A DNA stretch of 32,000 nucleotides from an uncultured archaeon (GTDB lineage: Archaea; Asgardarchaeota; Thorarchaeia; Thorarchaeales; Thorarchaeaceae), in contig CAZYLT010000013.1 in the NCBI GenBank assembly GCA_964648855.1, positions 50,147-82,146 on the forward strand, given 5' to 3'. The translations under genes were made by a program, and so were the position numbers. The number at the start of each line of letters is the position of its first letter. The first letter of the stretch is position 1. Positions 1-32,000 of this stretch are shown piece after piece. The notes under the pieces are model-generated. The model did not search any database, was not told the DNA's origin, and saw nothing but the letters and a program-made list of their open reading frames with translations.

Positions 1-1
1 G

Positions 2-235
2 TACGTTAAGGAATCAGTGAGTGAGATCGATCACTTTCCTGGAATTCGGGTTCAACATACTCCAATGAGCTCAATCATTGAGGCAGACAGTGTCGACCAG
101 GTTCTTGAGGTTACAAAGGCAGCTCATGAACGCATGTTTCAAGCAGGCGCTAAGAGAGTTTCAACTCTGCTAAGAATAGATGATAGAAGAGACAAAGCAC
201 GAGTCATGGAGGACAAGGTAGATACGATTTCGTAG
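2..235 (+). CDS. MTH1187/YkoF-family thiamine-binding protein (5' truncated by window edge)
   Basis: TPMSSIIEA and RVSTLLRIDDRRDK...KV motifs typical of the family; frame is open back to the window start. Confidence 0.85.
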   Translation, partial: YVKESVSEIDHFPGIRVQHTPMSSIIEADSVDQVLEVTKAAHERMFQAGAKRVSTLLRIDDRRDKARVMEDKVDTIS

Positions 236-294
236 TGATTTATCAATCATCAATGAATGACATGAACTCTGTTTCCCGGTGAAATTGCGTCAGT

Positions 295-1260
295 TCAATC
301 AGTATAATTGGCCATGAGTTCTTTCAGTTTCTCTAATGAGAGATTGCCCCCGGAGCAGATAATACCTACCGTGTCTTTTTTCAAACGATTCCGGATTCTG
401 TAGGCCCCTGCAAGGGCTGCGGCTCCAGCACCCTCTGCCAAAGTATGAGCTTTCTTTATCATCCATACCACGGCTTGCATGATATCGTCATCACTCACCA
501 ATACGAAGTCATCTAGGTATTTTTTCAGAATTCTCTGTGGCAATTCAAAGGCCGTACCAGTCGAGAGACCTTCAATAATCGTCTTATTGGGTCTTTGAAC
601 GAGTTTCTTTTGTTTCCAAGAGTGGTAAGCCGCAGGTGATGATTCAGATTGCACCCCGATGACTTTGATATTGGGATTAATTGCCTTGGCAACAATGCAG
701 CATCCAGCAGCTCCACTACCTCCGCCGATAGGAACTATAATCTTGCTTATTTGGGGGCATTCCTCAAGCATTTCCAATGCCTCTGTTCCAACCCCCGCTA
801 TCAAATGTGGCTCATTACCTGAGTGAATGTAGCGATATCCATGTTTCTCTGCTAGGTGCTCGCAGTGTCTTTTTGCCTCATCATAAGTACGGCCGTGAAA
901 CACAACTTCTGCGCCCATGAGTTTCATAGATTCAATTTTTTCTGGGTTTGAATCCTCTGGCACTACAACTATGGCTTCAAGACCAAATATCTTAGAGGCG
1001 TAAGATATCGATTGACCATGGTTGCCGGTCGATGCTACTATAACGCCCTTGTCTCGTTCATCATCTGAAAGCTGCGAGATTAGATTAACCCCACCGCGTA
1101 CTTTGAACGCTCCAACCGGTTGACAATTTTCGTGTTTGACCAAAGCAGTTGTTCCCAATAGTTGATTGATTGCCGGGTACGAAATCAGAGGAGTAGGCCT
1201 TAGATGTGGGCGAATACGTTCTTGTGCAGATAGTACATCATGTAGCGTTGGAATATACAA
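295..1260 (-). CDS. PLP-dependent serine/threonine dehydratase family protein without ACT domain
   Basis: KHENCQPVGAFKVRGG (PLP lysine), STGNHG, PIGGGSG and CSGGN motifs. Confidence 0.92.
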   Translation of the reverse strand: MYIPTLHDVLSAQERIRPHLRPTPLISYPAINQLLGTTALVKHENCQPVGAFKVRGGVNLISQLSDDERDKGVIVASTGNHGQSISYASKIFGLEAIVVVPEDSNPEKIESMKLMGAEVVFHGRTYDEAKRHCEHLAEKHGYRYIHSGNEPHLIAGVGTEALEMLEECPQISKIIVPIGGGSGAAGCCIVAKAINPNIKVIGVQSESSPAAYHSWKQKKLVQRPNKTIIEGLSTGTAFELPQRILKKYLDDFVLVSDDDIMQAVVWMIKKAHTLAEGAGAAALAGAYRIRNRLKKDTVGIICSGGNLSLEKLKELMANYTD

Positions 1261-1433
1261 TATTTCTCACTCCGAGTAGTATATGCATCTGGGTACATGT
1301 TGAGTTGCATGGGAATGGGTATTTCTGTTTTCTGGAAAGCGTGCAAGGTCACTTGTCATTTCCCGTTCGGCAAAGTCTAAATCCCCTCAATCTTTGCGTG
1401 CACCATAGGATTTGCAGAGAGTGGGTATTTCCA

Positions 1434-2252
1434 GTGAATGCGCGGGAACCAAATGACATTGAGAAATTCCAGCAGGAGATACTGGAATGGTGGGGGGAAA
1501 ATGCCCGCGAGCTTCCGTGGAGAGAAGACCCCACACAGTATCACGTTCTAGTATCTGAGATCATGCTACAGCAGACACAGGTAAGCCGTGTTGTTCCCAA
1601 ATACCTTGAGTTCATCGAACAGTTTCCAACCATCGAGGCACTTGCAAATGCTGAAACTGCACACCTTCTCCGGGTATGGAGTGGCCTAGGCTATAACCGT
1701 CGTGCTCTATGGCTAAGAGAGGCTGCAAAGGGGATTGTTGAGAGAGGAGAGTTCCCAGAAAGAGAGGAGGAACTCAGAATGTTGAAGGGTATTGGACCCT
1801 ATACGTCGCGCTCAATACTGATCTTTGCTTTCAATAGAGATTTGGCTACCGTTGACACAAACATTAGACGGGTCCTGATAGCTTCGGGCTTTGCTAGTGA
1901 GGATATGACTGAAACTCAAATTCAAGAGATTGCAGAACGAACGCTACCAGAAGGAAAGTCAAGTGATTGGCATAATGCGCTGATGGACTATGGTTCCATG
2001 GTACTTACATCAGATTCTACTGGAATTACTCCACGATATAGTCAATCTAGATACTCTGGTTCATCAAGAGAGATTCGTGGTTTAGTGATTCAACTCATGA
2101 TAGAACACGATGAAATGACATTAAGTCATCTTTCATCCGAAGTCGGAAAAAGGAACCTAGATACTGGGGAACTATCGGAGATAGTTGAACAACTTGTAAA
2201 CGAAGGCTTTCTTACATGTTCCAACTCCGGCATACTTTCGATTGCAGATTAG
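1434..2252 (+). CDS. mutY: MutY-like HhH-GPD DNA glycosylase without Fe-S cluster, with C-terminal winged-helix-like domain
   Basis: RELPWRE, SEIMLQQTQV, WSGLGYNRRA, LKGIGPYT and VDTNIRRV motifs. Start moved to GTG 1434 because the track start (1206) overlaps the divergent dehydratase. Confidence 0.85.
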   Translation: MNAREPNDIEKFQQEILEWWGENARELPWREDPTQYHVLVSEIMLQQTQVSRVVPKYLEFIEQFPTIEALANAETAHLLRVWSGLGYNRRALWLREAAKGIVERGEFPEREEELRMLKGIGPYTSRSILIFAFNRDLATVDTNIRRVLIASGFASEDMTETQIQEIAERTLPEGKSSDWHNALMDYGSMVLTSDSTGITPRYSQSRYSGSSREIRGLVIQLMIEHDEMTLSHLSSEVGKRNLDTGELSEIVEQLVNEGFLTCSNSGILSIAD

Positions 2253-2360
2253 ATTAGACCATATTGTGACTTCTGTCCTTCGAGTGATACCAGAGCGGGA
2301 AAAATCAATTCCAAATCTGCATCAATCCCAAAGATATTAGGAGAATCAGAGAATACACTA

Positions 2361-2381
2361 TTGGATTCAGAAGGAATCCAA
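2361..2381. promoter_or_regulatory. 8-bp perfect inverted repeat TTGGATTC-N5-GAATCCAA
   Basis: Seen directly, about 25 nt upstream of ORF 2407; function unknown. Confidence 0.35.
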
Positions 2382-2406
2382 AGAATAGAATGGGAAAGGA
2401 AAACTC

Positions 2407-2613
2407 GTGTTTGAAGACCATAAAACGACCGATTTTGCTGTCTTTTGGGTTGGTGGCATCATACTAATGTCGATTGGCGTGCCGGGAATCCTACTTGGCA
2501 TTATCTGGCATTATTTGATTTTCGGGCTGGGTCTCATATTCCTTCTACTTGGTCTCATCGGACAGAGAAGAGCAGTTGATGAGGATACAGCAGATGCCCC
2601 TAAACCAGCGTGA
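2407..2613 (+). CDS. small two-TM membrane protein
   Basis: Two hydrophobic Gly-rich helices and a charged tail. Confidence 0.7.
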   Translation: MFEDHKTTDFAVFWVGGIILMSIGVPGILLGIIWHYLIFGLGLIFLLLGLIGQRRAVDEDTADAPKPA

Positions 2614-2641
2614 TGAGGGAAGTGCCCCTTATGTTGTAGCG

Positions 2642-3253
2642 CTATTTTTTCCGTTTTACTACAAAGACGGCTAAAGAGATTACCAGTAGAATTCCAAAGA
2701 ATACAGCCATGATTGGATTGGAAAGAGTGGTACCTATCAGTATCCCATGCACATATGCGAAGATTAGCGCCAGATAAACTAGCCCATGAAAATATCTCCA
2801 AGTATTTCGAATACGCCCACGTGCAAACGCCGCAAGAACTGCAATATAAATCACATACAGTGCTTGGCGACCCGCAAGTGACCAGAATGCATACCAAGAT
2901 GAGAAGTCAGGAATGAAGACTGTTAGACTCGCGACATATATAGCGAAGGTCACGGGATGTGCTGTGGCTAAGATCAATCCCAAGGCTGCGAAAACATGAT
3001 GAACAGTCATAAAAGGCCGGTTGAAATGAGTTCTGATTTCACGAAGATACATCGAGAGAATCGACGCGATGACCAGAGATACAAACCCTGACAAAGCAGA
3101 AATTCTAATGACCAATTGGAAGAGATTGTCATACGCCGTGAAAAAGGGACCTATCACCGCAACCGCATAGGTACCGATAATTGCGAGAATGCCCAATAGT
3201 CCCAATTGTGAGAAACCACCGAAGTAGCGTTTTGTATCCTGAGAAGTAGTCAT
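2642..3253 (-). CDS. ferric reductase-like transmembrane (heme b) domain protein
   Basis: About 6 TM helices with His pairs (VHH...AHP; WRYFH...YVHG); no FAD/NAD domain. Confidence 0.8.
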   Translation of the reverse strand: MTTSQDTKRYFGGFSQLGLLGILAIIGTYAVAVIGPFFTAYDNLFQLVIRISALSGFVSLVIASILSMYLREIRTHFNRPFMTVHHVFAALGLILATAHPVTFAIYVASLTVFIPDFSSWYAFWSLAGRQALYVIYIAVLAAFARGRIRNTWRYFHGLVYLALIFAYVHGILIGTTLSNPIMAVFFGILLVISLAVFVVKRKK

Positions 3254-3561
3254 GCCTTTACCGTCCTGTATAGATTCTTTTCTTCCTGAAGTACTCGGGT
3301 ATATTTCAATCGTTTGGTATCGAAACTCACGAATAGTCTAACAGAATGCCCGGAAGTCCAAGAAAAATGAAGATAATGAATGCCCTGTTCACCTTGTCTA
3401 TTTTCTGTGCGCAGACTTTTTTGTTTTGCCTTTTCCTTTAGAAATTGCAGGATATTGATTATCGACCATCAGATTCACGTTAACATTCTACTGAATCACA
3501 CATGTTTCACAAGACCAGAGAGCTTTTCTTGGTGACAACAATCACTTTGGTGGGATGGCAA

Positions 3562-4662
3562 TTGAGTAAAACACTGATAGCCCATGAAGTACTGCGTGAT
3601 TTTGTTATTGCCGTAATAAGCAAACTTGGGGCGCCAGAAGATGTCTCACTATATGTTGCTGATAATTTAGTAACAGCCAATCTTCGGGGGATAGACTCGC
3701 ATGGCGTGGGACGCTTGAAGAGATATGTAACTGGCATTCGAGACGGGTATATAGTCCCAGACGCCAAAGTCGATACAGTCATGGAGAACGCCGTTTTGGC
3801 AAATGTGAATGGCAATCATGCTTTAGGTCAAGCTGTCGGAGTACATGGCATGAACCTAGCCATCCAGAAAGCATCATCAGAAGGCATTGGAGTGGTAACC
3901 GCATTCAATTCTAATCACTATGGGTTTGCGGGCTATTATGCAATGATGGCTCTTGACCAGGACCTGATAGGGATTTCAATGACGAATTCAGAACCTCTGG
4001 TTGTGCCGACATTCGGTAGGAATGCCAAACTGGGCACGAATCCAATAGCAATCGCTGTACCGACATCTGAAAACAAACCATGGGTGATGGACCAAGCTAC
4101 GAGTGTCGTACCAAGTGGCAAACTCCAAGTCTACGAGCGAGCTGGAGAGAAGATGCCTGAGGGATGGGCAACTGACGAAACGGGTCACAGCACAACCAAT
4201 CCTGCACGAGTATTAAAGAACCTCTATGGAGGTACTGGAGAGGGAGGAATTTTTCCGCTCGGTGGCGAAGGCGAGGTTCATGGAGGTCACAAGGGCTATG
4301 GATTTGCAGTAATGGTAGATATTCTATGTGGAGTACTCTCGGGAGCGAACTATGCCGATGATGTGGTTTGGTCCACTGATGATGGAATAAAGCATCCCAG
4401 TGTTGGGCACTTCTTCATGGCGCTTGACCCTTCCTTCTTCGGTGATTTGGAAGGCTTCAAAGACAAAATGGATGACATGATAAATCGCCTTCACCTGTCA
4501 GAAAAAGCTGAGGGAGAAACAAGGATATTCGTGCATGGGGAAAAGGAGTTCGAAGAACGAGAACGAAGAGAGGAGAAGGGAATTCCTCTAGATGAAAAAA
4601 CTGTTGAGAGTTTGAAGGGATTTTCCGAAGAATTCAATATTGAACTTGAATTCGTGAACTAG
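3562..4662 (+). CDS. LDH2/malate-lactate dehydrogenase family oxidoreductase (ComC/AllD-like)
   Basis: RGIDSHG, NSNHYG, GTNPIA and GHKGYG motifs; likely TTG start at 3562 (track start 3502). Confidence 0.92.
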   Translation: MSKTLIAHEVLRDFVIAVISKLGAPEDVSLYVADNLVTANLRGIDSHGVGRLKRYVTGIRDGYIVPDAKVDTVMENAVLANVNGNHALGQAVGVHGMNLAIQKASSEGIGVVTAFNSNHYGFAGYYAMMALDQDLIGISMTNSEPLVVPTFGRNAKLGTNPIAIAVPTSENKPWVMDQATSVVPSGKLQVYERAGEKMPEGWATDETGHSTTNPARVLKNLYGGTGEGGIFPLGGEGEVHGGHKGYGFAVMVDILCGVLSGANYADDVVWSTDDGIKHPSVGHFFMALDPSFFGDLEGFKDKMDDMINRLHLSEKAEGETRIFVHGEKEFEERERREEKGIPLDEKTVESLKGFSEEFNIELEFVN

Positions 4663-4732
4663 GAAAATATGTGCTTCTAATGAATAGACTGTTTTCCGTT
4701 ACAATCTGAAAAGCAATGCTGAGGCGAAAGTC

Positions 4733-5560
4733 ATGAGCCAAGTTGCGTTGGTAAGAACAAAACAGAATCTTCGGGACTCACTCGAAGATGCCATAGAGCT
4801 GATTGGTGGATTTGGCGATATCAAGTCCCCAGTATTGATAAAACCAAATATATGCACAATCTCAGATGGTACCGGGCACTCTGTGACAGATCCAAATCTA
4901 GTGCAGCACCTAATTGAACTAATCCTATGTCGTGATGAGAGTCTATCAATCAAAATCGTTGAGTCCGACAGCCAAAGCAAGTACGCAGAGGAGGCATTCA
5001 AGAAGTTCGGGTATACAGATTTCGTAGACAAACTACAAGACGATGGTTCAGACGTAAAATTGGTAAATCTGAGTAAGTCACCGCTAAAGAGATTGGCTTT
5101 CGAGGGCGCCTATTTCGAAAATGCTGAGCTACCGATAGAGATTATTGATGAAAACTACTTCATATCAGTAGCAATCGCAAAGACGCATTATCTCACGAAA
5201 ATCACTGGATCGGTGAAGAACCTGTTCGGTCTTCTTCCCCAGAAGAATCAAGCATCATATCACTCAGACATCAACGATATCATATTAGATTTCAGCAAAA
5301 TAGTCAGACCCAAATTGTGTGTGATAGACGCCAGAGTAGGAGTTGAGGGATGGAACGGTCCAAAGACACACCAGATGGATTTGTTGATAGCAGGAAGGGA
5401 GCCTGCCTCGGTAGACTCAGTGATGGCACAAATCATGGGATTAATTCCTGAAGATGTGAATCATTTAGTGGCTGCTGCAGATCAAGGGATGGGAACACTA
5501 GAACCAGATATTATTGGAGAGGATTTAGAATCTTTATTTGGCTTATTCAATCCCAAATAA
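4733..5560 (+). CDS. DUF362 domain protein
   Basis: VLIKPN, KTH...TGSVKNLFG and D-P/A-VD motifs. Confidence 0.88.
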   Translation: MSQVALVRTKQNLRDSLEDAIELIGGFGDIKSPVLIKPNICTISDGTGHSVTDPNLVQHLIELILCRDESLSIKIVESDSQSKYAEEAFKKFGYTDFVDKLQDDGSDVKLVNLSKSPLKRLAFEGAYFENAELPIEIIDENYFISVAIAKTHYLTKITGSVKNLFGLLPQKNQASYHSDINDIILDFSKIVRPKLCVIDARVGVEGWNGPKTHQMDLLIAGREPASVDSVMAQIMGLIPEDVNHLVAAADQGMGTLEPDIIGEDLESLFGLFNPK

Positions 5561-5762
5561 TAGGCAACTAGGCTGACGAGATTGTTGCTGAATCTGAAGA
5601 CTTTGAACTGCTTCCGTTGTATTTGCAAAGCTCATGCCGATTCACACCCAACACTAGGATTGTAGAATAAGTTCTAGAATGGGCAAAGTATGCCACGAAG
5701 TATCGATTTCTTGACAAGGTTACAATGGTACAAAATCCTAAAGAATGATAGGACGAGTTATA

Positions 5763-5784
5763 GGAGGGGATCCGCCACCCCTCC
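5763..5784 (-). terminator. GC-rich hairpin downstream of the 20-aa microprotein
   Basis: GGAGGGG-N8-CCCCTCC perfect 7-bp stem. Confidence 0.5.
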
Positions 5785-5828
5785 CAGATTCTTGATTATC
5801 GCGAAGCACAGAAAAACCGAGATACTAG

Positions 5829-5891
5829 TTATTTCTTGGGCTTCTTCTCGTTCTTCTTCTGAGTCTTTGCTGGTTTCTTATCCTTTGCCAT
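5829..5891 (-). CDS. 20-aa lysine-rich microprotein MAKDKKPAKTQKKNEKKPKK (not in ORF track)
   Basis: ATG...TAA; SD GAGGTGA 5 nt upstream; upstream TATA-like TTTTTAAA (about 6015-6022); downstream hairpin. Confidence 0.7.
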   Translation of the reverse strand: MAKDKKPAKTQKKNEKKPKK

Positions 5892-6132
5892 CTTTTTCAC
5901 CTCGACGGACATTCAGAGGCCCTCCACTGTCAGCCAACCTATACCATCCTCACTGTTTGTAGATATTTCGAGCTCAGAAATTAGGACCTCGAGCCCTTAT
6001 TTTGGTAATATTAGTTTAAAAACATATCTAGTTAAAAATAAGGCACCTATATGGTTTCTATTGACATTTAAAGGTACTATATTCCCTTTTCATTTCTAGT
6101 TTCCTCAAAAATACAACTACGATTCGGATATA

Positions 6133-6158
6133 AAAAGAGTAGAGAGGGTTCCGCTCTC
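6133..6158 (-). terminator. hairpin plus U-tract after the DUF1059 gene
   Basis: GAGAG-N7-CTCTC followed on the minus strand by CTCTTTTT. Confidence 0.4.
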
Positions 6159-6194
6159 ACGGGAGCAGGACAAAAAGAGAAGTCGTGCCGTTGA

Positions 6195-6359
6195 CTATAC
6201 TTTCTTGATCATCTTCTTTCTTTTGTCTAGTTCGTCTTTCGACATCTTTTCTATGTCGTGAGCTCTTGCACCATGTGTCTTGATCTGTTCAACAGTGTCC
6301 GCCATGGTTTCGGCGGATATTACAGTATCGCACATCTGACACTTGAATTCATACGGCAT
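6195..6359 (-). CDS. DUF1059-family small metal-binding protein, 54 aa (not in ORF track)
   Basis: MPYEFKCQMCDTVISAETMADTVEQIKTHGARAHDIEKMSKDELDKRKKMIKKV; CxxC...HxxxxH pattern. Confidence 0.85.
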   Translation of the reverse strand: MPYEFKCQMCDTVISAETMADTVEQIKTHGARAHDIEKMSKDELDKRKKMIKKV

Positions 6360-6636
6360 TTGTATTCACAATAGTTATTCTATCAAGCAGTCTTGTAACT
6401 TCTAGGAAACGTAACAACAATCGAATACAATGAATCTAATTAAATGCAAAAGTTCTGCATTGTTGCTCAGGGGGAATCAAAACTCAAAAACAATAAACCA
6501 GAACATGTGTGGGCGCATACATGGAAAGAAGATGAGCGTTCGAATATTGGACGAATTTGTACAAATATGAAAACGATATGTACGCACACTACTTATTTCC
6601 CATGGAAATCACAGGTAGGGTAGGTGCCTGTCAACG

Positions 6637-8895
6637 ATGGTTAGTTTCAGGAAGACCGAGAGCAGAGTTATAATCGGTTTTCTAATTATAATTGGCTTCG
6701 CATATCTTTTCTTCATAAGTGATCCTCCGTGGAGGACACACGGTTCTGCTCTGGCATATCATTCTGTCCTAGGATTCTTATCTGTGGTGGCAGTTGCATC
6801 AGCTACAAACAGAGTCATAATGGACCCGTCGCCTTCGCATAGAGTGTTTTTTGCCGCCACAGGGTTTCTTGCTATTATTCATCTTGGAGCTTCTTTGCTT
6901 CATATGATGCCCATGACTGAAGTTGTTGCACATACAGAATCAAAAGGAGTCTTCGTGGACATTGTGGAGATGGCGCTCCTTGGTTCAATGCTTTCTTTAG
7001 CAGCTTATCTCAATAGTGAGCCATCGAAGGAAAGACCCCTTTGGAACAAAGACAGAACAACAGCCGCTATACTTGTAATTTCGTTGGCTACATATGGCGC
7101 GGCTATTTTTGTTTCCGAGATACCCGCTCTCTCGCCTTATTTGGTGGCGAGTGGATTCTTCATAGGATTTGCTACTTTGGGTGCATTTGTCCTTTCATGT
7201 TTCTTCGCTTTCAAGCGTCCTGTAGACATCTCTTCACATGACAGGAACCGACTGATTGGCTCCTATCTCTTATTCAGTCTTTCAACAGTCGTACTTCTAT
7301 CGGTCCTAAATTCGCCAAATAGCCTTTGGTTGTTCACAATAATCTTTCAGGCAGGTGCGCTGATTTTTATCCTCATCGCGGCAGGATACCCATTTCTACT
7401 GGATGTTGGACTTCAAGAGAATGTTGCTTATTCCTTCATAGTAGCGCTTACAGCCCTCGCGGTGGTACCTTTCATTCTTGCTCAGCTAGTGGGGTCTTGG
7501 CTTCCTATTGCGTCTTACGAGAATCAACCTCTAGGTATAATTACCCATGTTTCTGCGGGACTTCTGTCTGGGGTGTCGGGTTATATCCTCACACAGCGAC
7601 TGCAAGAGAAGACGCCTTGGTATGACGGCCCAGCAATATTCGCATTGTTCTCGTGGACTCTTGTAGAATCAATCATTGTTGGCATTCGATTGTTCCAGCC
7701 GAATGGTATTGCTATGGAATCAATGGTGCCGTATTTGTTTGGAGGGGGCATTACTTTCCTAGCACTGTCGATTGCCATTCACCGAACCCTTCAGCCACCT
7801 CACAAGGGTAAGCCCTATGGATACTCGTCTATTGGACGCATTTTATTGCTCATCATCGCGATTCTGATTATTCTGATTGAAAGCACTCTAATCATGAGCC
7901 CGACATTACACACACTGGGGCAAAATTCGCAAGTCATTTCAGCAATTCTATACATCATGAGTTATATTTCTGTGTTCGTAATCACTGTCTTTGTCATGCT
8001 ACGGACTGCACGGGCCGGTGGCGTATACTCCGTTGAGATTGTGGGCGTAGGTTCTCTCTCACTCTGGGCTATCTCCCAAATATTGCGAGTCAACTTCTCT
8101 ATATGGACTATCGGTTGGTGGGCTGCGGAGCTTTTACCATTCATAGTCTTTTTATTCCTCCCACCTCTTGTCGCCGGATTGTACGTCGAAAAGCATCATT
8201 TGGAAGAGCGTCTAGAAACTGCTTCGAAAATCTACACGAATCTCTTAGTGGACAAAATAGACCGCCACCACAGACAAGCATTGGATTCACTCAGTGGAAT
8301 ACTAAGTGATGTGAGGCTCAAAGGCAGAGAGATGGAGGAGGTTTCCAGAGCGATGACAGAGGTCTCTCGAGCAAATGATATAGTTGAGAGGTTTGACACG
8401 ATAGTCAAAGGAAGAATACCTGAGGTCGAGGAAACTGGAACCATTGATTTGCATGATGCAATGCAGGCAGCCTTTGAACAGATTTATCAAATCCACCCGC
8501 AGGTACCAAAACTGATGATGGAGGCTTGCACAAGGGAGTGCACAGTGCGGAGAGAGAAAATAGTTGTTGACCTATTCTACAATCTGCTGAAGGGGCTTCT
8601 GACAAGAATACATGCAACGTCCATTTCCGCGAGGGTGGAGAGATGCGAAGCTGATATGTGGTGCACTGAGATTCGGATTGGAACGGATTCTGATATTCAG
8701 GATTCTTTGAGAGATTTAATCAGTCGATATCTATTCCAGGTCAGAGAGAGCAATATTGAGTTTCTTCTGGTCAATGAATACATGCGACTGCTAGGAGGAG
8801 ATGTTGTTGTGGATGACACTGCAACGAAAGAAAGTCGTGATGCAATCATCATAACAGTAAGGCTTCAAGCTGCCAACTTGAGTGATGAGAACTAA
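6637..8895 (+). CDS. large polytopic membrane protein with degenerate histidine-kinase-like C-terminal domain
   Basis: About 15-16 TM helices, then helical and GHKL-like segments (IDLHDAM, LFYNLL, MRLLGGDVVV, ITVRL). Confidence 0.7.
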   Translation: MVSFRKTESRVIIGFLIIIGFAYLFFISDPPWRTHGSALAYHSVLGFLSVVAVASATNRVIMDPSPSHRVFFAATGFLAIIHLGASLLHMMPMTEVVAHTESKGVFVDIVEMALLGSMLSLAAYLNSEPSKERPLWNKDRTTAAILVISLATYGAAIFVSEIPALSPYLVASGFFIGFATLGAFVLSCFFAFKRPVDISSHDRNRLIGSYLLFSLSTVVLLSVLNSPNSLWLFTIIFQAGALIFILIAAGYPFLLDVGLQENVAYSFIVALTALAVVPFILAQLVGSWLPIASYENQPLGIITHVSAGLLSGVSGYILTQRLQEKTPWYDGPAIFALFSWTLVESIIVGIRLFQPNGIAMESMVPYLFGGGITFLALSIAIHRTLQPPHKGKPYGYSSIGRILLLIIAILIILIESTLIMSPTLHTLGQNSQVISAILYIMSYISVFVITVFVMLRTARAGGVYSVEIVGVGSLSLWAISQILRVNFSIWTIGWWAAELLPFIVFLFLPPLVAGLYVEKHHLEERLETASKIYTNLLVDKIDRHHRQALDSLSGILSDVRLKGREMEEVSRAMTEVSRANDIVERFDTIVKGRIPEVEETGTIDLHDAMQAAFEQIYQIHPQVPKLMMEACTRECTVRREKIVVDLFYNLLKGLLTRIHATSISARVERCEADMWCTEIRIGTDSDIQDSLRDLISRYLFQVRESNIEFLLVNEYMRLLGGDVVVDDTATKESRDAIIITVRLQAANLSDEN

Positions 8896-8957
8896 GATGC
8901 AACACCATTTGGAAGACATTATCAGTACTAAGCAGGAACAATTCCATGTAGATTACC

Positions 8958-9353
8958 ATGGATGAAACTGACAAGAAATGGAAGGCAAAACTCACAACAG
9001 AGCAATTCAAGGTACTAAGACAGTGTGGCACAGAGCCCCCTTTTAGCGGAAAATATGTTCATCATAATGAAGAAGGAACGTACATCTGTGCAGCCTGCGG
9101 AAATGAACTATTCTCTTCAGAAACAAAATTCAAGTCTGGCAGTGGCTGGCCTAGCTTCTGGGATAAGGTCGATAAGAACGCAGTTGAAACAAGAACTGAT
9201 ACGAGCCATGGAATGAGAAGGACAGAGGTTGTCTGTGCAAATTGCGGCGGTCACCTAGGACACATCTTCCAAGATGGGCCTCAGCCGACCGGGCTAAGAT
9301 ACTGCATAAATTCAGTCGCATTAGATTTCAAGAAGGAAGATACTGAGGAATAA
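8958..9353 (+). CDS. msrB: peptide-methionine (R)-S-oxide reductase
   Basis: GTEPPF, CAAC/CANC Zn sites, SGWPSF, GHLGHIF.DGP and RYCINS motifs. Confidence 0.97.
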   Translation: MDETDKKWKAKLTTEQFKVLRQCGTEPPFSGKYVHHNEEGTYICAACGNELFSSETKFKSGSGWPSFWDKVDKNAVETRTDTSHGMRRTEVVCANCGGHLGHIFQDGPQPTGLRYCINSVALDFKKEDTEE

Positions 9354-9405
9354 TGTCCCAACGTCCTATAGCATTTGGAGCATAGTCAGATCTGATGTGA
9401 AAGCA

Positions 9406-10296
9406 ATGCGAATCGGATATGCCTGCATGAATAACACGGTTGGATGCACATCCGCCAGTACATTTCGATTGTCCTCTTGGTCAGAAGATCGCTTCAAAGA
9501 AACGGTCAAACATAATCTTGCTTGCTTAGAACGGATTTTGCAGTGGAATATAGAGAATGGCATCTACTTCTTTCGAATAACATCAGATCTCATCCCCTTC
9601 GCAAGCCATCCAGTTTGCTCCGTCGACTGGCAATCCATGTTCTCTGAACAATTTGCTCAGATTGGACGGTTCATTGCTGACAATAGTATCAGGGTGTCCA
9701 TGCATCCTGGTCAGTACACTGTCCTGAACTCGAACAGAATGGACGTTGTGGAACGCAGCATCTTTGAGCTTCAGTACCATGCTGATGTACTAGATCTCTT
9801 GAACCAAGATGCAGATGCCAAAATTGTCCTCCATATTGGTGGGGTCTATGGAAATAAATCCAAGGCCATGAATCGCTTTGTGCAAGCCTATCAGAATCTA
9901 CCTGACTCAATCCAGCGCCGTTTGATTATTGAAAACGATGAGAGGAGCTACACGGTTCCAGACTGCATTAGCATCCATGAGATGACAGGAGTCCCGATAG
10001 TTGTTGACAATCTACACCATTATGCCAACAACAATGGTGAGAGCTTCACTTCAGCATTTGATGTAGCAAAGGAGAGTTGGAGAGCAGAAGATGGTTCCCC
10101 AATCATTCACTACAGCTCTCAGGCATCTGGCGGCCGACCAGGAAAGCATGCGATTTCTATCGATAATCGGCATTTCAAATCATTTCTTCTTTCTCTAAGA
10201 GAATATGAAATGGATATGATGCTGGAGGTGAAGGACAAAGAGAAGTCTGCAATCAAAGCAATAGCAATAGCCAAACAGATGATGCGTTCAAGCTGA
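9406..10296 (+). CDS. uvsE: UV DNA damage endonuclease
   Basis: IGYAC, FRITSDLIPFASHP, MHPGQY, ENDE, DNLHH and MLEVKDKE motifs; ATG at 9406 (track start GTG 9397). Confidence 0.95.
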   Translation: MRIGYACMNNTVGCTSASTFRLSSWSEDRFKETVKHNLACLERILQWNIENGIYFFRITSDLIPFASHPVCSVDWQSMFSEQFAQIGRFIADNSIRVSMHPGQYTVLNSNRMDVVERSIFELQYHADVLDLLNQDADAKIVLHIGGVYGNKSKAMNRFVQAYQNLPDSIQRRLIIENDERSYTVPDCISIHEMTGVPIVVDNLHHYANNNGESFTSAFDVAKESWRAEDGSPIIHYSSQASGGRPGKHAISIDNRHFKSFLLSLREYEMDMMLEVKDKEKSAIKAIAIAKQMMRSS

Positions 10297-10515
10297 AAAG
10301 TCAGCTAGGGTGTCCTTCAAGTTCATCATAAAGGCCTTGTCATTCTTGCTCCTCAATTCCTTAAATTTTTTCCAAGCTGCTGAACAGTTTTTGTATTCAA
10401 CGCCGACAAAATCATGAATTTTCTTGTCGATTTCTTTCTTGTTGTCTGCGGTCACCCCTATACTGAGTTCATCAAATACAGGCCCAATATATCTGAAGTA
10501 GCAGGTCACTATCAT
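10288..10515 (-). CDS. hypothetical helical protein, 75 aa
   Basis: Protein-like composition (TCYFR...IH...YKNC...WK), GGAG SD, 9-nt convergent overlap with uvsE. Confidence 0.7.
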   Translation of the reverse strand: MIVTCYFRYIGPVFDELSIGVTADNKKEIDKKIHDFVGVEYKNCSAAWKKFKELRSKNDKAFMMNLKDTLADFSA

Positions 10516-10696
10516 TGCATCTCCTTTTGCTAAATCAAAATACTCTATATTTTTGTTGAAAAGCCTTTGTTACCACTCTGATATGACGCTTACACCTGAC
10601 AATTATTGACTGGGTGTGCAGCCGATTGGTTAAGCACTAGAGTCTGAGCCAGATGAATGAAGGGATATGACATGGATTCAAGTCTTCCATCTTCAT

Positions 10697-11548
10697 CTAT
10701 GCTGAAGTCTTCACAAAACTGCCTTGCCTGTATTCCATGAAAGCAGTACTGATTTCCTCTTGCGTGTTCATCACAATGGGCCCACGCCAGACAATAGGTT
10801 CGTTCAGTGGTTTACCAGAAACGAGTATAAACCGTGCTTGATTTGCGCCGGTTTGCACCCTAACTTGACTGCCCTCAGTGAGGACCACCAAATTACCTTT
10901 GCGAACGCTATCCTGATCAGGACCAAAAGCTGCCTCGCCCTCGACAACGTACGCAAATACAGTATGGTCTTTGTCTACTGAATGATTGAACTCCGATTTT
11001 GATGGCATCATTACATCAAGGTATTCGGGATCTACAGCTATTCCTTCAACCGGCCCTTTCATTCCCTCGACCTTTCCCGCTATTATTTTGACTCGGATTC
11101 CATCGTCGAGTTCAACTTCAGGAATGTCATCTTCTATCAGCCCTCTGTACATCGGATCCGTCATCTTTTTCGAGGATGGCAAATTTACCCAGAGTTGAAG
11201 GCCTCTTATTCTGTCTTCGTCAGGATCAGGCATCTCTTGGTGGATTATGCCACTTCCGGCTGTCATCCATTGAACCTCACCCGGGTGTATGACCCCGGAG
11301 CCCCCCGTGCTGTCTTCGTGTGCCACCTTTCCTTCTAGCATGTAGGTTACGGTTTCGATTCCGCGATGGGGATGCCACGGAAAACCCGCCTTAAACTCAT
11401 CTGGGTTATCAGATCCAAAGTCGTCAAGAAGCAGGAAGGGATCCATTATATCAGTATCAAGATGGCCCATAGCGCGACGAACTGTCACTCCTGCGCCTTC
11501 TTTCATCTCTCGACCTTGTTGGACTCTGAATACTCGTCTAACAGTCAT
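10697..11548 (-). CDS. pirin family protein
   Basis: DPFLLLD, HPHRGIETVTY, MTAGSGIIHQE, LQLWVNLP and GPIVMNT motifs. Confidence 0.96.
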   Translation of the reverse strand: MTVRRVFRVQQGREMKEGAGVTVRRAMGHLDTDIMDPFLLLDDFGSDNPDEFKAGFPWHPHRGIETVTYMLEGKVAHEDSTGGSGVIHPGEVQWMTAGSGIIHQEMPDPDEDRIRGLQLWVNLPSSKKMTDPMYRGLIEDDIPEVELDDGIRVKIIAGKVEGMKGPVEGIAVDPEYLDVMMPSKSEFNHSVDKDHTVFAYVVEGEAAFGPDQDSVRKGNLVVLTEGSQVRVQTGANQARFILVSGKPLNEPIVWRGPIVMNTQEEISTAFMEYRQGSFVKTSA

Positions 11549-11669
11549 TTTGCAGGCAGCTCCATAGTAGAATAATTAACAATAGCAAACTAATAAGGGC
11601 ATTGTTGTGTGTCAATCCGTATAAAGACAGTAGCAGATGTAAAGGAAGTAACTAGGAAAACAAAATGAA

Positions 11670-11990
11670 TTATTCATCGCGAGGTTGAAATAAATCAAAA
11701 AAAGCGGAGACTATGAGGGCTTCCAAGTGTAGTGCAGCAGCAGGGGCTCCAAAAAAGCATCTGCTGACAATAATCCCCGGCTTTGATTTGGTTTCTAGAG
11801 AACCCGCGATTGTTGGGCCCCTAGTTGATTCCCCCAGACCCAATGCGTCCGTCACTAGTTCATATGATACTCGCTCAAAACACATTACTGCATGACTGGC
11901 ATCTATTTTCACTGAGAAGACATTTGGATTCGTGATTGCAATGTCATTTGAAAGCCAATCTGCGGGAGTTATCAATGTTCGACCCTTCAT
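11670..11990 (-). pseudogene. truncated nucleoside (uridine/purine) phosphorylase-like gene
   Basis: LITP N-terminus and FGAPAAALHLEALI motif, then an abrupt stop where the GxxG strand of the family should follow. Confidence 0.55.
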
Positions 11991-12164
11991 CTTTTTTCTC
12001 CCTCATTTACTAATGCACTACTGGTCTATTAGCTTAAGGGGGCCTGGCTTCAGTGTTAGCTATGATTGACCCATCAACTATGATTAGCTCTTACAACAGT
12101 ATGAACTTAAGAGAGCTCCAATCAGCAGGAACTGCTGGCAACTTACAGGAAGAGGGCTCAAAGA

Positions 12165-12815
12165 ATGAACATATCCATTCTCTATGACAATATAGCGAGA
12201 GAAGGGTATCGAGCGGACTGGGGATTTTCATGTCTGATAGGCGAATCGGTTTTGTTTGACACAGGGCGTGACTTGAGCATCCTTGTTCATAACATGAATA
12301 CTCTTGGTGTGGATCTTGGCAAAATCGAAAAGGTCGTTGTTTCTCACCAACATAGGGACCATGTCGGCGGAATAGGTATTTTGGAGAAACTTGGTGAGGT
12401 AGAAGTATTTCTTCCCTCATCAATATCGAAACCACTGAAAAAGTCCATAGAACGATTTGAGGGGACCAGAGTTGTCGAGGTTTCCGAAGCCCGAAATATC
12501 ACGGAGCAGGTGACTACTCTTGGTGAATTAGGTACACGAATCAAGGAGCAATCGATTGTTGTTCAAACAGAAAACGGGAACTCTCTGATTTGTGGGTGTG
12601 CCCATCCCGGACTGGAAGTCATAATGGACAGGGCGCTTGAGTATGGGCCACTCTATGGCGTCATAGGTGGGTTTCATGACTTTGATCGGCTTCTGGCCGT
12701 GGAGTACTCGCGGCTTATTGTTCCCTGCCATTGTACTTCAAAGAAGAAGGAGATCAGGGCACTCTACAAACTGACAAGCAAAGAATGTGCTGTAGGTAAA
12801 GTCATTGAGATATGA
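12165..12815 (+). CDS. MBL-fold metallo-hydrolase (MJ0448-like)
   Basis: WGFSCLI, LFDTG, SHQHRDHVGG, GCAHPG, GGFH and PCHCT motifs. Confidence 0.92.
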   Translation: MNISILYDNIAREGYRADWGFSCLIGESVLFDTGRDLSILVHNMNTLGVDLGKIEKVVVSHQHRDHVGGIGILEKLGEVEVFLPSSISKPLKKSIERFEGTRVVEVSEARNITEQVTTLGELGTRIKEQSIVVQTENGNSLICGCAHPGLEVIMDRALEYGPLYGVIGGFHDFDRLLAVEYSRLIVPCHCTSKKKEIRALYKLTSKECAVGKVIEI

Positions 12816-12831
12816 GATTGAATATGTGTGC

Positions 12832-13173
12832 CTAGCAAGTAAGATGCAAGGCGGCCACAACCCTTTGCTCTGATTCTTTTTCGTTGTATAGACTACAAGC
12901 CTCTTCTGTTTTCCGCGCTACTAGCTGACAACCGATTGCCTCTATCTTTTTCTTGGCTGCATCCAGGACTTTCATCCGCCCGTAGTATCCCTTTCCAACA
13001 ATCAGTAGCTCAGGCTCTGCTTCAACTATTCTGGAGAGGTCATCCGGATGAAGTTCGTGCCCCTTTCGACGCCACCAGTCAGAATAGACCTGACCTGGGA
13101 GAAGAATCACATCATTTTCGTATTCTTTTCCGTCAATCCGGATTTTTCCGAAGCCGTATTCATCGATGTGCAT
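12832..13173 (-). CDS. Mth938-like (DUF498/AAMDC) protein
   Basis: FGKIRIDG.Y..DV, WWR..GH, LIVGKG..G and LHLTC motifs. Confidence 0.92.
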   Translation of the reverse strand: MHIDEYGFGKIRIDGKEYENDVILLPGQVYSDWWRRKGHELHPDDLSRIVEAEPELLIVGKGYYGRMKVLDAAKKKIEAIGCQLVARKTEEACSLYNEKESEQRVVAALHLTC

Positions 13174-13246
13174 ACTAAGATTAAGAAACAGTCCCTGTTA
13201 AGAGCTCGCAAATAGAAGATGGACCCGATTATACTAGAAGGGAGTA

Positions 13247-13453
13247 TTAATCTAGGAGAGTTTCGACTTCGATGGCACTATCTTGTGAGGTTACTTCATC
13301 TTGATTCTCATCCTCAGCTTCTGTTTTTGAGGCGCGTTCTTTTGCTCTTTTTTCCAAGTTCATGACCGATGGGACAAAGAAGGCAGAAATGCTAAGAGGT
13401 GCAGTCAAACCTTGCGCTGACAAAGCTCCATTTAAGAAATGAAAAATGCACAA
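13247..13453 (-). other. possible short ORF or 3' remnant of a membrane protein gene
   Basis: Acidic C-terminal tail preceded by a weakly hydrophobic stretch; no recognisable family. Confidence 0.3.
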
Positions 13454-13618
13454 GTGGAAATGACTCCTTTGAGTTCACCTTCTGAATGAGTTTGCGTTTC
13501 ATTGGACAATAATTGCCGTCAGTGTATGTTGGCAATTTGTGAATTAGGTGCAGAATCATGGTGGGGCTTATCCGAAGCTCTAAATTAGCCTGAACTAAGA
13601 TGATAGTGAGGAAAGGAC

Positions 13619-14683
13619 TTGGTCAGCAAAGAACAACTCGATAGTCTTGATGGCCGGATGATTCATGATGCGCTTTTGCAGCAAGAAGAAGACCGAGGTA
13701 TCAGATGTCTCACCTGCTGTCATCGTTGTGTGATTCGAGAGGGAGGCACGGGAATCTGTGACACCCGTGCAAATATCGATGGCACAATCAAGACCTTAGT
13801 GTACGGAAATATTTCCTCTCTGAGCAGTAATCCTGTCGAAAAGAAACCATTCTTTCACTTTGCACCGGGGACTACAGCCTTTACTGTCGGAAGCTGGGGC
13901 TGCAACGCATCCTGCGAATTTTGCCAAAATTACTCCATCTCCCGTGCGTCCCCCATCTCAAAGTCATCACGCTACTTGAGTCCAGAGGGGTTCATAGATG
14001 CAGCTCAACGAGAAGGAGCCGAGGGAATCTCTATCTCATTCAATGAGGCACCCACCCTCATGTTGGAATGGAATCTGAAGGCATTCGAAATCGCGCATGA
14101 ACGGGGTTTGTATAATACTATTGTAACCAACGGGTACATGACTCTCCAAGCCCTTGATGCGCTGATTGATGCCGGTTTGGATGCGGCGAATGTCGACATG
14201 AAAGGATGCGGACCTGCAGTCAAGAAGATATGTGGTATCACGACTGAGCCAGTGTGGGAAAACATAATCCACCTAAAGGAAAGAGGGGTCCATACCGAAG
14301 TCACTACGCTGGTTGTGCCCGGATTAAGCGATGATGAGGAATGCTTGGAGAGTATTGCAGCGCGTATCAAAGAGGACGCTGGAAAAGAGACGCCGTGGCA
14401 TTTGAGTAAGTATTATCCAGCGTATAAATACGATGAACCACCAACTCAGCTAAGCACTCTGCTAGCTGCTCGAGATATCGGACGAGATATTGGACTAGAA
14501 TATGTCTATATTGGAAATGTGAGGGAGCCGGGTCTCGAAGACACAATCTGTCCGAGCTGTGGACAAATTTGCTATGAGAGGAGAGGTTACCTATCCAAGA
14601 ACACTGGAACGGATCAATTCGGAAAGTGTGACAGCTGTGGGCATGACCTAGGCATCAAATTCTGGCCCCTTGAAGAACGGTGA
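13619..14683 (+). CDS. amrS: AmmeMemoRadiSam system radical SAM enzyme
   Basis: CxxCxHxC N-terminus, PVEKKPFFHF.PG, GCNASCEFCQN and C-terminal CPSC...CDSC. Confidence 0.93.
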   Translation: MVSKEQLDSLDGRMIHDALLQQEEDRGIRCLTCCHRCVIREGGTGICDTRANIDGTIKTLVYGNISSLSSNPVEKKPFFHFAPGTTAFTVGSWGCNASCEFCQNYSISRASPISKSSRYLSPEGFIDAAQREGAEGISISFNEAPTLMLEWNLKAFEIAHERGLYNTIVTNGYMTLQALDALIDAGLDAANVDMKGCGPAVKKICGITTEPVWENIIHLKERGVHTEVTTLVVPGLSDDEECLESIAARIKEDAGKETPWHLSKYYPAYKYDEPPTQLSTLLAARDIGRDIGLEYVYIGNVREPGLEDTICPSCGQICYERRGYLSKNTGTDQFGKCDSCGHDLGIKFWPLEER

Positions 14684-14807
14684 AGGGTGAGGAGAATAAT
14701 AGTAGAAGCCTCCAAAATTGGATATGATTATGAGTCTTGCTCATTTCATAGGAAATTGACAGTAGTGAGTATTTGCCTTTTGATTTGTTCGGGCACATTC
14801 ATAACTT

Positions 14808-15449
14808 GTGATGAGGAAATGTAAACGGTGTTTAGGAATGTGGTTCATCATATCGCTAATGGGTGCTCTAATTCTGATGCCGTTGCATTTCATCTCCGTT
14901 GAGCATCAGAAGCTTAAGAGGCAATTTGGAGAACATCGAGGCCGAAGAGTGGGAATTGCGCTGGGAGTCATATCAGGATGGGGGTATTTCATATTTCTCT
15001 TTGGTCTTTGGTTGTCCCCCCAACCGAGGTTATTTCTACCGATGGAAGAGATAATCAGATTCTCAATCCCCATAGTTGCTATAGAAACCTCATTGACCAA
15101 TATTACTCTTGGATTCTTCTTTTTGATACCCGGTGCATGGCTTGGATTGCGTGGCGTCTTGGATCTAGGGCTGCGTGTATCAGAAACACATAGACCAGAG
15201 AAACTCGTTACAACGGGGATTTATCAGAAAATAAGGCACCCACAATATCTAGGTGCAATTCTCTCTCATGTAGGGATCAGCATAATGTTCTCCTCGCTAT
15301 ACTCCTTTTTGGTGACACCCGTTCTGATTATTCGAGATTTTGTCATATGTAAGAAGGAAGACAGTGAGTTAGCTAAAGAGTTCGGAGAGGAGTATGAGGA
15401 CTATCAAGAAAGAGTCCCCCTGTTTCGCCCCAATAGGAGATCACAATAG
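14808..15449 (+). CDS. isoprenylcysteine carboxyl methyltransferase / PEMT family protein
   Basis: LVTTGIY..IRHPQYLG and E..L..EFGEEY..Y..RVP motifs. Confidence 0.9.
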   Translation: MMRKCKRCLGMWFIISLMGALILMPLHFISVEHQKLKRQFGEHRGRRVGIALGVISGWGYFIFLFGLWLSPQPRLFLPMEEIIRFSIPIVAIETSLTNITLGFFFLIPGAWLGLRGVLDLGLRVSETHRPEKLVTTGIYQKIRHPQYLGAILSHVGISIMFSSLYSFLVTPVLIIRDFVICKKEDSELAKEFGEEYEDYQERVPLFRPNRRSQ

Positions 15450-15484
15450 CGCCAACCCAAGAAACTATTGGCTCCTATTCCGCA

Positions 15485-15850
15485 TTATTCTATGCCTATT
15501 CTGGCTGCCACTTTTACCAGCACGAATGCAACAAATGCAATTATGATGAACGTGACTACCTCGCCAGCGAATGCGCCAACTCCGAAGGGGCCAATAGAGA
15601 TGGCTTGCCAATCTACTTCGGGAAGAACGAGTTCAACTACTGGCATCACAATATAGTCCACCAAAGCGCTAACGACATTTCCCAAATAAATTGCAAGGAT
15701 GAAAGCTACAGCGAGCCCAAGAACCTTGTACTTCTTCAGAAATGTCACAAATTCATCTACGAAGTTGTCAGGGGGTTGTGGAGGAGGACTGGGACTAAGC
15801 AATTTCCGTATCTCTCTCAATTCCTCTAACATCTGTTCGTCTGTTGACAT
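15485..15850 (-). CDS. mscL: MscL-family mechanosensitive channel
   Basis: EFVTFL...VLGLAVAFIL...VSALVDYIVMP (S1+TM1) and G.F...V.F.IIAFVAF (TM2); likely ATG at 15850 (track start 15871). Confidence 0.88.
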   Translation of the reverse strand: MSTDEQMLEELREIRKLLSPSPPPQPPDNFVDEFVTFLKKYKVLGLAVAFILAIYLGNVVSALVDYIVMPVVELVLPEVDWQAISIGPFGVGAFAGEVVTFIIIAFVAFVLVKVAARIGIE

Positions 15851-15924
15851 GATATTCCACCGCGAATCCAAGGAAAAGCATGTGCATTACTTTGGATATA
15901 GTTCTTTTGCCAAAACAAATCAGT

Positions 15925-16185
15925 CTAGAAGAGATACTGCATGGGCAACAAACCGATCATAGCCAGAATAATCCCGACAAGAAGGTGCTTTCTGCTATTC
16001 GTTTTAGTGCCCCAGCTCAAGAAAGCCCCACCTACGCCTACAAACAAGGAGAGGATTGCATACAGCCATACCAATTCTAAGAGAGGCAAGCCGTACAAGA
16101 CAAAGCGTAGAAAGAGACCCAGCAGTGTATAGATTAAAACATCTCTTACTATCATTTCTTCAATTTCGGGCATTCTTGATAACAC
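15925..16185 (-). CDS. small three-TM membrane protein
   Basis: Three hydrophobic helices. Confidence 0.65.
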   Translation of the reverse strand: MLSRMPEIEEMIVRDVLIYTLLGLFLRFVLYGLPLLELVWLYAILSLFVGVGGAFLSWGTKTNSRKHLLVGIILAMIGLLPMQYLF

Positions 16186-16306
16186 GCTCCATTCTCGTCT
16201 GTCTTATGGACAGTCAAAAGGCTTGTCTTCTAACACAAAATATGATTTCTCTAAAGAAAAAGAGTGCGTGAGGAGCAAGAGAACCCCTCAGAGCGCATCA
16301 TGCAAT

Positions 16307-17119
16307 CTATTCGCTGCTTCTCAGCAGATAGTAGTCTACTATGTTCTTGCCTTTCATAATCGGTACAACAATAATTGCGACTAACACCACGATTACAGTA
16401 CCGATGGCAGTATAGCTGATTGATGCAATGGCAGCCTGCTTAATTGCTATTCCAACACTTGCCCAAATTACAACAAGACCGAATGCAAAATCATGCCGCA
16501 AGAGAATCATCAATAGTGTAATGACTAATGCAATGATGATGACTGTAACAGTCCAGAGTTCTTGTATCGGTTGAGGAATCCCAGGAATCAATACATTGAG
16601 TACGGATGCCGTGCTGGCTATACTGGCAAGTGAAATCCATCCAAGATAGACACTGACAGGGAGATGAACTGCAATCTTTTCACTAAGAGGAACCCGTTTT
16701 TCGCCAATGCCCAGGCGGATGTAGGTGAATAGCAGCGTGATCAAGAGCAGAACTATTGGCACCTCGGACAGCACGAATAATGGGGGCACACCAAATGAGT
16801 AATGAAATACTATAAGCCAGGAAATATTGAAGATGGCGCCCAGCAAGTATAGGATGCCGATATCCTGCAGATACCCCTTTTCTCTCTCACTAGGTCTCGC
16901 CTGATAGATTGCAAAAGCAGTTAGAAGGATGTAAATGACCCCCCAAATTGCAAATACATAACCAGGGGGCGTGAACAAATTGGGATAAGAGTCTGCCACT
17001 TGACCTGTATTGACCCCATTGAGAGGTAAGATGTTGACCAGTGAATTGAAAAATATTGTCCCGAAAATTGATATAACGTTGATGATCTGAAGGACTCTGG
17101 CATCCGTTCCTGAAGACAT
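16307..17119 (-). CDS. tryptophan-rich sensory (TspO/MBR-like) membrane protein
   Basis: YPNLFTPPGYVFAIWGVIY, N..WL..F and P.SVYLGWIS.A motifs; likely ATG at 17119 (track start 17188). Confidence 0.85.
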   Translation of the reverse strand: MSSGTDARVLQIINVISIFGTIFFNSLVNILPLNGVNTGQVADSYPNLFTPPGYVFAIWGVIYILLTAFAIYQARPSEREKGYLQDIGILYLLGAIFNISWLIVFHYSFGVPPLFVLSEVPIVLLLITLLFTYIRLGIGEKRVPLSEKIAVHLPVSVYLGWISLASIASTASVLNVLIPGIPQPIQELWTVTVIIIALVITLLMILLRHDFAFGLVVIWASVGIAIKQAAIASISYTAIGTVIVVLVAIIVVPIMKGKNIVDYYLLRSSE

Positions 17120-17354
17120 GGTTCCATTAACCATGGTTAATGCATAAAAGGATGTCGCCAGGGATTTTGATACTGTGACACTAAGCATATCGAGTAGTAC
17201 TCGGACGCACTGGATAGATTACATACCTAACGAGAAGGAAGTCATCAACCACGATTCAAAGAGTTCCATGATTCTAATGATGACAGAATAAAGGATAAAA
17301 CATGACCCCCCATGATGAATAATGAGGCCCTAAGATAAAAGGAGCAAATCTGTT

Positions 17355-18425
17355 ATGGAAACTGAATCAAGAAGAGATAAGCAACCCATGTTGAGAGAAG
17401 TCTTCTTGATAGACGAAGGGCTACTGCAGTTTCACTATAGCAGTGATTCTTCAGCCAATGAAAATGATAAGGCAGTTCTTTCCTCCGGGTTGCTGACCGC
17501 ATTACAGGACTTCAGCAGTCAGGCAAGGTCTGGATCTCTAGAATCCTTCCTGACAGGAGATGAGTATTTTCTATTTACAAAATGTCCAGAAACCGACAGA
17601 GCGGTTGTAGGAGTTTTTCACCGTTTCGCTCCAGAAGAATTGGCTCGCAAGTCTCTAGAGAGAATTCAAGAGGTATTCAAGAGTGCAGATATCCCTGATG
17701 CATCTGAAAGACAGCTGCCGGGTGATGAAAAACAGAGGTTGAGGAACCTCATAAGAGAGATAGGACTTCAACTATTCGACAAAGAGTACTTTGAATTGCA
17801 TATTGAAAATCTACTGAGCAACAGAAGTGATATACCTCTAGCATTTCTTGTCGATGCTACGGACAAATCGCATGTGACACATTTCGCCCGACCAAAGCCT
17901 CTATTTCGGAGGAGTCAAGTGGATGATTTTCTTCTTCTCTATTCAACTTTAGACAAGTCTCTTACAAATCTCGGGGTGGCGCCTAGATACTCCTATTTCG
18001 TAATTCACTCACTCGGCTATGCAGCAGCGTCTTATAACTCGGCCCGATTTGCGAGTGTTGCGACAGGTGCCATGAGAGTCGATCCTCAGACGGTATTAGA
18101 CGTAGCAGTCAAGATGTGTATTCCTTCGGGAGAGATGCCAGACATTCCCGACTTTGAACAGGGCGAGATAGAAGGAGTATCACTTCTGTTCAACAATGGA
18201 ATTCTGAAGCATGAAAGCGGAGAGAAATTACCTGCTATGAGCCAAGTGTATCTTTCAACTCTTGTCAATAATGCTGACACATTCTTCAAATCGGTCAATC
18301 GACGAGTCTTCACACGATTTGACGTGTTCGGGGGAACAACTCAGCAGAGAGGCATATCCTTGGTCCGAGAAGGCAACGAAAAATCGCTAAGAGTAGAGCT
18401 CATTCGTTTTTCACAAAGTGAATAG
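17355..18425 (+). CDS. longin-domain protein with two further longin/roadblock-like modules
   Basis: N-terminal VFLIDEGLLQFHY...LSSGLLTALQDFS longin pattern; alternative start ATG 17388. Confidence 0.7.
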   Translation: METESRRDKQPMLREVFLIDEGLLQFHYSSDSSANENDKAVLSSGLLTALQDFSSQARSGSLESFLTGDEYFLFTKCPETDRAVVGVFHRFAPEELARKSLERIQEVFKSADIPDASERQLPGDEKQRLRNLIREIGLQLFDKEYFELHIENLLSNRSDIPLAFLVDATDKSHVTHFARPKPLFRRSQVDDFLLLYSTLDKSLTNLGVAPRYSYFVIHSLGYAAASYNSARFASVATGAMRVDPQTVLDVAVKMCIPSGEMPDIPDFEQGEIEGVSLLFNNGILKHESGEKLPAMSQVYLSTLVNNADTFFKSVNRRVFTRFDVFGGTTQQRGISLVREGNEKSLRVELIRFSQSE

Positions 18426-18478
18426 TAACTCATTTTAGTAGGCGATTCTCCTATTTTCTATCGACGGATGAGAAACTC

Positions 18479-19219
18479 ATGCTGGAGAACACTGAGAATA
18501 GGCATTCAGGTAAAGAGAGCTCGCAGCTAGAAGCGGTATTTCTATACATGGGAATACTCGATGCGTATGAAGCTGTGGGCGTTGAGTTGATAGGGCCCGA
18601 TGTCTTAGAGAATCATGTGCTGCCTAGAATGATATATTATGTTACCGAGTTTTTGCCAGAGGTCTTCTCAGAGCGCGCAAACACAGATGAGCTCACAAGA
18701 GAGCTAGAGGAATTCATTGCTGACTTCCGCGAGCGTGTTGATCGTGCACGCGAATCAGGATCCGCTAAGGGGTTGAGTATTGAGGATATATGGAAGCTGA
18801 GAGCCGCTATTTTTGGATTTGAGAGCGTCTTCATCAACATTCTGGGTAAAGCAGCAATCAAAGACTACGTTTTCATTCGTATAGCGGACATCCTTTCAGC
18901 TTATTTGCCAGATAATCTCTTGGACCCCAACATTTCCTTGGAAAATAAGCTTCGAGACTATGCCAAATTCCTAACAGAACACGAATTTGTAAAATTCGCA
19001 CGGGTTGAGTCAAAGGATGATAAAATAGTAGTAGCAACAAATAATTGCGCGTTTTCGCAGATTCACAATTCAGAAGCGTATACAAATCTGAATGTTCGAT
19101 TCTGCCCGTGGGGAATGATTGGATCGGCTATAGTAGCAGCCCATGAAGGCAAAGAGGCACTGCTTGAATCCAGTCTATTTACCACAAGAGGTAGTGTCAG
19201 CACAATCTCGAAGAAATGA
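18479..19219 (+). CDS. V4R/MetOD1-like domain protein with duplicated helical N-terminus
   Basis: C-terminal IVVATNNCAFSQIH...FCPWGMIG pattern and an internal repeat. Confidence 0.65.
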   Translation: MLENTENRHSGKESSQLEAVFLYMGILDAYEAVGVELIGPDVLENHVLPRMIYYVTEFLPEVFSERANTDELTRELEEFIADFRERVDRARESGSAKGLSIEDIWKLRAAIFGFESVFINILGKAAIKDYVFIRIADILSAYLPDNLLDPNISLENKLRDYAKFLTEHEFVKFARVESKDDKIVVATNNCAFSQIHNSEAYTNLNVRFCPWGMIGSAIVAAHEGKEALLESSLFTTRGSVSTISKK

Positions 19220-19237
19220 ATTTGGAGTGGAATTGCA

Positions 19238-19669
19238 ATGCAAATGTTAACTGGTGGTCAAATCGCAACAATTGTGTTTGTGGTGGAGTCTATTGTATTT
19301 CTTTCTGTAATGATTGGATGGTTGTATGGAGCAAGGCGGATGGACTATGACACTCATCATAGATTTATCTATCCAGCGATGCTAATTCATGTCATTACCG
19401 TAAGTTTGTGGATGATACCTCGCGCTATGCAACTTGCTGAAGAAGGGCTATTTGACGATCCCGTAGGCAATTGGTATCAGATTGTTCACGATGCAATAGG
19501 TTTTGTGGCAATTGCGCTGGGATTAATCATCGCACTGACCTTCCTTGTGAAGTCAGATATGCCGCTCAATATTCTGCAAAAGGCGAAGCCATTGATGTGG
19601 GTAACACTTGGATTATGGCTTGTGTCTTTTGTCTTGGGAATCATCGCGTATCTAGCCCGCTTTGCATGA
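19238..19669 (+). CDS. four-TM DUF420-like membrane protein
   Basis: ARR..YDTHH...LIH and VHDAIG histidine pattern; 4 TM helices. Confidence 0.7.
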   Translation: MQMLTGGQIATIVFVVESIVFLSVMIGWLYGARRMDYDTHHRFIYPAMLIHVITVSLWMIPRAMQLAEEGLFDDPVGNWYQIVHDAIGFVAIALGLIIALTFLVKSDMPLNILQKAKPLMWVTLGLWLVSFVLGIIAYLARFA

Positions 19670-19748
19670 CTCAGTAAGATGATTACCGTACGATGGTATA
19701 ACAGCTTGGGCGCCGCAATACGTATAATCGAAGATTGTATCTCTACTA

Positions 19749-20084
19749 GTGGTGTCCTCCTTGGCCTCAACGACATATGGGCAATTATCTCCTGCTGAAC
19801 TTCATGAGTTGAAAAAGCTCAAAGAAGTCAAAGAGGCTTTAGATAAATTAAAACGGAGAGGCATCTCTGCGGATATCCCGATTTGCCCCGTTTGCAAGAG
19901 CCATAGACTTGTCAGGCTAACATCATATTATGACTTGGGCTATATTGGAAGCTTCCATCCAGCTTACTACTGTCTTGACTGTGGGTGGTACGGCAGAACA
20001 ACTGTCGTCATGTCCAATAGGTCTGAGAAGAATGAAGTTCTTGAAGACCTGATGTTTGCCTTCTCAGACCTAATGGAAGAGTAA
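19749..20084 (+). CDS. zinc-ribbon protein
   Basis: CPVC...YYCLDCGWYG; start may be TTG 19761. Confidence 0.75.
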   Translation: MVSSLASTTYGQLSPAELHELKKLKEVKEALDKLKRRGISADIPICPVCKSHRLVRLTSYYDLGYIGSFHPAYYCLDCGWYGRTTVVMSNRSEKNEVLEDLMFAFSDLMEE

Positions 20085-20106
20085 AATCATAAATCGGAGA
20101 CAGGCG

Positions 20107-20397
20107 TCATTCTCTATCGATTCGAGTTAGCTCAAAAATCACCGGGTTGAAGCCATCCGGACAGGCATGCGTTGCTGAACATTGATCTTCTAGCCATGGA
20201 AATCTTGCATTGTATGTCATGGCGTACACTTTAGGCATCATGGAATAGAGGGCACTCAGACATATTTTGCCCTTCACCTCTTCACCCGTGAAGATTATCT
20301 CATCTCCGACTTTGTGTCCCGCTGCACAGTCACCCTCTTGGGAAATAACTCTACATCTGATTTGCCAAGGTTCTTGTCTTAAACACTCATCACTCAT
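20107..20397 (-). CDS. TIGR04076 family protein
   Basis: G.C.AGHKVGD, IC..AL and CPD..NPVIFEL motifs; likely ATG at 20397 (track start 20520). Confidence 0.88.
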   Translation of the reverse strand: MSDECLRQEPWQIRCRVISQEGDCAAGHKVGDEIIFTGEEVKGKICLSALYSMMPKVYAMTYNARFPWLEDQCSATHACPDGFNPVIFELTRIDRE

Positions 20398-20674
20398 GGG
20401 TTTCATCCCTTTCGAATAGCATTCTGAGCCTCCATATAGGCTTTGTACCTGCAGGGGAATGATATTCCAATTATGGTTGCCCTTCTTCTCGTAGAGATTT
20501 AGGTTCATCCCATCCCCCAACGCTGATCGACGGAACTACCTATTTTAGTGATCGCTTCGAGATAAGATGCACTACAGGGTATCCATACTGCTGGTCCTCA
20601 AAGGGAACGAACTGAATTAAGTTGTTGGGATAATCTTAGTGCAGCCCAGTTTTTTGGCAGGATAAACCAGGCCT

Positions 20675-21328
20675 TTAGGTTCTATTGTAGTAGTCACAGA
20701 TTGAACTTAGAAAGCAAATATCACACTTTGGTGAGCGGGCCTTGCAAATCTCTCTTCCATGTTTCACAAGATTGTGATTTAGCGAATAAATACAATACTC
20801 AGGAATGATCTCCTCAAGGAGAGGCTGCGCCTGCTCCCGTGATGTGCTCTGGGGAATTAGACCTAGTCTTTTTGTAACTCTCCAGACATGTGTATCGACA
20901 GGAAGGGTGGGCTTCCCAAAGCAGAATAATAGTACAATAGAAGCGGTCTTTGGGCCTACTCCATGAAGCGACGTCAACCAATCTAATGCTTCATTCCTAT
21001 GCATGTGTTCCAGAAGAGTGAGATCGAGCTCACCCACCCGCCGCCTAATCTCTTCTAAAGATGCCTGAATCCGTTCAGCCTTGATGCGGAAGAAGCCCGA
21101 GGATCGGATAGTATCTGCAACTTCTGGTTGAGGCGCTTCTAGGACTTCCTCCCATGAGTCATACTTCTCCTTCAGCGCGTGGTAACCTCTGTACATATTC
21201 ACATTGGACGTGTTCTGGCTAAGAATTGTCAGCACGAGCTCATCGACCGGAGGCAGGTTTCGTTCTACAACTACATCACCATAATGGTCTACGAGTTGTT
21301 TACATACCGCTTCGGCCTTGGATTTCAA
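20675..21328 (-). CDS. nth: endonuclease III family DNA glycosylase
   Basis: TILSQNT, LHGVGPKTA, PVDTHVWRV and C-x6-C-x2-C-x5-C [4Fe-4S] motif. Confidence 0.93.
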   Translation of the reverse strand: MKSKAEAVCKQLVDHYGDVVVERNLPPVDELVLTILSQNTSNVNMYRGYHALKEKYDSWEEVLEAPQPEVADTIRSSGFFRIKAERIQASLEEIRRRVGELDLTLLEHMHRNEALDWLTSLHGVGPKTASIVLLFCFGKPTLPVDTHVWRVTKRLGLIPQSTSREQAQPLLEEIIPEYCIYSLNHNLVKHGREICKARSPKCDICFLSSICDYYNRT

Positions 21329-21423
21329 ATCGATGCTGATTTCCTCCTTGATTCAACAATATCGTTTCATGTATATTCAGAAACGTTTAGTTAAGGGTAA
21401 TATCAGTTACCTTTTGATTCACG

Positions 21424-21840
21424 ATGACAGTTCTAGTAATTTACGAAACTACCAGAGGCCGAACGAGAGCAATGGCTGAGGCAATATGCAAGGGTGTTGA
21501 ATCGGAGGGCAAGCCCTGCAATTTGGTAGAGGCAAAGAATTTTCGTGGCCTTGGAGAACCATGTGCCATTGCCATGGGTAGTTCAACAAGGATGAAACGG
21601 ATTCTGCCAAAACTACGACAAATTCTCGCAGAATTACCAGACCTGACGGGCATTGCGGCAGCAGCATATGGCTCATATGGGTGGAGTGGAGAGGCGCCTG
21701 ATACAATAGCAGAAGAACTGAATAAATTGGGAGCAATCTTAGTGGAGGACCAGCCCATAAAAGCAAAAGACTATCCCAGTGAAGATGTTCTTGAGAAATG
21801 CAAGGAACTTGGTGTTGCTCTCGCTAGCAAATGCGATTGA
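21424..21840 (+). CDS. flavodoxin domain protein
   Basis: IYETTRGRTRAMAEAI and YGSYGWSGEA motifs. Confidence 0.9.
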   Translation: MTVLVIYETTRGRTRAMAEAICKGVESEGKPCNLVEAKNFRGLGEPCAIAMGSSTRMKRILPKLRQILAELPDLTGIAAAAYGSYGWSGEAPDTIAEELNKLGAILVEDQPIKAKDYPSEDVLEKCKELGVALASKCD

Positions 21841-21906
21841 CCGTTTCTAATGTCGATGTCACAATTCTTATCATTCAAATGCTGAATCGCAAGGGAGAGC
21901 GGCAAA

Positions 21907-23799
21907 ATGCAATATGTTAGAAGGCTAACTGGATATGCTTTAAGGTATAAAGCACTGTTTTTCGGGTTCTTAGCATGTGCTGGCATTGGTACCTTATTCA
22001 ACATACTCAGTCCGATAGTTCTAGCCAATATTATTGATGTCGTGATTTACCAGCGCCAATACGATCAACTTGCCTCTAATGTTATTCTCTACATCACACT
22101 AATGGGCTTATACGCCATATTTGATATCGCTGGCAGGTACGGTGCTGCTATCACTTCTCAGAAGGTAATCTACGACCTGAGAAAGGAACTATACGACTCC
22201 CTGATGGAAAAGGACCTCTCATTCTATGACCAGGAAGAAACCGGTCAACTGCTTTCCAGGGTGACAACAGATGTCAACCAGATGAAGCGATTTCTCTTTT
22301 GGGGATATAGGGTCATCTTCATTGGTTTCGCTACCATAGTGGGTGTCTACTTTGTAATGTACACCCTAAGTGTTAGCCTGACTTTGTTTATGCTACTACT
22401 TGTTCCTATAATCATCGCTTTCGTCTATGTGTTTGCACGCAAGGTGAGACCTGTCTTCATTGCAGCAAGAGAACAATTCGGCGATCTCAGTTCCGTTCTA
22501 TCGGAAAACATTGTAGGAATGAAGGTTGTAAAGAGCTATGCGGCGGGGGACAGTGAAAGCGAGAGAGTTAGAGAGGAGAACAAGAAGTTCTTGGACCTAC
22601 GAGTAGAAGCATTCAAGCTTTTTGCATTCTACAGACCATTGCTTCCTACTCTATTCGGAGCAGTTACTGGAGTTCTCATCTATATTGGCGGATACTCATT
22701 CATCATGGGAGATCTCTCCTATGGCGTATTCATTGGTTTTGTAACCTTGGTGGGCATGCTCATGCTACCCGCTCGGTTCCTTAGTTGGGGGGTTGGAATG
22801 TTTCAGAGGGCTTCAGCTGCGGCCGAACGCTCGTTCTATATTCTTGACCATAAAGATGAAGTTCTGAGCCCCGAAGATCCGATAACTAAGGATATTGAAG
22901 GTAAAATAGAGTTTGATAACGTATACTTCAGTTACGGGAAGGACACCTACATTCTCAAGGGGGTTTCAATGAAGGTAAAGCCTGGAAACGTAGTAGCACT
23001 ACTAGGAGGTACGGGCTCAGGTAAAACAACCCTCATGAATCTAATCCCAAGATTCTATGATGCCGATAGCGAGAGAAATGTCACGTATGAGGGTGAAACA
23101 TACAAGGTAATTGATGGTATTGTAGAAATAGGGGACAAAGAACACGAAGTACACAACGGAACAGTCACAATAGAGGGCGAAAACTTTGATGTGGTTGAGC
23201 CAGGTAGGTTGTATATCGATGGAGTAGATGTCCGTGAATATGACCTAGATGTACTTCGAGGAAGTATTGGTATGGTTCATCAAGACCCCTTTCTATTCTC
23301 AGCCACCATAAGAGAGAATATTGCATTTGCTAAACCCAACGCTCCTCTTGAAGATGTAGTCGACGCAGCAAAAGCAGCCATGATTCACGATTTTATTGTA
23401 ACTCTTGACGAGGGTTATGATGCGCCAGTAGGCGAACGAGGAGTAACGCTAAGCGGAGGGCAGAAACAGAGGATTGCTATTGCAAGAGCACTATTGACAG
23501 ACCCGAGGATTTTGATACTGGATGACTCGACCAGTTCTGTTGATGCCAATACTGAAATGAAAATTCAGATGGCTCTGGAGAACCTAATGGTAGGTAGAAC
23601 CACATTCATCATCACTCACAGGTTGAGTACTGTCAGAAATGCAGACCTGATTGTTATGCTGGAACGAGGTAAAATTGTGGAGATGGGTTCTCATGAAGAA
23701 CTCATGAAAGAGGAAGGGCTCTACGCCGGAATTCACGATACGTTGTTTGAGATGGAACTTGCGGCTTCAACCATAGAAGGAGGTGCATCTGATGAGTAG
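21907..23799 (+). CDS. ABC exporter TMD-NBD half-transporter, degenerate Walker B, with NBD insertion
   Basis: 6 TM helices, GGTGSGKTT, LSGGQKQR, ILDDSTS and THR motifs. Confidence 0.95.
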   Translation: MQYVRRLTGYALRYKALFFGFLACAGIGTLFNILSPIVLANIIDVVIYQRQYDQLASNVILYITLMGLYAIFDIAGRYGAAITSQKVIYDLRKELYDSLMEKDLSFYDQEETGQLLSRVTTDVNQMKRFLFWGYRVIFIGFATIVGVYFVMYTLSVSLTLFMLLLVPIIIAFVYVFARKVRPVFIAAREQFGDLSSVLSENIVGMKVVKSYAAGDSESERVREENKKFLDLRVEAFKLFAFYRPLLPTLFGAVTGVLIYIGGYSFIMGDLSYGVFIGFVTLVGMLMLPARFLSWGVGMFQRASAAAERSFYILDHKDEVLSPEDPITKDIEGKIEFDNVYFSYGKDTYILKGVSMKVKPGNVVALLGGTGSGKTTLMNLIPRFYDADSERNVTYEGETYKVIDGIVEIGDKEHEVHNGTVTIEGENFDVVEPGRLYIDGVDVREYDLDVLRGSIGMVHQDPFLFSATIRENIAFAKPNAPLEDVVDAAKAAMIHDFIVTLDEGYDAPVGERGVTLSGGQKQRIAIARALLTDPRILILDDSTSSVDANTEMKIQMALENLMVGRTTFIITHRLSTVRNADLIVMLERGKIVEMGSHEELMKEEGLYAGIHDTLFEMELAASTIEGGASDE

Positions 23800-25606
23800 T
23801 GGACTGAATGCTCAAGATGACCCGGATGCCAGAAGCTACGAGTATTCTGATTCAACTCTACTGAAGAGAATGGTTGGGTATCTGCTTGTATATGGAAAGG
23901 AATTTGCAGTGGTGGCTGTACTAGTTGCAATCAGTATTGCCCTCGATATCACTATACCATTTGTAATGAGACAAGCCATCGATGTGGATTTCCCCAGTGG
24001 TGACCTGCGTGCACTTGCAATAACGGCGGCCACATATGTTGTATTGCGGCTTGGTGTCTGGATTACCACGTACGGAACTGAGTATATCACATCTCGAATG
24101 GGAGAGAATGCTATCTTCGATATCCGACAAGAACTTTATGGGCATTTACAGAATCTCTCTCAAGATTTCTATGACAGTTCCTCATCAGGTCGTGTTATTA
24201 GCCGCTTGACAAACGACATTGAGAAGATGAGTGAACTACTGAATGGAGGACTCATCACTACTTTCGCACAAATATTCATCATAATAGCAATAGGTGGGGT
24301 AATCTTCTCAGTTGATTTTCAACTGGCGTTGGTTTCCCTGGCAGTAATACCACTTCTGTTACTCTCTACTATATACTTCAGAAAGAAACTCCGGGAAGCA
24401 TATCGCAGCACGCGTAAGACCATTTCTAGTGTAACCTCCAATTTTGCTGAGAGCATCTCAGGGGCAAAGGTCACTAAGAGCTTTGCCAGAGAAGACACCA
24501 ATGTTGAGATTTTTGATGAGGTCAATAAAGCAGATTATGAGTCGAATATAGACGCAGGAAAGGCTCAATCCACCTTCTTCCCCACGATTCGGTTCATTGG
24601 GGGACTAGGAATCATTCTCATCTTATGGTTCGGCGGTTTTAGGCTAATTCAGGGAACTATCACACTAGGAACGGTTGTTCTCTTCATTCAGTTCAATGAC
24701 AGATTCTTCAGACCAATCCTCATCATCTCAAACTTCTACACATCCGTTCAGAGTGCATTTGCGGGCGGAGAAAGGGTATTCTCAATTCTCGATGAAGAAC
24801 CGTCGATTGTAGACAGGGAAGACGCCATTGTGATGCCCCCAGTGAAGGGACATGTTGAGTTTGATGATGTTACATTTGGATATGTTGAAGACAAACCGGT
24901 TCTTGAGGACTTCAATCTCGAGATAAAACCTGGTGAAGCTATTGCCTTAGTAGGAGATACGGGGGCAGGAAAATCGACTGTTGTCAATCTCTTAAACCGT
25001 TTCTATGACGTCTGGGAGGGCTCAGTCAAAATAGATGATATGGACATCAGAAACTTCACCCTTGAGTCGCTGAGAGAGAACATTGGACTTGTCCTTCAAG
25101 ACCCTTTCCTCTTCATGGGAACCGTACTGGAAAATATTAGATATGGGAAGCCAGATGCAACAAAGGAAGAGGTAATCAAAGCCACTGAAGCAATTGGGGC
25201 AAAGAGGGTCCTAAAGAGCCTCAAGAATGGATTCGAAACAGAAGTGGGAGAGAGAGGAAGCATGCTTTCGGAGGGAGAACGTCAACTCGTAAGTTTTGCC
25301 CGTGCACTGCTAGCCAACCCACGAATACTTGTCTTGGACGAAGCGACTAGCTCAATTGACGTATATACCGAATATGCGATTCAAAAGGGAATGAGAGCGC
25401 TGTTAGAGGGAAGAACATCTATTGTGATAGCTCACAGACTCTCGACTATCGTGAATGCCAATCGCATACTGGTTCTCGAAGAGGGTAAAATCGTAGAAAC
25501 CGGGACACATGCAGAACTAATCAAGAAAAAAGGCAAGTACTTCTCTCTTTATGAGCTCCAGATTAAACCTCGTGCAATGCAAAAGGCGGCCGAAGCAAAA
25601 ACATAG
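23792..25606 (+). CDS. ABC exporter TMD-NBD half-transporter (heterodimer partner)
   Basis: GDTGAGKST, LSEGERQ, LDEATS and AHR motifs; ATG 23792 with GGAGGTG SD overlapping the upstream stop. Confidence 0.95.
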   Translation: MSSGLNAQDDPDARSYEYSDSTLLKRMVGYLLVYGKEFAVVAVLVAISIALDITIPFVMRQAIDVDFPSGDLRALAITAATYVVLRLGVWITTYGTEYITSRMGENAIFDIRQELYGHLQNLSQDFYDSSSSGRVISRLTNDIEKMSELLNGGLITTFAQIFIIIAIGGVIFSVDFQLALVSLAVIPLLLLSTIYFRKKLREAYRSTRKTISSVTSNFAESISGAKVTKSFAREDTNVEIFDEVNKADYESNIDAGKAQSTFFPTIRFIGGLGIILILWFGGFRLIQGTITLGTVVLFIQFNDRFFRPILIISNFYTSVQSAFAGGERVFSILDEEPSIVDREDAIVMPPVKGHVEFDDVTFGYVEDKPVLEDFNLEIKPGEAIALVGDTGAGKSTVVNLLNRFYDVWEGSVKIDDMDIRNFTLESLRENIGLVLQDPFLFMGTVLENIRYGKPDATKEEVIKATEAIGAKRVLKSLKNGFETEVGERGSMLSEGERQLVSFARALLANPRILVLDEATSSIDVYTEYAIQKGMRALLEGRTSIVIAHRLSTIVNANRILVLEEGKIVETGTHAELIKKKGKYFSLYELQIKPRAMQKAAEAKT

Positions 25607-25645
25607 AGAGAGCCCCCTTGAAAAAACGGGAAAAGAAGGCTCTCT
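25607..25645. terminator. inverted repeat between convergent genes
   Basis: AGAGAGCC...GGCTCTCT with an A-rich (minus-strand U-rich) interior. Confidence 0.45.
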
Positions 25646-25656
25646 GTTTCAATGAA

Positions 25657-26418
25657 CTATTCCTCATCGTCCCAGTCGAAATCATCTACATCGTCAAAGG
25701 CATGGGGCATCTTTTTCATGGTATGGCGCAATCCCTTCAGACCCTTCAAGTGCTTCAGGTTGCTCAGAGCAGATGCTGCAGCTTGCGAGATTTGAGCACC
25801 AATATTAGCGAGCCCGGGAATACCTGCGATGCCGTTTGGGCCAACACGCAACATCCGTCTGCCTTTCCCACCAATCTCAACCCCTGAATCCGTGACATGT
25901 ACTAGTTTGTCATCTGATAAAACAGATACCTGCTCATCTCTCACAAACACCAACTTGTCAGTTTCTGCAACCAGTGTGATTTCCTTGTGATGATCTGATT
26001 TTCCAAGAACGACCAGTCCGCCTTTCAGGGAGACATCAGATTTGCCGCCTTTGATGGAGTGACCGATTCTTGATGTGGCGCGCTCTAGGAAGTCTTTGGC
26101 AGAATCATATCCAGCGATAGGAAAGTCGTTCTGTGATACCTTCCTGGAGAGGTCTTGGAGCCCAGTGCGGCCCAGGAGAATCTGAATGCCTGAGAGCGCA
26201 CCAGTAGTTGATTTGCCCATTGCACCATCGTCCGTTTCAATGATTGCATCTACTGCGTAGCTGCTTTCACCTCCAAACGCAATCCCAACTCTCTTGCCAT
26301 CATCGAGAAGATAACACCAAGGAGAGTTTTCTTCCAATAGGACGTATGCCTTCGTATAATCCAAGACCTTGTGATTCTGATTTGTTACGTATACTTCGTT
26401 GTCAGTTGTTATGGTCAT
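25657..26418 (-). CDS. hypothetical beta-rich protein, translationally coupled to the upstream regulator
   Basis: 253-aa ORF with TAATG stop/start overlap. Confidence 0.8.
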   Translation of the reverse strand: MTITTDNEVYVTNQNHKVLDYTKAYVLLEENSPWCYLLDDGKRVGIAFGGESSYAVDAIIETDDGAMGKSTTGALSGIQILLGRTGLQDLSRKVSQNDFPIAGYDSAKDFLERATSRIGHSIKGGKSDVSLKGGLVVLGKSDHHKEITLVAETDKLVFVRDEQVSVLSDDKLVHVTDSGVEIGGKGRRMLRVGPNGIAGIPGLANIGAQISQAAASALSNLKHLKGLKGLRHTMKKMPHAFDDVDDFDWDDEE

Positions 26419-27224
26419 TAGAATTCCTCCTCGTCAGAAAAATCAATTTCTACTTCACCTTCACGAGTTTCAGAATCCTCTACAAATTCCTCATCCTCTT
26501 CAGGCGGAGAGTTTCTAGATTTTCCATTCTTAGTCCGTTCATGTTCCAAGCGACTCGTCAACCATTGTGCCAAGCGGTATGCAAGTCGCCCCTCCACAGT
26601 CACGTAGTAGGTACCGCGGACTTCGCCCTTTATCACGTACCCCGCATCTAACAGCGGATTCAGGTGATGTGTTAGAGAGCTTCCGGTTTTGCCAGTCTCA
26701 TTCTCCAGCTCATTGAAGGTCTTGCTACCATCCTTGAGAAACTCCAAGATTTTCAGTCGTTCTTCACTACCAAGCGGACTGATTACCTCTGCAACTCTGT
26801 CGGGAGGAATATTCTCAATGTCCTTCCGCCTAGTTTTTCTGCCGCGCCTTCGCATGGATATTTGAGGAAACTTGATACTAGCATCAATTCCCTCTATACC
26901 GCGCATAGACGCTTCAATCTGCTCTCCAAGACCCTCCATCATGTTTTCAAGACTCTCGGTTAGTCCCGAGAGGTCAACATAAGGATGAGGTGGCCGTGGT
27001 GGTCTGGGTGTCTTGTGATGTGTTCTTGCCTTCGCGTATCGTTCACGTCGGGCCTTTTGACTTCGCACCTCATCAATTTCTTCCTTCAAGGTCTCCTTGA
27101 GGCGCCGGACTTCTTCTAGCTCCTTCTTTATTTCATCAACTCTTGCATGAGTATTTTCTTCGGGTTCGCGTTCGAGATCCTCCGAACCTGAGTCAGTGTT
27201 TTCATCGTTATTCCGTCCGAACAT
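26418..27224 (-). CDS. ArsR-like winged-helix transcriptional regulator with N-terminal coiled coil
   Basis: LGSEERLKILEFL...TFNEL...SSLTHHL..L...GYV...Y.VT.EG. Confidence 0.88.
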   Translation of the reverse strand: MFGRNNDENTDSGSEDLEREPEENTHARVDEIKKELEEVRRLKETLKEEIDEVRSQKARRERYAKARTHHKTPRPPRPPHPYVDLSGLTESLENMMEGLGEQIEASMRGIEGIDASIKFPQISMRRRGRKTRRKDIENIPPDRVAEVISPLGSEERLKILEFLKDGSKTFNELENETGKTGSSLTHHLNPLLDAGYVIKGEVRGTYYVTVEGRLAYRLAQWLTSRLEHERTKNGKSRNSPPEEDEEFVEDSETREGEVEIDFSDEEEF

Positions 27225-27248
27225 TTGTGTTCACTAACTGTAGTAATG

Positions 27249-27269
27249 TACATTTACCATATAAATGTA
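27249..27269. promoter_or_regulatory. putative operator TACATTTA-N5-TAAATGTA overlapping the regulator's TATA box
   Basis: Perfect 8-bp inverted repeat; minus-strand TTTATAT lies within it, about 35-40 nt upstream of the ATG. Confidence 0.65.
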
Positions 27270-27428
27270 TCTTTGTACACCAATCCCAGTGTGGCTATTA
27301 ATGATTGAAAGAACACCTAGAGAAATAGCGGTAAATGTACTGCACCCAATCACCCAATCTGCCTAAAATATTCTTAAAAGCAACTCAAAACAGTATTAGA
27401 GCCTCAGACTTTGAGGAGTGTGTAAACA

Positions 27429-27626
27429 CTGGCTAAGAAAAAGAAAGTAGAATATCCAACCTTCATCGTGAAGAGTGCAATAAAGGAATTTGCCAAGATG
27501 CATGACATGATGGTAGGCTCTGACGCCTATGATGCCATCAATGAAAGACTCGGGGAGATGCTCACGGAAGCAGCAAACCGAACAAAGGAAAATGGGAGAA
27601 AGACTCTCAAAGGCTACGACATGTAG
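27429..27626 (+). CDS. archaeal histone-fold protein (face-to-face/DUF1931-like), 65 aa, CTG start (not in ORF track)
   Basis: (M)AKKKKVEYPTFIVKSAIKEFAKMHDMMVGSDAYDAINERLGEMLTEAANRTKENGRKTLKGYDM; in-frame TAA two codons upstream; GAGGAGTG SD; TTAAAA promoter element at about 27374. Confidence 0.9.
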   Translation: MAKKKKVEYPTFIVKSAIKEFAKMHDMMVGSDAYDAINERLGEMLTEAANRTKENGRKTLKGYDM

Positions 27627-27649
27627 ATCTACCTAAATTTATTTGGAAT

Positions 27650-27671
27650 GGCAGCAGGGAAACTTGCTGCC
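27650..27671 (+). terminator. GNRA-capped hairpin after the histone gene
   Basis: GGCAGCAGG-GAAA-CTTGCTGCC 9-bp stem with one G-U pair. Confidence 0.6.
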
Positions 27672-27708
27672 CCCACTTTCCAATTCTGCTTAGTTGTCGC
27701 TTGATAGA

Positions 27709-28632
27709 TTATCGCGGCTCAATGTCTGCCTGTTTCATCAGGTAATCAAATACGCTCTTCCAAATCTTCCCATCATCGCGGGCCTTGTTCTCAAAGTTGT
27801 TGATATTGACGAATCTCTGCAGTGCTTTCTCTGCCTCTCCAGGAAACTCATCTTTGCTAATAGAGGAAAGGTAGTCCAATTCAACCAGCGCCTCCTGAAT
27901 CTTCTGGGATACCTGCCCCTCAATATCTAACAGGTCACTTGGGTTTTCTCGACTTAGAAGAGTCATATCGTAGAGATTGAAGATTCGTTCCAGCTCGCGA
28001 ATAGGATATGGATGGTCGTCTACGCGAACATCAACGTACCGGTCATTACCACCCTCATATCCGCCTGCTTCTCTCACGACCAAGATGGCAGCCGACTGCT
28101 TCCCTCTTCTATCGCCACCAGCAGCCTGTCCCGCTTTCAAAGCTGCAAAAAGCTTGTCAATAAGATCTCCAGATTTGTCTTCATATGCCTTGCTCATGTC
28201 GCCAACCACATCTGGACCGGTGAGAATGTTCCCTTGGCAGCAGTATCCGTCACCTACGACATGCCCAGCCCACTCCATGCATTCAGACCCGGTATGAACC
28301 GCAACTTCTCCCGATCCATCAACAATTCCGACCTGTCTGTGGTCCGACCCTTGATCTTGACCCAATAGCAGATTGAGGGTCTCTTCTACAGACTTTCCCT
28401 CAGACAAATACTCCAAGCCATCAGGGCCATAGGCCGCATTAGCCCATGCCTGAGTTGCAATGGCGCCTACATTGGCTTTTGCCCATGGAACTATTGCGCC
28501 TACCGCAGGGAATTTTGACTGAACAGCAATTCCAAGGTCTCCATTGTCGGGGTCTCTTGCTACTATTGAAAACGTAGACAATCTTACAGATGAGTCACGC
28601 TGGATACTCTTCTTCATCCTCATAGTCTCCAA
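27709..28632 (-). CDS. DUF1028 (Ntn-hydrolase-like) protein with C-terminal putative peptidoglycan-binding-like domain
   Basis: TFSIVARD, GAIATQA, QGNIL, GGDRRGKQSAA and DVRVDDH motifs; true start may be TTG 28581. Confidence 0.92.
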   Translation of the reverse strand: METMRMKKSIQRDSSVRLSTFSIVARDPDNGDLGIAVQSKFPAVGAIVPWAKANVGAIATQAWANAAYGPDGLEYLSEGKSVEETLNLLLGQDQGSDHRQVGIVDGSGEVAVHTGSECMEWAGHVVGDGYCCQGNILTGPDVVGDMSKAYEDKSGDLIDKLFAALKAGQAAGGDRRGKQSAAILVVREAGGYEGGNDRYVDVRVDDHPYPIRELERIFNLYDMTLLSRENPSDLLDIEGQVSQKIQEALVELDYLSSISKDEFPGEAEKALQRFVNINNFENKARDDGKIWKSVFDYLMKQADIEPR

Positions 28633-28707
28633 ATCAAATGAAGCATACTTGCATAATCCATTATAGTGCCGAGAAATAAATGTGGTGCAGGGGGCTTAGA
28701 GGCTTCA

Positions 28708-28974
28708 TCACTTCTTTTGCATATGCGAGGAAAAAGACTCGTCTTTCCCATCACGAGTAAAGATTCTATCAGATGGAATTGCTTTTCCCGGACCGAATAC
28801 ATACTTGGCGGGTTCGTATTCGCAATCAAGAAGTGACGCCTTCCACATGTCGCGCCTCTCAGTAGTTCTGAAAGCTCTTTGACGCTCTACTTGCTTTGCT
28901 TCGATGTAGGTGCTATATGCAATTAGGATTAGAATCAAGACTATGATTCCACCTAGCAAGTATGATATCAACAT
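28708..28974 (-). CDS. small single-pass membrane protein
   Basis: N-terminal TM helix followed by a charged domain. Confidence 0.65.
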   Translation of the reverse strand: MLISYLLGGIIVLILILIAYSTYIEAKQVERQRAFRTTERRDMWKASLLDCEYEPAKYVFGPGKAIPSDRIFTRDGKDESFSSHMQKK

Positions 28975-29123
28975 GATGATTAACTATAGTTTATACTGCA
29001 TATAATTCTTGTGGGGGGTGATGTAAATACGCCCGCCAGAAGGGTTTCAAAGGTTGGATTGTGGTAAATATTCCCAATAGATAACGAAAAGATAATTACC
29101 ATACGAAGCAAGACATTCTTAGC

Positions 29124-30095
29124 ATGAGGGTACTAGTAACAGGAGCCTTCGGTAATGTTGGTGAGAGTGCATTACTGGAGATATTGCCCCGAGGAATGGA
29201 TGTAATTGCTTTTGATGTGCCGACCAAACAGAACAGGGAGGTCTACGAAGGCCTAGCTGATAACTCGAATCTCGATGTTGTATGGGGAGACATCAGGGAT
29301 CGAGAATTGGTGTCAAGGACGATTTCTAATGATTTGGATTGTATAATCCATCTCGCAGCGATAATACCTCCAGCAAGCGAAGCTAATCCACAACTGGCAC
29401 ACGAGGTTAATGTTGGAGGTACTCGTAACCTGTTGGATGGCGTCGCATTTAGTAGCTCGAAGCCAAAGTTCGTCTATGCTAGTTCAATTGCTACATATGG
29501 TCACTGTGATGGCTCTGGCCCTCCTCGGTCAGCTTCAGATCCACAAATTGCCACAGATAATTATACATCTCACAAGATTGAATGCGAAGGACTAGTCAAG
29601 GAGAGCGGTTTGCCGTGGACTATTCTTCGGTTTGGAGTTGTCACACCTTTGACGCTGGATAGTAATATTGACCCCATCATGTTCGAAATCCCACTTGACC
29701 AGCGGATTGAATTCGTCCATACACGGGATATCGGTCTTGCTGTAGCAAACGCAGTGACTGCAGCATCAGAGGGAAAAATATTGCTTCTTGGAGGCGGGGA
29801 GGATTGCAGAATGTATTACCGCGACTTTGTGAAGGCACTCTTAGAAGCGATGGGTGTGGGAATGCTGTCCGAATCCGCTTTCAAGCAACCAACATGTCCG
29901 GAGGACTATTTCCATACGGATTGGATGGACAGTCGAGAGGCCCAAGAGATTCTCCAATACCAAACCAGAAGTTTTGAACAGTTTCTAGAGGACTATCGAA
30001 AATTGCTTGGACCTAGCAGGTATCTAGTTAGACTACTGAAACCACTGATAAGGTGGAGGTTACTTTCACAGTCCCCATATTACAAGAAGGATTGA
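29124..30095 (+). CDS. NAD-dependent epimerase/dehydratase (extended SDR)
   Basis: VTGAFGNVG, IHLAA, VNVGGT and YTSHK (YxxxK) motifs. Confidence 0.92.
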   Translation: MRVLVTGAFGNVGESALLEILPRGMDVIAFDVPTKQNREVYEGLADNSNLDVVWGDIRDRELVSRTISNDLDCIIHLAAIIPPASEANPQLAHEVNVGGTRNLLDGVAFSSSKPKFVYASSIATYGHCDGSGPPRSASDPQIATDNYTSHKIECEGLVKESGLPWTILRFGVVTPLTLDSNIDPIMFEIPLDQRIEFVHTRDIGLAVANAVTAASEGKILLLGGGEDCRMYYRDFVKALLEAMGVGMLSESAFKQPTCPEDYFHTDWMDSREAQEILQYQTRSFEQFLEDYRKLLGPSRYLVRLLKPLIRWRLLSQSPYYKKD

Positions 30096-30103
30096 ATCTG
30101 GAG

Positions 30104-30469
30104 CTAATCATTTCGCGCGAGTGTGAAGTCTTGTGCACAATTCTGGCAGGTTAGTGTTGGTTCCTCGTTTTCCGCGACGTCATAATGATAGCCTGCTGCG
30201 CAATGAGAACATTCGAAATAGACCCCGTGAGGCCTTCGCGAATCCGGGATTATCATTGTCCCGGAATTAGTACATCTAGTACCCTAAAGATAGGTAATAG
30301 TAAGCAAATTCAAAGCCAAGAGGCACCTATTTCGGGTCCAGAAGTTGGGAAAATCCTCGGTCCATGCAAGTTCATGACTGCTAATCATATACCCTGCTTT
30401 CATCTCCTCGCCAAAAAAGGGGCATATCCCCCCATCTGTATACGAACTTGGATTCTTACTCTGCTCCAT
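30104..30469 (-). pseudogene. PF20097-like plus zinc-ribbon gene interrupted by an in-frame TAG at 30284-30286
   Basis: CPFFGEEMKAGY...YL*GTRCTNSG...CSHC...CQNC all in one frame. Confidence 0.65.
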
Positions 30470-30617
30470 TGATGGGACCTGTTACTAGACTGAAACTGGA
30501 AAATAAACTGGTTCGTAAAATTACCATTGTTAGGGCAGATAGGAATGCAAATCCGTCAGCTGATAGTGAGGAGAGAGCGCTTGACGGGTGATTGCAAAGG
30601 TTTGATTGGAGGACTGA

Positions 30618-30902
30618 TTATTTCAATTTGAGATATTTCCCATCCATAACTCTAGCAACATACTTGCGCCCCTTCAGTACCCACATGATCTCATGTCCAT
30701 CTCGTGCTTTCTCTGCCCAGTGTGAGTCTTTGTTTGGATTCTGCTCCAGGAAAGTAAACCCTCTAATAGCAAATTTGCGCAGTTTGCTGCGTGAAGTTCG
30801 CTCCATTTCATAGACTTCGCCGTCAATCTCCACTGAGTCCTTGTCTTGGAAAATAGCATCAAAAACCTTCGGCGCAACACTCTCAAGGTCTTCTTCATTC
30901 AA
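30618..30902 (-). CDS. hypothetical protein
   Basis: EQNPNKDSHWA..AR.GH.IMW segment; likely TTG start at 30902 because the track start overlaps the nitroreductase. Confidence 0.75.
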   Translation of the reverse strand: MNEEDLESVAPKVFDAIFQDKDSVEIDGEVYEMERTSRSKLRKFAIRGFTFLEQNPNKDSHWAEKARDGHEIMWVLKGRKYVARVMDGKYLKLK

Positions 30903-31005
30903 TTTGAAACACGAAAGGAAAATCCCCTTGACGGGAAATAGGTCTTTTGAAAGGATTCGCAGACTGCCAATGCTCAAGGATTCAATCAATGTGCGACGAA
31001 TTTCA

Positions 31006-31572
31006 TCATATATCGTACTTGCCGAAGAAGAAATTCGCCTCGGGAGGTTTTCTCGTTCGTGCATGAGTGATTTTTTCTTTTATTCTATCCATGAGCTTAT
31101 CCTGAAGCCTTTCAACATCGCCCTCATATCCGAGGGCAAAGAGCACAACAACTCTGAAATTTTCAGGAAAGCGTAGAGCCTTCTTCACTTTAGATTCATT
31201 ATATCCAGCCATCTGATGAACACGCAGTCCTTGGTGTTCGGCTTCGATAACTAGATTCATCACACTGAGCCCAAGATCGTATGCATAGTATGGTATATCG
31301 TTCGTGCTACAACCCTCTTTGGGATTCGCGGCAACAGCAACAAGATACGGAGCTGATTTTGCATATCCATTTCCAAGACTAAGTGCAGACTCCAGCCCGC
31401 TTCTACTCGAATCGGATTTATCCACAAAAACGTAATTCCATTCTTGGTTGTTGAAGCAGGAGGGGGCCCACCTGGCAGCCTCTATCAGGAGGTCGATCTT
31501 CTCCTTCTCAAGCTCTCTGTCTTCAAATACAATGATGCTCTTCCTATTTCGTATCTCTGGCAGAATTTCCAT
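31006..31572 (-). CDS. nitroreductase family protein
   Basis: RKSI..F, EAARWAPSCFNNQEW, D.G....NL.IEA...GL and ALGY motifs. Confidence 0.94.
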   Translation of the reverse strand: MEILPEIRNRKSIIVFEDRELEKEKIDLLIEAARWAPSCFNNQEWNYVFVDKSDSSRSGLESALSLGNGYAKSAPYLVAVAANPKEGCSTNDIPYYAYDLGLSVMNLVIEAEHQGLRVHQMAGYNESKVKKALRFPENFRVVVLFALGYEGDVERLQDKLMDRIKEKITHARTRKPPEANFFFGKYDI

Positions 31573-31738
31573 ATAGTATTGTATTCAACGGGGCTATAAT
31601 AATCATGTTAACCCCATGACGGCTTCATTTAGGAACAGACAAAATTGCTTGTATTGCGTTAATCTGAGAGGTATTAATAGGATAATCCCCTTCTCTTCCA
31701 CCAATCAATAGGGAGAATGGACCTTGAACAAGCAAATA

Positions 31739-32000
31739 ATGAAACGCAGTCTATCTCGATTCATTCTTATTTTATCAGTGGTCTTTCCGCTCTTTGTAAT
31801 GCCAGTTAAAGCAAACGCATCGACTCCGGCCGCTTCCGCAATTGAAGCACCCTCAATTGAGTGAACCTGGGATTTTGTTTCTCTTCTCTATCCTGACCAA
31901 TACCTGAATAATTCCATGGTGATAGAAGAAGTTTCTGGGTCTTGATATACTGGAAACCATTAGTAGGTGAATTCGACCTCGCTTGGTTCAGTTGTCAGAG
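31739..32000 (+). pseudogene. decayed secreted-protein gene (signal peptide followed by in-frame stops)
   Basis: MKRSLSRFILILSVVFPLFVMPVKA signal-like N-terminus, TGA at 31862 and 31943, then TAG. Confidence 0.45.

What the first reader, a model, noticed from the sequence alone, without database searches (positions are those of the whole stretch)
5829..5891. Standalone 20-aa lysine-rich microprotein resembling a free histone tail or H1 PAK repeat
Seen: MAKDKKPAKTQKKNEKKPKK (10 of 20 residues Lys) has a strong GAGGTGA SD, its own TATA-like element and a 3' GC hairpin, so it looks like a complete transcription unit missed by gene callers. Inference: it could be a nucleic-acid-binding peptide, such as a chromatin peptide acting in trans on short-tailed archaeal histones or a tiny ribosome-associated protein. 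I do not recognise it as eL41/eS32 or bTHX.
Basis: partly seen in the sequence, partly recalled or inferred. Interest (0 to 1): 0.7.

Follow-up and report, generated by a model that had tools for sequence, protein, structure and literature searches.

The report
Conserved 20-codon lysine-rich gene, Thorarchaeota
A 20-codon gene for a half-lysine peptide, missed by gene callers, is real and kept under protein-level selection in a few Thorarchaeota (Asgard archaea); in related genera its counterpart is encoded right behind an equally tiny, extremely acidic Asp/Trp peptide, so the two probably act as an oppositely charged pair, but what they do is untested.

Summary
On the minus strand, 5891..5829 is a 20-codon ORF with 10 Lys. 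It has a perfect GAGGTGA ribosome-binding site 5 nt upstream, an A/T-rich TATA-like box about 125 nt upstream, a T5 run and a GC hairpin downstream.

It is a real gene. A same-genus Thorarchaeota MAG keeps frame, SD, promoter box and hairpin. Two other genera carry one or two copies. Between close orthologues I count 8 synonymous changes, 0 non-synonymous and one in-frame codon indel, and the ORF is more conserved than its flanks.

It matches no Pfam or NCBIfam family, so it is not eL41 or Thx. It is not fused to anything, and no gene follows it on its strand.

New here: in genera g2, g5 and g15 a similar Lys-rich ORF (MAKKKP...KKKK) starts 64-102 nt after a 25-32-codon poly-Asp/Trp ORF. In g1 (this genome), g6 and g9 that acidic ORF has no Lys-rich ORF behind it, and the stand-alone "MAKDKK" gene is present instead.

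My best reading is a polycationic peptide that acts as the unlinked partner of the acidic peptide. Chromatin or ribosome binding remains possible.

This scan noted similar oligolysine micro-genes, and the acidic/basic pair, on other DNA before. No expression data could be obtained.

The parts
5829..5891 (-). 20-codon Lys-rich ORF (ATG 5891-5889, stop TAA 5831-5829)
   Evidence: Conserved in frame in G001, G006, G094, G021 and G009. Close orthologues differ by 8 synonymous changes, 0 non-synonymous changes and one codon indel (and reading of the aligned DNA).
5897..5903 (-). Shine-Dalgarno GAGGTGA, 5-nt spacer to the ATG
   Evidence: Identical 7-mer in every type-A copy in three genera. The full 7-mer precedes only 0.4% of long ORFs in this genome.
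5892..5995 (-). Inferred 5' leader of about 100 nt. The TSS is not mapped.
   Evidence: The distance from the TATA-like box to the ATG is about 125 nt. A similar distance to a conserved GCGTATA box is seen in g6 and g9. Folding is no better than shuffles (z 0.35 and -0.08). No covariation was found.
6015..6041 (-). A/T-rich TATA-like promoter region (TTTTTAAA at 6022-6015, second A/T stretch at 6041-6032)
   Evidence: The block AGATATGTTTTTAA.CTAATAT is nearly identical in the same-genus genome, while the surrounding spacer diverges. Function is inferred, not shown.
5812..5816 (-). T5 run 13 nt after the stop codon, a candidate archaeal terminator
   Evidence: A T5-T6 run sits at the same place in the 'a' copies of genus g6.
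5761..5786 (-). GC-rich hairpin (GGAGGGG / CCCCUCC stem, 8-nt loop)
   Evidence: Kept in G001 with a loop change. In g6 and g5 a hairpin of different sequence sits downstream of the stop: about 45-50 nt after it in g6, about 10 nt after it in g5.
5892..5912 (-). In-frame upstream ATG extension (27-aa form), not the real start
   Evidence: The ATG at 5912 is absent in G001.

Best explanation
window:5832-5891:- is a genuine, efficiently translated micro-gene. Its product is a 20-residue, disordered, polycationic peptide: net charge +8, with Pro residues and no hydrophobic core. I read it as the relocated, stand-alone version of the Lys-rich micro-ORF that other Thorarchaeota genera encode 64-102 nt behind a 25-32-residue poly-Asp/Trp micro-ORF. 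This genome encodes that acidic peptide on another contig (C9:31434-31532, net charge -24).

Proposed mechanism (inferred): the peptide works purely by charge. It binds and neutralises a polyanion, most likely the acidic Asp/Trp peptide. In that way it would set how much of each peptide is free to bind its other targets. For the Lys peptide those targets would be nucleic acid. For the acidic peptide the target may be the very basic PaaX/Cas2-like protein encoded next to it.

What is shown:
- the gene is real and under protein-level selection;
- operon linkage in three genera;
- a complementary distribution of the two arrangements.

What is inferred:
- homology of the two Lys-rich types;
- physical binding;
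- any downstream effect.

My odds: real translated gene 0.85-0.9; same functional family as the operon-encoded Lys peptide 0.6; acts through the acidic peptide 0.4.
For: Protein-level selection:
- Independent changes between close orthologues are 8 synonymous, 0 non-synonymous, plus one 3-nt indel.
- Only about 16% of random single-base changes in this ORF would be synonymous (my arithmetic from the codons).
- ORF identity is 95-100%, against 73-92% for 110-130-nt flanks.
- The overlapping plus-strand frame 5690-5962 is not conserved.

SD: GAGGTGA is invariant in all copies and rare genome-wide.

No fused form: no hit in a longer frame at E<=0.5 in 86 family genomes.

Linkage to the acidic ORF:
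- A Lys-rich ORF directly follows the acidic ORF at 8 g5 loci, at all 8 g2 loci recovered, and in g15.
- g1, g6 and g9 have the acidic ORF next to the same basic protein but no Lys ORF behind it. Only they have the stand-alone MAKDKK type.

Likeness of the two types:
- They share the opening MAK(D)KKPAK. In DNA this is 26 identical bases apart from one codon.
- Lengths are similar, 17-25 aa, and both end in KK.
- In this genome the acidic ORF and the Lys ORF carry almost the same SD context, GAGGTGAAAAA.
Against:
- Homology of the stand-alone and operon types rests on a short low-complexity match and could be convergence.
- In g8 and g12 the acidic ORF was found but no Lys ORF with my patterns, so co-occurrence is not shown to be universal.
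- Only about three independent lineages stand on each side of the complementary pattern, and the tree of the neighbouring protein does not resolve them.
- Charge ratio is +8 to -24, so any complex would not be 1:1.
Confidence: 0.5

Rival explanations
1. A free, H1-tail-like chromatin peptide. It would bind DNA or nucleosome-like histone-DNA complexes directly and compact or bridge them, independently of the acidic peptide.
For: - Composition is K/P/A/T-rich. Motifs such as KKPAK and KKPKK resemble linker-histone tails; the operon-type relatives are even more H1-like.
- The Thorarchaeota genomes checked have only short-tailed histones.
- Lys-rich N-terminal tails exist on other Asgard histones (bioRxiv 10.64898/2026.07.02.735847).
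Against: - No linkage to any histone gene; the neighbours are DUF362/DUF1059 in g1 and hdrA/hdrC-like genes in g6 and g9.
- No tailed histone in the group whose tail it could be compared with.
- The operon partner in relatives is an acidic peptide, not a chromatin gene.
Confidence: 0.2
2. A lineage-specific tiny ribosomal or rRNA-bound protein, analogous to eL41, bS22 or Thx.
For: - Tiny and polybasic, with an exceptionally strong SD suggesting high output.
- No eL41 match was found in this genome (but the control shows this search is unreliable).
Against: - No Pfam or NCBIfam match.
- Contains Asp, Glu and Pro and no Arg, unlike eL41 or Thx.
- Detected in only 3 of 16 genera in this form, in two tandem copies in g6, and never near ribosomal genes.
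Confidence: 0.12
3. The RNA is the functional product, or nothing is: the ORF is a by-product of a purine-rich small RNA or of a young, drifting locus.
For: - Narrow taxonomic range.
- Low-complexity sequence.
- A leader of about 100 nt and a conserved 3' hairpin.
Against: - All substitutions between close orthologues fall on third codon positions, and the indel is one codon.
- No Rfam hit.
- Folding is no better than shuffles and there is no covariation.
Confidence: 0.08
4. A regulatory leader peptide or uORF that senses lysyl-tRNA and controls a downstream gene.
For: Ten Lys codons in 20, and a strong SD.
Against: - No gene follows on the same strand.
- The next gene (DUF362, 4733-5560) is convergent, and a T-run plus hairpin lie in between.
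- The same holds in g6 and g9.
Confidence: 0.03

Closest known systems
Tiny polybasic ribosomal proteins (eL41/eS32, bS22, Thx)
   Same: 17-30 residues, very basic, often missed by gene callers, thought to act by charge on RNA.
   Different: No sequence or profile match. Lys only, with Asp, Glu and Pro. Patchy distribution and duplicated in one genus. Not linked to ribosomal genes.
Linker-histone (H1) C-terminal tail and Lys-rich N-terminal tails of Asgard histones (HLoB/HMpB; bioRxiv 10.64898/2026.07.02.735847)
   Same: Disordered K/P/A/T-rich polycation of similar length (16-32 aa tails).
   Different: Stand-alone: no globular or histone-fold domain is attached. The Thorarchaeota genomes checked have no long-tailed histone.
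Prothymosin-alpha / histone H1 and DSS1/Sem1-type disordered polyanions (own knowledge)
   Same: The analogy is with the pairing seen in relatives: an extreme polyanion with spaced Trp next to a polycation, both disordered. High-affinity charge complexes are known for such pairs.
   Different: No homology was shown; Pfam gives no DSS1_SEM1 hit for the acidic ORF. Both partners here are micro-peptides of 20-32 residues encoded as a micro-operon or as two separate micro-genes.
Oligolysine micro-genes and the acidic-Trp / Lys-rich / basic-protein trio noted earlier in this scan (e1-2085034, e1-4801724, e1-4380448, e1-4731602, e1-5570569)
   Same: Uncalled 14-37-codon Lys-rich genes with their own signals. 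One note describes the same trio of acidic Trp peptide, Lys-rich peptide and ~274-aa basic protein.
   Different: Those are AI notes on other DNA. Here the Lys-rich gene is unlinked from the acidic one, and the complementary distribution is documented.

Membership tests
eL41/eS32 (Pfam PF05162) | Match to the family profile | tested here: not met
   No Pfam family at E<=1 for the 20-aa or the 27-aa form.
eL41/eS32 (Pfam PF05162) | Arg/Lys-only helix without Pro or acidic residues (own knowledge of the family) | tested here: not met
   The peptide has 0 Arg, 2 Pro, 1 Asp and 1 Glu.
Thx / other bacterial tiny r-proteins | Profile match | tested here: not met
   No Pfam or NCBIfam hit.
Linker histone H1 / tailed Asgard histone | Lys-rich tail covalently attached to a winged-helix or histone-fold domain | tested here: not met
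   The stop codon is conserved after 17-21 codons in all copies. No hit in a longer frame at E<=0.5 in 86 family genomes.
Linker histone H1 / tailed Asgard histone | K/A/P-rich low-complexity composition | tested here: met
   50% Lys, 10% Pro, 10% Ala. This is composition only, not homology.
Leader peptide / uORF | A regulated gene downstream in the same transcript | tested here: not met
   The next gene is convergent, with a T-run and hairpin in between.
Known RNA family | Rfam covariance-model match | tested here: not met
   0 matches in the window.
Thorarchaeota Lys-rich micro-ORF family (unnamed; defined here) | 17-25 codons, opening MAK/MSK, at least 45% Lys, ending KK, preceded by an SD-like G(A)xGTGA | tested here: met
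Thorarchaeota Lys-rich micro-ORF family (unnamed; defined here) | Genome also encodes the poly-Asp/Trp micro-ORF beside the ~250-aa basic protein | tested here: met
   G000 C9:31434-31532, next to C9:30338-31078.
Thorarchaeota Lys-rich micro-ORF family (unnamed; defined here) | Common descent of the stand-alone and operon-encoded types | tested here: inconclusive
   Shared MAK(D)KKPAK opening and complementary distribution. However, the sequence is low-complexity and the tree is unresolved.

The most novel reading that the evidence does not exclude
Thorarchaeota encode a natural oligo-Lys / oligo-Asp-Trp peptide pair that forms a charge-driven complex or condensate. The Lys peptide would buffer a DSS1-like, DNA-mimicking acidic peptide and so tune a PaaX/Cas2-like nucleic-acid-binding protein or chromatin. 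This would be an archaeal counterpart of eukaryotic polyelectrolyte pairs such as prothymosin-alpha/H1.
Probability: 0.2. Interest if true: 0.85.

Novelty: new variant of a known kind. Interest (0 to 1): 0.55.

Why it matters
Genes this short are invisible to standard annotation. None of the ten peptide sequences I looked up here is in a 15-billion-protein collection. This one nevertheless shows clean protein-level selection.

If the Lys peptide and the acidic Asp/Trp peptide do act as a pair, Asgard archaea would use genetically encoded polycation/polyanion micro-peptides. That principle is known from eukaryotic disordered proteins (H1/prothymosin, DSS1) and from synthetic coacervates, but I found no description of it for archaea in the papers I could search.

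The hypothesis is cheap to test with synthetic peptides.

Tried and rejected
- The search for homologous proteins refuses queries under 40 aa. Structure, atlas and complex tools need 30 aa or more, so none could be applied to the peptide.
- Metagenome scans: the ORF-only pattern gave 0 hits. The SD+ORF pattern gave 2 hits, both N-termini of longer proteins.
- The genome-contig scan gave only the already known Thorarchaeota MAGs plus one bacterial false positive.
- Phylum-wide type-A pattern: two extra hits, both N-termini of long proteins.
- Phylum-wide operon pattern: every hit outside the family was chance.
- Rfam: nothing.
- Leader structure: z-scores around 0. The alignment fold gave only an invariant 5-bp UGCCA/UGGCA stem in g6, with no covariation.
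- eL41 search in the genome: no hit, but the control shows the 25-position model is unreliable.
- A tree of the neighbouring basic protein, meant to polarise the relocation, was unresolved.
- My first acidic-ORF pattern wrongly suggested that g6 lacks the acidic peptide. This was corrected through the basic-protein locus.
- The 'third' copy in G021 (contig C144) has identical ORF and downstream sequence to the copy near the end of C185, so it is most likely an assembly overlap.
- Literature searches found no description of such peptides.

Full report
**Observation**

The ORF is on the minus strand. The ATG is at 5891-5889 and the TAA at 5831-5829. It has 20 codons, 10 of them Lys, plus 1 Asp, 1 Glu, 2 Pro and no Arg, for a net charge of +8.

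- GAGGTGA lies at 5903-5897, five bases before the ATG.
- TTTTTAAA lies at 6022-6015.
- A T5 run lies at 5816-5812.
- A GGAGGGG/CCCCUCC hairpin lies at 5786-5761.

An in-frame ATG at 5912 would give a 27-aa form. That ATG is missing in the same-genus genome, so 5891 is the start.

The organism does use SD sequences: short SD cores are 4-9 times enriched before long ORFs. The full 7-mer, however, precedes only 7 of 1811 long ORFs. It is the only Lys-rich micro-ORF of this kind in the 3.1-Mb genome.

**Is it a gene?**

A DNA search of 40 relatives found the locus at 83% identity in the same-genus genome G001, with the same neighbours: Ldh_2, DUF362, the micro-ORF, DUF1059 and a membrane protein.

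The ORF there differs by third-position changes only, plus one extra Lys codon. Genus g6 (G006, G094, G021) has two tandem copies about 505 bp apart. Each copy has GAGGTGA and its own downstream hairpin. Genus g9 (G009) has a 17-codon version.

Counting independent changes between close orthologues gives 8 synonymous and 0 non-synonymous. By my arithmetic only about 16% of random single-base changes in this ORF would be synonymous. The one faster copy, in G021, shows four conservative replacements.

ORF identity is 95-100%, against 73-92% for the flanks. The antisense frame 5690-5962 is not conserved.

I take the gene as real, with odds of 0.85-0.9.

**Taxon and range**

Record titles of the matching relatives read Candidatus Thorarchaeota (TEKIR_14, TEKIR_12S) or 'uncultured archaeon'. 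This agrees with earlier notes on this genome.

| Search | Result |
|---|---|
| Type-A pattern over 400 Asgard genomes | Found only in g1 (2 of 2) and g6 (3 of 3); reversed-pattern control 0 hits. Two extra hits were starts of long proteins. |
| SD+ORF pattern over 185,579 species genomes | Only the same MAGs plus one bacterial false positive. |
| Two metagenome scans | Nothing added. |

None of the peptides is in the 15-billion-protein collection.

**What it is not**

- There is no Pfam or NCBIfam match and no Rfam match in the window.
- It is not fused to anything. All matches in 86 family genomes with E below 0.5 lie in stop-to-stop frames of 21-94 codons, and the ORF itself ends after 17-21 codons in every copy.
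- No gene follows it on its strand in g1, g6 or g9. The next gene is convergent each time. That removes the leader-peptide reading.
- The presumed leader of about 100 nt folds no better than shuffled sequence, and no covariation was found.

**The new lead**

In the G005 locus found by the first DNA search, a related Lys-rich ORF (opening MAKKKPAKK, ending in a Lys run) starts 64 nt after a 32-codon ORF made almost only of Asp and Glu with spaced Trp, ending in Trp.

A pattern for the acidic C-terminus hit 27 of 86 family genomes, with 0 control hits. The linked and unlinked arrangements then sort as follows:

| Genera | Lys-rich ORF behind the acidic ORF? | Stand-alone MAKDKK type? |
|---|---|---|
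| g5 (8 loci), g2 (all 8 recovered loci; some acidic ORFs start with GTG), g15 | Yes, 64-102 nt behind it | Not found |
| g1, g6, g9 | No; three-frame check negative | Yes |
| g8, g12 | Not found with my patterns | Not found with my patterns |

The acidic ORF lies head-to-head with a very basic protein of 247-280 aa in g1, g5, g6, g8, g9, g12 and g15. In this genome the acidic ORF is at C9:31434-31532, with net charge -24.

The two Lys-rich types share the opening MAK(D)KKPAK. At the DNA level this is 26 identical bases apart from one codon. In this genome the SD contexts of the Lys and acidic micro-genes are almost the same.

The g6 and g9 copies are syntenic: they lie between hdrA-like and hdrC-like genes on the opposite strand. 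The stand-alone type therefore predates those genera.

**The neighbouring basic protein**

This protein has no Pfam or NCBIfam family. A confident model (pLDDT 88.7) gives only weak Foldseek matches, to PaaX (E 0.014) and to several Cas2 structures. I record this as context, not as a finding.

**Histones**

The six Thorarchaeota genomes checked each have one canonical histone in an 81-99-codon open frame, so no long tail. The window's own histone-fold gene at 27429-27626 has only a five-residue Lys start. A free-tail role cannot be tested by likeness to a real tail in this group.

**Mechanism**

I commit to this reading: a disordered polycation that acts by charge, as the unlinked partner of the acidic Asp/Trp peptide. 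It would titrate that peptide and be titrated by it, with nucleic acid as the peptide's other likely ligand.

| Reading | Odds |
|---|---|
| Belongs to the operon family | 0.6 |
| Acts through the acidic peptide | 0.4 |
| Direct chromatin peptide | 0.2 |
| Ribosome-bound microprotein | 0.12 |
| Non-coding or neutral | 0.08 |
| Leader peptide | 0.03 |

All binding steps are inferred.

**Novelty**

I found no description of such peptides in the searchable papers. The scan itself has noted oligolysine micro-genes in bacteria, and Lys-rich and acidic micro-peptides in Asgard and other archaea, on other DNA. The class is therefore recurrent within this scan. What this case adds is the clean selection signal and the complementary linked/unlinked distribution.

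Noticed in passing
outside the window: G000 contig C9:31434-31532 (+) = L062:1420-1518: Uncalled 32-codon poly-Asp/Glu ORF with four spaced Trp, ending in Trp, net charge -24, with SD GAGGTGAAAAAATC. Conserved in at least eight genera of the family, and head-to-head with a 247-280-aa very basic protein wherever that protein's locus was examined.
   Followed up: yes
outside the window: G000 C9:30338-31078 (-) = L093:1501-2241: Very basic ~250-aa protein with no Pfam or NCBIfam family. The AlphaFold model is confident (pLDDT 88.7). Only weak structural likeness to PaaX (E 0.014) and to Cas2-fold proteins, plus a long C-terminal helical hairpin.
   Followed up: partly
outside the window: G000 C5, protein ending at 47956 (-) = L054: A second family ending in the same Asp-run-plus-Trp C-terminus: proteins of 55-190 aa with a conserved VDPxTFLFEDDD...LPPER core, some with an N-terminal Cys-rich zinc-ribbon-like region. 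Present in many family genomes.
   Followed up: no
window 27429-27626 (+): Divergent 65-codon histone-fold gene (PF00808 at 17.4 bits here; 25.1 bits, above the cut-off, for the G009 orthologue). It seems to start at CTG in this genome, behind a GAGGAGTG SD. The orthologue starts with ATG and the same AKKKK opening.
   Followed up: partly
outside the window: G000 C2:39310 (+) and C19:16184 (+): Two 28-codon ORFs behind a full GAGGTGA SD, both ending in YFRR. Possibly another uncalled micro-protein family.
   Followed up: no
window 6195-6359 (-): 54-aa DUF1059 protein with a CxxC motif directly upstream of the micro-gene. It is conserved as the neighbour in G001 but not in g6 or g9.
   Followed up: partly
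window 6637-8895 (+): 752-aa multi-pass membrane protein with a cytoplasmic C-terminal domain and no Pfam match at E<=1. Conserved in G001.
   Followed up: no
L007 (G006:C3) 992-1560; L104 (G009:C10): In genera g6 and g9 the Lys-rich micro-gene(s) sit on the opposite strand, between an hdrA-like gene end and hdrC/hdrB-like genes. They thus split what looks like an hdr gene cluster.
   Followed up: partly

Follow-up and report, generated by a model that had tools for sequence, protein, structure and literature searches.

Organization of the locus

Four co-oriented genes of a thorarchaeal genome, among them one for a longin protein and one for a V4R-like protein, raise the question of whether they encode an archaeal relative of the TRAPP complex, another kind of GTPase-regulating module or a membrane system of a different nature. 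They lie in a stretch of 32,000 nucleotides, which was analysed as a whole and is called here the window. The genes (g1 to g4) and their neighbours are as follows.

16307-17188, minus strand: TspO/MBR-like gene, flanking the g1 side
17355..18425, plus strand: g1, ORF of 356 aa, predicted three-domain longin/roadblock protein with a tri-longin-like layout
18479..19219, plus strand: g2, ORF of 246 aa, protein with a predicted V4R/Bet3/H-NOX fold
19238..19669, plus strand: g3, ORF of 143 aa, membrane protein with four transmembrane segments (4-TM), distantly DUF420-like
19749..20084, plus strand: g4, ORF of 111 aa with a GTG start, Zn ribbon with two CxxC motifs
20107-20520, minus strand: gene of the TIGR04076 family, flanking the g4 side

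The ORF list confirmed the arrangement described in the initial annotation, that is, four ORFs in the same orientation between opposite-strand genes, the intergenic gaps being of 53, 18 and 79 nt (the last one had been given as about 80 nt). All four are genuine genes. In the alignment of g1 homologues the conserved start was Met12 (17388), and this is probably the translation start rather than position 17355. The DNA of the window was also present in microbial-mat metagenomes, which may be its source.

Conservation of the g1-g2-g3 cassette

Across 400 Asgard genomes g1 and g2 shared one distribution, and in 36-38 of 40 genomes they were neighbours with the same orientation. The complete g1-g2-g3 trio was present in the 15 loci that were read (a g3 orthologue was found in all 14 besides that of the window), and its synteny spanned Thor-, Hod-, Heimdall-, Odin-, Frey- and Loki-type Asgard genomes. 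The distance between g2 and g3, 18 nt here and ranging from an overlap to 17 nt in loci L001-L008, suggests translational coupling. No published description of this cassette was found in the literature.

The distribution of the cassette was patchy: within the family to which the window belongs, 30-31 of 85 genomes carried g1-g2, and among 90 Asgard genomes of high quality the cassette was present in 9-13. It was missing from genomes of the window's family that are 97-98% complete. An optional distribution of this kind is more to be expected of an accessory function than of core trafficking. Other Asgard lineages carried variant cassettes, in which a Fuz_longin_1 protein was paired with a fusion of a polytopic membrane domain and a V4R-like domain. 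The longin partners in L009 and L010 scored 29.2 and 28.3 bits, respectively, against the Fuz_longin_1 model, above its cutoff of 26.1, and the g1 profile matched the N-terminus of the L010 partner (E 1e-8). Redox-related genes recurred beside the cassettes, namely those for rubrerythrin, thioredoxin, AhpD-like CMD, FMN reductases, DOMON-cytochrome b561, COX, Cu-ATPase and TspO.

The conservation of the gene neighbourhood across Asgard genomes, which had been proposed as a check, held the trio together and left g4 aside. The claim that all four genes, the Zn ribbon included, constitute one functional unit thus failed for g4, and we consider it very improbable. It would be favoured by the co-orientation of g4, which lies 79 nt downstream of g3, and by its adjacency to the trio in L001 and L004 (the only cases among the loci read) and in several genomes of the family. 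Against this, 74 of 86 family genomes carried g4, some of them without g1-g2. Genomes of the largest genus mostly had g4 and the trio on different contigs, and no g4 was found beside the trio in the non-Thor cassettes read. Since its distribution is independent of the trio, g4 was treated as a mere neighbour, outside the cassette.

The g1 protein

A search of the database yielded 51 homologues of g1, none of them with a Pfam domain, and scans of g1 against Pfam and NCBIfam gave no match. An exhaustive profile search recovered only 53 clusters among 1.84 billion proteins; the full-length matches were of about 310-360 aa and none had the size of eukaryotic Mon1. When g1 and 26 homologues were compared with the Pfam models Fuz_longin_1-3 and Intu_longin_1-3, nothing was obtained at E up to 1 except one match to Fuz_longin_3 with E 0.24. 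Profile searches of PDB sequences with g1, and likewise with g2, gave chance matches only (E 0.55 or above).

The structure predicted by AF2 (pLDDT 83.8, pTM 0.73) was more informative. In the Foldseek comparison with the PDB, the best 21 matches were all tri-longin-domain (TLD) subunits of Rab-GEFs, namely Mon1, Ccz1, Fuzzy, Inturned, HPS1 or HPS4. They had E values from 2.5e-9 to 8e-6 and a probability of 1.0 over some 400 aligned columns, whereas matches to another fold class appeared only from E 2e-5. The global superposition on these TLD subunits was poor (TM 0.21-0.29, rmsd around 20 Å), the triangular arrangement of their domains not being reproduced. Three domains were delimited in the model.

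17388..17720, plus strand: g1 domain 1 (aa 12-122), canonical longin, bb-a-bbb-a
17721..18140, plus strand: g1 domain 2 (aa 123-262), roadblock type, a-bb-a-bbb-a, including the long helix 123-154
18141..18422, plus strand: g1 domain 3 (aa 263-356), lamtor-like, bb-a-bbb, without the closing helix

Domain 1 gave VIA Z scores of 12.6 with TRAPPC4/Trs23 (2j3t_D, rmsd 2.8, 119 aligned), 12.0 with the VAMP7 longin and 11.8 with LD1 of Fuzzy, so that these three are tied within 1 Z. In the homologue alignment it contained the invariant motif D38..LSSG..A...FS...R58. The GP motif of the FLCN/SMCR8-type GAP longins (PMC12290439) was absent from the beta1-beta2 loop of g1, where the consensus was D-x-G-[VIL] and Pro occurred in none of the 27 sequences. 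Domain 2, with the invariant motifs DIPLAF and FARPKPLF, matched Roadblock3 and Roadblock2 of MK-D1 (9jue and 9jq8, Z 10.0 and 9.8, respectively) and MglB (Z 9.5). Domain 3 was assigned by the order of secondary-structure elements in the AF2 model only (pLDDT 84-97); it falls inside the Foldseek alignments of whole g1 to TLD subunits. In TLD subunits LD1 and LD2 are joined by an alpha-X/beta-X linker that completes LD3. In the g1 model the 32-residue helix 123-154 lies between domains 1 and 2, and no beta-X strand was predicted. No similarity among the three domains was detected by hhalign.

The order longin, roadblock and lamtor-type domain has been described for Mon1 and Ccz1 (PMC8833172). 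The models indicate that g1 is a three-domain longin/roadblock/lamtor-like protein with the layout of the eukaryotic Rab activators Mon1, Ccz1 and Fuzzy. The order of domains is that of the TLD Rab-GEF subunits (Mon1-Ccz1, Fuzzy-Inturned/CPLANE, HPS1-HPS4/BLOC-3), with domain 3 compared by strand and helix order only, but g1 is much smaller, lacks a predicted beta-X strand and has no Pfam match of its own. TLD heterodimers consist of two paralogous subunits joined LD1-LD1 and LD3-LD3, whereas the cassette offers no paralogous partner for g1: the genome holds one full-length copy, and each cassette one g1 gene. Moreover, g1 is archaeal and optional, its partners in place of a Rab are a V4R-fold protein and a membrane protein, and a GEF role is for it a candidate function only. 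Compared with the membrane-tethered, GTPase-serving Ragulator/LAMTOR and MglB platforms, g1 shares roadblock and lamtor-type domains, its domain 2 matching MglB and the MK-D1 roadblocks. In contrast to these platforms, g1 carries its domains on a single polypeptide, a V4R-fold adaptor would connect it to a polytopic protein as anchor, and no Rag- or MglA-type gene is linked.

The g2 protein and the relation to TRAPP

At least 144 homologues of g2 were found, with identities of 54-88% across Asgard classes and 65 invariant columns, and the Pfam and NCBIfam scans gave no match. Its AF2 model (pLDDT 84.9, pTM 0.83) showed two parts.

18512..18766, plus strand: g2 helical unit at the N-terminus (aa 12-96), a second copy, within g2, of the helical half of the V4R-like domain
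18767..19216, plus strand: g2 V4R-like alpha/beta domain (aa 97-246), with C190, H196, C209 and H222 invariant in the alignment

The duplication was detected by hhalign between aa 29-85 and aa 113-167 (probability 87%, E 3.6e-6, 55 columns). As for the alpha/beta domain, 10 of the 14 top VIA rows belonged to the V4R/Bet3/H-NOX superfold, in which two N-terminal helices pack against a four-stranded alpha/beta unit. These 10 covered residues 97-246, with Z scores of 6.0-7.9 that are rated as middling by the tool. Among them were YslB (7.9), Thor-TRAPPC3 (7yh2, 7.1), Bet3 (3cue_B, 6.8), PoxR (6.4) and the V4R protein MJ1460 (6.2). H-NOX aligned with Z 7.5 across residues 23-246, nearly the entire protein. 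Foldseek gave probabilities of 0.96-0.99 at E 0.035-0.1. In the Atlas, TM was 0.66 to the RdxA_C cluster and 0.44 to the V4R cluster, and the leads to named families from the feature search were all below 0.9. By sequence, neither PF04051 nor V4R PF02830 matched g2 or its 27 homologues at E up to 1, and genuine PF02830 genes sit on contig C12 of this genome. The V4R-like character first attributed to g2 is in line with the predicted fold of its C-terminal domain (Z 7.9-6.1, Thor-TRAPPC3 and Bet3 included), with the sequence models unmatched.

Relative to the V4R sensors PoxR, DmpR, MopR and MJ1460, to YslB and to H-NOX, g2 is predicted to have the common alpha/beta superfold, and the H-NOX alignment extends over both its N-terminal helices and the alpha/beta part. 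It differs from the V4R sensors and H-NOX by the absence of a PF02830 match, of the haem-propionate motif Y-x-S-x-R, which H-NOX combines with a proximal His, and of an output domain, and by having a longin gene next door. The position of the Cys-containing site of g2 corresponds to the region that holds Zn in Thor-TRAPPC3 (PDB 7YH2; Tran et al., 2024, PMC10933270), but g2 has one more helical unit, a duplicated one, and combines Cys with His where Thor-TRAPPC3 has four Cys.

These data bear on the proposal that the locus encodes a TRAPP-like module. A true proto-TRAPP would imply that g1 and g2 correspond, in archaea, to the longin and Bet3 subunits of TRAPP and function as a GEF of the Rab1 type. 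The cassette and the TRAPP core (Bet5/Trs23/Trs20 plus the Bet3 family) do both combine a longin with a Bet3/V4R fold, the two genes are adjacent, TRAPPC4/Trs23 was the best single match of g1 domain 1, and the C-terminal domain of g2 aligned to Bet3 and Thor-TRAPPC3. However, that best match is part of the three-way tie noted above, the TRAPP longin subunits are single-domain proteins, and full-length g1 resembles TLD subunits and not TRAPP. The longin assignment of g1 stands for the fold of domain 1, while the protein as a whole is not a single longin subunit of TRAPP type but is laid out like Mon1/Ccz1. In addition, g2 showed no profile similarity to 29 Thor-TRAPPC3 sequences (hhalign probability 0.7%), and genuine PF04051 genes were located elsewhere, on contig C12 and in 40 of 41 family genomes, against 30-31 of 85 for the cassette. 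The TRAPP-like reading was thus not borne out, and we judge it extremely improbable.

The g3 protein

The g3 product has four hydrophobic segments, and E17, H40, H41, Y45, M59, P61 and H84 were invariant in the alignment of orthologues. It resembles DUF420/CtaM (PF04238) in size (about 140 aa), in its four TM segments and in a near full-length, sub-threshold match (24.2 bits vs. a cutoff of 30.5, E 4e-5, profile positions 2-128 of 130); PF04238 matched three of 11 g3 orthologues. A CtaM-like role in oxidase assembly was ruled out in this family, because its genomes have no haem-copper oxidase (COX1 in 0 of 86) although 46 of 85 carry g3. The gene was also retained in genomes without g1-g2. Homology between g3 and the membrane half of the TM-V4R fusions, as equivalent anchors, was not supported (hhalign probability 0.3%).

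The features of g2 and g3 admit an explanation without any GTPase, in which the cassette would be a membrane module for sensing a ligand, a metal or the redox state, or for handling a cofactor. There g2 would bind a small hydrophobic molecule, a metal or haem, g3 would retain a cofactor or hand it on by means of its invariant His, Met and Glu, and g1 would be a dimerising or adaptor scaffold. Ligand binding is widespread in the fold family of g2, since PoxR, DmpR and MopR bind phenols, H-NOX haem and Bet3 palmitate (PMC10933270). The extent of the H-NOX alignment, the four invariant Cys and His residues and the very high conservation of g2, enzyme- or sensor-like, agree with such a role. DUF420 itself is related to the halves of haem A synthase and linked to copper handling (PMC8239418, PMC13344008), and both the patchy distribution and the recurrent redox genes would fit. 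Nevertheless, the haem motif is missing in g2, the redox neighbours change with every lineage, the oxidase-assembly variant is excluded, and the obligate pairing of g2 with a three-domain longin/roadblock protein would be left unexplained. For these reasons we see the sensing module as possible but somewhat unlikely.

Predicted interaction of g1 and g2 and linkage to GTPases

That g1 and g2 form a complex had been anticipated from their adjacency. The multimer prediction for the pair gave a score of 0.49 (runs of 0.58, 0.49 and 0.42), the best control reaching 0.00; at least 93% of the contacts agreed among runs and the partner pLDDT was at least 76. Of 80 solved complexes 58 passed the mark for this score, as did two of 110 mismatched pairs, but only seven of the 80 passed at 0.60 or below, together with both mismatches. 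The g1-g2 score falls in a range where passes are mostly wrong unless a strong prior exists. The synteny and the predicted contact speak for the anticipated complex, the unreliable range of the score speaks against it, and a g1-g2 contact is therefore weakly supported by the modelling. A longin-TRAPPC3 fusion reported in Heimdall (PMC10933270) is a precedent for this pairing.

Alternatively, the synteny could exist without a physical complex, the genes being held together by co-regulation or block transfer and acting separately. The weakness of the complex prediction, the ability of g3 to stand alone and a patchy distribution compatible with a mobile block are in line with this. The identical distributions of g1 and g2, the gene order fixed across several Asgard classes, the g2-g3 spacing and the existence of membrane-V4R fusions are not, and we regard separate action as improbable.

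The statement that the window encodes no small GTPase was correct, and it extends to the whole 82-kb contig, on which no Ras-family GTPase was found, the genome having about 25 elsewhere. Among five genomes checked, a Ras-family gene was near a variant cassette in one (G271, at about 2 kb), which is chance level.

Proposed function and significance

The gene order, co-distribution and internal duplication were observed directly, and the folds were predicted as described. From them our preferred reading is that g1-g2-g3 constitutes an optional, Asgard-specific, membrane-associated complex that is a candidate GTPase-regulating module; this is a tentative proposal, to which we give a probability of about 0.4. 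The 4-TM protein g3 would be seated in the membrane, and g2 would dock on it, as the tight coupling of their genes and the fusions found elsewhere suggest. The g2 protein would be an apparent single-chain pseudo-dimer whose Cys/His site is probably a pocket for a small ligand or a metal, and it may in turn bind g1, as weakly predicted. With its longin, roadblock and lamtor-like domains, g1 would then offer a platform for regulating a small GTPase encoded elsewhere, as judged from the fold families, since domains of these types regulate GTPases in Mon1-Ccz1, TRAPP, Ragulator and MglB. Possibly g1 forms a homodimer in place of the eukaryotic heterodimer.

The published inventories of Asgard proteins that were consulted list single longin, roadblock and TRAPPC3 proteins, which operons rarely connect (PMC10933270). 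In the cassette described here, which recurs across Asgard classes, a compact protein of Mon1/Ccz1 layout is genetically locked to a protein of Bet3/V4R fold and to a membrane protein. To our knowledge, tri-longin Rab-GEFs are regarded as exclusive to eukaryotes. A further-reaching version of the preferred reading, which we find distinctly unlikely, is that g1 is the surviving single-gene, homodimeric prototype of these GEFs. With its membrane-anchored Bet3/V4R-fold partner, it would represent a pre-eukaryotic GTPase-activating platform and a possible source of the logic of TLD- and TRAPP-type GEFs.

Overall, the cassette is a candidate membrane-anchored module for GTPase regulation or for sensing, and not a true TRAPP. 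As a defined set of three proteins it is open to expression, reconstitution and screening against the GTPases of the organism, which makes the origin of Rab regulation approachable by experiment. If the sensing module were the correct explanation, folds of trafficking type would serve a different, optional membrane function in archaea, and caution would be needed in taking such folds as evidence of trafficking. If g1 were the prototype of the tri-longin GEFs, the machinery of organelle identity would go back to a membrane-bound precursor in archaea, one that is amenable to reconstitution.

Organization and distribution of the cassette

Four co-oriented ORFs, the first three of which form a cassette (g1-g2-g3), lie in the window, part of a contig from a Thorarchaeota-type Asgard genome, as follows:

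17355-18425, plus strand: g1, longin/roadblock protein, 356 aa
18479-19219, plus strand: g2, V4R/Bet3/H-NOX-fold protein, 246 aa
19238-19669, plus strand: g3, four-TM protein, 143 aa
19749-20084, plus strand: g4, zinc ribbon, 111 aa, GTG start

The gaps between them are 53, 18 and 79 nt, and both flanks are occupied by minus-strand genes (TspO/MBR-like and TIGR04076-family), confirming the arrangement described in the initial annotation. The g1 homologues align only from Met12 onward, which makes 17388 the more probable start of g1. The TspO/MBR-like membrane protein (16307-17188, minus strand, 293 aa) is divergent from g1, with a spacer of 166 nt, and beyond it lies an MscL-like gene (15485-15871, minus strand).

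Conservation of the gene neighborhood, one of the checks proposed in that annotation, was borne out for g1-g2. Among the other loci read, all 14 with a full-length g2 had g1 directly upstream of it. Among 400 Asgard genomes both genes had the same distribution (30–31 of 85 genomes in the window's own family; 4/12, 4/22, and 1–2/6 in three other families). In 36 of 40 genomes they were neighbors on one strand, no more than 170 nt apart; a partial profile match and a 0.8-kb insertion account for two further cases. In one family genome (G318:C18:28461-31004) about 800 nt separate g1 from g2, versus the usual 60–120, and in one Hodarchaeota MAG the NCBI locus tags skip one number between them. The g3 gene follows g2 with spacings from an overlap to 17 nt (loci L001-L008), and is convergent in two Heimdall-type loci.

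The distribution of g3 is wider (46/85 family genomes), and in at least three genomes it remains without g1-g2 beside the same upstream neighbors; therefore, g1-g2 behaves as a unit of gain or loss. Three loci (L028:4532-5400, L029:2202-2636, and L030:3462-4403) keep g3 and lack g1-g2; g4 is also kept in L028 and L030, and none was found in the L029 stretch. The upstream neighbors in L028 look like those of the cassette-bearing relative L001, suggesting a clean gain or loss. The cassette was found in 9–13 of 90 high-quality genomes and is absent from 97–98% complete genomes of its own family. It is an optional, accessory element; canonical TRAPP, by contrast, occurs almost universally in the family. 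Finally, g4 is present in 74/86 family genomes irrespective of the trio and often on another contig, and for this reason it is a neighbor and not a cassette member, contrary to the single four-gene module proposed initially.

The g1 protein

Neither g1 nor any of its 26 aligned homologues gave a Pfam match. Among 1.84 billion representative proteins, only 53 clusters matched the g1 profile, with full-length matches of about 310–360 aa and named members from Thor-, Hod-, Hermod- and Heimdallarchaeota and Promethearchaeota. The AlphaFold2 model (pLDDT 83.8, pTM 0.73) has three alpha/beta domains without mutual sequence similarity. Residues 12-145 correspond to a canonical longin (VIA; Z 12.6 with TRAPPC4/Trs23, 12.0 with VAMP7 and 11.8 with Fuzzy LD1) and residues ~140-260 to a roadblock (VIA; Z 10.0 and 9.8 with MK-D1 roadblocks, 9.5 with MglB). 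The third domain is modeled as bb-a-bbb without the closing helix. This order is exactly that of Mon1 and Ccz1, which consist of LD1 longin, LD2 roadblock and LD3 of lamtor type (Klink et al., PMC8833172). In addition, a Foldseek search against the PDB placed 21 chains of tri-longin-domain (TLD) Rab-GEF subunits (Mon1, Ccz1, Fuzzy, Inturned, HPS1/4) at positions 1–21 (E 2.5e-9 to 8e-6; next fold class from E 2e-5). However, superposition on these subunits was poor (TM 0.21–0.29), so the domain placement of g1 either differs from theirs or is mis-modeled. An FLCN-type GAP longin was ruled out, as the GP motif is absent (PMC12290439).

An adjacent, co-oriented pair of proteins of 308 and 427 aa is also encoded elsewhere in the same genome (L027:3088-4014 and L027:4085-5368; G000:C18:23087-25367). 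Their N-termini weakly match the g1 profile (E 8e-4 and 7.5e-5), with sub-threshold Pfam scores for Fuz_longin_1 (20.8 and 17.7 bits) and Intu_longin_1 (17.1 bits). The two may be longin-domain paralogues paired in the manner of Mon1/Ccz1.

The g2 protein and its predicted contact with g1

No Pfam match was obtained for g2, nor any similarity to a profile of 29 canonical Thor-TRAPPC3 sequences. Its identity across Asgard classes is 54–88%, with 65 invariant columns that include C190, H196, C209, and H222. The model (pLDDT 84.9, pTM 0.83) is helical at its N-terminus and continues as an a-bb-aa-bb unit. An unbiased structural search retrieved YslB (Z 7.9), H-NOX (7.5, residues 23-246), Thor-TRAPPC3 7YH2 (7.1), and Bet3 (6.8), followed by BcsD (6.5), PoxR (6.4), the V4R protein MJ1460 (6.2), and DmpR (6.1); all these model matches belong to one superfold, and such middling Z values cannot assign g2 to a single family. 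By hhalign, g2 contains a duplication in which residues 29-85 repeat residues 113-167 (probability 87%, E 3.6e-6). Since V4R and Bet3 proteins dimerize via those helices (PMC10933270), it is reasonable to regard g2 as a single-chain pseudo-dimer.

These features bear on the main rival explanation, that the cassette serves to sense a ligand, a metal or redox state, or to handle a cofactor, without a GTPase. The ligand-binding nature of the fold family, the enzyme-like conservation of g2 and its Cys/His set speak for it, as do the accessory distribution of the cassette and the recurrence of redox neighbors; we give it a somewhat lower probability than the GTPase-regulating account set out at the end.

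The initial annotation had also proposed that the longin and V4R-like proteins may form a complex. Prediction of g1+g2 with alignments gave a score of 0.49 (runs 0.58, 0.49, and 0.42) versus 0.00 for the best control. Of 80 solved complexes 58 attain the complex-score mark, and of 110 mismatches 2; scores of 0.60 or below that still attain it come from only 7 of the 80 complexes and from both mismatched pairs. The runs shared at least 93% of their contacts, with partner pLDDT of at least 76. The modeled contact thus lends weak support to a g1-g2 complex, whose prior is not low because the adjacency is conserved.

The g3 protein

The g3 protein has four hydrophobic segments and a near full-length, sub-threshold DUF420 match (24.2 bits versus 30.5) that 3 of 11 orthologues share, a likeness that also favors the sensing or cofactor-handling explanation. 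All 11 aligned sequences share E17, H40, H41, Y45, M59, P61, and H84, and by the positive-inside rule H40/H41 would lie at the cytoplasmic end of TM2. Outside this alignment, the Heimdall-type orthologue at L019:5761-6183, convergent to g2, lacks the otherwise invariant HH pair and keeps H84. A second, divergent g3-like gene occurs in the same genome (G000:C6:97824-98225; 158-aa open frame, E 7e-14 with the g3 profile), and several relatives carry such paralogues. A role in CtaM-type oxidase assembly was ruled out, as COX1 was found in 0/86 family genomes.

The cassette of a Hodarchaeales locus (L005:6364-10738) is followed on the same strand by DOMON, COX3, COX2, and COX1 genes, and the g3 gene of L006 directly adjoins one for a DOMON-cytochrome b561 protein.

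Variant cassettes

Loki-type genomes encode a 345–354-aa protein in which a polytopic membrane domain is combined with a V4R domain resembling that of g2 (g2 profile, E 1e-11 to 1e-14); it adjoins a multi-longin protein of 367–396 aa. The fusions, each with a His-bearing membrane domain, are:

L009:3995-5032, membrane-V4R fusion beside a multi-longin gene
L010:3428-4477, membrane-V4R fusion beside a multi-longin gene
L011:3977-5041, membrane-V4R fusion
L012:3971-5029, membrane-V4R fusion beside a multi-longin gene

The fused membrane domain has no detectable relation to g3, so membrane attachment of the V4R domain would have been achieved in two ways. Two of the longin partners score above the Pfam threshold of Fuz_longin_1, a model of the first longin domain in Fuzzy/Mon1/HPS1, and the g1 profile matches one at E 1e-8; at sequence level they are thus a bridge from g1 to the TLD family. 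A third variant consists of a 272-aa two-domain longin/roadblock protein and a 164-aa V4R-only protein. Additionally, L021:4001-4804 encodes a protein of 267 aa in which a g1-like N-terminal longin (E 2e-11) runs straight into a hydrophobic C-terminal region that is probably transmembrane.

Relationship with TRAPP and GTPases

The genuine PF04051 and PF02830 genes of this genome cluster on contig C12, and PF04051 is present in 40/41 family genomes, most often as a pair of copies separated by about 3 kb. For both reasons, the cassette was ruled out as the TRAPP of the genome. Of the proto-TRAPP likeness proposed initially, the longin fold (Z 12.6) is supported and, at a middling Z of 6.8, a Bet3-type superfold; an identity with TRAPP is not. 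The C12 cluster (L026:5842-10875; G000:C12:68841-73874) comprises a single V4R gene matching PF02830 (183 aa) together with two PF04051 genes (157 and 168 aa). After each of these two comes a gene for a protein of about 330 aa whose C-terminus weakly matches a winged helix. No description of the cassette or of archaeal tri-longin proteins was found in the literature searched; the nearest work solved the Thor-TRAPPC3 structure and noted a Heimdall longin-TRAPPC3 fusion (Tran et al., 2024; PMC10933270).

The absence of a small GTPase gene from the window, already remarked in the initial annotation, extends to the whole contig, and the genome has 25 Ras-family matches elsewhere. Among five variant-cassette genomes checked, only one had a Ras-family gene close to the cassette, at a distance of about 2 kb, no more than chance would give. 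In Freyarchaeum (L002), the cassette has a copper P-type ATPase upstream and, about 2 kb downstream, a 514-aa Sec23/24-like gene (Sec23_trunk, Sec23_BS, VWA; L002:7838-9382).

The best-supported account, to which we give a probability of about 0.4, is a membrane-anchored g3-g2-g1 complex in which g3 would hold g2, g2 would hold g1, and g1, through its longin/roadblock platform, would control a GTPase whose gene lies elsewhere. This account and the sensing one are not exclusive and can be combined, the cassette then being a sensor that would feed a GTPase platform.
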